In this document: piece by piece, positions 1 through 21,036 of the stretch | Numbering within the stretch: the first letter of the stretch is position 1 | How the letters are laid out: every line of letters starts with the position of its first letter | Virus record (IMG/VR): IMGVR_UViG_2563366928_000010 | From: a virus | Taxonomy: Duplodnaviria; Heunggongvirae; Uroviricota; Caudoviricetes | Reading direction: 5' to 3' (one strand) | DNA length: 21,036 nt | The notes under the pieces: generated by a model | What the model was told of the DNA's origin: nothing | What the model saw: the letters and a program-made list of their open reading frames with translations, nothing else | The model's database searches: none | Program-made: the position numbers and the translations under genes

Positions 1-150
1 CAGCAGCCCAAACAGCAGACTCCCCAGCACGCCTATTGCCGCCCACTGAGACGGGGAAACCCTGTCCAGCAACTGCAGGAACCAGTAGCCCGTTCCCACC
101 GCTGACGTGGTGTATGACACACCTGTTGTGATTTTTTCCATCTGGTACAT
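1..150 (-). CDS. S: Class II holin (phage 21 / 933W S-type), N-terminal 50 codons; gene continues past the window start
   Basis: Minus-strand ATG at 150 with GGGAGA SD about 6 nt upstream; translation [50 protein letters not shown] matches recalled lambdoid class II holins; dual Met (M1/M4) start typical of holin/antiholin pairs. Confidence 0.8.
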
Positions 151-226
151 ACCCCGTCTCCCGTTATCCGGAAGCTCACAACAATATAAAGACCACCGGC
201 ACACACCGATGGTCCCTTGCGCAGGC

Positions 227-475
227 TTACATCATCATGTCGCTGTCAGGTGTGGGTTCACCGCCATCTGAAGCACTCCCGTCACCCGCGATACCTTCCG
301 GCTCCGGAACCGCTGGTACGCCCAGCAGCTCATCCAGAATGGCATCCACTTCTGCATCAAGACGCGCCTCAAGGTTCTGGCGGAGTTTCTGTTTCAGTGC
401 ACTCCGGACTTCTTCAGAGCGCAGGACTTCCTTCACTGCCTCAGCAGTGACCAGGGATGTGATTTCTGACATGGG
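227..475 (-). CDS. Small acidic hypothetical protein (83 aa) upstream of the holin
   Basis: Internal ATG at 475 of ORF 227..646 preceded by GAGA SD; protein [30 protein letters not shown]... with acidic C-terminus; position between esterase and holin as in 933W-like late regions. Confidence 0.5.
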
Positions 476-509
476 ATTTTCTCGTTGAAAGGTGTTGTCA
501 AGAAAGTGA

Positions 510-692
510 CTACGGAATGAGCGGATCTTCGGGTTTGCTTCCGGCTGACTGACTGGCGCTGATTCTCTCAGCGGCCCTTTTATCAATCTGCCTGCGCCAG
601 AAATCGCGCACTGCCCTGTACCCACCCGAAAGAAGATACATAACACAGACTGCCGTACAGAAGTACAGCATCACCTGATGAATAAATGTCAT
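510..692 (-). CDS. Small hypothetical protein with one hydrophobic segment (60 aa)
   Basis: ORF with hydrophobic stretch LYFCTAVCVMYLL followed by basic residues; weak SD; same strand as late operon. Confidence 0.35.
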   Translation of the reverse strand: MTFIHQVMLYFCTAVCVMYLLSGGYRAVRDFWRRQIDKRAAERISASQSAGSKPEDPLIP

Positions 693-789
693 AATTTCTT
701 ACCGTTATGGTTGACAATGAGAACTGTTTTCATTTAAAAAACCGATATACGAAAGCATCTTTTCTTTACATTCTCCATTGGGATTACCT

Positions 790-827
790 CCGCCAGCTTC
801 CATTCCTGCCGCTGGCGGCCTTTTTTT
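790..827 (+). terminator. Putative rho-independent terminator on plus strand
   Basis: 8 bp stem CCGCCAGC/GCTGGCGG (790-797 and 811-818) with 13 nt loop followed by T7 run 821-827. Confidence 0.4.
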
Positions 828-828
828 A

Positions 829-2789
829 TCATGCCGCAGCATCCGCGTTGTTCACTTCCACCTTCACACTGTCAATCAGCAGCGTATATGTCGCCGCCTT
901 TGATATGCCTGTCAGTTGCAGTTTGTCCGCCGCCCCTGATGCCGGAGATTTCACCAGTGTGAACGGCGTCCCCCGTTTCTCATCCAGTACCGGCGTCACC
1001 TGAATGCTGTTGTTTCCGGCAAACTCAAAAGCCAGTGTGTGCCATCCGTTATCAAAGACCCCGAACGTATCCAGCTTCGCATTCGGCTTCTTGTGGTGCA
1101 TCGCGTTCAGGTTCGTCGCATCCGTCTGCAGGAAGAAGGACATCAGCATGTCGTTGCCTTCCTCTGCCAGCGTCACTCCCTCCGGCAGGGACGACAACTG
1201 CCAGTAAATGCCCAGGGCAAACTGATTCGGCACCAGTGAACCCGGCAACTTAAACCGTACGCTCACACGTCCCCCCTTCTTCAGTAACTCCACTCCCTGT
1301 CCGGCTGCATCATGCTCCAGAAACCAGATGTGGTTTTCCGGTTTATTCAGTTGCAGGGCCTTACCTCCCGTAGCCCCCGCATCACTGACCACCGCTTCAG
1401 CAATGTTTTTGTTAACATTGTCTCCGCTCGCCGGTTTGTGATAATAGCGCCAGCCCTGTGATGCCAGGTCTTCGCCGGACGCCAGCAGACTCATCAGGGT
1501 TCGGTTACTGACCGGGGCTTCCGGCTCTCTCTCCGTACCTTCACCGGAAGGTCCGGTGGGCTTCACCGTATCAGGCTGTTTTCCGGTAATGAATTCAGCG
1601 TTTCTCCCGGCATGCACAAGAATCGCCGTTGCCAGACGGTCGGAAATAATCCCACGACGTGCCCATGATCCAAAATGCGTTTTACGGTCAGCCGTCGTCC
1701 AGGTTTTGGCGTCCGTTCGACCACCGGCTACGTAATACCCAATATCCGCAACATCCGGATCTTCTGACGGCTCGTTGGTACCCACATTTCGCCCGTTTTC
1801 ATCCGTCATAAACGGCACAAAGAAGATTTTTTTTGCGGATTTCGTCTTGTATGCACCATACACCGCATCGTATTGCGAAGAATAAGTCTGCTTCCAGTAG
1901 TAGGTCGTGTCGCCACAAATCCAGGGAACTGATGACGGAGAGCCCCCGAGACACTGACCTCCGAATTCCGACAGGTCAGAACGATATTTTTCCACCATGG
2001 AATCAAACAGCCCCGGCTGAGTGGCGTATGCACCCTGTTTCAAATCAAACTCGCCCTGCATCCAGACCACTGCAAGCAGAATATTTTTAGGGTTGGCCTT
2101 CAGTGCGGCCTGAGTACGGGTAAGCAGGTCCTTGTACAGTGGCTTATCTACACCCCAGCGTGCCGAGGTCTCGCTTGCGCCGGTGGATTCGCTGAAGGTA
2201 CCTTCATCGCCCGCCAAAAATGCAGAACCACCACGGCAGCACGGAACCAGAAGAATACCGGCATTCGCCGGAATAAACGGCAACAATTTCTTCGCGATAT
2301 GTAATCCCTGCCCCACGCATCCATACTGAGCTGCGCTGGCTTTCGGGTGTGAAAACTTACTCAAATCCTGAACATCATGCAGGCAGTGGTCCGCAGGAAT
2401 AATGTCATTGTAGTTACAGGACGCACCACCCGGCGTGACAGTGCTGCGACGCGCCAGCTGTTTAATACGCGGGTCCGGACGGTCATATGTCTCCGGCAGC
2501 GGAAGCCCTTCACCATACGCCATACCGTTTGACTGCCCGGCCAGGGCAACAACAAAGTAATACTCCGGGTTGCTGGTGGTGCTGATAACTGCGCCTTCTC
2601 CATCCGACGGCTTCACCACCACAGGTGTGGTGACATCACCTTCCGCCGCAATGGCCTGCATCAGGGTATAAGGCGTGATGGCCACCGGACTGCAAATGGC
2701 TGCCACCCCTCCTTCAGTTTTTGTGTCAGTCGTTTCGCAAGGTCTGACGGCGATGCCGCCCTGACCACGTCATAGTGTTTAAATGCCAT
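829..2789 (-). pseudogene. nanS-p: Prophage sialate O-acetylesterase NanS-p-like gene (SASA/SGNH esterase core), apparently disrupted by a single-base frameshift near codon 30
   Basis: Strong SD GGGAGG + ATG at 2789 gives MAFKHYDVVRAASPSDLAKRLTQKLKEGWQPF then stops at 2661-2663 after 42 codons; 625-codon ORF 829..2706 continues in another frame with no ATG (only GTG with adjacent SD); GQSNG esterase motif in the long frame. Confidence 0.6.
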
Positions 2790-2982
2790 GAATCCTCCCG
2801 GCCGGGATAATATTGTGAGTAAAATAAGGAGCGGGCTGAAGTCCGGAAGTTACAGGACAATGGCAGAAGAGAGACGACAGCCCGCAATTCGAAAAAGACC
2901 GCGCAGTTGCGCAGAGTGATTACTATGGGGTATTATTCGTCAGCTGAAATATTACTTCACGTTTTATTGTTTATTCCTTGCC

Positions 2983-3011
2983 GCCCGCGTCTCCCAGCGC
3001 GGGCTTTTTTT
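2983..3011 (+). terminator. Rho-independent terminator on plus strand
   Basis: Stem GCCCGCG/CGCGGGC (2983-2989, 2997-3003), 7 nt loop, followed by T8 run 3004-3011. Confidence 0.5.
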
Positions 3012-3387
3012 GTCCATAAGAAAGCCCCTCCGGAGAGGGGCTGGAGAGTGGCGCTATGTGCCATTGCATGGTGCCGGGTGCCTCCCGGTGAGTTCAGCCC
3101 GGTGACACTGAACCCGCGTCATTCTCGTTTTGATAATCAGAGATTATACCATCACCAGTCGCCCCTCCGCTCAGGGGGATTCACCATGCCGTTCTCTTTT
3201 AACAAATTCGCCGCTAACAGGACAACATTCCGCTTTCTGAGTTGTGAGGAATTTAACACTTCACACCTGTGTGCATTTTCTACAGGCTGCTCCCAGCACC
3301 ACAATACATCGCAGGCAACAGAAGCCAAATGCCCCACCACAGAAAAAACATGCAATTATGATTATTGTTTACTGCAAAGATGTAGAA

Positions 3388-3816
3388 TCACGGTTTAAAA
3401 TCCAGCACTCCATTGTGAAATACTTTATATACTTCCGGAGACGGCGGAACTGGTATATCAGCATGCTTCACCGCATTCATCGCTTCACGACATAAATCGG
3501 GGTCTCCACCTTCTCTTTTAACCTGTAGCAGAAGACCATTCGGGGCCATATACATTCTCAGTGAACACTCTTTTCCTGAATACTTACTCGCATCCTTTAA
3601 CTGTTCTTCTATGGCTTTCCTGACCTGAATGGCATACTGCCTGATTTCTTCACTGGCATCAGGGGTACGTTCCGATGAGCTCAAATTTTGCGACTTTATT
3701 AATTTATCTGAGTGATACAGAGAAGCATCATAATTATTTGTCGATACATCTTTTGTGCAGCCAGTTGTCAGACTGGCTAATATCAAAACAAGAACTGGTA
3801 CAGCACGGCAATACAT
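3388..3816 (-). CDS. Lipoprotein with TolA C-terminal (domain III)-like domain, 142 aa
   Basis: ATG at 3816 with GGAGA SD 8 nt upstream; signal peptide MYCRAVPVLVLILASLTTGC with lipobox; C-terminal half SKYSGKECSLRMYMAPNGLLLQVKREGGDPDLCREAMNAVKHADIPVPPSPEVYKVFHNGVLDFKP resembles recalled E. coli TolA C-terminus (...SYAGKTCTLRIKLAPDGMLLDIKPEGGDPALCQAAL...VYEVFKNAPLDFKP). Confidence 0.7.
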   Translation of the reverse strand: MYCRAVPVLVLILASLTTGCTKDVSTNNYDASLYHSDKLIKSQNLSSSERTPDASEEIRQYAIQVRKAIEEQLKDASKYSGKECSLRMYMAPNGLLLQVKREGGDPDLCREAMNAVKHADIPVPPSPEVYKVFHNGVLDFKP

Positions 3817-4094
3817 TTATCCATCTCCATATTAACAAGAACAATTATCTATAAAATATAGTAAATATGCGGGATCCGGGAGGACTTGTAACTATCATCT
3901 CCGGATCAGCATGTAGTTTTTATTTTTCCGGATGATATATGCCGCAATAATACCTCTGCATACAGATGCCTGCAAATATCTGCGAAGCATCCGGCGAGAA
4001 TAAACAAGGAAGTCTGAGGCTATCTTATATGATAGCCTGTTGCTCAAAAGACAATGATTCACTCATCAGAACCAACAACGCATAATGCAGATAA

Positions 4095-4171
4095 TGGACC
4101 GCCATCGAGGACTCGAACCCCGCGCAGCCAGCTTCGAAGGCTGGCGCTCTATCCCGATGAGCTAATGGCGG
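4095..4171 (-). tRNA. tRNA-Arg (anticodon UCG)
   Basis: 77 nt cloverleaf CCGCCAT..GCTC/GAGC D-stem..anticodon stem CCAGC/GCTGG with loop CTTCGAA..T-loop TTCGAGT..ATGGCGG-T-CCA, folded by hand. Confidence 0.75.
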
Positions 4172-4180
4172 TATGTGATA

Positions 4181-4256
4181 TGGTGGCCCTTGCTGGATTT
4201 GAACCAGCGACCTGGCGATTATGAGTCGCTCGCTCTCACCACTGAGCTAAAGGGCC
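4181..4256 (-). tRNA. tRNA with CAU anticodon, ileX/ileZ-like (tRNA-Ile2 lysidine type; would score as tRNA-Met in automated tools)
   Basis: GGCCCTTTAGCTCAGTGGTGAGAGCGAGCGACTCATAATCGCCAGGTCGCTGGTTCAAATCCAGCAAGGGCCACCA; closer to recalled E. coli ileX than to elongator tRNA-Met. Confidence 0.8.
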
Positions 4257-4296
4257 GGGCGCAGGATAATAACGGTACGTAACTAATTCTGCAATA

Positions 4297-4555
4297 TCAT
4301 CCGTTCTGACTGACTAAATCCTGAACTTCCCGAACCGTCTGCTCAAAACGTTCAGTCTCCAGCTCAACGCCTGTAGCACGACGGCCCAGTGCCAGTGCAG
4401 CTTTAACTGTTGAACCTGACCCCATAAAAAAATCTGCAACCAGGTCACCCGGACGACTGCTTGCGCTGATTATCTGCTGCAGCATTTCTGCCGGTTTTTC
4501 GCACGGATGTTTCCCGGGATAGAACTGCACCGGTTTATGCGTCCAGACATCGGTA
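4297..4555 (-). pseudogene. C-terminal remnant of a beta-class N6A/N4C DNA methyltransferase, ending at the IS1 boundary
   Basis: Translation ...HKPVQFYPGKHPCEKPAEMLQQIISASSRPGDLVADFFMGSGSTVKAALALGRRATGVELE carries motif-I-like FxGSGST and KP motif; reading frame upstream of IS1 hits a stop within about 50 codons and shows no catalytic DPPY region. Confidence 0.5.
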
Positions 4556-4570
4556 GGTAATGACTCCAAC

Positions 4571-5074
4571 TTATTGATAGTGTTTTATGTTCAGATAATG
4601 CCCGATGACTTTGTCATGCAGCTCCACCGATTTTGAGAACGACAGCAACTTCCGTCCCAGCCGTGCCAGGTGCTGCCTCAGATTCAGGTTATGCCGCTCA
4701 ATTCGCTGCGTATATCGCTTGCTGATTACGTGCAGCTTTCCCTTCAGGCGGGATTCATACAGCGGCCAGCCATCCGTCATCCATATCACCACGTCAAAGG
4801 GTGACAGCAGGCTCATAAGACGCCCCAGCGTCGCCATAGTGCGTTCACCGAATACGTGCGCAACAACCGTCTTCCGGAGACTGTCATACGCGTAAAACAG
4901 CCAGCGCTGGCGCGATTTAGCCCCGACATAGCCCCACTGTTCGTCCATTTCCGCGCAGACGATGACGTCACTGCCCGGCTGTATGCGCGAGGTTACCGAC
5001 TGCGGCCTGAGTTTTTTAAGTGACGTAAAATCGTGTTGAGGCCAACGCCCATAATGCGGGCAGTTGCCCGGCAT
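4571..5074 (-). CDS. insB: IS1 transposase InsB (expressed as InsAB' by frameshift)
   Basis: 167 aa ORF overlapping insA 3' end in the -1 frame, as in IS1. Confidence 0.85.
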
Positions 5075-5268
5075 CCAACGCCATTCATGGCCATATCAAT
5101 GATTTTCTGGTGCGTACCGGGTTGAGAAGCGGTGTAAGTGAACTGCAGTTGCCATGTTTTACGGCAGTGAGAGCAGAGATAGCGCTGATGTCCGGCGGTG
5201 CTTTTGCCGTTACGCACCACCCCGTCAGTAGCTGAACAGGAGGGACAGCTGATAGAAACAGAAGCCAC
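4993..5268 (-). CDS. insA: IS1 transposase InsA
   Basis: 91 aa [43 protein letters not shown]... Zn-finger InsA. Confidence 0.9.
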
Positions 5269-5408
5269 TGGAGCACCTCAAAAACACCATCATACACTAA
5301 ATCAGTAAGTTGGCAGCATCACCCATCGGTATACGGCACCTGCGCCGTCACGCCAAAATACCGCCGCAGTCGGCATTCACAACCACCAGCGCATTTAACG
5401 TTCAGGCA

Positions 5409-5433
5409 CAAAAAAACCCGCTCGACGGCGGGT
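5409..5433 (-). terminator. Putative intrinsic terminator (minus-strand sense)
   Basis: Hairpin ACCCGC-tcgacg-GCGGGT (5416-5433) preceded on plus strand by A7 (a U-run after the hairpin on the minus strand). Confidence 0.45.
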
Positions 5434-5479
5434 TTAAGCTGTGTGACGAAGTAACCACTCTTAACAGCATAACCAATTT

Positions 5480-5861
5480 TTTACGTACGTAAACTACTAA
5501 ATGATATTTGTGAGAATGCCACCGAGTGTTCAAAACACCACCACAAATACATAAGAAAACTTCAACAAATAACCAATGAATAATTTCCGATGTTATTTTT
5601 AGGTTGTTTAAATTAAGCCAAAAAATTATAGGGCGCTTATAAATAAGTGTCATTAATATAAATCAGCTAATAGATTTATTTTTGTTCAAACAAGAGCCAT
5701 GAATAGGATTAGATAGAAAAGGTTCAGATAAAAATAGAGATCTACGTCACAAATTAAATGAGAAACTAAAACTTACATCTTGAAATAATCACATTGATTA
5801 GATGAATATTTATCGCGCAGTGACATCATTTTTTTATAATAGTTCAAAAAAAGGGCGTACA
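5480..5861 (+). promoter_or_regulatory. AT-rich upstream regulatory region of the porin gene (exact promoter not resolved)
   Basis: About 380 bp strongly AT-rich non-coding DNA immediately upstream of the porin start, typical of enterobacterial porin control regions. Confidence 0.35.
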
Positions 5862-6944
5862 ATGAAAAAATTAACAGTGGCAATTTCTGCTGTAGCTGCA
5901 TCAGTACTGATGGCGATGTCTGCTCAGGCAGCTGAAATTTATAATAAAGACAGTAACAAGCTGGATCTATACGGGAAAGTTAATGCCAAGCACTACTTCT
6001 CCTCTAATGATGCAGATGATGGTGATACTACTTATGCTCGTCTTGGCTTCAAAGGTGAAACCCAAATCAACGATCAACTGACTGGTTTCGGTCAGTGGGA
6101 ATATGACTTCAAAGGCAACCGTGCTGAATCTCAAGGTTCTTCCAAAGACAAAACCCGTCTTGCATTTGCAGGCCTGAAATTTGGTGATTACGGCTCAATC
6201 GATTACGGTCGTAACTACGGTGTAGCATACGACATCGGTGCGTGGACTGACGTTCTGCCAGAATTCGGTGGTGATACCTGGACCCAGACAGATGTGTTCA
6301 TGACTGGCCGCACTACTGGTGTTGCAACTTATCGTAACAACGACTTCTTTGGTCTGGTCGATGGCCTGAACTTTGCTGCTCAGTATCAGGGTAAAAATGA
6401 CCGCACTGACGTAACTGAAGCCAATGGTGATGGTTTCGGTTTCTCCACTACTTATGAGTATGAAGGATTCGGCGTGGGTGCAACCTATGCTAAATCAGAT
6501 CGCACTGACGGTCAGGTCGCCTATGGTAAGAGCAAATTCAATGCCTCCGGCAAAAATGCGGAAGTATGGGCTGCAGGCCTGAAATATGATGCGAACAATA
6601 TCTATCTGGCTACCACATATTCTGAAACTCAGAATATGACCGTTTTTGGTAATAACCATATTGCAAACAAAGCACAAAACTTTGAAGCAGTAGCACAATA
6701 TCAGTTTGACTTCGGTCTGCGCCCATCTGTTGCTTACCTTCAGTCAAAAGGTAAAGACCTTGGTGTTCATGGTGACCGAGACTTAGTCAAGTATGTCGAT
6801 GTCGGTGCTACTTACTACTTTAATAAAAACATGTCCACTTTTGTTGATTACAAAATCAACTTAATTGACGATAGTAAGTTTACCAAAACAGCTGGTATTG
6901 ATACCGACGACATCGTCGCTGTAGGTCTGGTTTATCAGTTCTAA
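5862..6944 (+). CDS. nmpC: Outer-membrane general porin, NmpC/Lc/OmpC family (phage-borne)
   Basis: ATG at 5862 with AAGGG SD; signal peptide [23 protein letters not shown]; [16 protein letters not shown]... and C-terminal ...VGLVYQF beta-barrel terminus; matches recalled NmpC/Lc porins. Confidence 0.85.
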
Positions 6945-6954
6945 TCTGACTTAC

Positions 6955-6995
6955 GAAAAAGATATGTTGCGGGAGGCTTTGCCTCCCCAACATAT
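6955..6995 (-). terminator. Intrinsic terminator for minus-strand transcripts downstream of Q (tR'-like position)
   Basis: Near-perfect 15 bp inverted repeat ATATGTTGCGGGAGGC / GCCTCCCCAACATAT (6963-6995) followed on the minus strand by a U5 run (plus A-run 6956-6960); about 170 nt downstream of the Q stop. Confidence 0.5.
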
Positions 6996-7081
6996 AAGTG
7001 GAGCCCTCAAGCCACTTCCTTTAGAAGCACTACCTTGCTTCTTACTATATAAACCTTCTGTTATATATTACCCTTTATTTT

Positions 7082-7106
7082 GGGGGCGTTTCCACGCCCC
7101 ATTTTT
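7082..7106 (+). terminator. Intrinsic terminator of the porin gene
   Basis: Stem GGGGCG/CGCCCC (7083-7088, 7095-7100) with 6 nt loop then T5 run 7102-7106. Confidence 0.6.
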
Positions 7107-7132
7107 AATAACTTTTAGTAAACAATTGCATA

Positions 7133-7516
7133 TCAATTAGAATTATTAGCAACGATATCCATATCTAACCGGATATCTAATGCCATTAACATCCCTTCAA
7201 TTATGCCCTCAGCCTTCTGTAACCTTTTCCCGATATAACCATCCGAGCAGCAATGCTTACTTGCCAGTGACATGAATGTCATACCACATACATAATAATC
7301 TACTAATAAATCGTGTAAATCGCTGTTGTTCTTTTTCAGACGGGCCATGCACCCGCAAATGATCATCGCGTCATCGTCACAACATTGCGGGCGAGATTTT
7401 ACTTTTGAAGGAATTAATCCCTTAAAACCGGCAGCAATGGACGACCAGGTCACATCCTCATGATTATTTGCCGCCCATGCGCCCCAGCGTTCAAGAACCA
7501 TCTGAATATCACGCAT
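7133..7516 (-). CDS. Q: Late-gene antiterminator Q (phage 82 / DLP12 QuuD type)
   Basis: 127 aa from ATG at 7516: [60 protein letters not shown]... with Cys-rich Zn-binding region; matches recalled DLP12 YbcQ/QuuD. Confidence 0.8.
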
Positions 7517-8373
7517 TATTCGCACTCACCAACCAGATTGAGAATGACCGCTGCACCGTCGTCTTCCATGCATTCACCCTTACCACTTGCCAGAAACCAG
7601 CGGCACACCTCCACGGCTTCAGCGCGTGTCACCGGTTTGATGGTTGCCAGCAATTTTTCAAGGTAGCGCTCGCGGTCATATACCGATTCGTGATGCTCAG
7701 AGTAACCAAACTCATCGCCCTGTTCTTTAGTTGCAGTGTGGCGAACACTGTAGAGCCAGTCCCAGTAAACGAACTCGCGAACAACATCAGACAGCGTATA
7801 AGGCTCAGGCAGCACATCGCGATATCCATCAACAAATGCCCGACGCTGTTCATCAATTTCGTTCATGCGGCTGCCGCCAATGCTTCCGGCTTTTTTCTCT
7901 GCCGCAGTCCAGCCCCAGAGATGATCGTTGATAAATTTCTGGGAAGACCTGATGACCCGCTCTGCTTCCACATCTTCGAGCGCTGCTTCATAGCTACCAA
8001 ACGTAGCCCTGACTGATGCCGCTTTTTTGATGTTCTCCCGGGCGTTCCTGATAACCTGCGCAGGGTTATCCATGCCGATGATGCCGAACGCAACTTGGAA
8101 AGGTTCGTAACCATTCGCCAGCAGATAACGCGAATAGCGTTCCTGAGCCTCTTTTGGGGAAATTTTAATTTTCACCAGCGCAGCCTCAGCAGCATCCAGA
8201 TGTGCGGGTTCGTTCAGACGGATAACCTCCAGCACCCAAAGATAAGCATCAGTCTGCTTATGCCCGGTGATTCTCCGTTGCTCTGGCAGGGGCTTGATGT
8301 TTGCGAGGGCGGAGCTGTACGCTGCCGTCGGGATGGTGAATAGTGCTTTATGTTCGTTATTATCAGTACGCAT
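7516..8373 (-). CDS. Hypothetical phage protein, 285 aa, translationally coupled between primase and Q
   Basis: ATG at 8373 overlaps primase stop; stop overlaps Q start (TAATG); no family recognised by eye. Confidence 0.6.
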
Positions 8374-9341
8374 TACGCAACCGCCTTTTTCTTATGGAAA
8401 ACCAGCTCTCGAACCTGATCACCGTTCATGAGCATATTGTTGAAATCATCGTGATCCGGCCAGTACACGCTCACGCGCTGCAGGTCATTCTTTGCCATCA
8501 GATTGGCATGAGCACATTCGCAAGCCGCAGCCAGCCCGGTGGCGCTGTTCTCGTCACGGTCGGCAAAAATAATCAGGTGCAGAACACCAGCTGGTACGCG
8601 AAACTTTTTCATAAAGCCGCTGTTAATGGTTGCCCAGGTGTTCACGTTATAAATCTGGTGCGCTGACAGCGCTGTTTCGATGCCTTCGGCGATACCCAGA
8701 GTGCTGGCGACAGGAAACATGCGGATAGCTACAGAACGAGCGTGATCCAAATAGTTATCTTCCTGCAGGGATTTGAGGCGCTTTGCACTGCTACCGATAT
8801 CTGCTTTTTTATCACCATCAAGCAGAGTCTGGTGCAGATAGCACAACTCCCCTTTATCGTCCGTAGCAAGTGAATAAAGAGACTGGAACACACTCCCGTT
8901 GTGTCTCTGCCTGGCATTGAACCGGATCGCCTCAGCAGGAAGACTGAATATTCCACGAGAATTAAGATACGCTGCGCCGGATGTACCACGCAGTGCCTCC
9001 AGTTTTGAAAACTTGCTCAATACCCGTTTGCGTAAGCTGGTGGCGCTGCTGGTTACCGGGATTTTAACCCGTTGGTAATCATTACCGATCAGGCGGTCTA
9101 TTTCGGTACAAATCTCGTTAAATGGCTTCGCCTGTGTCAGGGTGACAAGTTTCATACCATCGCCACTACCACATACACAGATCCACGTTCCTGCACCGTC
9201 GCGGTCGTCAATTCGGAACTTGCCACGTGCACCGCATACCGGGCATTCACCCTTGAAGTGATTTTTTCCGGTTATCGGCGGCAGACCGAAGTGCTCTAAT
9301 ATTTCAGGCCAGCGGCCTTTCGCTGCATCTGCTGTTTTCAT
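8373..9341 (-). CDS. Phage DNA primase (Zn-ribbon + Toprim)
   Basis: N-terminal CPVCGARGKFRIDD...GTWICVCG zinc ribbon; Toprim motifs GIAEGIETALS and IIFADRDENS (DxD). Confidence 0.8.
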   Translation of the reverse strand: MKTADAAKGRWPEILEHFGLPPITGKNHFKGECPVCGARGKFRIDDRDGAGTWICVCGSGDGMKLVTLTQAKPFNEICTEIDRLIGNDYQRVKIPVTSSATSLRKRVLSKFSKLEALRGTSGAAYLNSRGIFSLPAEAIRFNARQRHNGSVFQSLYSLATDDKGELCYLHQTLLDGDKKADIGSSAKRLKSLQEDNYLDHARSVAIRMFPVASTLGIAEGIETALSAHQIYNVNTWATINSGFMKKFRVPAGVLHLIIFADRDENSATGLAAACECAHANLMAKNDLQRVSVYWPDHDDFNNMLMNGDQVRELVFHKKKAVA

Positions 9342-9342
9342 C

Positions 9343-11001
9343 TTACTGACTCAGATTGTTTATATTTTTCTGGAGTTGGTGCTTTGCCTGCATGATGCGC
9401 CAGGCCTCACTGCCTGCCGGTATCTCACGTCGTTCATCACGTTCCTGAGATAAATCAATCGTTGTTTGTGCGTTTTCAGTGACCTTCTGAACCCGCTGGT
9501 GGCCTTTGGCAAACCGGATCAGTTTGTGTCTGATGTAGTTATTTACCTCAGGGGTAATTTCCATCGGAAAGTTACTCAGTCCGTCAGGCCACTCACCGAA
9601 CTTTTCCCGGAAAGTGTGAGCACACCATCCGTCACTGACTGGACGCCCCAGCGAAGCACGCTGGCGCTGATAAAATTTGATCTGACTCCACCAGGACTGT
9701 TTCTCTGCCTTCGTCGACTGATGCTGATTTTTACCCAGCTTATTAAGTTTGCGGCTAGTGTCAGTATCAACGTCTTCACCTCGCAGCGGCTTGTGTCCAC
9801 ATTTCGGGCAAACATAGACGCCTGCTGGCTTCATGTAGTGGCATTGAGGGCATTCATGTGGCAGTTTTTCGGCCCGTTCCTCAACTGCCCGGCGCGCGCT
9901 TTCCTCCATGCCGTCAGACTTACCGGGAAGCTCGTCGTACTCGATTGAATCCGGATAACCCAAACGGTGCACGGTGCCGCTGTGATCGAAGATAAGGCAG
10001 GACTCTTTACCCGGTGCGGTGCGCAGCCCACGCCCGAGCGCCTGCAACCAGCGAATTTCGCTTTTTGTTGGCCTGGCGTAGATGATGCAACGAACGTCAC
10101 TATCGAATCCGGCTACCAGAACGCCCACACTAACGATGATTTTCGTTGCACCGGTTTCAAAGCGGTGAATGATGGTCTGGCGCTCATCTACCGGAGTGTC
10201 TGCGGTCATTACCTCAGCGTTAACACCCGCCAGGTTAAACTGGATTGTCAGGTAATTGGCGTGGGCTACGTTGACGCAGAAAGCGATGGTAGGTAGATCC
10301 CGACCATTCTCCAGCCAGTTCTGTACAATGTCGCCCACCAGCGTAGAGCCGCACATGATTTCAGCCAGCTGTGTTTCGTTGTAATCGCGGCCGTACTCAA
10401 GCGAAGATGTGGTTTTAACACCTTTCAGATCCGGCTTAGTTGGCGCGTAAAATTCGTATTTACTCAGATCGCCACGCTGGATTAACTCGCCGATGGTGGT
10501 CGGTTTAATCAGTCGGTCATAGTATTTGCCCAGGAACGGGGAAAACGGAGTACCCGACAGGCCAATCACCTTTACGCCTTTGCCGCGCAGACGTTCGATA
10601 TCCTTCAGGATGCGTTTTTTACGCAGGTGCGCTTCGTCGATAATCAGCAGATCGATATTTTCAGGAAAAACACGACGAATAAGCGTATCAGCGCTGGCAA
10701 TCTGAATTTTCCGGTCCGGATCGTAGTTCGGGTGATCCGCCCAGATATAACCGATTTCATCTCCAGGTAAACCATACTGCACGAACCGATTAGCCGTCTG
10801 ACCAATCAGGATGGTGTACGGAACACAGAACAGAGCGCGCATACCACGGCTGACAAAACCAGCAACTATGAAGGCTGCCAGACCCGTTTTACCGCTACCT
10901 GTTGGCGAATACACCATGAAGGTGTCGTTTGCCTTCCAGTAACGGCGCAACATGTTTAACGCCCGTTCCTGTGCAAAATTCGGCGTGATCGTCAGCTGCA
11001 T
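9343..11001 (-). CDS. Phage SF2 DEAH-box replicative helicase with C-terminal Zn ribbons
   Basis: Strong SD GGGGAGG + ATG at 11001; Walker A SPTGSGKT, Walker B LLIIDEAH, SGTP motif; C-terminal CPQCHY...CPKCGH. Confidence 0.85.
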   Translation of the reverse strand: MQLTITPNFAQERALNMLRRYWKANDTFMVYSPTGSGKTGLAAFIVAGFVSRGMRALFCVPYTILIGQTANRFVQYGLPGDEIGYIWADHPNYDPDRKIQIASADTLIRRVFPENIDLLIIDEAHLRKKRILKDIERLRGKGVKVIGLSGTPFSPFLGKYYDRLIKPTTIGELIQRGDLSKYEFYAPTKPDLKGVKTTSSLEYGRDYNETQLAEIMCGSTLVGDIVQNWLENGRDLPTIAFCVNVAHANYLTIQFNLAGVNAEVMTADTPVDERQTIIHRFETGATKIIVSVGVLVAGFDSDVRCIIYARPTKSEIRWLQALGRGLRTAPGKESCLIFDHSGTVHRLGYPDSIEYDELPGKSDGMEESARRAVEERAEKLPHECPQCHYMKPAGVYVCPKCGHKPLRGEDVDTDTSRKLNKLGKNQHQSTKAEKQSWWSQIKFYQRQRASLGRPVSDGWCAHTFREKFGEWPDGLSNFPMEITPEVNNYIRHKLIRFAKGHQRVQKVTENAQTTIDLSQERDERREIPAGSEAWRIMQAKHQLQKNINNLSQ

Positions 11002-11594
11002 TGTGCTGCCTCCCCATGGTTCAGCGGGAGGCGCCTGAAATGGTGACCGCGATGAGACTTTGTTCTTCCAGCAATAACAGCATAAACACTACCGTGATCA
11101 AACCCGGCACTAATTAGCGCCTTTTTCCCGCAAAAGGTTTGCTCTTCCCTGGTCGCAATATTTGTGGCGACAATCAGGCCCTTAAATTGTTTGTTGTTCG
11201 CCCCCTGAGAATTATTCAGCCCGGTGTGAATAGAATGCTGAATGTTTTCGCTATGGCTAACCCACTCCAGATTGGATGCATGGTTATTCAGCTTGTTGCC
11301 GTCCTTATGGTTCACTTCAGGGTGGTTGTAAGGGTTGCTGCAAAAAGCCAGCGCTACCAGACGGTGTACGGCAAAAGTTTGGCGATTACGTTTGTAGCTC
11401 AGGTTAACGGTTTTATATCCATCCCGGCGCACTCTTCCCTTGAGGAACACGCCACGAATTTGGCGAATAAAAAATTCCGATTCAGCAATTCGATTAACCC
11501 CACGGATGCGTCCCGCCGAGCTAACGAGGTAAGCATCACCATACGGAGCAACAGGAACCGGAAGCCATTTTTCACCATCAAAACTGTTAACCAT
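10992..11594 (-). CDS. HNH homing-type endonuclease (NUMOD4-like N-terminus + HNH_3-like core)
   Basis: Internal ATG at 11594 with GAGGTGA SD; GEKWLPVP...YLVSSAGRIRG and HRLVALAFCSNPYNHPEVNHKDGNKLNNHASNLEW motifs; 10 nt overlap with helicase start. Confidence 0.75.
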   Translation of the reverse strand: MVNSFDGEKWLPVPVAPYGDAYLVSSAGRIRGVNRIAESEFFIRQIRGVFLKGRVRRDGYKTVNLSYKRNRQTFAVHRLVALAFCSNPYNHPEVNHKDGNKLNNHASNLEWVSHSENIQHSIHTGLNNSQGANNKQFKGLIVATNIATREEQTFCGKKALISAGFDHGSVYAVIAGRTKSHRGHHFRRLPLNHGEAAQCS

Positions 11595-11612
11595 AAAATC
11601 ACCTCTGAACAT

Positions 11613-11852
11613 TTACATCTGGACGTCTAGGCGTCCGCACATCTTCTGGTATTTCCCCTTTACAGAGATCTACCTAACCTATGTACCCGTCTTCTTGGAA
11701 AAGCCTGTTCCAGCGCTTCGCGCTAAAAGATCAACACCGCCCCCTTTCCCCCATAAACATTTAGGGGGTGGCAAACACATCCAGACATATAGACGTCTAA
11801 ATATTTTTACCATTTTCAATCAGCCACCGGACACCTTTAAGCCCGGTACCAA
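11613..11852. promoter_or_regulatory. Structured intergenic region with two GACGTC-centred palindromes and a C5/G5 hairpin; candidate promoter/operator or origin region
   Basis: GGACGTCTAGGCGTCC at 11621-11636 and TAGACGTCTA at 11790-11799 flank GCCCCCTTTCCCCC...GGGGGTGGC (11738-11771). Confidence 0.3.
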
Positions 11853-12146
11853 TCAGGAGCGCGATTGCGTTCCTGCCAGGGGCGGCTGAGTTGTATACCC
11901 CTGTAAAGCTCTGCCCTGATTTCTCACAAACAAGCGGAGCCTTGTGTTTGCTTCGTGCCTTGCTCTGTTCTCCTTGCGGAATGAAACAGGCTCAGCGTCA
12001 AAAGTGATTTCGTATACCTCCGCATATTTCAGGGCGACCTTCCGTCTCAGTGACGGAGGCAGCCCCTGTAACTGCTGCTGAATCCACTCTTCGTCTGCCT
12101 GGCAGTACCTAGATGGCATCTCTGTCTGAACGTAATTCTGGGACAT
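11853..12146 (-). CDS. Hypothetical early protein (97 aa) in the cII-equivalent position
   Basis: ATG at 12146 with strong SD GGAGAGGTGA 9 nt upstream; no family recognised. Confidence 0.5.
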   Translation of the reverse strand: MSQNYVQTEMPSRYCQADEEWIQQQLQGLPPSLRRKVALKYAEVYEITFDAEPVSFRKENRARHEANTRLRLFVRNQGRALQGYTTQPPLAGTQSRS

Positions 12147-12360
12147 ACAAGCCCTTCACCTCTCCCGTGCGCGCTAAGCTTGGATGTGTATATGGAATGT
12201 TCGGATCCAGATGGCAGAGAATGGCAACATCCTCCGGAACGCCCCGCGTTTTCCACTTTCCAACTCCCTGACTACCACGAGGCCTTCCTTTCTTTGGGAA
12301 CCTGCGGCCAATAGCGGCATTGGTCTTAAATTGAGTTTTTAATATTTCATAAAGGGTCAT
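12109..12360 (-). CDS. Hypothetical basic protein (83 aa) in the cro-equivalent position, divergent from the repressor
   Basis: ATG at 12360 with GAGG SD 7 nt upstream; basic (GRRFPKKGRPRGS); overlaps the next ORF by 38 nt in another frame; no clear HTH seen by eye. Confidence 0.4.
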   Translation of the reverse strand: MTLYEILKTQFKTNAAIGRRFPKKGRPRGSQGVGKWKTRGVPEDVAILCHLDPNIPYTHPSLARTGEVKGLYVPELRSDRDAI

Positions 12361-12471
12361 TCTTTAGCCTCACACCGGATACTCTGTTATCCAAGAATGT
12401 TAAACGCGAGAATCCAAAGTATCAAGAAATTCTGTTACTTTAGTATCAGCAGCCATGAAAGGAGAAGAAAA
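12361..12471. promoter_or_regulatory. Divergent promoter/operator region (OR-like) between cro-position gene and repressor
   Basis: Repeated (A/G)GTATC(A/C) motifs at 12377-12382 (inverted), 12418-12425, 12442-12449; candidate minus-strand promoter -35 TTGATA (complement of 12420-12425), 17 bp spacer, -10 TAACAT (complement of 12397-12402). Confidence 0.45.
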
Positions 12472-13128
12472 ATGAAATCTTTAGGTGAACGCCTCATCAA
12501 CGCACGACAAAAAGCTGGGTTAACGCAAGATGCGTTGGCTAAAAAAGCAGGGGTCACCAGAGTTGCAATCAGTAAAGCCGAGCAAGGCCTTACAAAAAGT
12601 TTCAACGGTGACACCCTTTTTAAAGTCGCAGCTGCACTGCAGTGTTCACCGCAGTGGCTTCAGAACGGAGATGAAAAAGATAAGCATTGGGAAAATAATG
12701 TTAAGAGCTGCCCACAGAGAGACACAGCACACTCTTACCCTGTAATTAACTGGGTTCAGGCAGGATTATTCGCAACTGCTGGTGATGACTACAACATGTA
12801 TGATCAGGATAATTGGAGGCATTCTGTAAAATACGCTGGTGAGAGGGGGTTCTGGCTGGAAGTGCACGGAGACTCAATGACTTCGCCCGTAGGAATAACA
12901 TTTCCTGAAGGAATGTCGATCCTTGTCAACCCAGATAAAGAAGTTTTTTCAGGGTGTTACGTCATCGCCAGAAAAAAATCTACCCATGAAGCAACATTCA
13001 AAAAATATATTTCTGAAATGGGAAAGGCGTTTCTAAAGCCCCTTAATCCACAATATCCAATCATAGAAATGGACAATGATTGCGAAATAGTAGGTGTTGT
13101 GGTTGATGCCAGGTGGGATATTTTCTGA
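12472..13128 (+). CDS. cI: CI-like prophage repressor (N-terminal HTH_XRE + C-terminal S24 LexA-like autopeptidase)
   Basis: AAAGGAG SD + ATG at 12472; HTH LGERLINARQKAGLTQDALAKKAGVTRVAISKAE; S24 catalytic motifs GDSM and downstream Lys (ATFKKY). Confidence 0.85.
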   Translation: MKSLGERLINARQKAGLTQDALAKKAGVTRVAISKAEQGLTKSFNGDTLFKVAAALQCSPQWLQNGDEKDKHWENNVKSCPQRDTAHSYPVINWVQAGLFATAGDDYNMYDQDNWRHSVKYAGERGFWLEVHGDSMTSPVGITFPEGMSILVNPDKEVFSGCYVIARKKSTHEATFKKYISEMGKAFLKPLNPQYPIIEMDNDCEIVGVVVDARWDIF

Positions 13129-13224
13129 TCAGACACAAAAAGAAACCAAAGTATCAAAAATCACTTGCCACACCTTGATACCTTAGTTACCATGAAACAA
13201 AGTTCGTAACTGAGGTATCATCTC
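13129..13224. promoter_or_regulatory. OL-like operator region downstream of repressor gene
   Basis: Same 12-mer CCAAAGTATCAA as in the OR region (13146-13157 vs 12414-12425), inverted copy TTGATACC 13175-13182, GGTATCAT 13214-13221. Confidence 0.45.
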
Positions 13225-13641
13225 ATGATCAATAAAGCTACAACTCTTGACTGTCTCGAAGAACTGAAAAACCTCGGCAGCCTCATTACACTAATAGCAA
13301 AAGCAACACCAGATGCTACGCTCTCTAGCGATATAGAGTCATGCGCAGGACTGGCATGGGATATGACAAATAGCATATCCAGAAAGCTATCGTCAGCAAT
13401 GCTTTTACAGAACAAAAATTCTGCAATCAACAACCGTCTTCGCACCCAACGCGAAGACTGCGGCTTAACAACAGCCGAACTCGCCAGACTGCTCGATCTC
13501 GATGAAGAAATTATCATCCAGTGGGAGAGCGGAGAGTACGAACCAACCATCAGCATGCTTATCCCTCTGGCTAATGTTCTTGGCTGTGATCCAATGTGGT
13601 TACTGACTGGTGCTTATAAACAAAATCAGGAGGAAGCATAA
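13225..13641 (+). CDS. HTH_XRE-domain protein (138 aa) with novel N-terminal half
   Basis: GAGGT SD 8 nt upstream; C-terminal RLRTQREDCGLTTAELARLLDLDEEIIIQWESGEYEPTISMLIPLANVLGCDPMWLLTG is a Cro/CI-type HTH. Confidence 0.7.
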   Translation: MINKATTLDCLEELKNLGSLITLIAKATPDATLSSDIESCAGLAWDMTNSISRKLSSAMLLQNKNSAINNRLRTQREDCGLTTAELARLLDLDEEIIIQWESGEYEPTISMLIPLANVLGCDPMWLLTGAYKQNQEEA

Positions 13642-13642
13642 G

Positions 13643-13834
13643 ATGAAAATGTTCAAAGGCCTCACCAACGAACCGGAAACAGCTTTTCATCACATTGCCG
13701 TACTGCTTGAAGCGGGGTTAATCATTTCGGCTTCCGGTGATGAAGAATGTGATGAACTTTCGGATGATATCTTTTTACTGGCACAACAATACGCCAGAAG
13801 CGCATGCGATGCATTTAAGGAGCAAAGAACATGA
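13643..13834 (+). CDS. Small acidic hypothetical protein (63 aa)
   Basis: ATG 2 nt after upstream stop with AGGAGGAAG SD; acidic patch SGDEECDELSDD. Confidence 0.55.
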   Translation: MKMFKGLTNEPETAFHHIAVLLEAGLIISASGDEECDELSDDIFLLAQQYARSACDAFKEQRT

Positions 13835-14022
13835 TAACTCCATTAAATATTCTTGAGGAAGTGGCAGCACAAATAAAAGAGAATACATCCATGCTTGAAT
13901 TTATATTTAAGAATTCGCCTGATTCAGGAGAGACAGACGATTATTTATGTTGCCTCATTCGCTCCATGAATAAAACCTGTGAAATGGCTTACGCGTATAT
14001 CGACACACTGCGCAACGAATAA
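13831..14022 (+). CDS. Small acidic hypothetical protein (63 aa)
   Basis: ATGA start/stop overlap with upstream gene, AAGGAG SD 7 nt upstream. Confidence 0.55.
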   Translation: MITPLNILEEVAAQIKENTSMLEFIFKNSPDSGETDDYLCCLIRSMNKTCEMAYAYIDTLRNE

Positions 14023-14206
14023 AGAAAACTCAATAAACAATCACCCATAAAAACATAACGGTCTCTGGTCGGGAATTTCCACAACCTGAAAATGGTGGTG
14101 ATGCATGAAAAACAGAAGTGCTTATAAAACCGCATTATTAATGGCTAATGCAGGATACTGGTCAGTTGCAATACTGTTTCTCAGGAAAGCATACGGGAAA
14201 TAACAA

Positions 14207-14566
14207 ATGACACATGAACCCATTAATACATATCGTCGCCGTATAGCTGTTGCGGCACTCCATCGAATAAAACGTAAAACAGGTGGTAATCTGCTTATTG
14301 TTGACCTTCCGGATGGGAACATTACGACCATAGAAATAACTGAACAGTTTATAAACCAGTTGCTGTTACGCTTCGAAGGTATTACCCGTGGTGAATTGGG
14401 CCGGGTGGAGGGTGAAACCGAAATCCACACTGCATACCAGAATGCTATCGGGATTAATCAACATACTGAATACCTGACTGAAACCGGAAAGTTAATTATA
14501 GACAACCTTTTTCAAGAGGTTATTGATTACGCGAAAGAAAAATATATCAGCGGAGGAATTAACTGA
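14207..14566 (+). CDS. Hypothetical protein (119 aa)
   Basis: ORF with coupled downstream gene; weak SD; no family recognised. Confidence 0.5.
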   Translation: MTHEPINTYRRRIAVAALHRIKRKTGGNLLIVDLPDGNITTIEITEQFINQLLLRFEGITRGELGRVEGETEIHTAYQNAIGINQHTEYLTETGKLIIDNLFQEVIDYAKEKYISGGIN

Positions 14567-14781
14567 TGGCTAATTTATCCCCTGTATCTGTTGTGCACGA
14601 AAAAGTGCAGATCGTTATGACAATTGAAAATGGCCAAGTCACAGGTGTCTGCAAAGTCCGCGATGGCGAGCTGATTGCCAGCATGGATACATTCATACGG
14701 CTGGCAGAAAGAGCGGGGTATCAGATAACAGCACCTGCTCAGGAGGAAACCGGTGGCATTAACAGCAACACGCATTCCTGA
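14566..14781 (+). CDS. Hypothetical protein (71 aa)
   Basis: ATGA overlap with upstream stop; GGAGGAA SD 7 nt upstream. Confidence 0.55.
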   Translation: MANLSPVSVVHEKVQIVMTIENGQVTGVCKVRDGELIASMDTFIRLAERAGYQITAPAQEETGGINSNTHS

Positions 14782-14967
14782 GCGGATCCACCGGCAGGCA
14801 TTGCAGGTCCTGTTGTTGTACCGATGCCGACGGATATTTCCGCATCGGATACAGCGCACCGGATATCTCAGTCTGAAGGTTAACCGTCGCTGGCGGCTGT
14901 TATCGAAAGACGACGGCCGGAACTGGGAAGTAATGAGTCATGAACGTTATTCGGGAGAAATAAAGAA

Positions 14968-15360
14968 ATGATCGACAACCGCACCGCCAGCGCCATTGAC
15001 CAGGCATTACAGAAACATGATACACCCGTCGGCCCGTTATTTTTTGTAACACGCCACGGAAGAACAAAAAAATGCCTCAGCCGAAAAACGGCAATTCGTT
15101 ACCTGGCATTCTTTATGACCACCCGCGCTTTTGAACGTTCAGGATTCCGACAACGCTATCCTGACAAGCGTTTTATCTTCAACAGGAATGAGATATGGAA
15201 ACGTGGAGAATCAACCACAGAGTATACCCGCGCACACCAGCGAACAATCAGACGACTGCGCAGACTCATCGCCAGGAAACAGTATACAGAAAAATGGTTC
15301 AGAAAATATGACACATGGAGCGCCGGATATTACGAACTGATGGCAACAAAACCATTCTGA
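14968..15360 (+). CDS. Hypothetical basic protein (130 aa)
   Basis: GGGAGA SD 9 nt upstream; Arg/Lys-rich C-terminal region (RTIRRLRRLIARKQYTEKWFRKY). Confidence 0.55.
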   Translation: MIDNRTASAIDQALQKHDTPVGPLFFVTRHGRTKKCLSRKTAIRYLAFFMTTRAFERSGFRQRYPDKRFIFNRNEIWKRGESTTEYTRAHQRTIRRLRRLIARKQYTEKWFRKYDTWSAGYYELMATKPF

Positions 15361-15420
15361 CGTAAACGAAATTAACCATGACGCAATTAAATAAGGCAAG
15401 CCGAATACATCAGGAGGACC

Positions 15421-15609
15421 ATGAACATTTATTTCAGAATAGTTATATCACTGGCAATTATCACATGTATTTACGGATTAATCGTTCCGGCCCTCATATC
15501 AATGAAGGATACGGTAGCAGTGATTTCTGGCTTTGCTCTGGCGTGTCTGACCCCGCCCTGCATTTATGCCATTTATAAGGGTCTTTCTTTTTCTAAGGAT
15601 AAAAGATGA
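15421..15609 (+). CDS. Small membrane protein with two predicted TM helices (62 aa)
   Basis: AGGAGG SD; hydrophobic segments RIVISLAIITCIYGLIVPALI and AVISGFALACLTPPCIYAIY; stop overlaps start of downstream SPFH gene (ATGA). Confidence 0.55.
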   Translation: MNIYFRIVISLAIITCIYGLIVPALISMKDTVAVISGFALACLTPPCIYAIYKGLSFSKDKR

Positions 15610-16433
15610 AAAAATTACTTTTTGCTTTAGCCCTTGTTCTGCCGACCATTGGCCTTGTCGGTTGCGATCGCGTTGAGCCTGGTAATGTGGGCATCAAAGT
15701 AAACAAACTGGGCGACGATAAAGGCGTCGGTGAAGTGGTCGGTGTTGGGCGCTACTGGACGGGATGGAACACTGAGGTTTACATCTTCCCGACCTTTAAG
15801 CAGATGAAGACCTACGATGATCCATTCAGTTTCCAGATGAGTGACGGTACAACCATCGGCTATCACATCGGCGTGGCCTACAAAGTTGATCCATCCAAAG
15901 TTACCACAGTCTTTCAGACCTACCGCAAAGGCGTGGACGACATTACCGACACCGACCTGCGCCAGAAGATAGCCGACGCACTCAACCGACTGGCCAGCAA
16001 AATGACCACCGACAAATTTATCGACGGCGGCAAGTCTGAGCTGCTGGATGCAGCTCTTAAAGACATTCAGGAAGAAATGACGCCCATCGGTATTCAGGTA
16101 ATGAGCCTCTCATATGTGGGTAAGCCGGAGTACCCGCCTACTGTTATCGACAGCATTAATGCCAAAGTCACGGCGAACCAGAAAACCCTGCAACGCGAGC
16201 AGGAAGTAAAACAGCGCGAAGCGGAAGCCAACATGTTGCGCGCGGAAGCTGCCGGACAGGCAGATGTGATTCGCACAAAAGCCCAGGCCGAAGCCGATGC
16301 TATTCGTTTACGCGGTGAAGCTCTGCGCCAGAACCCCGGTGTTATGGAGCTGGAAGCCATCAACAAGTGGAACGGTACACTGCCGCAATACATGACCAGC
16401 GGTGCCAACACACCATTTATTCAGGTTAAGTAA
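15606..16433 (+). CDS. SPFH/Band-7 (HflK/C, stomatin-like) domain lipoprotein, 275 aa
   Basis: AAGGA SD; lipoprotein signal MKKLLFALALVLPTIGLVGC with Asp at +2; SPFH core and Ala/Glu/Arg-rich coiled-coil tail QREQEVKQREAEANMLRAEAAGQADVIRTKAQAEADAIRLRGEAL. Confidence 0.8.
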   Translation: MKKLLFALALVLPTIGLVGCDRVEPGNVGIKVNKLGDDKGVGEVVGVGRYWTGWNTEVYIFPTFKQMKTYDDPFSFQMSDGTTIGYHIGVAYKVDPSKVTTVFQTYRKGVDDITDTDLRQKIADALNRLASKMTTDKFIDGGKSELLDAALKDIQEEMTPIGIQVMSLSYVGKPEYPPTVIDSINAKVTANQKTLQREQEVKQREAEANMLRAEAAGQADVIRTKAQAEADAIRLRGEALRQNPGVMELEAINKWNGTLPQYMTSGANTPFIQVK

Positions 16434-16476
16434 TACATATGCCCGGTATTACACGCCGGGCTGTCTGGAGATAAAA

Positions 16477-17226
16477 ATGAATATTGTAACCATCAACAAC
16501 AAACAGTTTCCGGTAATCGAATATCGCGGTCAGCGTGTTGTGACATTTGCAATAATTGATGACGTCCACCAGCGCCCGGAAGGTACCGCCCGTGCTGCGT
16601 TTAACCGCAACCGTTCTCACTTTATCGAAGGGGTGGATTTTCTTGAAATGACTGCGGACGTAATACGTACGGAGTCACTTTCTGATGCCTTTGCCGCGCG
16701 AACTGCCAAAGGGATCATTCTTTTCGAGTCTGGTTACCTGATGTTGACGAAGCCTTTTAACGATGCTCTTGCATGGCAGGTTCAGCGCGAACTGGTTAAC
16801 AGCTATTTCCGAACTCACGCGCCGCTGACGGAAATGGAGATGATCGCTGCAATGGCCGCCGATGCCGTTCGCCAGCAGAAGCGCCTGAGTCATGTTGAAG
16901 AGAAGATCGAAACGGTCACCAAAGCTGTGGAGAACATCAAACGCGGCACAATGCGCACCGGATATGTCGGTTACCGCCAGGTGGTAGCCAAAAGCGGAAT
17001 GAGTGACGCCAAGTGTCGGAATCTGGTCAACGCCTACCACATCCCTACCGACACGCACGAATTTATGACTCCGGACGGTCTGTTGTCTCGCAGGGCTGTC
17101 GTCGAGCTTGAGACATTTATGGCGGCGTTCCACCAAATGATGTCAGAGGCTGAACCACGCGGCACACGCTGGTATCACCCGAAGATGGGGCTTTTCCAGG
17201 TAATCGGATGGGAGGATAAAGCATGA
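16477..17226 (+). CDS. ORF6N-domain-like protein (putative antirepressor/DNA-binding regulator), 249 aa
   Basis: GGAGAT SD + ATG 16477; N-terminus PVIEYRGQRVVTF...NRNRSHFIEGVDFLEMT...LFESGYLMLTKPFNDALAWQVQRELVNSYFR resembles recalled ORF6N consensus. Confidence 0.6.
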   Translation: MNIVTINNKQFPVIEYRGQRVVTFAIIDDVHQRPEGTARAAFNRNRSHFIEGVDFLEMTADVIRTESLSDAFAARTAKGIILFESGYLMLTKPFNDALAWQVQRELVNSYFRTHAPLTEMEMIAAMAADAVRQQKRLSHVEEKIETVTKAVENIKRGTMRTGYVGYRQVVAKSGMSDAKCRNLVNAYHIPTDTHEFMTPDGLLSRRAVVELETFMAAFHQMMSEAEPRGTRWYHPKMGLFQVIGWEDKA

Positions 17227-17792
17227 TCATCCAGTCAAAACTTATTCGCGCCGCTCTGGTGTGCGCTGCTAAAAACGACGTTCGTTATTACCTGAACGGT
17301 CTTCACATCACGCCAAAACATATTGAGGCAACCAATGGTTTCGTAGCACTGCGCATGACTCACGGCATCCGGACGAAGAAAAACATCATTGTCCAGTTCG
17401 AAGGTGGCGTCCCGGCCAAAGCCGAAACGACAGAGCTGATTTTAAGTAAAGAGCCGATCGCTGTTCATCGCGACCAGTTTCAGCGCCGGCTGTCCATTAC
17501 CGGCATTAAATTAGTGGACGGTTGTTTTCCGGATTTGGAACGCATCATTTCGAAAAAATTTGACCTCTGTACACACCCGGTGATCCAGGCGGGTTACCTG
17601 AGTTATCCAGAGAAGATGTTTGGTCGTGAGCGTAAATTTATTCCCGTCCAGTTACGTCCCTCCGGTGACGGGCAAGCGGTCAGAATTCAGTTTGATTCCA
17701 TCATCAACTCAATGTATGGCAATCCTGAATTTGTTGTGATGCCTTGTCGTGATCATGGCGATTTCAACGTGGCTCAGGAGCATCCGGAATGA
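17223..17792 (+). CDS. Truncated DNA polymerase III beta sliding-clamp (DnaN)-like protein, 189 aa
   Basis: Strong SD GGAGGA 6 nt upstream; DVRYYLNGLHI...ATNGFVALRM, KLVDGCFPD and C-terminal FVVMPCR align to recalled E. coli DnaN (DVRYYLNGMLFE...ATDGHRLAV, KLVDGRFPDY, YVVMPMRL). Confidence 0.7.
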   Translation: MIIQSKLIRAALVCAAKNDVRYYLNGLHITPKHIEATNGFVALRMTHGIRTKKNIIVQFEGGVPAKAETTELILSKEPIAVHRDQFQRRLSITGIKLVDGCFPDLERIISKKFDLCTHPVIQAGYLSYPEKMFGRERKFIPVQLRPSGDGQAVRIQFDSIINSMYGNPEFVVMPCRDHGDFNVAQEHPE

Positions 17793-18022
17793 AAATCGAA
17801 TACCAGGACTACGGAGCCGTAGCGAACATCGTGATCACCTGCACCGTGTTCGAATTTCGTAAACATAACCGGGTGGTGGATGCTGCATTGCTTTGCACGC
17901 CGGACGTTATTGCAACTCACAGTGGTGTGTTTTTCATGAAGTCGGTTTTATCCGGTAAAACCCGCGATATGTTGCGGGCATATAAAACAGCACAGGGAGA
18001 GGTCGGGCGTGAGCGAGATTGA
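17789..18022 (+). CDS. Hypothetical protein (77 aa)
   Basis: ATGA overlap with upstream stop; no family recognised. Confidence 0.5.
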   Translation: MKIEYQDYGAVANIVITCTVFEFRKHNRVVDAALLCTPDVIATHSGVFFMKSVLSGKTRDMLRAYKTAQGEVGRERD

Positions 18023-18374
18023 TTATCAGGCACTGCGTGAGGCAGCAGTAGCAATTGAAACAGTGGCAACGCCTCAAAAATTGCAGGCGTTTCGGATGAA
18101 GGTCACACCGTCGGTGGTACTGGCGCTGCTGGATGAAATTAAGCGCCTGGAGGACACAAATATTGATGCTATGTGCCGAATTGCAGAACTGGAAGCGAGG
18201 GAAGTCGAGTTACCGGACGGCTACGAACCCCGTATGGGCCACCCAATAAATAGCGGTGAGCGGGTGGTAATGATGCCGCACCACTTTGGTGGATGGCTGG
18301 ACCGCTTCGACGTCGAGCACGCATTGCAGGCAGCGGGGATCAAATTCAAAACAGCGGGGGTTGAGTACGAATGA
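18009..18374 (+). CDS. Ead/Ea22-like early protein (121 aa), GTG start
   Basis: N-terminus MSEIDYQALREAAVAIE resembles recalled lambdoid Ea22/Ead N-termini (MSEINSQALREAAE...); GGGAGAGG SD. Confidence 0.5.
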   Translation: MSEIDYQALREAAVAIETVATPQKLQAFRMKVTPSVVLALLDEIKRLEDTNIDAMCRIAELEAREVELPDGYEPRMGHPINSGERVVMMPHHFGGWLDRFDVEHALQAAGIKFKTAGVEYE

Positions 18375-18604
18375 TTGAGGGTATTAGCAATAAATCGTTG
18401 AACACAGCATGTGTCGACGGTGGGTTGTTGTACAAAGTGACGTTTACGCAAATCGACAACGAAGATAACGCATTCACTGTGATTTACACGTCGCCAGCGA
18501 TGGCGCAGAAGTGGGTGGATCTGCACAGGCTATGTGGTTTTCGTGTTGAGTGGGGGTGTTATGAGATGCGATGCAGATGGCATCATCGGGGGGATGAAAA
18601 ATGA
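18371..18604 (+). CDS. Hypothetical protein (77 aa)
   Basis: ATGA overlap with upstream stop; Cys/His/Trp-rich C-terminus. Confidence 0.5.
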   Translation: MIEGISNKSLNTACVDGGLLYKVTFTQIDNEDNAFTVIYTSPAMAQKWVDLHRLCGFRVEWGCYEMRCRWHHRGDEK

Positions 18605-18978
18605 GCACTACGCTTGAGCAATGGCTGGAACAGCAGCACGGCAAAATTGATGTTGATTGCGGCTGTGTGAGCACTGAAACGCTTATGCACTGGATGCGTG
18701 TGGCGTATGAGGCTGGCAACTCTCCGGTAACTCCGGATAGTTGGATAAGCTGTAGTGAGCGAATGCCAGAAATGGGAGAGCGACAATGCTATGTGTTAGC
18801 TGCTGACTTTAAAAACAACTACCTACCAAGCATCCCCAACACTCAGGTCGGCGTATATGGCGACTGGTTTAATGATGGCAAGCCCACTTGGGATGACGGT
18901 GGTGGCGAAGACCTGTATCTCAAGGAGGTAACCCACTGGATGCCGCTGCCAGAACCGCCGCAGGAGGTGAATCAATGA
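18601..18978 (+). CDS. DUF551-like phage protein (125 aa)
   Basis: ATGA overlap; motifs WISCSERMPE and EVTHWMPLPEPP typical of DUF551 as recalled. Confidence 0.6.
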   Translation: MSTTLEQWLEQQHGKIDVDCGCVSTETLMHWMRVAYEAGNSPVTPDSWISCSERMPEMGERQCYVLAADFKNNYLPSIPNTQVGVYGDWFNDGKPTWDDGGGEDLYLKEVTHWMPLPEPPQEVNQ

Positions 18979-19058
18979 GCTGGCGTGATGCAATCGTAAC
19001 TCTGGGGGTGGTATTCGCAGCAGCGTTTGTTGTGTTCTCGATTTGTCGATGGGGATAA
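18975..19058 (+). CDS. Candidate 27 aa hydrophobic micropeptide
   Basis: Strong SD AGGAGGTGA 18962-18970, ATG 18975 overlapping upstream stop (ATGA); MSWRDAIVTLGVVFAAAFVVFSICRWG; below the ORF-track length cutoff. Confidence 0.35.
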   Translation: MSWRDAIVTLGVVFAAAFVVFSICRWG

Positions 19059-19062
19059 CCAC

Positions 19063-19305
19063 ATGTTCGCTTTGATTCAACGCGGGCAGATATACACCGA
19101 TAGTGCTGGCTACCCGGTAAAAATTACTCGCAGTACTGTTCACTCGGTATTCTTTCGGAGGATGGACGGGCGCTCCGGGCGGGTACGCATCACTGAGTTC
19201 AACAGCCTGTTCGAACATATTGACCACCAGGAGTACCGCAAAATTCTGGCAGAAACAGAGCAGGAAGCTCATCTGAAAAAATTACGAGCCATGAAAAGGA
19301 AGTAA
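19063..19305 (+). CDS. Hypothetical phage protein (80 aa), DUF4222-like
   Basis: Internal ATG of ORF 19027..19305; MFALIQRGQIYTDSAGYPVKITR...; position next to the xis/int module. Confidence 0.45.
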   Translation: MFALIQRGQIYTDSAGYPVKITRSTVHSVFFRRMDGRSGRVRITEFNSLFEHIDHQEYRKILAETEQEAHLKKLRAMKRK

Positions 19306-19308
19306 AGA

Positions 19309-19443
19309 ATGAATAAAGCATTTGAACGATGGGTCCACCAGCGTTACGGCAATCGCTATGATCTGACGCGAGATGTTGACGGTTTCTACTGTCGTGAAGT
19401 TGTGAAGCGAATGTTTGAAATGTGGTGCCACTGCCGTGGATGA
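19309..19443 (+). CDS. Candidate 44 aa Cys-containing small protein
   Basis: ATG 19309 with AAGGAAG upstream; MNKAFERWVHQRYGNRYDLTRDVDGFYCREVVKRMFEMWCHCRG; below ORF-track cutoff. Confidence 0.3.
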   Translation: MNKAFERWVHQRYGNRYDLTRDVDGFYCREVVKRMFEMWCHCRG

Positions 19444-19461
19444 AAGTTTTATGAGGTTGGC

Positions 19462-19716
19462 ATGCAGACAATCATCTATCAGATAACCCCCAGCAAATGG
19501 TGTACGGAGAGAGTCCTTATTGCATCAACAGGGCTAAAGCCCGGCACCATCGAGCGGGCCAGGAGAAAGTCATGGATGCAGGGAAAAGAATACCGCCATT
19601 ACGCTGTAGAAGGTGATCCTGGGCATTACAGTGAATGCCTGTACAACATCGAAGAAATTATGCGATGGATCGAAAACCAGAAACAACCAGGTGCCAAAAA
19701 TGCAAGTTCCGGTTAA
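19462..19716 (+). CDS. Excisionase-like protein (84 aa)
   Basis: Small basic protein immediately upstream of and co-oriented with the integrase; GAGGT SD. Confidence 0.5.
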   Translation: MQTIIYQITPSKWCTERVLIASTGLKPGTIERARRKSWMQGKEYRHYAVEGDPGHYSECLYNIEEIMRWIENQKQPGAKNASSG

Positions 19717-19749
19717 CCTGTTAATGCTCCTGGACGTCTGGGAGGTTTA

Positions 19750-21036
19750 ATGAGTAACGTATCATACCCGACAGGCGTTGAAAACCATGGAGGATCACTC
19801 CGTATATGGTTTCACTATAATGGCAAACGTGTCAGAGAAAACCTCGGTGTTCCTGACACCGCCAAAAACCGGAAGATCGCAGGTGAACTTCGCACTTCCG
19901 TTTGTTTTGCAATCAGAATGGGGAGTTTCGACTACGCCACACAGTTCCCTAATTCCCCTAACCTGAAACACTTTGGTCTGGGAAAAAGAGAGATAACCGT
20001 TAAGGCACTTTCGGAAAAATGGTTGGACCTTAAGAAAATTGAGATTTGTGCGAATGCACTTAATCGTTACCAGTCAGTAATTAAAAACATGTTGCCTATG
20101 TTGGGTGAGAAAAAACTGGTTTCATCCATAACAAAAGAGGATTTACTTTTCGCAAGGAGAGATTTGTTGACCGGTTACCAAAAGCTTTCTAATGGAAAGA
20201 TTTCTTCCATAAAAGGGCGCTCAGTGGTCACAGTAAACTACTATATGACAACCATAGCTGGAATGTTTCAATTTGCAACAGATAATGGTTATACCTCAGG
20301 AAACCCATTTAACGGTCTGGCACCCTTAAAAAAGTCCAAGGTAAAACCAGATCCTCTCACCCGTGACGAATTTATTCGTTTTATTGAGGCTTGCCGTCAT
20401 CAACAAACAAAAAACCTGTGGATTCTCGCTGTATACACGGGTATTCGTCACGGGGAGCTGGTATCGCTGGCATGGGAAGATATAGATCTTAAAGCAAGGA
20501 CTATAACCATCCGTAGGAATTATACAAAACTTGGCGAATTCACTCCACCAAAAACCGATGCTGGCACCGGAAGGACAATTCATCTGGTTCAACCAGCTAT
20601 TGATGCTCTTAAAAGTCAGGCGGAAATGACCATGCTTGGAAAGCAACATTCTGTAGAGGTAAAGCAGAGGGAATATGGGAGAAGTACTGTGCATAAATGC
20701 ACTTTTGTTTTTAGTCCTCAGGTAATAAAACAGCGGCAGTTTTCCGGACCGCACTATAAGGTTGACTCCATCAGGGAGTCATGGACAAGTATCTTAAAAC
20801 GCGCAGGTCTGAGACACAGAAAATCGTACCAATCCAGGCATACTTATGCATGCTGGTCACTTGCCGCTGGAGCTAATCCTAGTTTTATCGCAAGCCAGAT
20901 GGGCCACACAAACGCACAAATGGTATTCAATGTTTACGGAGCATGGATGAAAGACAACAATCACGAACAGATAGAACTCCTTAACAAAAGACTATCTGAA
21001 AGTGTCCCATGTATGCCCCATAAGAAAGTGGGGTAA
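19750..21036 (+). CDS. int: Phage tyrosine integrase (site-specific recombinase), complete
   Basis: GGGAGG SD; N-terminal arm-binding-like YPTGVENHGGSLRIWFHYNGKRVRE; catalytic region RHTYACWSLAAGANPSFIASQMGHTNAQMVFNVYGAW (R..H...Y); stop at window end. Confidence 0.9.
   Translation: MSNVSYPTGVENHGGSLRIWFHYNGKRVRENLGVPDTAKNRKIAGELRTSVCFAIRMGSFDYATQFPNSPNLKHFGLGKREITVKALSEKWLDLKKIEICANALNRYQSVIKNMLPMLGEKKLVSSITKEDLLFARRDLLTGYQKLSNGKISSIKGRSVVTVNYYMTTIAGMFQFATDNGYTSGNPFNGLAPLKKSKVKPDPLTRDEFIRFIEACRHQQTKNLWILAVYTGIRHGELVSLAWEDIDLKARTITIRRNYTKLGEFTPPKTDAGTGRTIHLVQPAIDALKSQAEMTMLGKQHSVEVKQREYGRSTVHKCTFVFSPQVIKQRQFSGPHYKVDSIRESWTSILKRAGLRHRKSYQSRHTYACWSLAAGANPSFIASQMGHTNAQMVFNVYGAWMKDNNHEQIELLNKRLSESVPCMPHKKVG

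Follow-up and report, generated by a model that had tools for sequence, protein, structure and literature searches.

The nanS-p gene of a lambdoid Escherichia coli prophage was found to be interrupted in codon 33 by the lack of a single G, which separates the start of the gene from the frame encoding its esterase. The sequence comparisons described below argue for a genuine, heritable one-nucleotide deletion which arose a single time on an AF14-like haplotype marked by a rare T at gene nucleotide 1061 (T1061) and was subsequently distributed by recombination. We give this reading a probability of about 0.85. E. coli KTE24 is represented by the draft scaffold KE136710.1, and the stretch of DNA analyzed (21,036 nt, called the window throughout) showed 100% identity to it across the compared 12,661 nt. 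Judged from its sequence, the affected gene encodes a sialate 9-O-acetylesterase of the NanS-p type. The gene family is well characterised, and the locus represents one of its disrupted alleles; it is no new kind of feature.

The interrupted reading frame

The 5' part of the gene contained the following features.

2794–2799, minus strand: native nanS-p Shine-Dalgarno (SD) sequence GGGAGG, followed by ATTC and then ATG (4-nt spacing)
2661–2789, minus strand: 5' fragment open reading frame of 42 codons, from ATG at 2789-2787 to TGA at 2663-2661
2693, minus strand: lesion, a 1-nt deletion, with a single G in place of the GG of all intact homologs (alignments)
829–2706, minus strand: open esterase frame from the list of open reading frames, with SASA, DUF6645, 3PT5 and 6YP6 matches
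2659–2663, minus strand: TGATG, in which the stop of the 42-codon frame overlaps an in-frame ATG (2661-2659)

The original prediction had described a GGGAGG sequence and an ATG at 2789 which open a 42-codon frame ending at 2663-2661. Both signals and the frame were present, and an anti-SD duplex scan yielded approximately -10 kcal/mol for GGGAGG at 2799-2794. The predicted 625-codon esterase frame with its GQSN motif was also recovered (625 codons counted from GTG 2706, 610 codons from ATG 2661, TGA stop at 831-829). The additional claim that this frame possesses no ATG of its own had to be corrected, since an in-frame ATG is located at 2661-2659, just past the overlap of the two frames. The ATG within TGATG corresponds to Met44 of the intact protein and begins the annotated 610-aa product.

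The lesion was placed by alignment to four intact annotated homologs (AF14, GN06667, CFSAN067215 and O104:H4 FDAARGOS_348). Each of them was annotated with a single CDS of 1962 nt (653 aa), named "SASA family carbohydrate esterase" or "DUF6645 domain-containing protein" in RefSeq. From the same start to the same stop, 1961 nt were counted in the window. At the junction, CCATTTGGCAGTCC of the homologs corresponds to CCATTTGCAGTCC in the window, where codon 33 (GGC, Gly33) has lost one G of its GG doublet. A megablast search against 5,426 complete E. coli genomes gave 363 records with a near-full-length match, and the best matches covered 2302 nt with a query of 2301 nt. That a single base had been lost from an otherwise continuous NanS-p frame, as suspected, was directly visible in the homolog alignment, and the location of the loss, previously estimated at 2690-2700 and near codon 30, was refined to the single G at 2693 in codon 33. 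Putting back the missing G restored a protein of 653 aa with Pfam matches to DUF1737 (3-50), SASA (83-274) and DUF6645 (503-616). Because one restored G gives the complete fused protein, the window allele was assigned as a disrupted allele of a member gene of this family.

Domain content and consequences of the break

Two domains were located in the esterase frame, both of them unbroken in the deletion allele.

1618–2574, minus strand: NanS-like SGNH/SASA catalytic domain (alignment to 3PT5, NanS/YjhS, E = 2e-117, residues 30-348 of the 610-aa product)
847–1401, minus strand: C-terminal lectin-like jelly-roll domain (alignment to 6YP6, the NanS-p C-terminal domain, E = 1e-60)

Using the SGNH block definitions of PMC10462455, block I was found as GQSN (2538-2527), its catalytic Ser being encoded at 2532-2530, and the His of block IV was kept (RKTH). 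Pfam matches were obtained for SASA (E = 6e-9) and for the core of DUF6645 at 943-1284 (E = 2e-43). The locus thereby contains the SASA/SGNH domain with the GQSN Ser and the block IV His as well as the lectin-like jelly-roll domain of a NanS-p protein. The third hallmark, an N-terminal DUF1737 fused in frame to the esterase, is interrupted, as the frame is broken at codon 33.

For gp84/NanS-p of phage phi24B, DUF1737 (residues 2-57) was described as a capsid-decoration domain on the basis of cryo-EM and proteomics in a 2026 preprint (bioRxiv 10.64898/2026.04.10.717836). According to the same work, a hexamer of DUF1737 sits on the central hexon of each T=9 facet, Tyr42 in a loop serves as the anchor, and the catalytic part was proposed to be released later by cleavage near residue 57 of gp84. 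The 42-aa open reading frame of the window matched only positions 1-30 of the 53 positions of the DUF1737 Pfam profile (E = 3.8e-11). Alignment with an intact homolog and with phi24B gp84 assigned its residues 1-32 to native DUF1737 and its residues 33-42 (AVRWPSRLIP) to out-of-frame sequence. Compared with gp84, 31 of the first 32 residues of the protein matched, with divergence after Gly33-Ser34, and Tyr41 aligned as the equivalent of the Tyr42 anchor. As the frameshift at codon 33 precedes Tyr41, the anchor loop is lost; judged by its position, the last beta-strand of DUF1737 is probably lost as well. The complete DUF1737 fold of a standalone capsid-decoration protein was not present in the 42-aa product, in which the Tyr "tooth" of the anchor loop is missing. 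Ribosomes starting at the native SD and ATG would produce a peptide of 42 residues, made up of 32 native DUF1737 residues and 10 junk residues. The full-length, capsid-tethered esterase of 653 aa cannot be made from the deletion allele.

Occurrence of the deletion in genomes and metagenomes

The distribution of the deletion was determined with an 80-nt query centred on the lesion and designed so that 99% identity could be attained by gap-free matches only. Matches were obtained at 811 places, which belonged to 555 of the 5,426 complete E. coli genomes; none of these matches was gap-free, and the deletion was consequently absent from all of these places. IMG/VR and metagenome contigs were searched with a pattern accepting either allele. 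All 71 IMG/VR viral contigs carried GG and none the deletion, while the 38 metagenome contigs were divided into 36 with GG and 2 with the deletion. Neither allele was found in a collection of species-representative genomes, where the allele family is missing from the E. coli representative. A two-frame arrangement conserved among homologs, which the original prediction had named as an observation that would speak against it, was thus not seen: the places in the complete genomes and the viral contigs all lacked the deletion.

The first of the two metagenome contigs (ENA contig ERZ1741957 NODE_1424 = OATL01001424.1) contained the identical deletion at 42x coverage; its upstream region was unlike that of the window and included a PmrD-like gene. 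The second contig with the identical deletion, OIEU01002468.1, was collinear with the window. An exact-sequence look-up identified the 610-aa product as EOU74989.1, "hypothetical protein WEG_01752" of E. coli KTE24. A further assembly (TPA assembly GCA_025553995.1, here L009) was considered as a third witness. It carries T1061, and it turned out to be uninformative with respect to the deletion, its contig starting 1 nt before the Met44 ATG.

The full gene was taken from all 71 loci holding it, which resulted in 49 unique alleles. Their alignment revealed one marker.

1730, minus strand: rare marker T1061 (Val354), where most alleles carry G (Gly354)

T1061 was found in 4 of the 49 unique alleles, namely in three deletion haplotypes and in the intact AF14 allele, and none of the 45 G1061 alleles was deleted (Fisher exact p = 2.2e-4).

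Genuine mutation versus assembly artefact

Two alternatives had been offered in the original prediction, a mutation that truly inactivates the gene and an error of sequencing or assembly. The two metagenome contigs, the linkage to T1061 and the lack of any other single-base indel versus the closest complete genome favor the genuine mutation. The term "inactivating" is only partly supported: the full-length capsid-tethered protein is abolished, and the catalytic body is intact behind TGATG.

We are aware of the fact that the window comes from a draft assembly, which taken by itself leaves room for an artefact. KTE24 might truly possess GG and an intact 653-aa gene, with the base lost during draft assembly of a paralog-rich repeat region or through a sequencing error. 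The deletion occurred in none of the complete-genome matches, and the window starts at a run of Ns in the KTE24 scaffold, a gap approximately 830 nt downstream of the nanS-p stop in a paralog-rich region. Moreover, the lesion lies at the boundary where the paralog-conserved 5' segment ends and divergence begins, which represents a branch point of the assembly graph, and the L009 assembly breaks 39 nt downstream of the lesion. Against an artefact, the identical deletion was present in two independent contigs of SPAdes type from other datasets, one of them at the coverage given above, and the lesion site is a GG doublet without a long homopolymer. The rare T1061 marker, 964 nt off, was linked to the deletion in all three deletion haplotypes. 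The deletion is therefore unlikely to be an assembly error, as an artefact would not be expected to follow a marker 964 nt away.

A globally error-prone assembly was ruled out by base-by-base comparison with AF14 (NZ_OZ546925.1), the closest complete genome. Between 300 and 21036 only five SNPs and the lesion indel were found, and the remaining indels all fell between 164 and 293, where the DUF826 gene shows a divergent patch. As the lesion is the sole 1-nt indel versus AF14 over approximately 20.7 kb outside the DUF826 patch, the window assembly is not indel-prone. The two metagenome samples could share one cohort or one host, and their mosaic haplotypes could be assembly chimeras instead of biological recombinants; nevertheless, even with chimeras, k-mers spanning the deletion must exist in those independent read sets. 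Taken together, we regard loss of the base in sequencing or assembly as improbable.

Origin of the deletion

The three deletion haplotypes differed in their distance to intact alleles. The window (KTE24) allele equals the intact AF14 allele minus one G, with 0 SNPs. Haplotype L008 showed 4 SNPs (nt 21, 24, 1659 and 1953) and haplotype L116 showed 12 SNPs, ten of them within a 53-nt patch at 1491-1543. All variants separating the deletion haplotypes were also found in intact alleles, and they were clustered or located at the gene edges. The upstream flank of L008 was common to approximately 35 intact loci.

Because all three deletion haplotypes share the rare T1061, the most parsimonious interpretation is one deletion event on an AF14-like haplotype, the flanks of which were then shuffled by recombination. 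The deletion would have arisen once on the haplotype bearing T1061, and homologous recombination among co-resident nanS-p paralogs would have spread it. Isolate KTE24 and two gut metagenomes contain it today, on at least three sequence backgrounds and in two prophage contexts.

Alternatively, a real deletion may have arisen two or three times independently at a mutational hot spot. This was considered as two of the three deletion haplotypes possess a nearly identical intact relative: next to the window allele and AF14, L008 corresponds to the intact allele L056 minus G plus 2 SNPs and has the flanks of L056. The site is further located within short repeats (TGGCAG..TGGCAG) and a quasi-palindrome GCCATTTGGC. 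However, L008 carries the rare T at nt 1061, whereas L056, its nearest intact relative, carries G, and recurrence is disfavored by the fact that T1061 is shared by all deletion alleles and that deletions were lacking from the G1061 alleles. A GG doublet is no known slippage hot spot, and inspection of the sequence revealed no palindrome perfected by the deletion. Recurrent deletion is accordingly rated as quite improbable.

Prophage context and decay of nanS-p copies

A lambdoid prophage inserted next to mlrA harbors the nanS-p gene of the window among its late genes. The neighbours of nanS-p comprised Q, a phage porin gene, an IS1 inserted in a methyltransferase remnant, two tRNAs (4095-4256) and a gene for a TolA-domain lipoprotein, and DUF1378, DUF826 and holin genes followed downstream. 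The position between Q and the tRNAs on one side and the lysis genes on the other agreed with a lambdoid late-region location, as seen in annotated homologous regions. Related genomes contained 3-4 nanS-p-like places each (megablast).

Among the 49 unique alleles, 14 were disrupted, by approximately 8 independent lesions including the codon-33 deletion. The lesions are listed by their position in the gene.

Gene nt 97: codon-33 1-nt deletion
Gene nt 163: other 1-nt deletion
Codon 78: TAC-to-TAA nonsense mutation
Gene nt 957: one A lost from an A8 run, in several haplotypes
Gene nt 983: deletion
Gene nt 822, 1121 and 1836: further lesions

IS-disrupted nanS-p alleles were reported in Stx2a phages (PMC10462455, sequence 16 / CTR3). 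In view of the many disrupted alleles found here and the IS-interrupted ones in Stx2a phages, loss of single nanS-p copies is evidently common. We regard the codon-33 deletion as an ordinary instance of the decay that affects redundant accessory genes of prophages.

Translation of the esterase body

Start signals available to the esterase frame were analyzed with the anti-SD duplex scan. Only two strong sites were obtained, the native SD described above and the following internal one.

2704–2714, minus strand: SD-like AAGGAGGG (2714-2707) abutting GTG 2706-2704, duplex energy -12.2 kcal/mol

GTG 2706-2704 is the earliest possible start of the esterase frame. An SD spacer of 1 nt is too short for efficient initiation. 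As the spacer behind AAGGAGGG measures only 1 nt, GTG 2706 is unlikely as an efficient start, and the scan detected no SD ahead of GTG 2685 or ATG 2661. Efficient independent initiation in the esterase frame was rejected on these grounds. With the other starts lacking SD or spacing, only termination-reinitiation at TGATG stays plausible. Overlapping UGAUG junctions are a classical layout for translational coupling and reinitiation. Because ATG 2661 overlaps the upstream stop, a free 610-aa esterase could plausibly be synthesized at a low level from Met44, and weak re-initiation at TGATG giving this putative product is possible from the arrangement of the codons. The intact catalytic and lectin-like domains would thus be silent, or would be made at a low level by reinitiation. 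The putative 610-aa product would be a free esterase resembling the proteolytically released enzyme and chromosomal NanS. At its N-terminus it would be approximately 13 residues longer than the esterase thought to be cleaved from the phi24B capsid.

A more far-reaching interpretation would regard the deletion as a tolerated uncoupling allele, in which the capsid-binding head is lost and the free 610-aa esterase is delivered by translational coupling at TGATG. We consider this doubtful. If true, a virion decoration protein would have been converted to a purely lysogen-serving enzyme. Several observations are consistent with such an uncoupling and constitute no evidence for it. The allele lasted long enough to reach three haplotypes and two prophage contexts, the 610-codon body was free of secondary lesions in each of these haplotypes, and 3 of the approximately 8 independent lesions fell into the first 12% of the gene, an enrichment which was not significant.

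It is scarcely conceivable that the two-frame layout is functional by design, be it through a programmed -1 frameshift or as natural standalone DUF1737 and esterase genes: standalone DUF1737 proteins form the majority of the family (2,528 of approximately 3,000; bioRxiv 10.64898/2026.04.10.717836) and stop and start overlap in TGATG, but nearly all homologs consist of a single frame, a slippery heptamer of the X XXY YYZ type was not seen at CCATTTGCA, the RNA of the junction folded no better than shuffled sequence (z = -0.35), and the 42-aa product covers 30 of the 53 DUF1737 profile positions with the anchor Tyr missing. A programmed frameshift was rejected on account of the single-frame homologs, the missing heptamer and the junction fold, and the two-frame layout was shared by none of the 811 places in complete genomes, by 0 of 71 viral contigs and by 2 of 38 metagenome contigs.

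Comparison with known sialate esterases

The gene resembles the NanS-p genes of phages 933W (L0105/z1466) and phi24B (vb_24B_21, gp84) in its DUF1737, SASA/SGNH and C-terminal lectin-like content. It also shares with phi24B nanS-p its place in the late region, where Q and phage tRNAs precede the gene and DUF1378, DUF826 and holin genes follow it. Unlike in Stx-phage NanS-p, the frame is broken at codon 33, which truncates the capsid-binding domain and uncouples it from the esterase. Moreover, the prophage analyzed here lacks stx. Its gene belongs to a different NanS-p subtype: across the 5' 60%, nucleotide identity with the Stx-phage copies amounts to approximately 77%.

The catalytic domain was aligned end to end with chromosomal NanS (YjhS, 3PT5), with the GQSN Ser and the block IV His conserved. 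The putative 610-aa restart product would, like NanS, be devoid of DUF1737. In contrast to the gene described here, NanS has no C-terminal lectin-like domain and is not phage-borne. Chromosomal NanS has its own export signal, whereas the putative 610-aa product lacks both a signal peptide and an SD of its own.

The IS-disrupted nanS-p of Stx2a phages and the other broken alleles found in this work are, like the window allele, natural loss-of-integrity alleles of E. coli prophages. Those other alleles show C-terminal IS insertions, slippage in the A-run at nt 957, a codon 78 converted to a stop and further lesions. The window allele differs from them by a 1-nt deletion in the N-terminal domain which spares all catalytic and carbohydrate-binding sequence.

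Implications

The locus fits an annotation as a frameshifted nanS-p pseudogene, with EOU74989.1 (610 aa, KTE24) as its remnant. Beyond annotation, the consequences are small. The allele separates the anchor from the enzyme and in this respect offers a natural experiment for the claim that DUF1737 acts as a capsid anchor. If the prophage is inducible, tethering to the capsid for the benefit of the phage and supply of esterase for the lysogen could be told apart. Finally, the deletion adds to the evidence for frequent loss of nanS-p copies in E. coli strains with several paralogs. Such copy loss matters wherever growth on mucin sialic acids is correlated with nanS-p copy number.

Sequence context of the nanS-p lesion

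The following features of the esterase gene and of a matching contig were considered:
2686-2706, minus strand: short repeats around the nanS-p lesion
1827-1834, minus strand: A8 run inside the esterase gene (gene nt 957-964)
1-2754 of contig L009 (DAJMGG010000139.1): TPA assembly GCA_025553995.1

The nanS-p lesion is surrounded by short repeats. The motif TGGCAG occurs twice at a spacing of 11 nt, the intact alleles reading TGGCAGCCATTTGGCAG, and GCCATTTGGC forms a quasi-palindrome; both features were recognized by eye. Inspection by eye revealed no mechanism by which these repeats or the quasi-palindrome would be converted into a 1-nt deletion.

Single-base loss was also observed at the A8 run. 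Here, 4 unique alleles carried by other contigs (L016, L076, L081, and L103) lack one A, leading to a stop at codon 328. These losses could mark a slippage hot spot or could reflect homopolymer sequencing errors in the assemblies concerned.

Contig L009 encodes a 610-aa sequence identical to that of the window, including the rare T1061 variant. Its first base lies exactly 1 nt ahead of the Met44 ATG. The contig probably breaks where the 5' segment common to all nanS-p paralogs ends.

Left edge of the window

A run of 3,026 Ns, corresponding to positions 12664-15689 of L007 and falling within the holin gene of the KTE24 scaffold KE136710.1, adjoins window position 1. As this scaffold gap directly abuts the window, the source is a draft assembly. 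Compared to AF14, the closest complete E. coli genome, a highly divergent patch was found at 164-293, with 28 SNPs and a net length difference of 24 nt. It is located within the DUF826 gene and matches the 246-nt versus 270-nt DUF826 variants found among relatives. The patch looks like a recombination mosaic.

Accessory genes and IS1 insertion

The region beyond nanS-p contains the following features:
3388-3816, minus strand: 142-aa ORF that combines a Pfam TolA domain with an N-terminus of lipoprotein type (LTTGC)
4095-4171 and 4181-4256, minus strand: two phage tRNA genes
4297-4569: remnant of a truncated phage DNA methyltransferase gene
4571-5268, minus-strand ORFs: IS1 element with InsA and InsB frames
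5802-6944, plus strand: prophage-encoded OmpC-family porin gene
7133-7516, minus strand: Q antiterminator gene

The porin gene adjoins the Q gene and is annotated as ompC in the RefSeq entries of AF14 and of the related strain B2.3. The two tRNAs were assigned by ARAGORN as tRNA-Arg(TCG) and tRNA-Met(CAT), whereas the latter is labeled tRNA-Ile in RefSeq. Presumably, the CAT tRNA would read AUA once modified with lysidine, by analogy to phage phi24B. In O104:H4 and CFSAN067215 a third tRNA is found at this site.

The prophage-borne 142-aa ORF, flanked by the tRNAs on one side and nanS-p on the other, carries the RefSeq name “cell envelope integrity protein TolA.” Its product is a candidate that could serve as a decoy or exclusion factor against Tol-dependent phages or colicins. 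The IS1 element was inserted into the phage DNA methyltransferase gene; this insertion is also present in AF14 and is missing from B2.3 and other close relatives. It is a further sign of prophage decay.

What the first reader, a model, noticed from the sequence alone, without database searches (positions are those of the whole stretch)
3388..3816. Lipoprotein mimicking the TolA C-terminal domain in the late-operon moron position
In the slot between the late tRNA genes and the esterase (where Stx phages carry stx), this prophage encodes a lipoprotein (default outer-membrane sorting, Thr at +2) whose C-terminal roughly 70 residues closely parallel TolA domain III, including the C-terminal ...VY.VF.N..LDFKP. 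TolA-III is the docking site for Pal/TolB and is hijacked by filamentous phage g3p and group A colicins. A secreted TolA-III mimic could titrate those ligands (exclusion of Tol-dependent phages or colicins) or perturb Tol-Pal to aid lysis or vesiculation.
Basis: partly seen in the sequence, partly recalled or inferred. Interest (0 to 1): 0.6.

Follow-up and report, generated by a model that had tools for sequence, protein, structure and literature searches.

The report
Prophage lipoprotein copy of TolA's tip
A lambdoid prophage carries, in the slot where Shiga-toxin phages carry stx, a small outer-membrane lipoprotein that is a stand-alone copy of the TolA C-terminal domain; it most likely acts as a periplasmic decoy for colicins and filamentous phages that enter through TolA, but this has not been tested.

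Summary
Window 3388..3816 (-) is a 142-aa ORF. Residues 1-20 form a lipoprotein signal peptide (lipobox LTTG|C, Thr at +2). Residues 21-53 are a disordered linker. Residues 54-142 align without gaps to E. coli TolA 333-421 (48/89 identical, E about 1e-26). The AlphaFold model lies 0.6-0.7 A from solved TolAIII. The gene sits in an 809-bp, low-GC cassette (3265..4073). The cassette lies between the late-region tRNAs and the NanS-p esterase, where phi24B carries stx2 and phi296 is empty.

It is not a real TolA, although PGAP names it so: it has no membrane anchor, no domain II and no tol operon. It belongs to a large, unstudied family of stand-alone TolAIII lipoproteins. Members occur in lambdoid prophages, F-like plasmid leading regions, Klebsiella IncF plasmids and colicin, klebicin and microcin plasmids. 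Some are paired with TonB C-terminal-domain proteins or an Exc2 exclusion lipoprotein. A few are chromosomal.

The best reading (about 0.45) is an outer-membrane-tethered decoy that intercepts TolA-binding colicins and filamentous-phage g3p. Rivals are Tol-Pal sabotage late in lysis or for vesiculation, and conjugative entry exclusion. I found no paper describing it in the open-access library searched. Function is inferred only.

The parts
3388..3816 (-). Complete ORF (142 aa plus stop) for a stand-alone TolA-domain-III lipoprotein. PGAP names it 'tolA: cell envelope integrity protein TolA' (WP_000271630.1).
3757..3816 (-). Lipoprotein signal peptide, residues 1-20: n-region with Arg4, h-region AVPVLVLILASL, lipobox L-T-T-G-C. 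Cys20 (3759..3757) is the predicted lipidated residue. Thr21 at +2 predicts Lol sorting to the outer membrane.
   Evidence: PROSITE-type pattern met. Cys20 is invariant in 57 family members from different contexts. None of 52 lipobox-bearing relatives has Asp at +2. Hydropathy. Lipidation itself was not tested.
3658..3756 (-). Linker, residues 21-53 (33 aa, rich in Ser/Asp/Thr/Asn), predicted disordered. It would tether the domain to the inner face of the outer membrane.
   Evidence: pLDDT below 50 in both AlphaFold runs. Composition. No similarity to TolA domain II.
3391..3657 (-). TolA C-terminal (domain III) fold, residues 54-142: a1 54-70, short helix 76-79, b1 84-90, b2 96-104, a2 106-118, a3 127-133, b3 135-140. 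The disulfide pair Cys84/Cys109 corresponds to TolA C363/C388.
   Evidence: AlphaFold pLDDT 91-97. Foldseek TM 0.96 and rmsd 0.6 A to 2x9a_B, 0.7 A to 1tol.
3265..4073 (-). Moron cassette, 809 bp, GC 0.41 against 0.51-0.55 in the flanks: 257 bp upstream region, the ORF, then 123 bp. In stx-negative phage phi296 this stretch is absent, and a 126-bp segment with tRNA-Arg(TCT) takes its place.
3825..3828 (-). Shine-Dalgarno GGAG, 8 nt before the ATG.
   Evidence: Read from the sequence.
3947..3976 (-). Weak sigma-70-like site (TTTGCA-18-TATTAT, 9/12) inside the cassette. This is not convincing evidence of an own promoter.
   Evidence: 3 sites found against 2.6 expected from shuffles. The 68%-identity allele of mEp460 has a much better site, TTGAGC-18-TATAAT (10/12), 30 bp upstream of its start.
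4095..4256 (-). Late-region phage tRNA genes immediately upstream: tRNA-Ile2 (anticodon CAT, 4181..4256, called Met by ARAGORN) and tRNA-Arg(TCG) (4095..4171).
3012..3218 (-). STnc100-family sRNA element ending in a terminator-like hairpin (3042..3023). It forms the downstream flank of the cassette and is shared with the empty site.
829..2813 (-). SASA-family carbohydrate esterase (NanS-p type), the next late gene downstream. The start is approximate: the longest ORF in the window is 829..2706, while PGAP aa in the 99.7%-identical prophage.
7133..7525 (-). Antiterminator QuuD. The late transcript it licenses would read through the porin gene (antisense), IS1, the tRNAs and this gene towards the holin.
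   Evidence: Read-through is inferred from the gene order and from lambdoid biology.

Best explanation
The gene encodes an outer-membrane lipoprotein whose only folded part is a TolA domain III. A 33-residue flexible linker hangs the domain on the periplasmic face of the outer membrane. It cannot transduce force, because it lacks TolA's membrane anchor and its periplasm-spanning helix.

I propose it works as a decoy. Group A colicins thread their translocation domains through porins, and filamentous-phage g3p-N1 arrives through the retracting pilus. Both must dock by beta-strand augmentation on TolAIII. The tethered copy sits exactly where these ligands emerge and captures them before they reach the real, energised TolA. 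The lysogen would then be tolerant to Tol-dependent colicins and resistant to Ff-type phages.

The endogenous TolA-TolB contact is weak (tens of micromolar), whereas colicin and g3p contacts are about 1-10 micromolar. A modest amount of decoy could therefore block invaders at little cost to Tol-Pal function.

Shown here: the fold, the lipobox, the cassette, the slot, the family and its contexts. Inferred: export and lipidation, outer-membrane location, ligand binding, the phenotype, and whether the gene is expressed in the lysogen as well as from the late transcript.
For: (1) The domain is a faithful TolAIII. It is 54% identical to E. coli TolA, and the model lies 0.6-0.7 A from TolAIII as seen in its g3p complexes.

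(2) The strand that g3p, colicin N and TolB augment (b3, TolA F412-P421) is the best-kept segment. Seven of 10 residues are identical, including D418 and K420, whose backbone amides are required for g3p and ColN binding (PMC4339652). D418 is kept in 75% of stand-alone lipoproteins against 28% of the full-length TolAs sampled.

(3) K351-F352-Y353 is conserved in full-length TolA (0.76/0.87/0.70) but relaxed in the stand-alone lipoproteins (0.27/0.42/0.25), and reads QLK here. A double mutation that includes this Tyr weakens TolB binding (PMC2707214). That fits a protein kept for invader binding and not for TolB work.

(4) The architecture is conserved. Cys20 and the disulfide pair are invariant in 57 relatives. 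At least 49 of 77 short homologue clusters have a lipobox, against 4 of 58 long TolAs. None has Asp at +2.

(5) The contexts point to conflict:
- a ColE1-like plasmid encodes a pore-forming colicin with a ColA-type TolA-binding N-domain, and a TolAIII lipoprotein lies in one cluster with an Exc2 exclusion lipoprotein;
- Klebsiella klebicin plasmids carry a TolAIII lipoprotein overlapping a periplasmic TonB C-terminal-domain gene;
- a Salmonella relative sits beside a microcin V-type cluster;
- F-like plasmids, including pO157, carry one in the leading region after ssb-psiB-psiA-hok;
- a prophage with a 100% identical copy also encodes a TonB C-terminal-domain lipoprotein.

(6) The same slot in other prophages holds two diverged paralogues in tandem, which looks like diversification against different ligands.

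(7) Selection is purifying: dN/dS is 0.36-0.40 against the 68% allele.

(8) There is precedent for the mechanism:
- engineered periplasmic TolAIII makes E. coli leaky (PMC6195910) and, from my own knowledge of Levengood-Freyermuth et al. 1993, colicin-tolerant;
- the mirror experiment, periplasmic g3p-N1, gives colicin A resistance and a 4-log drop in phage uptake (PMC10424213).

(9) Affinities: TolB about 40 uM; ColN-T and g3p-N1 about 1-12 uM.
Against: - There are no functional data of any kind, and no expression data for this gene.
- The gene lies in the Q-dependent late operon. If it is made only late in lytic growth, a protective decoy is of little use to a doomed cell.
- Evidence for an own promoter is weak for this allele: 9/12, not above shuffles.
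- Part of the colicin A site is changed. K368, the partner of the essential ColA Tyr58, is Tyr here, and P380 is Arg (PMC3365938). Some colicins may therefore not be bound.
- Strand-augmentation sites are backbone-mediated, so sequence conservation there may only reflect the fold.
- Some relatives are ordinary chromosomal genes: Klebsiella quasipneumoniae between metabolic operons and Serratia near icd. The family is not strictly tied to mobile elements or to conflict.
- No PADLOC defence model matches.
- A TolB-binding decoy would carry an envelope cost.
Confidence: 0.45

Rival explanations
1. Late-stage sabotage of Tol-Pal. The gene is made in bulk from the Q-dependent late transcript. The free TolAIII domain titrates the N-terminus of TolB (and CpoB), uncouples Pal mobilisation and loosens the outer membrane. 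That would help lysis, release of progeny and of co-encoded goods such as the esterase, or vesiculation.
For: - The position is in the late operon, directly upstream of esterase-holin-lysozyme-spanin.
- In 58 related loci the gene pair sits about 1.2 kb before the holin.
- Over-produced periplasmic TolAIII makes cells leak periplasmic proteins (PMC6195910).
- tol mutants hypervesiculate (PMC11032300).
- The b3 strand used by TolB is conserved.
- PHROGs labels the companion TonB-domain lipoprotein 'Rz-like spanin'.
Against: - These prophages already have holin, endolysin and spanin genes. Once peptidoglycan is degraded, a Pal-PG tether should matter little (inference).
- Close relatives sit in plasmid leading regions and on colicin plasmids that have their own lysis gene, where envelope damage would be costly.
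- The TolB-linked residues K351-Y353 are not conserved.
- The mEp460 allele has a near-consensus own promoter, which suggests expression outside lysis.
- The PHROG label is probably positional, because the protein has a TonB_C domain and no C-terminal transmembrane segment.
Confidence: 0.2
2. An entry-exclusion or envelope-gating factor against incoming conjugative or mobilised DNA, or other envelope-crossing machines. It would act together with lipoproteins such as Exc2, and not against colicins or phages.
For: - It is adjacent to an Exc2-family lipoprotein, downstream of an Exc1-like gene, on ColE1-like plasmids.
- The type-2 paralogue lies in the leading region of F-like plasmids.
- In Klebsiella IncF plasmids it is next to a DsbC/TraF-like thioredoxin-fold protein.
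Against: - I know of no role of TolA in conjugative DNA entry (own knowledge).
- ColE1's own Exc1 is not TolA-like.
- A prophage has no obvious interest in blocking conjugation.
- pO157 and many carrier plasmids are non-conjugative.
Confidence: 0.07
3. A housekeeping-type modulator of Tol-Pal or of another TolAIII partner, for example tuning TolB-Pal turnover, CpoB-PBP1B or vesicle output in the lysogen. Mobile elements would have picked it up as a fitness gene and not as a defence.
For: - Chromosomal, non-mobile-looking copies exist in Klebsiella and Serratia.
- The short-protein family is large and diverse: 77 short clusters at 50% identity.
- The review of the field notes that regulated vesicle production through modulated TolB interactions is conceivable (PMC7391070).
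Against: - Family members recur in accessory and conflict-type settings: bacteriocin plasmids, moron slots, leading regions.
- E. coli alleles are present or absent across strains: 897 of 5426 genomes carry one.
- Tandem diverged paralogues occur.
Confidence: 0.13
4. A decaying fragment of a captured tolA gene with no function.
For: - PGAP annotates it as TolA although it is one third of the length.
- Some alleles carry a C-terminal frameshift that removes b3.
Against: - It has acquired a lipoprotein signal peptide and linker, conserved across three diverged N-terminal classes.
- dN/dS is 0.36-0.40.
- The reading frame is intact in 886 E. coli genomes at 80% coverage or more and in 80 viral contigs.
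- A Shine-Dalgarno is present.
- The disulfide cysteines are invariant.
Confidence: 0.05

Closest known systems
E. coli TolA domain III (residues 333-421; PDB 1S62, 3QDP, 1TOL, 2X9A)
   Same: The fold is the same (a-b-b-a-a-b) and so is the disulfide. Identity is 54% with no gaps. The C-terminal b3 strand, to which TolB, g3p-N1 and colicin N add a strand, is almost unchanged.
   Different: There is no N-terminal transmembrane anchor with the SHLS motif and no long helical domain II. The gene is not in the tolQRA-tolB-pal operon. The domain is anchored to the opposite membrane by lipid, so it cannot be energised by TolQR. K368, P380 and K351-Y353 are changed.
Engineered periplasmic TolAIII (signal peptide fused to domain III; Levengood-Freyermuth 1993, Wan and Baneyx 1998)
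   Same: A free TolAIII in the periplasm competes with native TolA. Reported effects are leakage of periplasmic proteins (PMC6195910) and, from my own knowledge, colicin tolerance. This is the laboratory prototype of the proposed mechanism.
   Different: The construct is artificial, soluble and over-produced. The gene here is natural, lipid-anchored, diverged and carried on a mobile element.
Ff phage g3p-mediated superinfection exclusion (g3p-N1 sequesters TolA)
   Same: It blocks the same TolA-dependent import step and gives combined resistance to colicins and filamentous phage (PMC10424213).
   Different: It is the mirror image. There the invader's ligand occupies the host's TolA. Here a copy of TolA would occupy the invader's ligand.
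Cor (phi80, N15, mEp phages) and Llp (T5) outer-membrane lipoproteins
   Same: These are small phage-encoded outer-membrane lipoproteins that protect the lysogen or infected cell from phages and colicins using one import route (own knowledge).
   Different: They inactivate the surface receptor FhuA. They are not homologues of a host energy-transducer domain, and there is no sequence or fold relation.
ColE1 Exc2 lipoprotein, and TraT-type exclusion lipoproteins
   Same: They are small plasmid-borne envelope lipoproteins named for exclusion. A TolAIII lipoprotein lies immediately after an Exc2 homologue on ColE1-like colicin plasmids.
   Different: There is no homology. Exc2 has no Pfam domain, and its function concerns plasmid entry.
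Stx and other morons of the Q-tRNA-holin slot of lambdoid phages
   Same: The insertion point and cassette-like structure are the same, the GC content is low, and rare AUA/AGA/AGG codons lie next to phage tRNA genes.
   Different: The cargo is an envelope lipoprotein, not a secreted toxin.

Membership tests
TolA, cell envelope integrity protein (full length; NCBIfam NF007065 / TIGR02794) | Whole-protein score above the curated equivalog cut-off. | tested here: inconclusive
   NF007065 scores 104.6 bits against a cut-off of 213 (fails). TIGR02794 scores 74.2 against 59.45 (passes). Both match only profile positions about 266-387, that is domain III. The TIGR02794 pass explains the PGAP name.
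TolA, cell envelope integrity protein (full length) | N-terminal inner-membrane anchor (domain I, SHLS motif) that couples to TolQ-TolR. | tested here: not met
   The N-terminus is a 19-residue cleavable lipoprotein signal peptide, MYCRAVPVLVLILASLTTG|C. There is no His/Ser motif and no other hydrophobic segment.
TolA, cell envelope integrity protein (full length) | Long Ala/Lys/Glu-rich helical domain II that spans the periplasm. | tested here: not met
   Only 33 residues lie between Cys20 and the domain. They are Ser/Asp/Thr/Asn-rich and predicted disordered.
TolA, cell envelope integrity protein (full length) | Encoded in the tolQ-tolR-tolA-tolB-pal cluster. | tested here: not met
   The neighbours are phage tRNAs, an sRNA element, the NanS-p esterase and lysis genes.
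TolA C-terminal domain (Pfam PF06519) | Score above the gathering threshold, and the TolAIII fold with its conserved disulfide. | tested here: met
   81.9 bits against a cut-off of 25. Foldseek TM 0.96 and rmsd 0.6 A to 2x9a_B. Cys84/Cys109 align to C363/C388.
Bacterial lipoprotein (Lgt/LspA substrate), outer-membrane sorted | Lipobox ending in Cys after a positively charged n-region and an uncharged h-region, with a non-Asp residue at +2. | tested here: met
   The sequence satisfies the PROSITE PS51257 pattern. Thr is at +2. The Cys is invariant in 57 relatives, and 0 of 52 relatives have Asp at +2.
Bacterial lipoprotein (Lgt/LspA substrate), outer-membrane sorted | Actual acylation, globomycin-sensitive processing and outer-membrane fractionation. 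| not testable with these tools
   This needs labelling and fractionation experiments.
Phage moron | A discrete insertion between conserved genes, absent from close relatives, with deviant base composition. | tested here: met
   The empty site is in phi296, stx2 occupies the same site in phi24B, the boundaries are 3264/3265 and 4073/4074, and GC is 0.41 against 0.51-0.55.
Phage moron | Own promoter and terminator allowing expression from the repressed prophage. | tested here: inconclusive
   There is only a 9/12 promoter-like site, not above shuffled controls, and no clear terminator inside the cassette. The related mEp460 allele has a 10/12 site. No transcript data are available.
Superinfection-exclusion / colicin-tolerance factor | Reduced sensitivity of cells that express it to defined phages or colicins. 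| not testable with these tools
   The evidence is only contextual and structural.
Known anti-phage defence systems (PADLOC-DB) | Match to a model of a described defence protein. | tested here: not met
   There are no hits at E<=0.01 for this protein, its type-2 paralogue or the TonB-domain lipoprotein. The PHROGs family phrog_5772 is 'unknown function'.

The most novel reading that the evidence does not exclude
Prophages, F-like plasmids and bacteriocin plasmids of Enterobacteriaceae deploy lipid-anchored or periplasmic copies of the C-terminal domains of the two envelope energy transducers, TolA and TonB. These copies act as periplasmic co-receptor decoys. That would be a general, previously unrecognised kind of immunity, blocking whole classes of colicins and Tol- or Ton-dependent phages at the import step. 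The family would diversify into paralogues (types 1 and 2) in an arms race with invader ligands.
Probability: 0.35. Interest if true: 0.78.

Novelty: new variant of a known kind. Interest (0 to 1): 0.62.

Why it matters
If the decoy reading is right, a sixth to a quarter of sequenced E. coli carry a cheap, broad-spectrum shield against Tol-dependent colicins and filamentous phages that nobody has characterised. Type 1 is in 897 and type 2 in 1269 of 5426 complete genomes. More than a thousand plasmids in Klebsiella, E. coli and Shigella carry a relative.

It would help explain strain-to-strain colicin tolerance. It would add a new mechanism, a periplasmic co-receptor decoy, to the catalogue of mobile-element defences. 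It would bear on colicin- and phage-based therapeutics aimed at these species. It would also give the Tol-Pal field a natural separation-of-function variant of TolAIII.

It matters for annotation too. Thousands of records call these 140-residue lipoproteins 'cell envelope integrity protein TolA', which they are not.

If instead the protein sabotages Tol-Pal late in infection, it would be a new accessory to phage lysis or vesicle-mediated release in the slot that carries Shiga toxin.

Tried and rejected
1. Expression evidence. A paper says a CP-933O 'TolA'-type gene (EDL933_2012) rises 32-fold with ciprofloxacin. Its supplement lists that locus as a tail fibre protein, so I discarded it.

2. 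I suspected ColE1 Exc1 might be the TolA-like protein. It is not: it is a cytoplasmic-looking, coiled-coil protein with no TolA domain.

3. An own promoter for this allele is not supported beyond chance.

4. The first AlphaFold run used 11 close sequences and gave only pLDDT 59. I replaced it with a 57-sequence run.

A narrower alignment found only 3 loci, so I took taxonomic breadth from the protein searches instead.

6. Ten literature searches found no description of a phage- or plasmid-encoded TolAIII lipoprotein. The library holds open-access papers only, so this is absence of evidence.

7. The 1993 paper on periplasmic TolAIII could not be read. I cite it from memory and through PMC6195910.

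8. PADLOC gave no match.

9. A tmRNA, tRNA or other RNA explanation for the region is excluded. The only RNA hits are the two tRNAs and STnc100, all outside the ORF.

10. I rejected the non-functional tolA fragment idea on selection and architecture.
Full report
**1. The observation**

Window 3388..3816 on the minus strand is an intact 142-codon ORF with an ATG start. A GGAG Shine-Dalgarno lies 8 nt upstream.

Three independent searches put its C-terminal part in the TolA C-terminal domain family:
- Pfam PF06519: E=3.8e-23, 81.9 bits against a gathering score of 25.
- NCBIfam TolA models match only their last ~100-120 positions (~297-387 and ~266-362).
- Solved E. coli TolAIII chains (1S62, 3QDP, 2X9A, 1TOL and the recent full-length cryo-EM entries): E about 1e-26.

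Residues 54-142 align to TolA 333-421 without a gap, with 48 of 89 positions identical. Both cysteines of the TolAIII disulfide are kept.

A first AlphaFold run on a shallow alignment was weak. A second run, on 57 family members, gave pLDDT 91-97 for residues 54-142. Its topology is a1-b1-b2-a2-a3-b3, and residues 1-50 had low confidence. That model superposes on TolAIII from the IF1 and M13 g3p complexes at 0.6-0.7 A over 88-89 residues, with TM 0.96 to 2x9a_B.

The N-terminus MYCRAVPVLVLILASLTTG|C-TKD meets the PROSITE lipobox rule, with Thr at +2.

**2. Where it sits**

The window is the left part of a lambdoid prophage integrated beside mlrA. The minus-strand order is: int, xis, early genes, CI-like repressor, replication genes, QuuD antiterminator (7133..7525), a convergently oriented OmpC/NmpC-type porin gene (5802..6944), an IS1 inserted in a DNA methyltransferase gene, tRNA-Ile2(CAT) and tRNA-Arg(TCG) (4095..4256), the TolA-like gene, an STnc100-family sRNA element (3012..3218, 162 bits), and the SASA/NanS-p esterase. 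In a 99.7% identical prophage this is followed by DUF1378, DUF826, holin, lysozyme and spanin.

Comparison with annotated phages fixes the slot:
- In Stx2 phage phi24B the order is Q, pR', tRNAs, stx2AB, esterase.
- In the stx-negative relative phi296 the tRNAs are followed directly by the esterase upstream region.
- Homology between the window and phi296 stops at 4074 and resumes at 3264.

So an 809-bp cassette (3265..4073, GC 0.41 against 0.51-0.55 in the flanks) replaces 126 bp that hold a third tRNA in phi296.

Whether it has its own promoter is unclear. The only sigma-70-like site is 9/12 and no better than shuffled sequence. The 68%-identity allele of phage mEp460 has TTGAGC-18-TATAAT 30 bp before its start. 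Expression from the Q-dependent late transcript follows from the position but is inferred.

**3. It is not TolA**

RefSeq calls the gene 'tolA: cell envelope integrity protein TolA' in all listed genomes. The defining features of TolA are absent:
- no inner-membrane anchor;
- no domain II;
- no tol operon;
- it fails the stricter equivalog cut-off, 104.6 against 213 bits.

It is a domain-III-only protein, anchored by lipid to what should be the outer membrane.

**4. A family on mobile elements**

In complete E. coli genomes:
- Alleles with 80% or more nucleotide identity occur in 897 of 5426 genomes, almost all chromosomal.
- Eighty IMG/VR viral contigs carry the gene in the same late-region position.
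- The alleles fall into three N-terminal classes that all keep the Cys at position 20.
- dN/dS between the window allele and the mEp460 allele is 0.36-0.40, both in the domain and in the linker.

In the 58 contigs with the 68% allele, the gene is followed 150 bp later by a second, much more diverged TolAIII lipoprotein. This 'type 2' is 26% identical to type 1 and hits PF06519 at E=1.3e-14. It lies just before the holin.

Type 2 is 88% identical to a lipoprotein in the leading region (ssb, psiB, psiA, hok) of pO157 and other F-like plasmids. It occurs in 1269 of 5426 E. coli genomes, at 825 chromosomal and 525 plasmid places.

Further relatives, all with lipoboxes:
- A 146-aa protein between Q and holin of a Salmonella prophage.
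- A 144-aa protein next to a DsbC/TraF-like thioredoxin-fold protein on Klebsiella IncF plasmids.
- A 123-aa protein whose gene overlaps that of a periplasmic TonB C-terminal-domain protein, beside a tRNase klebicin and its immunity gene, on 10-kb Klebsiella plasmids.
- A 139-aa protein on a 6.9-kb ColE1-like plasmid. It follows an Exc1-like gene, a 48-codon ORF and an Exc2-family lipoprotein. The plasmid's pore-forming colicin has a ColA-type TolA-binding N-domain. This protein was indexed in 339 blocks of the assembly collection, and an Enterobacter variant in 153.
- A 128-aa protein beside a microcin V-type cluster in Salmonella.

The CE10 prophage carries a 100% identical copy of the window gene. 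It also encodes a TonB C-terminal-domain lipoprotein after its lysis genes, and that gene is present in 415 E. coli genomes.

An exhaustive HMMER search of 1.84 billion representatives found 330 relatives. Of these, 77 are short (100-170 aa), and at least 49 of the 77 have a lipobox, against 4 of 58 long TolAs.

Not all members are on mobile elements. Klebsiella quasipneumoniae and Serratia have chromosomal copies among ordinary genes.

In all, 1334 PLSDB records gave a tblastn match. A few of these are chromosome-sized records with the real tolA.

PHROGs files types 1 and 2 together as phrog_5772, 'unknown function'. PADLOC has nothing.

**5. What the sequence says about partners**

Numbering: TolA residue n corresponds to residue n-279 here.

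The g3p/ColN/TolB site:
- g3p-N1, colicin N and the TolB N-terminus add a strand to b3 of TolAIII.
- D418P or K420P abolishes g3p and ColN binding (PMC7391070; PMC4339652).
- b3 is the best conserved segment here, FHNGVLDFKP against FKNAPLDFKP, 7 of 10 identical with D418 and K420 kept.
- D418 is kept in 75% of stand-alone lipoproteins, against 28% of the full-length TolAs in the sample.

The colicin A site, on the other side of the sheet, is partly changed:
- Colicin A binds L375-P380, with cation-pi contacts to K368, K379 and K396. K368 pairs with Tyr58, the one essential ColA residue (PMC3365938).
- Here the strand is LLQVKR, K379 and K396 are kept, but K368 is Tyr and P380 is Arg.

The TolB-linked residues:
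- K351-F352-Y353 is conserved in full-length TolA but not in the lipoproteins, and reads QLK here.
- A TolA double mutant that includes this Tyr binds TolB about six-fold more weakly (PMC2707214).

These patterns are suggestive only. The TolA sample is not phylogenetically balanced, and strand augmentation depends mainly on backbone.

**6. Mechanism**

Established knowledge:
- TolA reaches the outer membrane from the inner membrane and uses TolQR and the proton motive force to pull on TolB.
- Group A colicins and Ff-type phages must engage TolAIII, directly or through TolB, to enter (PMC7391070).
- The TolAIII-TolB Kd is about 40 uM or weaker. ColN-T and g3p-N1 bind at about 1-12 uM.
- A signal-peptide-TolAIII construct makes E. 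coli release periplasmic proteins (PMC6195910). From my own knowledge (Levengood-Freyermuth et al. 1993; I could not read the paper) it also makes the cells colicin-tolerant.
- The converse construct, periplasmic g3p-N1, gives colicin A resistance and a 4-log drop in phage uptake (PMC10424213).

On that basis my best explanation is an outer-membrane-tethered, non-energised TolAIII. It captures TolA-binding epitopes as they emerge at the inner face of the outer membrane, and so gives colicin tolerance and filamentous-phage exclusion.

The family's contexts fit this better than a lysis role: bacteriocin plasmids, exclusion-gene clusters, F-like leading regions (F pili make cells Ff-sensitive), pairing with TonB-domain proteins, and tandem diverged paralogues. 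I put it at about 0.45.

The main rival, at about 0.2, is late-phase titration of TolB to loosen the outer membrane for lysis, cargo release or vesicles. The late-operon position and the leakiness of TolAIII over-producers support it. Against it stand the complete holin-endolysin-spanin set, the plasmid contexts, and the relaxed TolB-linked residues.

Lesser rivals are a Tol-Pal modulator of ordinary physiology (0.13, supported by the chromosomal homologues), conjugative entry exclusion (0.07) and a dead fragment (0.05, contradicted by selection and architecture).

**7. Known or new**

Ten full-text searches of the open-access and bioRxiv library found no paper describing a phage- or plasmid-encoded TolAIII lipoprotein or its function. 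One apparent lead was a mislabelled tail-fibre gene.

Databases annotate the gene automatically and misleadingly. The components are familiar: the TolAIII fold, phage outer-membrane exclusion lipoproteins such as Cor and Llp, and the dominant-negative effect of free TolAIII. The natural combination, and its spread across prophages and plasmids together with TonB-domain counterparts, appears undescribed.

I rate it a new variant of a known kind, of moderate to high interest. It is cheap to test with colicin spot assays and M13 plating.

Noticed in passing
window 3012..3218 (-): A full-length match to the STnc100 sRNA family (RF02076, 162 bits, E=1e-37). It ends in a terminator-like hairpin at 3042..3023 and lies between the TolA-like cassette and the esterase. 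In mEp460 the same element lies upstream of the TolA-like gene.
   Followed up: partly
window 4297..5268 (-): An IS1 element (insA/insB with programmed frameshift, 4571..5268) is inserted in a phage DNA methyltransferase gene, leaving a 90-codon C-terminal remnant (4297..4569). It lies on the path of the late transcript between Q and the tRNAs.
   Followed up: no
window 5802..6944 (+), with upstream 5400..5800: An OmpC/NmpC/Lc-type porin gene is convergent with the Q gene, so the late transcript would read it antisense. Its upstream region is extremely AT-rich (GC 0.25). A prophage porin next to a TolAIII lipoprotein may both bear on the porin-plus-TolA colicin entry route.
   Followed up: no
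window 4074..4094 compared with L088 1718..1794: The cassette takes the place of the third late-region tRNA, Arg(TCT), found in phi296. The ORF itself uses ATA for 4 of 6 Ile codons and AGA/AGG for 4 of 7 Arg codons, while tRNA-Ile2 (AUA reader) sits just upstream.
   Followed up: partly
L001 8580..8975 (mEp460) and 58 IMG/VR loci (L030-L087) at +579 from the type-1 gene: There is a second, diverged TolAIII lipoprotein ('type 2') in tandem, just before the holin. It is 88% identical to the leading-region protein of pO157 and other F-like plasmids, and is present in 1269 of 5426 complete E. coli genomes. The window's own allele class lacks this partner.
   Followed up: partly
L002 18600..18926 (E. 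coli CE10 prophage with an identical tolA-like gene): A 108-aa lipoprotein (LVMG|C) consists of a TonB C-terminal domain (PF03544, E=1e-14). It lies after the spanin gene, in the position where lambda has bor. It is found in 415 of 5426 E. coli genomes, all chromosomal. PHROGs labels its family 'Rz-like spanin', which looks like a positional mis-annotation.
   Followed up: partly
L006 2992..3725 (Klebsiella 10-kb ColRNAI plasmid): Overlapping genes encode a TolAIII lipoprotein and a periplasmic TonB C-terminal-domain protein. They are divergent from a colicin-like tRNase bacteriocin and its immunity gene. No lysis gene is annotated on the part seen.
   Followed up: partly
L096 1676..3434 (6.9-kb ColE1-like plasmid; also L093-L095, L104, L105): The cluster is an Exc1-like gene, a 48-codon ORF, an Exc2-family lipoprotein and a TolAIII lipoprotein. 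It lies opposite a 448-aa pore-forming colicin whose N-terminus resembles the TolA-binding domain of colicin A. ColE1 itself has exc1-exc2 but no TolAIII gene.
   Followed up: partly
protein clusters P0021-P0031, P0036: Several alleles of the 68% class carry a frameshift near codon 124. It replaces the a3-b3 end with ...LRRKYIKYFKMGCWILNPDIYCFVINGFGLGLF. These are either pseudogenes or assembly errors in homopolymer runs.
   Followed up: no
L097-L099 7001..7429 (Klebsiella quasipneumoniae chromosome); L091 6926..7363 (Serratia ureilytica): Stand-alone TolAIII lipoproteins also exist as single chromosomal genes among metabolic genes, with no phage or plasmid genes nearby. The family is therefore not confined to mobile elements.
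   Followed up: partly
window 14900..17800 (+), by annotation of the 99.7% identical prophage (L003): The early region encodes a ParE-like toxin, an SPFH-domain protein, an ORF6N-domain protein and a beta-clamp-domain protein. These are unusual accessory genes for a lambdoid early region.
   Followed up: no

Follow-up and report, generated by a model that had tools for sequence, protein, structure and literature searches.

The stretch of DNA analysed here (the window, 21 kb) covers the early-to-late portion of a lambdoid prophage, in reverse orientation, and between its late antiterminator gene and a pair of phage tRNA genes it carries an IS1 element set within the 3′ remnant of a DNA methyltransferase gene. 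The features of the window are as follows.

829-2706, minus strand: NanS-p-type sialate esterase
3388-3816, minus strand: lipoprotein with a TolA C-terminal domain
4095-4171, minus strand: phage tRNA-Arg (TCG), based on the tRNA call and PGAP
4181-4256, minus strand: phage tRNA with a CAT anticodon, called Met by ARAGORN and tRNA-Ile (ileZ-like) by PGAP
4297-4555, minus strand: methyltransferase pseudogene, distal part, residues ~268-352 (tblastn 97.6% to the Stx2_95 DNA methylase; Pfam PF01555; phrog_6952)
4548-4555: target-site duplication, left copy, CATCGGTA, abutting the IS1 end
4556-5323, minus strand: complete IS1 (IS1A-like), 768 bp (766/768 identical to K-12 MG1655 IS1A; PGAP annotation)
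4571-5074, minus strand: insB′ frame, 167 codons, open, overlapping insA (ORF list; comparison with K-12 InsB1)
4993-5268, minus strand: insA, 91 aa, repressor and N-terminal transposase part (ORF list; identical to K-12 InsA1)
5324-5331: target-site duplication, right copy, CATCGGTA, abutting the IS1 end
5332-5369, minus strand: methyltransferase pseudogene, proximal 38 nt, residues ~255-267, LRRYFGVTAQVPY (alignment to Stx2_95; tblastn)
5370-5466, minus strand: conserved non-coding leader block with terminator (homologous to the Q-downstream sequence of Stx2_95 and L002 and to the DLP12 nmpC-essD intergenic region)
5407-5435, minus strand: intrinsic-terminator-like hairpin, AAACCCGCC-GTCGAG-GGCGGGTTT plus T7 (pattern scan; RNA fold; conserved in DLP12, Stx2_95 and P13374)
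5862-6944, plus strand: OmpC/NmpC-type porin moron (Pfam Porin_1, E=2.5e-151; PGAP 'porin OmpC'; collinear with DLP12 nmpC)
7133-7516, minus strand: late antiterminator Q, QuuD type (Pfam Phage_antitermQ, E=7e-54; PGAP quuD; 94.6% DNA identity to DLP12 quuD)
8373-11612, minus strand: HNH, helicase and primase genes
12397-13128, plus strand: CI-like S24 repressor
19750-21036, plus strand: integrase

Two E. coli isolates from blood cultures in the UK (NZ_OZ546925 and NZ_OZ546911) contain the window in their chromosomes at 100% identity; there the prophage adjoins btsS and continues downstream, on the same strand, into near-complete lysis, head and tail genes, with one minor-tail gene frameshifted. 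The layout is that of a late-operon leader, with Q upstream, a terminator-like hairpin in the leader and the late genes downstream on the same strand; the porin moron is antisense to the late operon and sits between Q and the leader/terminator block. The two elements of interest were already on record, as the RefSeq annotation of the identical genome labels both the IS1 ('IS1-like element IS1A family transposase, programmed frameshift') and a 'DNA methyltransferase, missing N-terminus' pseudogene.

What is left of the methyltransferase gene amounts to 98 codons (297 nt), split by IS1 and ending in a stop codon at 4299-4297; with the IS1 removed, the minus-strand frame reads …LRRYFGVTAQVPYTDVWTHKPVQFYPGKHPCEKPAEMLQQIISASSRPGDLVADFFMGSGSTVKAALALGRRATGVELETERFEQTVREVQDLVSQNG up to that stop. 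The preliminary description had taken this fragment to be the C-terminal, motif-I-containing part of a beta-class DNA methyltransferase, and the assignment is borne out by matches to Pfam N6_N4_Mtase (PF01555, E=3.4e-23, profile positions 134-220 of 221 only) and to the phage DNA-methyltransferase family phrog_6952 (E=1e-61), by the AdoMet-binding motif I (FxGxG), present as FFMGSGST, and by the motif order of the full-length homologues described below. It had also placed IS1 directly against the remnant, which is correct for the low-coordinate part, but a further 38 nt of methylase sequence lie on the high-coordinate side, so that the element is inside the remnant; in the IS1-free relative GN02050, PGAP ends the pseudogene at the base equivalent to 5369.

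Searching with the full-length protein (tblastn), we found no match to the N-terminal 253 residues of the methylase across IS1 or anywhere else in the window, and DPPY (motif IV) is absent from both the locus and the whole window. The target-recognition domain is likewise absent from the whole window, the remnant beginning only at residue ~255. A weak match to the full-length methylase (E=0.11) turned out to be a motif-I-like stretch in an unrelated 285-aa ORF at 7516-8373. The N-terminal catalytic half first described as missing is indeed nowhere in the window, but the loss is larger than a half: ~72% of the protein (residues 1-254 of 352) is gone and the last ~28% of the gene remains. Because it is without the DPPY motif and the target-recognition domain, the remnant cannot be an enzyme, and judged from its sequence it is a pseudogene that would be incapable of DNA methylation.

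A tblastn search of phage genomes identified a full-length homologue, a 352-aa 'DNA methylase', in the Stx2a-converting phage Stx2_95, where the gene order is Q, a 65-aa ORF, the methylase, three tRNAs, stx2AB and nanS-p. In this protein DPPY occupies residues 35-38 and FFMGSGST lies close to the C-terminus, and the full-length homologues as a group have an N-terminal DPPY, a central target-recognition domain and a C-terminal FxGxG, which is the beta-class motif order; PDB relatives of the full-length methylase are the RsrI, CcrM, MboIIA, DpnA and PvuII methylases. A 349-aa version occupies the same Q-to-tRNA position at two places in the genome of E. coli O104:H4, and this pair fits the published description of M.EcoGI and M.EcoGII as 349-aa, 333/349-identical, prophage-borne beta-class enzymes of that strain (PMC5778455). 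M.EcoGII methylates adenine non-specifically; the enzyme is silent in the lysogen and toxic once expressed (Murray et al. 2018, PMC5778455).

For direct comparison we used an M.EcoGII sequence machine-read from the supplement of PMC11551740, which contains a few OCR errors and, with these included, is identical to the O104:H4 349-aa protein at 330/350 positions. Despite the OCR errors, the remnant is identical to residues 255-348 of this sequence at 85/95 positions, and to the 349-aa O104:H4 paralogue at 91/94. According to the domain map of M.EcoGII (Rossmann 1-134 and 260-349, target-recognition domain 160-237; PMC11551740), the remnant corresponds to the C-terminal AdoMet-binding segment only. 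The likeness to M.EcoGII/M.EcoGI thus consists of ~90-97% identity over residues 255-348, a shared motif I and homologues that lie between Q and phage tRNAs, whereas only the ~28% of the gene noted above is present here, with DPPY and the target-recognition domain gone. At its C-terminal tail the remnant (…DLVSQNG) is of the Stx2_95 type (…DLASQNG) and not of the M.EcoGII type (…DLIV). On these alignments the remnant is the C-terminal AdoMet-binding quarter of a 349-352-aa beta-class adenine methyltransferase of the M.EcoGI/M.EcoGII family, and non-specific adenine methylation by it is not expected. The gain is modest, in that the fossil can now be assigned to the M.EcoGI/M.EcoGII family of non-specific adenine methylases, widely employed as a tool for chromatin footprinting.

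Stx2a phages, among them P13374 (the O104:H4 Stx2 phage), have a comparable remnant of 37 codons in the interval from Q to the tRNAs. This remnant derives from the same gene and retains the same tRNA-proximal 3′ end, but its breakpoint is at window-equivalent position 4407 (here 5369) and it is without IS1; the different breakpoint indicates an independent truncation. That shorter 3′ remnants sit beside tRNAs in Stx2a phages, with the tRNA-proximal end always retained, and that no examined copy has lost the open frame, could mean that the 98 codons have been kept for some use, either for a small peptide that binds AdoMet or acts as a dominant negative, or for DNA signals needed in tRNA expression or processing. 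However, retention of the tRNA-proximal end is also what would be expected of recombination breakpoints that may lie at any point ahead of the useful tRNA and late genes. Neither a start codon nor a ribosome-binding site is obvious for the frame, which is entered from the terminator; PGAP calls the remnant a pseudogene, and the two clinical isolates in which IS1 disrupts it show no sign of compensation. We regard maintenance for a function as very improbable and the remnant as decayed sequence: the live parts of the locus are the IS1 and the neighbouring tRNAs, and nothing there functions as a methyltransferase.

The extent of the truncation was determined by DNA alignment to Stx2_95. Window positions 5369-4074 match the last 297 nt of the Stx2_95 methylase and the tRNAs (95%), and positions 5466-5371 match the 107 nt after Q (79%). 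Relative to this arrangement 1,182 bp are missing, comprising the 65-aa ORF and methylase codons 1-254, a size that is measured against one full-length reference and from which the true ancestor could differ in detail. The breakpoint lies between 5369 and 5370, just after the conserved terminator and 38 nt (~13 codons) from IS1, and the low-coordinate edge of the leader block forms the left side of the deletion. The deleted 1,182 bp have no match anywhere in the window (blastn). In Stx2_95 a GTGAATA heptamer is found near both ends of the segment; as it lies off the junction itself, it is not convincing as microhomology.

The 297-nt pseudogene with the identical junction is present in IS1-free genomes, and the junction sequence is the same in the window and in L002. 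In IS1-free GN02050, which has the porin context of the window, PGAP annotates a pseudogene as 'incomplete… missing N-terminus', and a 'missing N-terminus' pseudogene is also annotated in IS1-free DETEC-P829, in which the terminator block is immediately adjoined by a different Q gene. Using a 235-nt probe, we found the truncation junction in 81 of 5,426 genomes, without IS1 at the site. For many more genomes the match to this probe stops at the breakpoint (query 1-138), and their annotation shows an intact 'DNA-methyltransferase'; the deleted segment (L004:1316-2497) was found in 1,904 genomes. No IS1-free relative with the same flanks and an intact methylase was found. Since IS1-free genomes carry the identical junction, the truncation is older than the IS1 insertion and was not mediated by it. 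The preliminary description had already proposed this order of events and suggested comparison with related prophages lacking IS1, in which (GN02050 and DETEC-P829) both the empty site and the older truncation are now seen. The truncated allele has, moreover, moved between prophage backgrounds by recombination.

IS1 promotes adjacent deletions, and with the element only 38 nt from the breakpoint, truncation and insertion might be taken for a single event in which such a deletion removed most of the methyltransferase. An adjacent deletion would start at the IS end and destroy the target duplication, whereas at this locus neither 8-bp copy is damaged and 38 nt separate the element from the breakpoint; the identical breakpoint in the 81 genomes without IS1 at the site refutes this explanation, to which we attach practically no probability.

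The older deletion falls in a part of the genome, the Q-to-lysis region, whose mosaicism in lambdoid phages has long been established. The junction probe revealed three architectures with common breakpoints: the truncated allele, the full-length allele and the terminator block alone, the last occurring in K-12 DLP12 between nmpC and essD. When compared to DLP12 (quuD-nmpC-essD), the QuuD-type Q and the antisense porin are collinear at 87-95% identity and the same terminator block is present, but DLP12 has IS5 in nmpC and carries no methylase or tRNA genes. With the Stx phages (Q-methylase-tRNA-stx-nanS) the prophage has in common the tRNA cluster and the NanS-p esterase, but it differs from Stx2_95 in having no stx (the TolA-domain lipoprotein is found there), two tRNAs instead of three, a truncated methylase and IS1; the porin moron is a further feature in the comparison with its relatives. 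The sharing of breakpoints among the three architectures, together with the second, independent truncation in Stx2a phages, agrees with the initial view of the Q-to-lysis interval as a rearrangement hotspot.

On the other side of IS1, as was noted at the outset, a frame ends within about 50 codons and passes through a terminator hairpin (frame 5480-5332, preceded by TAA at 5483-5481; hairpin 5435-5414). This open frame is the one feature suggesting that the methyltransferase was intact until IS1 split it, with the N-terminal half lying directly across the element. However, only 13 of its codons are methylase, the other 37 being leader and terminator sequence that is open by chance and has its homologues in non-coding DNA after Q in other phages; in addition, the Pfam match is confined to the profile's end and residues 1-253 are nowhere in the window. 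A split by IS1 is almost certainly wrong. The N-terminal coding sequence does not lie across IS1, and the fragment is of methyltransferase origin.

The hairpin proper (5435-5414, minus strand) is followed by the T7 run, and RNA folding of 5450-5400 (minus strand) gave -16.8 kcal/mol compared with -10.3 +/- 2.5 for shuffles. The hairpin block (~5500-5407, minus strand) is ~99% identical to DLP12, against ~87% in the flanks. A lysis promoter of DLP12 under Q control has been reported in the homologous nmpC-essD intergenic region (PMC7918800). Based on its position, its conservation and this report, the hairpin is a probable tR′-type terminator of the late leader. For the late promoter PR′, the best match to a promoter consensus is at 5653-5625 (11/12), whose -35 hexamer DLP12 does not share; further putative sites were picked by hand in the highly conserved block 5500-5440.

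IS1 is described as a 768-bp element that duplicates 8 or 9 bp of its target and uses an A6C frameshift (PMC12428005), and the copy in the window has every structural feature of the family and is a bona fide IS1. Its transposase genes are on the minus strand, in the direction of the prophage late operon, with IRL at the high-coordinate and IRR at the low-coordinate end; the terminal inverted repeats are imperfect (GGTAATGAC.../GGTGATGCT...), the first 23 nt of the two ends matching, inverted, at 18/23 positions. The A6C slippery motif AAAAAAC is intact at window 5017-5011 (IS position 307), where insA and insB′ would be joined by a -1 frameshift, following the mechanism described in PMC12428005. 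Compared to K-12 IS1A, it is alike in its 768 bp, 99.74% identity, inverted repeats, insA/insB′ and A6C site, and it differs in its new insertion site and in two InsB substitutions relative to K-12 InsB1, S5C and S143L, which come from the two nucleotide differences. Given the intact structure and recent insertion, this copy looks transposition-competent.

The preliminary description of a complete 768-bp IS1 between 8-bp direct repeats, inserted by simple transposition, stands in full: 4556-5323 is exactly 768 bp, with CATCGGTA intact on both sides and a gapless empty site in close relatives. Elsewhere on the plus strand of the window this octamer has a single further copy, at 16085. When 4556-5331 is removed, the window aligns to the IS1-free strain GN02050 without gaps at 99.97% over 3,625 nt, and from this gapless empty site it follows that the duplication is exactly 8 bp and the insertion simple. 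The reconstructed 1,005-bp empty site is fully covered by 18 IS1-free genomes; twelve records match it at >=99%, two IS1-bearing ones among them, and others range down to ~95%. A 140-nt probe for the IS1/flank junction was matched in only 2 of 5,426 complete genomes, each of which has at least 39 IS1-matching places, and because of this rarity the insertion is recent and lineage-specific. Although a repeat present at that many places can be misassembled, a misplaced IS1 is hardly credible here, as the same junctions occur at 100% identity in two independent complete (long-read-level) assemblies and misassembly would not produce a perfect 8-bp target duplication.

We consider it very probable that the Q-to-lysis region of this nearly complete prophage, a lambdoid one of DLP12/Stx-phage-like type, has undergone ordinary decay on two separate occasions, first by an older deletion and then by a very recent IS1 insertion. 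No observation speaks against this structural account. In the first, the 1,182-bp deletion took away the 65-aa ORF and methylase codons 1-254, leaving the 98-codon 3′ remnant fused to non-coding leader just past the terminator, and recombination has since carried the truncated allele into two or more prophage backgrounds. In the second, specific to one lineage, an IS1A-type element entered the remnant at a distance of 38 nt from that breakpoint, duplicating 8 bp of target. The locus is a textbook case of layered but ordinary decay in a prophage region known to be mosaic; its significance is small, and the only value added here is the naming of the remnant as an M.EcoGII-family gene.

In the lysogen, the IS1 is likely to be selectively near-neutral, because it interrupts only dead sequence behind the terminator. 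The element would lie in the leader of the late transcript, ~90 nt past the probable tR′, pointing in the direction of late transcription and preceding the two tRNAs and ~35 kb of late genes, and from such a position any effect would be one of polarity on late or tRNA expression after induction. Q-modified RNA polymerase would probably read through IS1 and override this polarity.

The independent truncations of M.EcoGII-family genes, to 98 codons (here and in the 81 genomes) and to 37 codons (in Stx2a phages), might also reflect selection against a toxic, non-specific adenine methylase leaking from the late leader in lysogens, and IS1, now positioned between the probable tR′ and the late genes, might further damp late or tRNA expression and help to domesticate the otherwise nearly complete prophage. 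We think this unlikely; random mosaic recombination is the alternative to such selection. For practical purposes, the deletion junction, seen next to two different Q genes, offers a convenient means of following recombination from one prophage to another, and the IS1 junction, at its frequency of 2/5,426 complete genomes, can be used as a lineage marker.

The block of about 100 nt that carries the terminator (5407-5500, minus strand) is about 99% identical to the nmpC-essD intergenic region of the K-12 prophage DLP12, and because the flanking DNA reaches only about 87%, the sequence comparison suggests that it is a conserved regulatory element (late promoter, qut or tR'). A sigma-70-like site with an 11/12 match is found about 210 nt upstream of the terminator (5625-5653, minus strand), separate from the block, and its -35 hexamer is not kept in K-12. 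The late promoter PR' was not located in the late leader of the window by searching for sigma-70-like sites and for conservation in K-12 DLP12.

Genes of the window considered here (coordinates, strand, description)
3388-3816, minus: predicted lipoprotein of 142 aa with signal sequence …LTTGC and a TolA C-terminal domain
5862-6944, plus: intact OmpC/NmpC-type porin, flanked by Q and the terminator block and read in antisense to the late genes
7516-8373, minus: ORF of 285 aa directly upstream of Q, phrog_6204 (E=2e-182)
10992-11612, minus: HNH/NUMOD4 homing-endonuclease-like gene adjoining the replication helicase
15606-16433, plus: SPFH/Band-7 protein gene in the early-left region

The porin gene has its own terminator at 7083-7100 and is collinear with the homologous nmpC of DLP12, which, unlike the window gene, is broken by IS5. 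At 5481-5496 (minus strand), homology to P13374, an Stx2a phage of O104:H4, extends about 30 nt farther upstream than homology to the Stx2a-converting phage Stx2_95. In P13374 the corresponding stretch overlaps the 3' end of Q (its final ~15 nt together with the stop codon), so one tentative reading, from an 86-nt alignment at 79% identity, is that a replaced Q gene left its stop codon behind as the TAA at 5483-5481.

Classical Stx2a phages carry, with Q on one side and tRNAs on the other, an unannotated 37-codon remnant of an M.EcoGII-family gene, which in P13374 occupies positions 1801-1911 (equivalent to 4297-4407 of the window). It derives from the same gene as the window remnant, but the breakpoint is not the same.

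Only two phage tRNAs are present at 4095-4256 (minus strand), one Arg-TCG and one with anticodon CAT, called Met by ARAGORN and an ileZ-like tRNA-Ile by PGAP. Stx2_95, P13374 (anticodon TCT) and the IS1-free E. coli genome DETEC-P829 all have a third tRNA-Arg that the window lacks. Where Stx2_95 has stx2AB, between the phage tRNAs and nanS-p, the window has the predicted lipoprotein gene, whose product matches PF06519 (TolA C-terminal domain, E=4e-23) and phrog_5772. This candidate moron could protect against colicins or filamentous phages by serving as a decoy for TolA, or it could have a role in superinfection exclusion.

NZ_OZ546925.1 and NZ_OZ546911.1, two genomes identical to the window, each have at least 39 IS1-matching places against a median of 10 among genomes with any, which suggests an IS1 expansion in their lineage.

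The HNH/NUMOD4 and SPFH/Band-7 genes are probably accessory. For the 285-aa ORF, there are only weak hints of a SAM-methyltransferase motif (UPF0020, E=0.009; tblastn to the motif I region, E=0.11).

Follow-up and report, generated by a model that had tools for sequence, protein, structure and literature searches.

The gene on the minus strand at 10992..11594 of the window, by which we mean the whole 21,036-nucleotide stretch of tailed-phage DNA analysed here, is predicted to encode an HNH endonuclease of the I-HmuI type, carried on a free-standing and optional gene cassette that fills a variable slot between regulatory leader and helicase in the replication module of a lambdoid E. coli prophage. 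The assignment of this 200-aa product draws on Pfam, structure and allele comparison, and we put the probability of the reading at roughly 0.7. Although real and apparently mobile, it is an unremarkable member of a familiar class of selfish genes, one more free-standing endonuclease resembling I-HmuI.

Architecture and active site of the HNH protein

Two Pfam families match the protein above their curated cut-offs, NUMOD4 (E 4.8e-9, residues 14-72) and HNH_3 (E 1e-8, residues 81-123), both in the numbering of the 206-aa open reading frame (ORF). PHROG HNH families match at 1e-40, and a phmmer search against the PDB retrieved I-HmuI (1U3E, E 9.6e-18) over residues 47-188, the C-terminal helix-turn-helix (HTH) of I-HmuI included. 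The AF2 model has a pLDDT of 89.5; it displays strands over residues 10-75, the region of the NUMOD4 β-sheet, with pLDDT around 90 or higher, and helices at residues 156-162 and 167-174 in the C-terminal region. On searching the PDB with this model, Foldseek returned 1u3e as the sole significant match (E 9.5e-12, 189 columns), the identity in the structural alignment being only ~28%. The domains follow one another as an N-terminal NUMOD4 β domain, an HNH_3 catalytic core and a putative C-terminal HTH. The protein itself does not reach E 0.01 with PF22083, the C-terminal HTH domain of I-HmuI, which does match relatives of 55-66% identity. A free-standing HNH endonuclease of homing type with a NUMOD4-like N-terminus had been proposed in an earlier note on this DNA, and the two Pfam matches and the I-HmuI structure bear the proposal out.

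In the alignment with I-HmuI, N95, H96 and N117 of the protein correspond to D74, H75 and N96. The 44 homologues compared all share H96, N104 and N108, and almost all of them N95, N117 and H120. The Asn that precedes the catalytic His is found in 109 of 120 matches and is the norm of the subfamily, on which ground inactivation via the Asp-to-Asn exchange at the position of I-HmuI Asp74 is rejected. The gene is under strong purifying selection, with dN/dS values of 0.07-0.11 at dS 0.6-1.6 for four HNH alleles.

Position and signals in the early operon

From its first ATG the ORF spans 10992..11612 on the minus strand and encodes 206 aa. The real start, however, is the ATG at 11594, giving 200 aa, because a Shine-Dalgarno sequence fits this codon, the diverged alleles lack the upstream ATG and the RefSeq annotation agrees, placing the start of WP_016234524.1 at 11594. 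The Shine-Dalgarno sequence, GAGGTGA, was read 5 nt upstream of the ATG (11599..11605, minus strand) and is kept in alleles of 80-88% identity. At the other end of the gene, the TGA stop (10992-10994) and the ATG of the helicase (10999-11001) produce an overlap of 10 nt with the sequence ATGCAGCTGA, which suggests translational coupling of the two genes.

The helicase, a DEAD/ResIII replicative enzyme according to its ORF, Pfam and RefSeq, occupies 9343..11001 on the minus strand. RefSeq starts it later in this genome, at window position 10953, and at the equivalent of 11001 in most other genomes; other genera conserve the N-terminal sequence encoded from 11001. The next gene downstream, at 8373..9341 on the minus strand, encodes a Toprim/zinc-ribbon primase (domain matches, RefSeq). 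Both the 10-nt overlap and the place of the HNH gene at the head of these helicase and primase genes, on the same strand, had been described in the earlier note and hold. Upstream, in the position of lambda cII, lies an early-operon gene of 97 aa (11853..12146, minus strand) defined by its ORF and a match to phrog_852. As a crude consensus scan of the minus strand from 11600 to 11850 gave no match for a promoter or terminator of the HNH gene's own, the gene is probably transcribed by read-through from the cII-position gene. We propose that the early lytic operon reads, in order, cro-like gene, cII-position gene, HNH gene, helicase and primase, and that it would form one transcription unit. An Rfam search of 10500-12500 found no family at E <= 1, group I and II introns included; the HNH gene is an independent ORF in an intergenic slot, with its own Shine-Dalgarno sequence and outside any intron or intein.

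Slot alleles, leader and exchange of the cassette

HNH DNA occurs in 7 of 5426 complete E. coli genomes. A search with the helicase only located it in 87 complete E. coli genomes, 80 of which have in the slot a segment with a conserved 19-codon upstream ORF; the seven HNH-positive genomes account for the rest, and the HNH gene is absent from ~92% of the E. coli copies of the module. The possibility that every related replication module carries the gene, named in the earlier note as what would refute mobility, is contradicted by this HNH-less majority (80/87). Among the IMG/VR loci, 2 of the 68 scorable helicase loci contain the gene, and in representative genomes, one per species, it is intact in one and truncated in another of 28 loci. 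A single Salmonella example (L131) retains a 91-aa ORF with NUMOD4 only, devoid of HNH core and HTH and directly upstream of an intact helicase ORF; from its sequence, it is a decayed, nuclease-less HNH copy.

The slot has three alleles: empty with the upstream ORF, a 124-aa gene, or the HNH gene. The 124-aa gene (375 bp) has no Pfam family, and its sole match is phrog_1347, of unknown function. The presence of this alternative gene at 19 loci shows the slot to be a general hotspot. DNA specific to the HNH allele with respect to the HNH-less ones, the cassette proper, spans 11019..11645 (minus strand), as delimited by alignments and pairwise BLAST of the slots. Its downstream junction lies between CTGAACCAT and GGGGAGGCAGCACAATG, and its upstream junction just past the conserved leader island described below. 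Comparison with HNH-less relatives, the check put forward in the earlier note, defines these boundaries, but what they enclose is no simple insertion: the HNH gene replaces ~220 bp of the HNH-less allele, most of the conserved upstream ORF included. Of the 19 codons of this ORF the HNH gene retains the last ~6, the stop and the 10-nt helicase overlap, its own final codons and stop being sequence common to the HNH-less alleles. At the start of the helicase the HNH ORF has probably supplanted the upstream ORF, and helicase translation would therefore probably be coupled to the HNH ORF. The relatives from Salmonella, Serratia, Yersinia, Providencia and metagenomes without exception overlap the start of the helicase or lie against it, and the same helicase-primase pair directly follows every clade member examined, down to 50% identity and in six genera.

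Immediately upstream of the HNH gene the leader is structured and G-rich and is flanked by paired repeats. Allele alignment reveals a conserved island (11655..11726, minus strand) with the AGCGCGAAGCGCT hairpin and the sequence CTTTTCCAA...GGTTAGGTAGATC, which HNH-less alleles also have: in the G375 type it is 90% identical, in the basal type 76% over 55 nt. A further hairpin, directly 3' of the stop of the cII-position gene (11824..11849, minus strand), has stems that vary between lineages and a conserved loop, UUAAAGGU, in a by-eye reading with covariation unscored. The two intergenic GACGTC sites lie at 11622 and 11792. Window-wide the hexamer is not enriched (6 observed versus 3.7 expected); the 15-nt motif TAGACGTCYAKAYGT is found only at these two sites, with 0.05 expected. 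Site B (11615..11637, minus strand), ~20 nt upstream of the HNH start, consists of three 8-bp-periodic repeats, CGGACGCC TAGACGTC CAGATGT, with the GACGTC of 11622 inside; site A (11777..11799, minus strand) is the matching repeat TAGACGTC TATATGTC TGGATGT around the GACGTC of 11792. Long-range RNA pairing of A with B is possible on paper, but the MFE fold pairs site A with itself. GACGTC is kept at both sites in all HNH-positive loci of E. coli, Salmonella and Serratia, and a GTAC-type pair is present in every HNH-less E. coli or IMG/VR locus. In Yersinia, however, the HNH-positive loci have GTAC-type sites, while the HNH-less Photorhabdus locus L121 has a GACGTC-type pair. An HNH-specific role of the motif, as binding site, immunity variant or scar, is rejected because of these two cases; on sequence grounds, GACGTC is simply one of the forms that a paired repeat takes. 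The suggestion of the earlier note that the 240-bp intergenic region with its GACGTC palindromes could contain an insertion scar or cleavage-site remnants is not supported either, as this region is a structured leader conserved in all three slot types, the HNH-less ones included.

One and the same protein, WP_016234524.1, is found alongside four different cro/repressor pairs, that is at least four immunity regions, and several helicase alleles. From 10991 to 11771 the window is 100% identical to loci L006-L009, whereas the adjoining kilobase of the helicase is 2.2% different. Pairwise divergence between L008 and L005 delineates a block (10909..11670, minus strand) that has been exchanged as a unit: divergence is ~14% within it and 0.2-0.3% in flanks of ~1.5-1.9 kb on each side, the HNH alleles are 86% identical, and the breakpoints at ~10909 and ~11670 are sharp. 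One falls in the first ~100 bp of the helicase, leaving ~90 bp (~30 codons) of it inside the block, and the other in the conserved leader island. We read these first ~30 helicase codons as a co-conversion tract. In L106 the HNH protein is 66% identical, with 97% for the helicase and 100% for the cII-position protein, and in L108 the HNH identity drops to 52%, with 83% for the adjoining helicase. Taken together, the comparisons support a cassette history decoupled from that of the flanks, as a mobile element would show, in line with the mobility suggested at the outset by the earlier note. Such exchanges could arise without any endonuclease, through the ordinary homologous recombination of mosaic lambdoid phages where their flanks are conserved.

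A tabulation of the helicase's first 300 bp (94 variable columns, about 80 loci) revealed no HNH-specific 'immunity' substitutions, a point against homing. The helicase 5' haplotypes of HNH-positive loci are also present in HNH-less loci; most of the former have CAG as codon 2, as do several HNH-less loci, and two diverged HNH alleles are without that codon. The idea of immunity substitutions in the helicase 5' end is rejected, since no allele is specific to HNH-positive loci.

Proposed homing, rival explanations and known systems

We propose that homing would take place where an HNH-positive phage and an HNH-less relative meet in one cell, either by co-infection or by infection or induction in a lysogen. 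The enzyme would nick or cut the HNH-less DNA, and our guess at a likely target is a site in or near the ~220 bp missing from HNH-positive genomes, or the helicase 5' end. Recombinational repair from the HNH-positive copy would then provide the recipient with the cassette, together with the helicase sequence next to it. By analogy with T4 mobE, the outcome would be homing with co-conversion and marker exclusion. A beneficial accessory gene would also fit the low frequency (8%), the dN/dS of ~0.1 and a tie to one slot that is very old (dS up to 1.6).

One such benefit might be interference, the nuclease being kept for damaging the replication region of rival related phages or prophages, with gene conversion as a by-product. 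Purifying selection over the long term and the strict tie to one replication module across genera agree with this explanation; enzymes resembling I-HmuI have been shown to cause marker exclusion (PMC12724721), and an HNH intron endonuclease reportedly mediates competition of co-infecting phages (PMC11620839). By sequence, interference is indistinguishable from homing, and both can hold together, but the cassette-bounded exchanges show gene movement and a frequency of 8% is low for a clearly advantageous weapon; as the principal role we consider it unlikely, albeit worth weighing. Alternatively, the protein could be a domesticated accessory of the helicase-primase replicon, a nickase acting on the phage's own leader or an origin-like region (for instance the paired 8-bp-periodic repeats) that starts or regulates replication and is co-expressed with the helicase by translational coupling. 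This would be in keeping with the synteny and helicase overlap conserved down to 50% identity, the dN/dS of about 0.1, the paired repeats around the structured, G-rich leader immediately upstream and the nickase activity of I-HmuI-type enzymes (PMC2790892, PMC3017599). It is nevertheless very unlikely, given that the gene is missing from 80 of 87 E. coli modules and from most modules of other species, that a nuclease-less stump persists before an intact helicase ORF, that the repeat type fails to track the gene (Photorhabdus, Yersinia) and that diverged HNH alleles adjoin near-identical helicases. Decidedly unlikely, too, is a conjecture that draws on both ideas: the clade would be a dedicated partner of one enterobacterial helicase-primase replicon, resident in one slot for perhaps tens of millions of years after having taken over the coupling upstream ORF, and nicking the leader or origin either of rivals (replicon-specific interference) or of its own phage (replication control).

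A catalytically inactive DNA-binding regulator retaining the HNH-like fold would explain the Asn in place of the metal ligand Asp74 of I-HmuI as well as the two DNA-binding domains. Such a function is highly improbable, as the same Asn is the subfamily norm (109 of 120 relatives), variation at the catalytic His96 and the Asn residues is absent or rare, and no other sign of active-site loss is apparent. HNH proteins also assist packaging: HK97 gp74 is a short HNH protein, encoded beside the terminase genes and needed for cos cleavage. What speaks for this type is the occurrence of an HNH protein in a lambdoid prophage. The present gene, however, has the cII-position gene and the helicase as its neighbours in the early replication operon, away from the terminase, most phages with this module lack it, and its 200-aa product combines NUMOD4 and HNH_3 with three-domain likeness to I-HmuI over almost the full length; position and architecture effectively rule a terminase-assisting role out.

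Taken by itself the annotation is routine; the locus has modest value as a clean natural example in temperate enterobacterial phages, a group in which work on homing lags far behind that on T-even or dairy phages. Its three defined slot alleles and sharp breakpoints, in an E. coli prophage that is easy to engineer, would allow direct tests of homing, of marker exclusion and of any cost or benefit to the phage. The locus also illustrates how a gene can enter an operon without upsetting translational coupling to an essential downstream gene.

I-HmuI of Bacillus phage SPO1 (PDB 1U3E) is the reference for HNH homing endonucleases of its type. The present protein shares with it the N-terminal β DNA-binding domain, the ββα-metal HNH core and probably the C-terminal HTH, in the same order, as well as the catalytic His and the distal Asn. 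It differs in the exchange of the metal-ligand Asp for Asn, and its gene stands free in an intergenic slot of an enterobacterial prophage, a temperate phage. T4 mobE is likewise free-standing and promoterless, and its product nicks the adjacent gene at its 5' end in phage that lack the endonuclease (PMC2790892); free-standing T-even endonucleases of the HNH or GIY-YIG type depend on upstream transcription, and flanking markers are co-converted with them (PMC2790892, PMC2988022). Like mobE, the HNH gene has a conserved gene on either side and no promoter match of its own, and the exchanged block here reaches ~90 bp into the helicase. In contrast to the T4 system, the host phage is temperate, the neighbour is a replicative helicase instead of nrdB, and the gene substitutes for a conserved upstream ORF, whose overlap with the start of the next gene it has taken over. 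In lactococcal Skunavirus, I-HmuI-like endonuclease genes lie mostly in the replication module and cluster by insertion site; they are optional, truncated copies are common, and marker exclusion has been shown experimentally (PMC12724721). The enterobacterial gene is similarly an optional member of a replication module, and its clade follows the helicase slot. Whereas Skunavirus are virulent phages of Gram-positive hosts with several endonuclease genes per genome, here a single copy resides in a prophage, and its association with the slot is conserved across genera of the Enterobacterales.

The endonuclease gene in the early lytic operon

The window and a lambdoid prophage inserted beside mlrA/yohO in E. 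coli AF14 are identical in sequence. The early lytic operon lies on the minus strand and runs from a cro-like gene (12109-12360) through a 97-aa gene at the lambda cII position (11853-12146), a leader of ~260 bp, the HNH gene (10992-11594), a DEAD/ResIII helicase (9343-11001) and a toprim primase (8373-9341) to a helix-turn-helix protein and then the Q antiterminator; the LexA/S24-type repressor (12397-13128) is divergent from it. RefSeq starts the helicase of the window genome at 10953, 48 nt shorter than in most other genomes, and the start at 11001 is supported by an N-terminus conserved across genera. In the late region (about 3900-7000; 4296-7145 in the compared locus L001) are genes for tRNA-Arg and tRNA-Ile, a DNA methyltransferase gene disrupted by an IS1 element and, just past the Q antiterminator, an OmpC-like porin gene.

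The HNH reading frame matches NUMOD4 (E 4.8e-9) and HNH_3 (E 1e-8) in Pfam, both above the curated cut-offs. Its stop codon TGA (10992-10994) and the helicase ATG (10999-11001) create a 10-nt overlap, and the gene organization described in the earlier note is thus confirmed. The real gene product is the 200-aa form with its start at 11594: a GAGGTGA ribosome-binding site precedes this start, and diverged alleles lack the upstream ATG at 11612.

I-HmuI (1U3E) is the sole significant sequence relative with a solved structure (E 9.6e-18, residues 47-188), and the match takes in the C-terminal helix-turn-helix. An AlphaFold2 model built from 44 homologues has a mean pLDDT of 89.5, and its only significant PDB match in Foldseek is again 1u3e (E 9.5e-12 over 189 columns). 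The catalytic His H96, N104 and N108 are invariant among homologues, and N95, N117 and H120 nearly so. In contrast to I-HmuI, the metal ligand Asp74 is replaced by Asn; as 109 of 120 relatives also have Asn here, this is the rule in the subfamily and not a sign of inactivation. Together with the invariant H96, this leaves the notion of a dead nuclease unsupported. A dN/dS of 0.07-0.11 at dS 0.6-1.6 among four HNH alleles points to a protein kept functional over a long time.

Slot alleles, upstream frame and leader

In 83 loci taken from E. coli genomes and IMG/VR contigs, the slot, measured from the cII-position stop codon to the helicase ATG, comes in three length classes: a basal form (about 413-430 bp, 50 loci), a form with a 124-aa gene (about 722-734 bp, 19 loci) and the HNH form (about 846-889 bp, 14 loci, a number partly reflecting a targeted search for the HNH gene). 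The 124-aa protein (L002, 3314-3688, minus strand, and 18 IMG/VR loci: L017-L028, L030, L044-L048) belongs to phrog_1347, of unassigned function, and has no Pfam family. An unbiased count comes from the 87 complete E. coli genomes bearing the helicase: 7 hold HNH DNA and 80 a proximal segment absent from the HNH allele, the two being mutually exclusive and jointly covering 87/87. The comparison with HNH-less prophages proposed in the earlier note therefore yields HNH-less alleles, in which ~220 bp stand in place of the cassette.

This missing stretch includes the first two-thirds of a 19-codon upstream ORF, which is conserved in 79/81 HNH-less loci (MKTTSQNYYLISTGAAQWS in most), present in the 80 E. 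coli genomes, retained downstream of the 124-aa gene and absent from the window; RefSeq does not annotate it. It overlaps the helicase start by 10 nt (for example L003, 3203-3262, minus strand) and probably acts as a leader that couples helicase translation to its own. The HNH frame continues into its last ~6 codons (...EAAQCS*). Both frames stop at one shared TGA within the helicase start. The HNH allele is thus a replacement rather than a simple insertion, and it owes its 10-nt overlap to the ancestral upstream ORF. In other HNH alleles the overlap with the helicase start is the more usual TAATG.

The GACGTC palindromes at 11622 and 11792 had been regarded as possible insertion scars or cleavage-site remnants. 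They are real and lie inside two copies of an 8-bp-periodic repeat of ~23 bp, site A (11777-11799, minus strand) and site B (11615-11637, minus strand), whose 15-nt core is confined to these two places in the window. However, all three slot types share one leader order: a hairpin after the cII-position stop, site A, a G-rich tract, a conserved island and site B. Paired repeats occupy the same positions in L002, L003, L096, L100, L102 and L121; they come in at least two types, with a GACGTC or a GTAC core, and both copies in a locus are always of the same type. HNH-less E. coli loci have GTACTAG/TAGTAC instead of the GACGTC type. Beyond E. coli, the GACGTC type and the HNH gene come apart: HNH-positive Yersinia loci have GTAC-type repeats and an HNH-less Photorhabdus locus GACGTC-type ones. 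By its shared architecture and untied repeat type, the region is no scar but a functional leader or origin-like part of the replication module. The leader RNA is unusually stable (z = -4.2), and the repeat pair could mark an origin or operator pair.

After the cII-position stop, one or two hairpins (11824-11849, minus strand) display a conserved 8-nt loop, UU(A/G)AAGGU (L003, L074, L014, L102, L096). Their stems vary by lineage and stay complementary (ACCGGGC/GTCCGGT, CAGGC/GCCTG, CTGAC/GTCAG, TTCGGG/CCCGAA; covariation judged by eye). No Rfam family matches this element, which looks like a protein-recognised, perhaps nut-like, RNA hairpin.

Probable mobility of the cassette

Several lines of evidence indicate that the history of the cassette is decoupled from its surroundings. 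An identical HNH protein (WP_016234524.1) is shared by loci that have four different cro/repressor pairs and several alleles of the helicase. Between the window and L006-L009, 10991-11771 is 100% identical, whereas the adjoining helicase kilobase differs by 2.2%. In L008 and L005, a block with sharp edges (10909-11670), comprising the cassette and the first ~30 helicase codons, diverges by about 14%, although the sequence to either side, about 1.5 kb in the helicase and about 1.9 kb in the leader and immunity region, diverges by only 0.2-0.3%. HNH and helicase protein divergence do not track each other: identities are 66% and 97% in L106 (cII-position protein 100%), 52% and 83% in L108, and 86% and 78% in L102.

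All HNH relatives looked up lie immediately 5' of the same helicase-primase pair and overlap or abut the helicase start (Salmonella 86%, one assembly 66%, Serratia 59%, Yersinia 56%, two metagenomic contigs 52%, Providencia 50%). Among 28 representative helicase loci, one genome per species, one has an intact HNH gene, one a NUMOD4-only stump and 26 neither. The stump, in Salmonella enterica s1 (L131, 2230-2505), is a 91-aa remnant that lacks the nuclease core and C-terminal domain and still abuts the helicase start. Sporadic presence, site fidelity, cassette-bounded exchange with a short neighbour-gene tract, purifying selection in intact copies and occasional decay add up to a textbook homing-endonuclease signature, and the earlier proposal of a mobile HNH endonuclease is right in the main.

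Two further observations concern the helicase gene. Near its 3' end (9400-9700), a mosaic patch with 46 differences per 100 bp to L005-L009, against 0-4 elsewhere in the gene, indicates a separate recombination event. In the HNH-positive locus L106 (2248-4830), the helicase is extended to 860 aa by a 303-aa insertion after ...GKES. This insertion starts with Cys, ends in ...VHN and is followed by Cys, as inteins characteristically are; it has no Pfam match. If it is an intein, the same replication module would hold a second selfish element.

Alternative roles, possible target and precedents

Ordinary homologous recombination among mosaic lambdoid phages could also underlie the cassette-bounded exchanges, and the alternative 124-aa gene shows the slot to be a general hotspot. 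Retention of the gene as a weapon against competing phages is compatible with all data, has a reported precedent (PMC11620839), and would allow homing alongside. An accessory role in the phage's own replication is unlikely, because 92% of E. coli modules do without the gene, a stump with no nuclease core still stands in front of an intact helicase ORF and the repeat type does not follow the gene. A terminase cofactor is ruled out by gene position and architecture.

For the putative homing endonuclease, our best guess at the target is the upstream-ORF segment missing from HNH-positive genomes, or the helicase junction; the first 300 bp of the helicase contain no HNH-linked substitutions that could mark a protected target. 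The closest experimental precedents are T4 mobE, a free-standing, promoterless gene whose product nicks endonuclease-less phage at the 5' end of the adjoining gene (PMC2790892), and the I-HmuI-like genes found in Skunavirus phages. Most of the latter are located in the replication module; they group according to insertion site and bring about marker exclusion (PMC12724721). The HNH gene belongs to a known kind of element, of which it is an ordinary, well-behaved representative.

Follow-up and report, generated by a model that had tools for sequence, protein, structure and literature searches.

What is the function of the palindrome-rich gap that separates the gene in the cII position from the replication genes of this temperate phage? 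The gap lies in a 21,036-nt stretch of caudoviral DNA (hereafter the window), and the original prediction saw in it paired dimer-type sites for an activator-dependent promoter of the replication operon, or else the origin of a helicase-primase replicon. That it is non-coding is borne out, but it is slightly longer than the 240 bp initially given: RefSeq has the HNH endonuclease gene begin with its second ATG (window 11594), for which a good Shine-Dalgarno sequence is present, and hence the non-coding stretch extends over 11595-11852. A small coding gene within it can be dismissed, given that the ORF frame and start differ between element types and that 1-nt indels separate close relatives. The four palindromes or hairpins named at the outset were all found in place (Table 1), along with two additional perfect inverted repeats that had been overlooked. 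With arms of at least 5 and loops of at most 12, the gap has 6 perfect inverted repeats compared to 2.4 ± 1.8 in 500 dinucleotide-preserving shuffles, 5.6% of which contain 6 or more. The enrichment of palindromes within this single sequence is only marginal, and the strong evidence that the features of the gap are not due to chance is the comparison with relatives. Scanning with the Rfam 15 covariance models at E <= 10 gave no match within 11595-11852. The broader region 10500-13500 yielded only three Rfam matches, all at chance level and outside the gap.

Table 1. Features of the gap and of its flanking genes, in window coordinates
Feature	Position	Strand	Description
97-aa gene, phrog_852 (cII position)	11853-12146	-	always precedes the element
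Hairpin A	11825-11848	-	UACCGGGC-UUAAAGGU-GUCCGGUG; starts 4 nt past the stop codon of the 97-aa gene
ACCGG...CCGGT inverted repeat	11826-11847		perfect; overlooked earlier
S1	11775-11806		four met boxes phased at 8 bp, plus strand ACACATCC AGACATAT AGACGTCT AAATATTT
TAGACGTCTA palindrome	11790-11799		perfect 10-mer, inside S1
CCCCC...GGGGG inverted repeat	11748-11768		first G run of the G tract and an upstream C run
G tract	11740-11752	-	GGGGGAAAGGGGG; the window's form of the family motif GGGGGG-TAA-GGGGGG
Hairpin B	11712-11724		AGCGC-GAA-GCGCT on the minus strand; stem covaries, GAA loop fixed
AGCGC-TTC-GCGCT palindrome	11712-11724		plus-strand reading of hairpin B
TGGAA...TTCCA inverted repeat	11696-11712		perfect; overlooked earlier
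Conserved core	11662-11703	-	CTTTTCCAAGAAGACGGGTACATAGGTTAGGTAGATCTCTGT; includes one GATC
S2	11613-11644		four met boxes phased at 8 bp, plus strand TTACATCT GGACGTCT AGGCGTCC GCACATCT; holds the 11621-11636 palindrome
GGACGTCTAGGCGTCC palindrome	11621-11636		5-bp arms, 6-nt spacer; one T/G mismatch pair as a 16-mer
Sigma-70-like match TTCACC-17-TAAAAT	11571-11599	+	only 9/12 consensus positions; directed against early-right transcription
NUMOD4/HNH endonuclease gene	10992-11594	-	variable slot between element and helicase

Distribution and gene context of the element

Related loci were gathered as 96 viral contigs via the conserved core, 22 genomes via the protein alone and another 44 distinct elements via the G tract. 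The order 97-aa gene, element, helicase is seen in all three sets, and the region, which had from the start been associated with replication, emerges as a conserved cis-element located just upstream of helicase/primase genes, its order being kept in more than 140 distinct loci. This modular non-coding element reaches from the phrog_852 gene to the Eru1-type helicase/primase genes. Read on the minus strand, i.e. in the early-right direction, it is comprised of hairpin A, S1, the G tract, a mini-hairpin with a GAA loop (hairpin B), the core and S2. The window holds the full arrangement, from phrog_852 through hairpin A, S1, a two-run G tract, the core (containing TAGATC) and S2 to an optional gene and the SF2 helicase. 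Isolated phages with the element include phi467, Fels-1, Fostie, Klebsiella ST512-KPC3phi13.5 and TL-2011c, and the family extends to Salmonella, Klebsiella, Citrobacter, Pantoea, Serratia, Yersinia and Erwinia. While the region 10900-12400 is matched in 252 of 5426 complete E. coli genomes, the window's own element type is found in just 7 of the 5426. On sequence grounds, the gap is a rare MetJ-type version of what appears to be a modular control element of many temperate Enterobacterales phages. This rare version may be a partly non-functional recombinant; arrays of the Met type are also present in L151, a 91%-diverged second background, and in other Met-type lineages.

The 97-aa protein encoded ahead of the element displays an invariant basic stretch (R-K/Q-E-N-R-A-R-H-E-A-N-x-R-L) but has no Pfam family, no sequence match in the PDB and no fold match, and its AlphaFold2 model has three helices at low confidence (mean pLDDT 60). 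On the other side of the element, the slot taken by the HNH gene in the window contains in relatives a phrog_1347 gene of 122-124 aa, or is empty. The replication genes that follow encode an Eru1-type SF2 helicase and a toprim primase and, as the third product, a 285-aa phrog_6204 protein. The same SF2 helicase (eru1A) and toprim (eru1B) genes characterize the Eru1 region of Stx phages, descriptions of which cover genes only and mention neither an origin nor an intergenic element (Llarena 2021, PMC8044961; Fagerlund 2022, PMC8951638). Among these phages, TL-2011c possesses the element with its G tract and core 17-mer, but differs from the window in that the flanking modules belong to a third type. 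The window's module in turn has its phrog_6204 gene where that of the Stx phages has DUF1367. A variant of the element is present upstream of the replication genes in Eru1-type Stx2a phages; the outbreak strains O103:H25 and O104:H4 are reported to harbor such phages. The searchable literature describes neither the element nor an origin of Eru1 phages and, as origin and replication control of the Eru1-type Stx2a phages are undescribed, the element marks where to look in them.

The paired sites and their candidate readers

In every relative a pair of sites occupies two fixed positions flanking the conserved core, and to this extent the pairing of palindromes proposed initially is genuine; in the window, however, they are not simple dimer sites but arrays of boxes phased at 8 bp. 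The MetJ consensus is AGACGTCT in tandem (PMC4239095), and S1 as well as S2 contain at least two tandem, in-phase 8-bp boxes matching it. Scored against four tandem copies, the boxes of S1 match at 5, 6, 8 and 4 of 8 positions and those of S2 at 5, 7, 6 and 5, adding up in both cases to 23/32. These are the sole outliers in a scan of the whole window, with at most 18/32 elsewhere (18-19/24 versus 15 when three boxes are used), and the best two boxes of S1 give the top score found anywhere in the 21 kb. On the same measure the E. coli K-12 operators, which likewise have three to four in-phase tandem boxes per array, reach 23/32 (metB/metJ) and 22/32 (metF); their best two boxes score 12/16 in both, compared to 14 and 13 for the prophage arrays. 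Further, 11612-11629 is identical to the K-12 metF operator at 18 of 18 contiguous bases, its deviations from the consensus included, and the exact 8-mer TAGACGTC has three copies in the window, every one of them within S1 or S2. By all these measures S1 and S2 are phased met-box arrays of a quality indistinguishable from that of host MetJ operators. The differences are those of setting: the candidate operators are carried by a prophage, with a regulatory-region gene on one side and the replication genes on the other, and there are two arrays, about 160 bp apart, which flank a conserved non-coding core and overlap no clear promoter for a downstream gene. From the end of the S2 array it is 19 nt to the HNH start codon.

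At both positions, 66 of the first 101 distinct elements have palindromes that resemble operators of a different repressor, TrpR. These agree with the operators of trpEDCBA, aroH and trpR in being 18-bp GTACT-N8-AGTAC sequences with CTAG, which match at 11-14 of 14 arm positions, within the K-12 range; their geometry is that of the K-12 operators upstream of trpL, aroH and trpR. The arms are nearly invariant (about 2 bits) and the center is free. They depart from the host operators in that there are two per element and no recognizable promoter is overlapped. The window's best match to such an operator attains only 9/14 arm positions. The likeness to MetJ and TrpR sites was first noticed by inspection; a panel of 16 published consensus sequences of E. 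coli factors (PMC2811016) was afterwards scored against both site zones without any choice of motif. MetJ came out on top for the window's element type (14/16 for its consensus), as did TrpR for the GTAC type (12-14/16), and none of 1948 background zones reached these top scores. A third element type, seen in 15 of the 101 and carried by Stx2a phages such as TL-2011c, has no fitting motif in this panel, which implies that a host-repressor rule alone does not span the whole family. This type is also missing hairpin A, and the arms of its S2 covary like those of an RNA hairpin.

The third type brings up the alternative that S1 and S2 are structural palindromes (RNA or DNA hairpins, or cruciforms), or sites for other phage proteins, whose likeness to MetJ and TrpR operators is coincidental. 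Its modules at the two positions are long and hairpin-like, and they covary, with G·U intermediates in the sense-strand reading; the S1 of the phi467 type lies at the tip of an imperfect palindrome of about 48 nt. A phage-encoded reader may moreover reside outside the shared regions, since the window and the 1296KP prophage are unlike in Q and in their late genes. We regard this alternative as unlikely because it needs two independent coincidences with host repressors of a single functional class, with scores equal to or above those of genuine host operators that no background zone matches, and an 18-base identity to metF that preserves departures from the consensus. The met boxes are direct arrays in 8-bp phase and so more than palindromes; the arms of the TrpR type are invariant across genera rather than covarying, their mismatches having no consistent strand bias; and contiguous palindromes such as TAGACGTCTA are unable to form a useful hairpin. 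Mixed combinations, i.e. a Trp-type S1 with a Met-type S2 in L147 and an unclassified S1 with a Trp-type S2 in L063, argue for independent protein sites. They also rule out long-range pairing between mutually complementary S1 and S2 sites that would close a 170-nt domain. The distance between S1 and S2 varies from 147 to 158 bp across elements and hence offers no evidence for phased looping.

Close relatives allow the sites to be separated from the phage proteins. The window and the 1296KP prophage are 99.5% identical over 7514-11014 and 99.0% over 11833-17809, and only 11015-11832, a cassette to which the HNH gene belongs, is swapped, with the left recombination junction falling in the loop of hairpin A. 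Over 450 aa the helicase shows 100% identity while the site type differs; Combat2C1, with its TrpR-type sites, encodes identical 97-aa and 83-aa early proteins (WP_001553022.1 and WP_001553024.1). The proposal that these early proteins bind the paired sites as dimers must be abandoned, as both are unchanged where the sites are wholly different, and the helicase/primase is rejected as the reader on the same grounds. CI/Cro operators were likewise rejected, given that the palindromes between cI and cro are unrelated and that TrpR-type sites co-occur with repressors ranging from 28 to 100% identity to that of the window. Pfam and PHROGs searches of the window found no protein of the MetJ, Arc or TrpR families, which removes a phage-encoded homolog of these from consideration. 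The presence of another site type beside early and replication proteins that are 99-100% identical suggests that the reader is probably a host repressor. Host repressors are wired into phage switches elsewhere, with LexA as the classic case. In our literature searches MetJ or TrpR operators turned up in no phage control region, and a swap of two types of host-repressor site, as cassettes at fixed positions around a conserved core, was likewise unreported.

The same repressors might also be engaged as targets of titration, with amplified phage genomes serving as operator decoys that sequester scarce MetJ or TrpR and derepress methionine/SAM or tryptophan biosynthesis for phage production. This would account for the interchangeable use of sites for either repressor, both of which govern supply pathways, and it accords with there being two arrays per genome that are equal to or better than host operators. 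But a decoy could sit anywhere, and the strict placement of two modules around the core in all lineages points to a local function, which makes this use of the sites very improbable.

Hairpins, G tract and core

Hairpin A combines an invariant loop, UUAAAGG, with a variable stem. In an alignment of 35 distinct stems 94.7% of the cells pair, as against 75% in shuffles, none of 500 of which scored as high; compensatory changes occur in 5 of 7 pairs, and about 15% of the cells are G·U, valid solely on the minus strand. It is a separate, RNA-level part of the element, with the conserved loop presumably recognized by a protein. Hairpin B exhibits stems that vary between AGCGC/GCGCT in the window, AGTGC/GCACT in phi467 and Fels-1 and AGCCC/GGGCT in L150, and it is missing from the commonest (L006-like) type. 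The loop of hairpin A may conceivably pair with the CUUUUCC of the core: the two co-occur (81/82 versus 3/17), albeit in what are few independent lineages only.

Hairpin A shares with the lambda nut site its place in the early-right transcript and an invariant loop on a covarying stem, and it could be seen as a boxB analog to which the 97-aa protein binds by its basic helix, enabling early-right transcription to pass signals in the gap. The G·U pairs of its sense strand and its position directly downstream of a gene with an invariant arginine-rich stretch are compatible with such antitermination. Eru1 phages are reported to be without an N homolog (PMC8044961), and mEp021 offers a precedent for an N-like gene in the right operon (PMC11893012). 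However, the 7-8 nt loop is not a GNRA-like pentaloop, no copy is found in the left operon, and the hairpin occurs once in the window and once in a complete related prophage of 47 kb. A boxA is not conserved, the boxA-like CGCTCCTGA being the variable 3' end of a coding sequence, and no intrinsic terminator was predicted in the window's gap. Given further that the third element type has no hairpin A and that S1, S2, the G tract and the core would be left unexplained, we find this reading improbable.

The two-run G tract was found in all 72 distinct elements examined, as GGGGGGTAAGGGGGG in 42 of them; the C5...G5 repeat that includes its first run is confined to the window's element type (the window and L151). 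The core 17-mer CATNGGTTANGTAGATC is retained where the flanking proteins have diverged down to 52-65% identity, and in the 22 loci found via the protein alone it is exact in 15 and present as a variant in 6. RNAalifold detected no conserved structure over core and G tract, and single-sequence folds are dominated by local hairpins, which speaks against a single large structured RNA. Conservation of both as primary sequence, unaccompanied by an RNA fold, fits a recognition site at the DNA level. An invertible promoter segment was discarded, since the orientation of the core is identical in all loci.

These two components are also where the originally proposed origin would be located, i.e. core and G tract would form the origin of the Eru1 helicase-primase replicon, used for helicase loading by a phage protein or for priming by a persistent RNA-DNA hybrid of the G-rich early-right transcript, with the repressor sites being accessory or regulatory. 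Host amino-acid repressors do act as architectural factors, e.g. ArgR at ColE1 cer. In line with an origin, the element always lies just upstream of the replication genes, its core and G tract have outlasted the similarity of the flanking proteins, GATC is conserved in the core, and the G-tract segment is strongly skewed, having 40% G and 12% C on the non-template (sense) strand and a canonical quadruplex motif in 48 of the 72 elements. The window itself, though, has no such motif, and the core lacks conserved iterons or internal repeats; the sole phased repeats are the met boxes, which in relatives are exchanged for single palindromes. There is no conserved AT-rich unwinding region, as the 80% A+T at 11800-11824 is specific to the type and others are GC-rich there. 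The interval between element and helicase accommodates additional genes (HNH or the 124-aa gene), and a search for copies of the element alone on plasmids or satellites found none, the five matching plasmid records all having the whole element. On balance we consider an origin at this site rather unlikely.

Control at the junction with the replication genes

The activator-dependent promoter of the original prediction found no counterpart: no sigma-70-type promoter is directed toward the replication genes in the window, and none is consistent across 104 relatives. The sole promoter match near the element is the weak plus-strand one, from whose -10 hexamer S2 starts 14 nt downstream, and nothing comparable is seen at S1. 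In lambda, the region between cII and O contains the promoter of the antisense oop RNA, which is reportedly repressed by host LexA, while the origin lies inside O. The element resembles this region in map position, in its operator-like sites for host repressors and in the possible opposing promoter near S2. It differs in having MetJ or TrpR sites rather than LexA sites, in the absence of sequence similarity, in an antisense promoter matching at merely 9/12 positions and in that no short terminator-ended RNA is evident; lambda also has its origin elsewhere than at the corresponding place.

The reading that we favor, if tentatively, is a MetJ·SAM-gated control of transcription or of access at the junction to the replication genes. 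S1 and S2 would be read by host MetJ with its corepressor S-adenosylmethionine, and the sites of relatives by TrpR with tryptophan. Repressor bound at both sites, and so flanking the G tract and core, would gate the junction, most simply as a roadblock or operator for transcription that crosses it, be it early-right read-through into the HNH, helicase, primase and Q genes, or initiation from the weak opposing promoter outside S2, or both. Under this scheme the methionine/SAM status of the host would govern how the replication genes are expressed or whether the core is accessible. It is uncertain whether the logic of a roadblock holds, by which plentiful SAM or tryptophan would damp the replication genes in well-fed cells. 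A broader proposition is possible, albeit speculative as judged from sequence comparison: temperate phages with the Eru1 module might carry a replication-control element, conceivably an origin, fitted with interchangeable MetJ and TrpR operator cassettes, such that host metabolite sensors decide whether the replication genes or the origin are engaged. If MetJ and TrpR do bind, the replication of a very common family of prophages would be linked, in a directly testable way, to the methionine/SAM or tryptophan status of the host.

Weak antisense promoter matches similar to that of the window overlap S2 in some relatives of two other element types.

Setting and spread of the element

The window, 100% identical to NZ_OZ546925.1, represents a prophage of E. 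coli of the Fels-1/phi467 kind; its replication module is the helicase-primase pair known as "Eru1" in Stx phages. The papers on Eru1 Stx phages describe these genes with no origin or intergenic element, and state that Eru1 phages are without N, CII and CIII homologs (PMC8044961, PMC8951638). Going by sequence comparison, the non-coding stretch at 11595-11852 (the gap) is a modular control element in which a conserved core is flanked by two modules, S1 and S2, that are look-alikes of host-repressor operators, in the window those of MetJ. The palindromes named in the original prediction are all present exactly where it placed them. Their enrichment, judged on the single sequence, is marginal: the gap's count of perfect inverted repeats is 6, where dinucleotide shuffles average 2.4 ± 1.8 and 5.6% of them reach 6. 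The exact 8-mer TAGACGTC is confined to S1 and S2.

Features of the gap and its neighbors; the element is read on the minus strand of the window, the direction of early-right transcription
Feature	Position	Strand	Remarks
LexA-family repressor gene		plus	
83-aa gene	12109-12360	minus	cro position
97-aa gene	11853-12146	minus	phrog_852, without Pfam family
Gap			between the 97-aa and HNH genes
Hairpin A	11848-11825	minus	varying stem, invariant loop UUAAAGG
S1	11806-11775		second part in minus-strand order; plus-strand boxes ACACATCC / AGACATAT / AGACGTCT / AAATATTT
Two-run G tract	11752-11740	minus	reads GGGGGAAAGGGGG in the window
Hairpin B	11724-11712	minus	GAA-loop mini-hairpin
Core	11703-11662		in minus-strand order after hairpin B, before S2
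S2	11644-11613		ends 19 nt ahead of the HNH start codon; plus-strand boxes TTACATCT / GGACGTCT / AGGCGTCC / GCACATCT
NUMOD4/HNH endonuclease gene	10992-11594	minus	
SF2 helicase gene	9343-11001 (longest ORF)	minus	RefSeq start 10953
P4-like toprim primase gene		minus	after the SF2 helicase
285-aa protein gene		minus	between primase and Q
Q gene		minus	last of the listed minus-strand genes

Direct alignment with six relatives recovered a shared central segment and a hairpin just 3' of the stop codon, while two positions hold palindromes different from those of the window. Wider sampling used three independent anchors: a 17-mer, the 97-aa protein and the G tract. The 17-mer CATNGGTTANGTAGATC, searched against viral contigs, recovered 96 true loci, each with a homolog of the 97-aa protein upstream (identity down to 52%) and the helicase downstream (down to 65%). 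Retrieval via the 97-aa protein alone gave 22 genomes, from Pantoea, Trabulsiella, Kosakonia, Citrobacter, Enterobacter, Serratia, Erwinia, Yersinia and others, with the element in 21 and the exact 17-mer in 15; the G tract yielded 44 further distinct elements. Isolated phages with the element include phi467, Fels-1, Fostie and Klebsiella phage ST512-KPC3phi13.5, and the Stx2a phage TL-2011c has it in variant form. The type seen in the window is rare, being found in 7 of 5426 complete E. coli genomes, and a 91%-diverged copy lies in another phage background (locus L151).

The slot between element and helicase is variable: it holds the HNH gene in the window, while phi467, Fels-1 and many E. 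coli prophages have a phrog_1347 gene of 122-124 aa there (loci L004/L005, 1714-2088), and it is empty in the commonest element type (e.g. locus L006). The longest helicase ORF shares 10 nt with the end of the HNH gene. Two parts are invariant in the 97-aa family, for which we found neither a Pfam family nor a structural match: the basic stretch R-K/Q-ENRARHEAN-x-RL and the tail QGYT..PPLAG. Vibrio phages have distant homologs; downstream of the gene there (locus L159, 2700-3130) come a strong terminator, three repeats resembling CGACAGAACCTGTCG and a different replication protein.

Hairpins, G tract and core

Hairpin A is an RNA hairpin of the sense transcript. Across 35 distinct stems, collected with the inner four pairs required, 94.7% of cells pair, versus 75% in shuffles (0/500 reaching this), and five of the seven pairs show compensatory changes. 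G·U makes up about 15% of the cells, which would read as A·C mismatches on the other strand. Many relatives have the hairpin twice; the window and one complete related prophage have it once. A role for it akin to N/nut, although compatible with our main reading, is improbable. In L170, a Met-type IMG/VR contig, the hairpin GGTGATC-TTAAAGG-GATCACC, with the same loop, occupies the usual core position, and downstream of the upstream gene there is no hairpin A, which suggests that the UUAAAGG-loop hairpin is a module able to move.

The G tract is GGGGGGTAAGGGGGG in 42 of 72 distinct elements, and its segment has 40% G and 12% C on the sense strand. The stem of hairpin B covaries (AGCGC, AGTGC, AGCCC) among the types that have it. 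RNAalifold on 24 diverse sequences found no conserved secondary structure from the G tract to the core, and hence the conservation of this segment is that of primary sequence. Core and G tract resemble a site recognized at the DNA level or a tract prone to R-loops, as might befit the replication origin offered in the original prediction as one alternative to a promoter, but neither conserved iterons nor an AT-rich unwinding stretch is present, and we regard an origin as unlikely.

Where hairpin A, with its loop AAAGG, is present the core motif CTTTTCC is present too (81 of 82 elements), and both are absent in 14 of 17, a co-occurrence that reflects only a few independent lineages; loop and motif are complementary over 5 nt, so that a loop-to-core RNA contact is conceivable.

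Operator-like sites at S1 and S2

In the window both S1 and S2 consist of four 8-bp units in phase, each array scoring 23/32 against tandem AGACGTCT. This is the consensus met box for MetJ, a SAM-dependent repressor with operators built of at least two tandem boxes (PMC4239095). Across the 21 kb of the window these arrays are the sole outliers for two, three or four boxes. The K-12 metB/metJ (AGAAGTTT / AGATGTCC / AGATGTAT / TGACGTCC) and metF (TTACATCT / GGACGTCT / AAACGGAT / AGATGTGC) operators score equal to or below them, with 12/16 for the best two boxes as against 14 and 13 in the window. The metF operator has an 18-base identity with window 11612-11629, departures from the consensus included. 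Most relatives instead have GTACT-N8-AGTAC palindromes with CTAG at both positions, with arms of about 2 bits per position and a free center; the TrpR operators upstream of trpL, aroH and trpR, as read in K-12, have the same form.

Both resemblances were first spotted by eye, and the whole-window scan and a panel test came later. In the latter, all 16 E. coli consensus motifs of PMC2811016 were scored on both site zones of 21 representative elements, so as to avoid a choice of motifs of our own. MetJ came top for the window type and TrpR for the GTAC type, and among 1948 background zones of coding DNA not one attained their top scores. Among the first 101 distinct elements, S1/S2 were Trp/Trp in 66, Met/Met in 7 and Trp/Met in one; 12 had one side classified and the other below threshold, and 15, mostly of a third type, had neither classified. 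The independent set of 44 elements obtained via the G tract showed the same two types, including in L170 AGCCGTCTAAACGTCT, which matches 15/16 of the published MetJ consensus.

The third type, that of TL-2011c and many Stx2a phages, keeps G tract and core, and its flanking modules match none of the 16 panel factors. The arms of its S2 covary as those of an RNA hairpin do, from ATAGTT/AACTAT to ATGGTT/AACCAT with G·U intermediates. These Eru1-type Stx2a elements (locus L209, 1780-1990, which is TL-2011c; also L012, L038 and L109) retain GGGGGTAAGGGGG and CATAGGTTAGGTAGATC, are without hairpin A and the CTTTTCC motif, and are flanked by long inverted repeats, TTAGTTGC-N19-GCAACTAA and ATAGTT-N23-AACTAT, around GAAAT(A/G)ATT motifs. 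At the S1 position of locus L173, upstream of the G tract, lies GTGGACAAAAACTATCCAC, which may be a further site type; it includes CTATCCACG, which agrees with the DnaA-box consensus at 7 of 9 positions.

The reader of the sites and the possible role of MetJ

Compared with the prophage of E. coli 1296KP (L152), the window is 99.5% identical over 7514-11014 and 99.0% over 11833-17809, stretches that cover the genes for the 285-aa protein, primase, helicase, 97-aa and 83-aa proteins and repressor, and the whole left early region. The intervening segment, 11015-11832, is replaced: the window has the HNH gene, S2, core and S1 with Met-type sites, while 1296KP has no gene and Trp-type sites. The right junction is at the helicase start and the left one inside the conserved hairpin A loop (TTAAAGGT, 11833-11840), which seems to be a short recombination anchor. 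The late regulators differ despite the near-identical early regions (window 7133-7525, a 130-aa Phage_antitermQ; L152 23970-24785, a 271-aa protein annotated 'antitermination protein'), an example of modules being exchanged at the border that follows the 285-aa gene.

The helicases of the two prophages are 100% identical over 450 aa, and a second Met-type lineage has a helicase clade of its own. Repressors accompanying Trp-type sites range from 28 to 100% identity. The 97-aa and 83-aa proteins, proposed earlier as readers of the sites, are identical in a Trp-type prophage, which contradicts that part of the original prediction; a real, paired and conserved cis-element heading the replication genes stands. 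Since identical early proteins accompany different site types and the window encodes no detectable member of the MetJ, Arc or TrpR families, an early phage protein is very unlikely to be the reader. A host repressor would be the economical answer. That the palindromes are coincidental, or have some other phage-encoded reader, is quite unlikely. The repressor-cro intergenic region (12361-12471) has operator-like palindromes of its own, e.g. GGATACTCTGTTATCC (12377-12392), which show no kinship to S1/S2.

We tentatively propose that the host gates the element through MetJ·SAM, which, when bound to the two arrays, would govern passage across the junction or assembly there; that the arrays are operator decoys is very improbable. 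The literature searched, which takes in few subscription journals, yielded no description of a phage control region with MetJ or TrpR sites. In its simplest form the gate would be a roadblock or operator for transcription, in either of two directions. One is early-right read-through toward HNH, helicase, primase and Q; in the gap neither an intrinsic terminator nor a sense promoter is predicted. The other would start from a weak opposing promoter near S2, for which there is a weak match, TTCACC-17-TAAAAT, at 11571-11599, ending 14 nt before S2; some relatives, belonging to two other types, have weak counterparts of it that overlap S2.

Follow-up and report, generated by a model that had tools for sequence, protein, structure and literature searches.

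What do the repeats on either side of the CI-like repressor gene of this prophage do, which unit within them carries the function, and which protein reads it? The stretch of DNA that was analysed (21,036 bp; the window) is an E. coli lambdoid prophage integrated adjacent to mlrA. Judged from the sequence and its relatives, the repeats are very probably parts of six dyads that make up the OR and OL operators of a phiP27-type prophage, most likely bound by CI and Cro. A queried segment of 1.55 kb is 99.9% identical to NZ_OZ546925, where Q (quuD), toprim, helicase, NUMOD4/HNH, two small ORFs, a LexA-family protein and an HTH protein follow one another in that order and the genes then run via xis and int to mlrA; all genes from PL through xis to int are on the plus strand of that record. 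Similar DNA was found in 326 of 5,426 complete E. coli genomes (about 6%). Three genes frame the two intergenic regions that carry the repeats:

12109 to 12360, minus strand: cro-like gene, 83 amino acids, the first gene of the rightward early (PR) operon
12472 to 13128, plus strand: cI, 218 amino acids, with Pfam HTH_3 (1e-14) in the N-terminal and Peptidase_S24 (1e-22) in the C-terminal part
13225 to 13641, plus strand: first gene of the PL operon, 138 amino acids, with a C-terminal HTH_3 domain (Pfam), beginning 5 bp after site F (below)

In an alignment to lambda cI (E 3e-33), the C-terminal S24 domain of CI retains QAG (residues 96-98), GDSMT (133-137) and FKK (176-178), which correspond to the lambda cleavage site, catalytic Ser and Lys. 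CI and P22 C2 share 45% identity over the full length, and solved structures of the C2 DNA-binding domain match the N-terminal domain of CI. The gene has a leader with the Shine-Dalgarno sequence AGGAG at 12460-64. The 83-residue protein encoded divergently from cI models as a Cro fold in structure prediction.

A first-pass annotation of this DNA had reported the same 12-mer in both intergenic regions together with further copies of (A/G)GTATC(A/C), and every one of these elements is present:

12414-12425, plus strand: 12-mer CCAAAGTATCAA
13146-13157, plus strand: second copy of the 12-mer
12377-82: GGATAC, the reverse complement of GTATCC
12442-49: GTATC copy AGTATCAG
13175-82: GTATC copy TTGATACC
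13214-21: GTATC copy GGTATCAT

The window holds no third copy of the 12-mer. The 20-nt contexts of the two copies are identical at 18 of 20 positions (12409-12428, AGAATCCAAAGTATCAAGAA; 13141-13160, AGAAACCAAAGTATCAAAAA), as had been claimed. The suggested overlap of one copy with the −35 element of a cro-direction promoter was also confirmed: 12420-12425 reads TTGATA, the −35 of a promoter-like site on the minus strand. An excess over shuffled DNA, whose absence would have counted against the first-pass proposal, was found for the 12-mer, which at one mismatch or fewer has two matches in the window against 0.09 expected from dinucleotide shuffles.

The unit behind these repeats was defined by enumerating every 5-mer with its reverse complement at spacers of 0 to 10 bp and by comparing the counts in the two intergenic regions (12361-12471, 111 bp, between cro and cI, and 13129-13224, downstream of cI; 207 bp in total) with those in the rest of the window. 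With shuffle controls run, GATAC-N4-GTATC was the unique best palindrome pattern: all three of its sites at one mismatch or fewer are intergenic, as are 6 of 11 at two or fewer. Written as GAWAC-N4-GTWTC, the pattern has exactly six matches with at most one mismatch in the 21,036 bp, against 2.15 expected window-wide. All six are intergenic; for six given matches, a placement confined to 207 of the 21,036 bp has a probability of about 1e-12. Run on P22 for a positive control, the script returned TTAAG-N4-CTTAA inside the annotated protein_bind features OL1-3 and OR1-3; the method thus finds the experimentally defined operators of the closest characterised relative. The unit is a 14-bp imperfect dyad, GAWAC-N4-GTWTC, or 16 bp with its flanks, (T)GAWAC-N4-GTWTC(A). 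Three dyads lie in each region, A, B and C between cro and cI and D, E and F just 3' of cI:

12378 to 12391: operator site A (OR1-like), GATAC TCTG TTATC, 5 bp past the PR −10 and over the predicted PR start
12410 to 12423: operator site B (OR2-like), GAATC CAAA GTATC, holding the 12-mer, its consensus half being the PR −35
12434 to 12447: operator site C (OR3-like), GTTAC TTTA GTATC, overlapping the candidate PRM −10
13142 to 13155: operator site D (OL3-like position), GAAAC CAAA GTATC, upstream of the PL −35 and holding the second 12-mer
13177 to 13190: operator site E (main PL operator), GATAC CTTA GTTAC, in the PL spacer and overlapping the PL −10
13206 to 13219: operator-like site F, GTAAC TGAG GTATC, at about +6 to +19 of PL

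Each site joins one consensus half (GATAC/GTATC) to one variant half (GAATC, GAAAC, GTTAC, GTAAC or GATAA), and site D has no mismatch to GAWAC-N4-GTWTC. Site F, which coincides in part with the GAGG (13212-15) that serves the next gene as ribosome-binding site, is called operator-like with lower confidence than the other five. Sites B and D lie about 730 bp apart, a distance that any OL-OR looping would have to span. Given the dyad found de novo, the 12-mer in sites B and D is accounted for by the spacer plus the consensus half, with two bases of flanking sequence. The first-pass annotation had taken the 12-mer and its half-sites for candidate operators. That part of the proposal stands in so far as operators flank cI on both sides; its recognition unit has to be replaced, since the unit is the 14-bp dyad and not the 12-mer. 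Among relatives the OL copy does not survive as a complete 12-mer and reads CCATAG or CGATAG there. Direct-repeat models of AGTATCA were rejected, as they account neither for the partner halves GATAC, GTTAC and GTAAC nor for a spacer that is always 4 bp long.

Two promoters came from a promoter scan and a third was read from the sequence:

12425 to 12397, minus strand: PR, towards cro; −35 TTGATA (12425 to 12420), 17-bp spacer, −10 TAACAT (12402 to 12397)
13165 to 13193, plus strand: PL; −35 TTGCCA (13165-70), 17-bp spacer, −10 TACCAT (13188-93)
12433 to 12441, plus strand: candidate PRM; extended −10 TGtTACTTT without a recognisable −35

Site B supplies the −35 of PR and covers its spacer. 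PL drives the plus-strand early-left operon that reaches xis and int. The interval 13128-13225 shows no terminator, and PRM transcripts may run on into the gene of the 138-residue protein. On the plus strand upstream of cI the scan gave no sigma-70 match, as expected for a weak maintenance promoter. As the candidate extended −10 of PRM, TGnTACTTT (12433-41) was preferred over TAGTAT (12441-46) because position 2 of the latter (12442) varies among A, T, G and C in relatives. A leftward promoter from the OL copy of TTGATA was discarded: no −10 follows, the scan contains none, and the downstream DNA is variable. Two binding sites for host proteins were considered and set aside. The IHF consensus is WATCAANNNNTTR, and the 3' part of the candidate TATCAAGAAATTC at site B is not conserved in other genera. 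A LexA box has the form CTG-N10-CAG, and the candidate CTGTTACTTTAGTATCAG carries CTG-N12-CAG.

Conservation was examined in 72 copies from close relatives (IMG/VR and earlier loci), which reduce to 25 OR and 28 OL haplotypes and whose CI proteins are 94-100% identical, with a few at 86-89%. A search of genome contigs with CI had yielded relatives of only 28-56% identity (30-36% where most of CI matched); these were too distant to serve as a footprinting set, and closer loci were obtained via IMG/VR and as neighbours of cro homologues. Variable alignment columns number 2 of 30 in the consensus half-sites, 7 of 30 in the variant half-sites, 9 of 24 in the spacers and 65 of 123 in the remaining intergenic DNA. 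Across the 72 relatives the half-sites differ from the remaining intergenic columns with a Fisher's p of 5e-7, a contrast that comes partly from an indel-rich stretch just 3' of the cI stop. The alignment shows purifying selection on the half-sites. The 12-mer of site B (12414-12425) is invariant in 25 of 25 OR haplotypes, the consensus half of site D is invariant in 28 of 28 OL haplotypes, and site E is almost invariant across the latter. Site F is invariant in the E. coli clade except for one spacer base, and TGnTACTTT is invariant in the 25 OR haplotypes apart from its n position. In the Stx2a phage L002, site A is the perfect palindrome GATACTTAAGTATC.

More distant loci were reached through Cro-like homologues (60-80% identical) traced to their contigs, where all of them are divergent from an HTH_3 plus S24 repressor. 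Loci from Klebsiella, Photorhabdus, Salmonella, Yersinia, Xenorhabdus, Citrobacter and Providencia rettgeri encode a CI with the identical recognition region GVTRVAISKAE; identity of the whole protein to that of the window, measured in three of these seven loci, is 63-74%. De novo enumeration ranked GATAC-N4 or GAAAC-N4 first in these loci despite otherwise diverged intergenic DNA, with the exception of Salmonella, where T-runs outrank them. The OR spacing is 32 bp from A to B and 24 bp from B to C in all eight genera (two B or A sites in other genera miss the cutoff of one mismatch and are present at two), and site B reads (A/T)TCCAAAGTATCAA almost everywhere across the seven other loci. PR is conserved as TTGATA-17-TAnnnT in 10 of 10 representative loci from eight genera, PL as TTGnnn-17-TACnnT in eight genera, and TG[T/C]TACTTT stands 32-44 nt 5' of the cI ATG in loci from all eight. 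On the OL side, site E is present in all eight genera and site D lies 34-35 bp upstream of it in other genera, as a degenerate copy in Salmonella. A third OL site, 24-29 bp past E, was seen in E. coli and, at 24-26 bp, in Photorhabdus, Xenorhabdus and P. rettgeri, and was absent from the Klebsiella, Yersinia, Citrobacter and Salmonella loci. Across genera the OL sites are less regular than the OR sites. When a position weight matrix was trained on the sites of Klebsiella, Photorhabdus and Salmonella alone, the six best positions in the 21 kb were the six sites of the window, with scores from 21.0 (site C) down to 9.1 bits and the next match at 7.8.

How would six such dyads control the early promoters? 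CI is a P22 C2-like HTH domain (recognition helix TRVAISKAE) fused to an S24 autopeptidase domain of the LexA/lambda-cI type. Its dimers would bind the dyads, each monomer reading one 5-bp half-site, with the half-site centres 9 bp apart over an A/T-rich 4-bp spacer as in P22; the Cro-like protein probably binds the same sites in a different order of preference. CI at A and B would block PR: B lies over the −35 and spacer of PR and A over its start, so occupancy of either should shut off cro and the replication genes. CI at B, over the missing PRM −35, may activate PRM, and the overlap of site C with the extended −10 of PRM suggests negative autoregulation at high CI. At E, in the PL spacer and −10, CI would block early-left transcription, with D and F flanking E. 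RecA-stimulated self-cleavage at Ala97-Gly98 would lift repression in the SOS response. Binding itself, the order of site occupancy, the cooperativity, the activation of PRM and the transcription start sites (predicted at about 12390 on the minus strand for PR, and at about 12448 and 13200 on the plus strand for PRM and PL) are inferred.

The same OR region would also accommodate a switch logic other than that of lambda, with another cooperativity scheme (pairing of B with C, or a hexamer-like assembly on A, B and C) or with a third factor, specific to this immunity, alongside CI and Cro. This idea takes its grounds from the fixed 32/24-bp OR spacing, from the near-invariant site B over the PR −35 and the missing PRM −35, and from the N-terminal half of the downstream HTH protein, which travels with the immunity module. 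The 32 bp between A and B amount to about three helical turns and would set the two sites on the same face of the DNA. We regard such a logic as unlikely. The reading that we retain is a standard lambdoid OR/OL switch of the phiP27 immunity type, whose operator sequence is undescribed in the literature searched.

It could further be argued that the conserved blocks are promoter elements only and the dyads a by-product, with the repressor binding elsewhere or recognising something else. In its favour, the PR −35 is formed by the consensus half of site B, and the TAC in the −10 elements of PL and PRM comes from the variant halves of E and C. However, conservation extends beyond the promoter hexamers, to A, D and F and to the outer half of each of B, C and E; in L002 all 14 bp of site A form a perfect palindrome; and D repeats the sequence of B at a place where no promoter is predicted on either strand. 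The enumeration also gave no competing palindrome pattern. Moreover, where the CI helix differs, the half-site shifts at all sites together. Relatives with the helix GVSRVTISKIE (Providencia L132 and L133 and the metagenome locus L138), which differs from the window CI by T29S, A32T, A36I and Q38L in window numbering, carry (C)GAAAC-N4-GTTTC(G) at the equivalent positions, so that helix and half-site vary jointly. We consider an explanation by promoter elements only to be very improbable.

Marginally less credit still goes to the sites being bound by a regulator other than CI and Cro, for example the 138-residue protein, which has an HTH_3 domain and whose gene begins so close to site F. Two sister prophages, phi467 (L043) and KC-Dl-1 (L044), share the backbone and a near-identical downstream HTH domain and have a different cI and cro. 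No GATAC-N4-GTATC sites were found in their intergenic regions, which hold other repeats (ATCAAGT-type and ATCGNTAAAC-type). That these prophages lack the sites despite the shared HTH domain indicates that the motif travels with cI and cro and not with the neighbouring HTH protein. Klebsiella, Photorhabdus and Salmonella, conversely, keep the sites with no HTH-domain gene called beside cI. The 138-residue protein is a neighbour and is not required to explain the sites. Binding by CI and Cro, which is supported by the covariation of helix and half-site and by the linkage of the motif to cI and cro, is the most likely reading of these comparisons. Finally, a functionless chance repeat or local-duplication remnant, for which the A/T-rich intergenic DNA and the incomplete conservation of the OL 12-mer among relatives might speak, is effectively refuted by the excess of the 12-mer over shuffled DNA, by half-site cores invariant in 25-28 haplotypes and by an OR copy kept across eight genera amid diverged DNA.

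The CI/Cro operators can now be set beside those of known phages. The first-pass annotation had recognised a lambdoid immunity region with operators on either side of cI, a description consistent with the arrangement of the genes and with the motif's statistics, conservation and covariation. A lambdoid region has a divergent repressor and cro with a short regulatory gap, here 111 bp; a repressor with an N-terminal HTH and a self-cleaving S24 domain, here with the Ala-Gly site and the Ser/Lys pair; several OR dyads over back-to-back PR and PRM, here with a conserved extended −10 as the PRM candidate; and a second operator set at an early-left promoter directed towards xis and int, here D, E and F with PL.

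Lambda operators are 17 bp long with TATCACCGC-type half-sites, and those of 434 are 14 bp long with the form ACAA-N6-TTGT. Searched with these consensus sequences, neither the lambda nor the 434 type gave a match anywhere in the window. The P22-type TTAAG-N4-CTTAA, with its consensus from the annotated record, gave no match at two mismatches or fewer in either intergenic region, which implies an immunity specificity different from that of P22. The intergenic regions thus contain no lambda, 434 or P22 operator pattern, in agreement with the distinct specificity suggested before. The accompanying statement that half-site and spacing are unlike those of the three phages was correct for the half-site sequence and the spacing between sites; within a site the geometry is P22's 5-N4-5.

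The likeness to P22 extends to the gene order (cro, OR, c2, OL/PL), to the operator geometry (TTAAG-N4-CTTAA in P22) and to about three sites per region that overlap PR, PRM and PL according to the annotation of the P22 record. The locus belongs to the class of P22 C2-like repressors and operators by its HTH domain, its 45% identity and its 5-bp half-sites with a 4-bp spacer. It does not have the P22 immC specificity, which goes with ATTTAAG-N4-CTTAAAT operators: the half-site is GATAC/GAAAC instead of TTAAG, and helix 3 reads TRVAISKAE where C2 has SNVAISQWE. The OR spacing is 32/24 bp compared with about 23/25 bp in P22, so that the interval equivalent to OR1-OR2 is one helical turn longer. 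On these sequence grounds the locus has a specificity of its own inside the P22 C2-like class.

With lambda the locus shares the S24 domain with its Ala-Gly site, Ser and Lys, the divergent PRM and PR at OR, and a PL that lies 3' of cI and is oriented like cI. The N-terminal domain of its CI, in contrast, is P22/434-like and not lambda-like, and no rex-like genes lie between cI and OL. The PRM transcript of lambda is leaderless, whereas cI has a Shine-Dalgarno leader here.

The closest phages are phiP27 (Stx2e, AJ298298), with 95% nucleotide identity across cro, cI and the next gene, and the Stx1a- and Stx2a-converting phages LC5678xx, with about 85% identity over the same genes. The N-terminal domain of CI is 89-99% identical in these phages and the same six sites are present; unlike them, the window prophage has no stx gene in the region seen. 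Among phage records, N-terminal domains more than 60% identical to that of CI occur only in this phiP27/Stx group, and the repressors of P22, ES18 and the imm21 type reach about 38-39%. The phiP27 and LC5678xx records contain no operator features and label the gene only as "putative lambda repressor" or "(phage) repressor protein CI". No operator description for the phiP27 immunity type was present in the literature searched, outside which the phiP27 genome paper (PMC127862) lay, and a full-text search for the operator strings returned only unrelated plant and animal papers. In the Stx phages 933W and H-19B, lambdoid OR/OL regions control the early promoters and the number of operators varies, 933W having three OR and two OL sites and H-19B four OR sites (PMC8065619). 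These phages have other repressors and other operator sequences; the present locus has three OR and two to three OL sites.

The current understanding of phage switches is unchanged by this system. The analysis provides a testable operator map for one immunity group: the consensus (T)GAWAC-N4-GTWTC(A) and the positions of six sites, of PR and PL and of a candidate PRM. Among the members of the group are phiP27 (Stx2e), several phages that convert to Stx1a or Stx2a, and the prophages of roughly 6% of the complete E. coli genomes; relatives occur in at least seven other enterobacterial genera. In Stx phages, the number and strength of operators are believed to affect spontaneous induction and, through it, the release of toxin (PMC8065619). 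The natural pairs TRVAISKAE/GATAC and SRVTISKIE/GAAAC offer a small, ready-made specificity case for C2-like repressors.

The gene downstream of cI encodes a 138-aa HTH protein whose two halves differ in distribution.

13225-13641, + strand: gene of the 138-aa HTH protein, with a mosaic junction near 13439

Sequence comparison showed that the N-terminal ~70 aa are common only to prophages of the same cI/cro type, whereas the C-terminal HTH_3 domain recurs, at 92-96% DNA identity, in prophages that carry other types of cI. This near-identical domain was found in the sister prophages phi467 and KC-Dl-1 and in many Stx2a phages. On this comparison the protein is a mosaic, and the different distribution of its halves places the right-hand end of the immunity module inside its gene.

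No intrinsic terminator was detected between the cI stop and PL (13129-13165) in the window or in the E. coli relatives. In the relatives from Klebsiella, Photorhabdus, Salmonella, Yersinia, Xenorhabdus, Citrobacter and Providencia, the end of cI is succeeded by a clear GC hairpin and then a T-run. In lysogens, transcription from PRM may continue into the gene of the 138-aa protein.

On the other side of cI, the cro-like ORF encodes 83 aa compared with 69-75 aa in most relatives, phiP27 homology begins within it near position 12153, and its 3' end overlaps the following ORF by 38 nt.

11853-12146, - strand: 97-aa ORF, phrog_852 (function unknown)

Together, the extra length, the start of homology and the overlap suggest a recombination joint within the 3' end of cro (12109-12153, - strand).

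Domain matches identified a further gene, with the small early ORFs on one side and the replication module's DEAD/DEAH helicase gene on the other.

10992-11612, - strand: NUMOD4 + HNH_3 homing-endonuclease-like gene

In the late region, Rfam matches downstream of the Q antiterminator gene revealed an sRNA and two tRNAs.

3012-3218, - strand: STnc100 sRNA (162 bits)
4098-4171, - strand: tRNA
4184-4256, - strand: tRNA

The tRNAs are annotated as tRNA-Arg and tRNA-Ile in the 99.9% identical twin genome (NZ_OZ546925). The stx genes of Stx phages occupy this position downstream of Q; no stx gene is annotated there in the window prophage. Transfer of the twin's annotation (L007, its locus, 4198-6845) to window positions of about 4300-6950 showed a DNA methyltransferase pseudogene broken by an IS1A element. 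Adjacent to this, with Q on one side and the tRNA genes on the other, is an ompC-like porin gene carried by the prophage.

We also compared the regions flanking cI in two relatives, a Providencia locus (L133, Logan DRR015741) and a metagenomic locus (L138, ERZ24774876), the latter of which also has the window's NUMOD4/HNH and helicase backbone. In both, (C)GAAAC-N4-GTTTC(G) candidate operators, laid out as in the window, accompany the CI helix GVSRVTISKIE. Judged from these pairings, a second, sister specificity exists, in which this helix is matched with predicted operators of the GAAAC type.

Follow-up and report, generated by a model that had tools for sequence, protein, structure and literature searches.

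The hydrophobic pocket of E. coli's beta sliding clamp (DnaN) on which polymerases, repair proteins, Hda and RecB, as well as the clamp-loader subunit delta, dock by way of clamp-binding motifs is built by domain II together with the second half of domain III. A shorter form of the clamp, beta*, is said to have been described by Skaliter et al. in 1996 as an internal in-frame product of dnaN that comprises domains II and III and is UV-inducible, and it reportedly oligomerises and stimulates Pol III. The dimer interface of full-length beta brings I78, F106, K74, R96, R103 and R105 of domain I against I272, L273 and E298-E304, which sit in the first half of domain III, and a monomeric beta is unable to hold Pol III in place for processive synthesis (PMC11139829). 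The delta subunit docks its residues L73/F74 into subsite I of the pocket, and its binding to monomeric beta is about 50-fold tighter than its binding to the ring (PMC11139829). The QVEMEF motif of RecB binds the same clamp pocket (PMC13254535). Phage factors that exploit or block the host clamp include Twort Gp168 (PDB 7EVP) and Mu MuC (PMC12867686). Short phage homologs of the polIII-beta protein were recorded by Kazlauskas and Venclovas in 2011 and were assumed to be dispensable for replication (PMC3201878); no functional study of short phage clamps, or of proteins described as 'beta clamp domain' or 'DnaN-like', was found beyond that survey.

The locus described here encodes a protein of this short kind, a 189-aa mini beta-clamp. 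The existence of its family was therefore already known; the new points are an architecture in which domain II is joined to the second half of domain III, the total loss of the dimer interface and a conservation centred on the pocket.

The mini-clamp gene and its neighbours in the prophage

The window (the whole stretch of DNA analysed, 21,036 nucleotides) is a lambdoid E. coli prophage adjoining mlrA, in which the following features were placed at the mini-clamp gene:

16477..17226, + strand: Ant/Bro-N-type gene, the product of which has ORF6N at the N-terminus and phrog_6610 as the C-terminal domain, which ends RWYHPKMGLFQVIGWEDKA; assigned by Pfam and PHROG
17210..17215, + strand: Shine-Dalgarno sequence GGGAGG, 7 nt 5' of the mini-clamp ATG; read directly
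17223..17792, + strand: coding sequence for a mini beta-clamp of 189 aa (beta clamp domain-containing protein, WP_021541932.1-like); open reading frame read from the sequence
17789..18022, + strand: 77-aa gene (phrog_1001) downstream of the mini-clamp gene and translationally coupled to it

The start of the mini-clamp gene lies in an ATGA (17223-17226) shared with the stop of the upstream gene, which is thus also translationally coupled to it, and its stop lies in a second ATGA (17789-17792) shared with the start of the downstream gene. The strong Shine-Dalgarno sequence and downstream coupling named in the original prediction were accordingly both found, and its placement of the gene in the prophage early region was borne out by annotated relatives, where the gene is flanked by a LexA-family repressor and xis/int, beside mlrA, in the leftward early operon. 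As no terminator-like sites were seen on the + strand from about 13200 to 19787, and no good candidate for a promoter-like site was present close to the gene, it was taken to be an internal cistron of a long operon. On the opposite arm of the prophage are the genes of a DEAD-box helicase and a toprim primase, together with that of the antiterminator QuuD. At the nucleotide level the gene was found in 60 of 5426 complete E. coli genomes, and the recent PGAP name for its product is 'beta clamp domain-containing protein'.

Several other features of the prophage were recorded. In the same early-left operon a small membrane protein (phrog_1130) is coupled to an SPFH/Band-7 protein (15421-16433), a pair that could be an exclusion or membrane-remodelling module; the operon also holds a 72-aa ParE-family toxin-like reading frame (14753-14971) that overlaps its neighbours and has no obvious annotated antitoxin. 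On the - strand, between the primase and antiterminator Q, a 285-aa conserved protein (phrog_6204; 7516-8373) has only a sub-threshold, methyltransferase-like Pfam match. Transfer RNA genes, an IS1 insertion and an OmpC-like porin gene are located at 4095-4256, 4571-5268 and 5862-6944; the tRNAs are a tRNA-Arg(TCG) and a tRNA with a CAT anticodon (tRNA-Ile according to PGAP, tRNA-Met according to ARAGORN), and the IS1 insertion truncates a DNA methyltransferase gene.

The upstream Ant-like protein ends, in the window, with the C-terminal tail HPKMGLFQVIGWE. Its C-terminal domain is 50-60% identical in Photorhabdus and Providencia prophages, and the tail RWYHPKMG[LI]FQVIGWE is kept from E. coli to Xenorhabdus despite a swap of the N-terminal DNA-binding domain (ORF6N versus pRha); Ant-like relatives of the gene were also seen at loci L009 (6264-7004) and L011 (3664-4416). 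The clamp-binding motif of Pol II is QLGLF, and the xMGLF core of the tail, being similar to it in sequence, might dock into the mini-clamp or the host clamp. A regular-expression scan for clamp-binding motifs in the prophage proteins gave weak internal matches only. The upstream gene and the downstream gene (71-77 aa) were each present in 13 of 25 loci of the Enterobacterales subfamily and in none of the distant loci. An obligate three-gene cassette was thereby ruled out, and the mini-clamp gene was therefore regarded as an independent module.

Homology, family and domain architecture

All of the DnaN motifs quoted in the original prediction were present in the 189-aa product: DVRYYLNG at aa 19-26, ATNG at aa 36-39, KLVDGCFPD at aa 96-104 and VVMPCR at aa 171-176. 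Searched alone, the protein matched PF02767 with an E-value of 0.004 and 17.8 bits (cut-off 27), with no match to PF00712 or PF02768 in the same Pfam search, and it matched TIGR00663 with an E-value of 0.0015 and 17.5 bits (cut-off 137.65); phmmer against the PDB gave E-values of about 0.03-0.04. A 21-member family profile (A1), by comparison, matched E. coli beta in the PDB with an E-value of 1e-13, a 143-member profile scored 82 bits against E. coli DnaN, and hhalign gave 98.6% probability and an E-value of 1.3e-15. At the sequence level, the similarity to DnaN is thus marginal for the single protein and unambiguous once family profiles are used, and the proposed homology to the central and C-terminal parts of DnaN holds. 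Structure prediction of the protein alone gave a DNA clamp and not an unrelated fold (AF2; pLDDT 89.7, pTM 0.85); the model of a 30%-identical relative had a pLDDT of 96.4 and a pTM of 0.91. Common ancestry with the beta sliding clamp is accompanied by a shared, predicted clamp fold.

A single, isolated truncation was not what was found. An exhaustive profile search of 1.84 billion representatives returned 7114 matches at E<=1e-3, and nearly all of the best 150 of these were 170-210 aa in length; the family comprises at least 150 clusters at 50% identity and was located by tblastn in 255 phage records, the hosts of which include Salmonella, Escherichia, Klebsiella, Vibrio, Acinetobacter and Burkholderia. 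Megablast of the phage collection with the nucleotide sequence of the gene returned nothing, the relatives being found at the protein level. The protein matched PHROG 3007 with an E-value of 7e-64 over aa 1-179, and in BFVD many phage proteins of 180-210 aa had TM-scores of 0.75-0.80 to the mini-clamp model. It therefore belongs to the short phage beta-clamp-domain proteins, which are about 170-210 aa long, encoded by phages or prophages, and homologous to DnaN without domain I. The phage records do not agree in their labels ('DNA polymerase III beta subunit', 'beta clamp domain protein', 'RusA-like Holliday junction resolvase'). The last of these, the label of PHROG 3007, was rejected, there being no RusA Pfam match and the fold being that of a DNA clamp; it has spread from PHROG 3007 to many annotations, e.g. 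NC_025458, NC_054650 and NC_031924.

Genome scans placed the gene in prophages of many Enterobacterales and also of Pseudomonas and others, and rarely on plasmids (12 records). It was found in the early-left operons of lambdoid prophages and, elsewhere, at the end of an early operon. In Escherichia phage TheodorHerzl (Dhillonvirus; L003, 5971-6489) and in Shewanella phage 1/41 (L002, 6001-6549), which are virulent or unrelated phages, it stands alone on the opposite strand as an insert between the capsid/tail and lysis genes, a moron-like placement. The gene occurs in phages that lack a DNA polymerase, but TheodorHerzl has a family-A polymerase of its own, and a restriction of the family to phages without a DNA polymerase was therefore ruled out. 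PADLOC gave no defence-model match for the mini-clamp and four neighbours. One genome of Xenorhabdus hominickii carries five copies (L030, L031, L032, L036 and L037) of two divergent subtypes, with 51% and 40% identity to the query. In the copy of Candidatus Symbiopectobacterium (L017, 4001-4540) codon 4 is an in-frame stop, suggestive of pseudogenisation in the genome of a symbiont.

With regard to its domains, the protein was divided as follows:

17223..17552, + strand: aa 1-110, equivalent of DnaN domain II and the interdomain connector (beta ~132-250); from HMMER and MAFFT alignment to beta 136-250 and DSSP
17553..17750, + strand: aa 111-176, a single beta-alpha-beta-beta-beta half-domain that corresponds to the latter half of DnaN domain III (beta ~313-365); from a C-terminal sub-HMM, MAFFT alignment and the order of secondary structure elements in the models

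Initial HMMER and hhalign placements had assigned the C-terminal half to the first half of domain III, the local aligners running into that segment because clamp domains are internally pseudo-symmetric. This assignment was ruled out with a sub-profile of the C-terminal 80 residues, which scored 28.2 bits on beta 308-366 versus 3.5 bits on beta 248-312, and it was therefore concluded that domain II passes straight into the second half of domain III. The family consensus 'eigfNaeYl...iiMPmR' likewise resembles 'EIGFNVSYV...VVMPMR' of beta. By alignment, beta 1 to ~131 and ~251-312 are absent. The description of the product as half-length was consequently right as to size (189 versus 366 aa) but not as to a contiguous half, since only domain II and the second half of domain III are present.

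In the two independent AF2 models DSSP found just two long helices, one at aa 5-14 and one at aa 123-133; where domain II should have its second channel-lining helix there is a loop (aa 60-68), so that DnaN's two channel-lining helices per domain are not retained. Three complete clamp domains (~366 aa) were not recovered at curated thresholds, and every one of the dimer-interface residues of beta listed above maps, in the alignments, to a segment that the mini-clamp lacks. As the interface segments and an inner helix are missing, and monomeric beta is non-processive, a canonical ring and a processivity function are both very unlikely on architectural grounds; the expectation that the protein cannot be a canonical three-domain ring monomer agrees with the absence of domain I and of the first half of domain III.

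Conservation of the clamp-binding-motif pocket

The residues of pocket subsites I and II were taken as listed in PMC11139829 and were located in the mini-clamp as follows:

17283..17294, + strand: RYYL, aa 21-24, equivalent to beta R152-L155; R21 and L24 belong to subsite I (family conservation 99% and 96%)
17331..17342, + strand: TNGF, aa 37-40, equivalent to beta T172-H175; T37 and G39 belong to subsite I
17520..17546, + strand: GCFPDLERI, aa 100-108, equivalent to beta G239-V247 in the connector; P103 (P242), R107 (R246) and I108 (V247) belong to subsite I
within 17553..17750, + strand: Q122 (N320) and Y125 (Y323), subsite II
17733..17750, + strand: VVMPCR, aa 171-176, equivalent to beta V360-R365, the C-terminal pocket strand (M173 97%, P174 93%, R176 81%)

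Conservation was scored in an alignment of 143 relatives (median 28% identity to the query), drawn from the best 150 of the 7114 profile matches, together with E. coli beta. The values for the pocket equivalents, in beta numbering, were:

R152: 0.99
G174: 0.99
P242: 0.99
M362: 0.97
L155: 0.96
P363: 0.93
T172: 0.91
H175: 0.90
Y323: 0.88
R365: 0.81
N320: 0.70

Pocket residues made up seven of the 10 most conserved columns and 10 of the top 20 (R152, L155, T172, G174, H175, P242, Y323, M362, P363 and R365), an enrichment with a hypergeometric p of 2e-6 to 4e-7 (about 2e-6 for the top 10), part of which is to be expected, since in true clamps, too, no surface is better conserved than the pocket, which also helped to recruit and align the relatives. 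Family-wide, 10 of 18 pocket positions were at least 70% conserved, and a hydrophobic pocket is accordingly retained at the level of sequence. The dN/dS of the gene was 0.07-0.22, indicating purifying selection on a functional gene.

In the protein of the window, subsite I is intact and subsite II is altered (H175 to F40, N320 to Q122 and M364 to C175), and canonical Gln-containing motifs may therefore bind poorly. The first of these changes is at codon 40 (17340-17342), which encodes Phe where 90% of the family has His; its equivalent in beta, His175, bridges the two pocket subsites. Close relatives have F, S, H, C or R at this position, with Ser in the 96%-identical Shigella and E. coli copies, and this variation may reflect specificity tuning.

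Proposed function and comparison with known clamp systems

Of the options raised in the original prediction, a decoy or hijacker of clamp loading is the best fit, because the family conserves the clamp-binding-motif pocket. The mini-clamp is proposed to be a soluble pocket module that cannot form a ring and that acts as a decoy or hijacker by binding clamp-binding motifs or the clamp-loader subunit delta, a reading that we hold to be about equally likely to be right or wrong. The leftward early operon would supply the protein early in lytic growth; while not on DNA, it would bind the clamp-binding motifs of host proteins, and possibly also of a phage protein, and would thereby rival the host clamp, either as a decoy or trap or by recruiting a client. 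Candidate clients are delta, Hda, Pol II/IV/V, MutS/L and RecB. Peptide binding by the pocket, the choice of client and inhibition rather than recruitment are each what we infer. The lambdoid prophage of the window carries only a helicase and a primase for replication, and as such a phage needs host Pol III, a general trap for clamp clients would hurt it; a selective client or a tight dosage would therefore be expected.

A genuine processivity clamp for phage replication, encircling DNA as a non-canonical homo-oligomer (e.g. of four 1.5-domain protomers) or together with host beta, would account for the clear clamp homology and fold, the retained partner pocket and the many records labelled 'DNA polymerase III beta subunit', as well as for those phage contigs in which the gene ends an operon with helicase genes. 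However, with just 1.5 domains the protein lacks both surfaces of the beta-beta interface and one channel-lining helix, no phage clamp loader was seen, and the gene occupies structural or moron-like positions in several phages and occurs in one with a family-A polymerase, so that this explanation is considered very improbable. It was also possible that the gene is a decaying, functionless fragment of a captured dnaN, as scores below the curated DnaN thresholds and the early stop in the Symbiopectobacterium copy might indicate. A length that stays at 170-210 aa in 150 or more clusters (50% identity) and in 255 phage records, the low dN/dS, two compact and confident models, and the strong Shine-Dalgarno sequence with translational coupling all speak against decay, which is effectively refuted by conservation and retains only the slightest probability.

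Two further explanations concern the partner and the surface through which the protein acts. The pocket could serve a pair within the phage, binding either the conserved xMG[LI]F tail of the Ant-like protein encoded upstream or the 77-aa product of the downstream gene, and thereby regulating that partner and not host proteins. This would agree with the ATGA coupling on both sides, with a C-terminal domain and tail of the upstream protein that are kept between E. coli and Xenorhabdus despite the N-terminal swap, and with the resemblance of xMGLF to QLGLF of Pol II; a Gln-less motif would suit the altered Gln-binding subsite II. The explanation is nevertheless judged quite unlikely, since neither neighbour occurs beyond 13 of the 25 close loci or in any distant one, a tail variant (L034) has Ser at the Leu position, the Dhillonvirus and Shewanella phage copies are solitary, and the tail may simply belong to a folded domain. 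Alternatively, another surface could act, for example on DNA, SSB or a defence protein, with the pocket kept for folding only. Conserved positions outside the pocket (D19, G26, P64, G100 and K131) and the finding that monomeric beta still binds DNA (PMC11139829) are consistent with this; the strongest conservation, however, falls on the solvent-exposed equivalents of R152, H175, Y323, M362, P363 and R365, which is unusual for purely structural roles, and a function independent of the pocket is regarded as unlikely.

The broader proposal that phages widely use a soluble, ring-less pocket mimic to titrate proteins with clamp-binding motifs off the host clamp, for instance by trapping delta, Hda, factors of mismatch repair or translesion synthesis, or the motif in RecB by which RecBCD is tied to the clamp, is more tentative, and we lean somewhat against it. 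If true, this would add a new class, based on mimicry of a hub site, to the factors of host takeover or counter-defence. Bacterial replication and repair have their central docking hub in the beta-clamp pocket, which is also an antibiotic target, and a natural, widespread phage protein consisting of the pocket only would represent a new viral route to rewire or disable that hub. The mini-clamp would also serve as a genetically encoded competitor, and as a probe of which clamp clients matter in infection. As regards annotation, these genes encode neither functional 'DNA polymerase III beta subunits' nor 'RusA-like resolvases'.

When compared with DnaN of E. coli (366 aa; PDB 2POL/1MMI; TIGR00663; PF00712+PF02767+PF02768), the 189-aa mini-clamp is without domain I, the first half of domain III and the dimer interface, and has a loop in place of one inner helix; it is a homolog, and not a member, of the functionally defined DnaN clamp family. 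Like the mini-clamp, beta* is said to lack domain I, starting at about residue 135 of DnaN, but it reportedly has a complete domain III, half of which is missing here. Two complete clamp domains per protomer, as in PCNA, T4 gp45 and E. coli beta*, are likewise not present in the mini-clamp.

The protein belongs to the same family as the phage-borne short homologs of PMC3201878 and PHROG 3007, which are about 170-210 aa in length and without domain I; these were described in PMC3201878 as 'the second and third domains', whereas here the third domain is represented by its second half only. The family is large and now carries a sharp, testable hypothesis, its mechanism being what we infer from the retained parts. 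Monomeric beta I272A/L273A, which keeps the pocket and does not close a ring (PMC11139829), is the laboratory analogue of the predicted mini-clamp, although it is an engineered, full-length protein of three domains and the mini-clamp is a natural phage protein of 1.5. Gp168 and MuC have no sequence or fold relationship to the mini-clamp, and all three are phage factors aimed at the clamp interaction hub; Gp168 and MuC, however, bind the host clamp, whereas the mini-clamp imitates the docking site and would bind the clients of the clamp.
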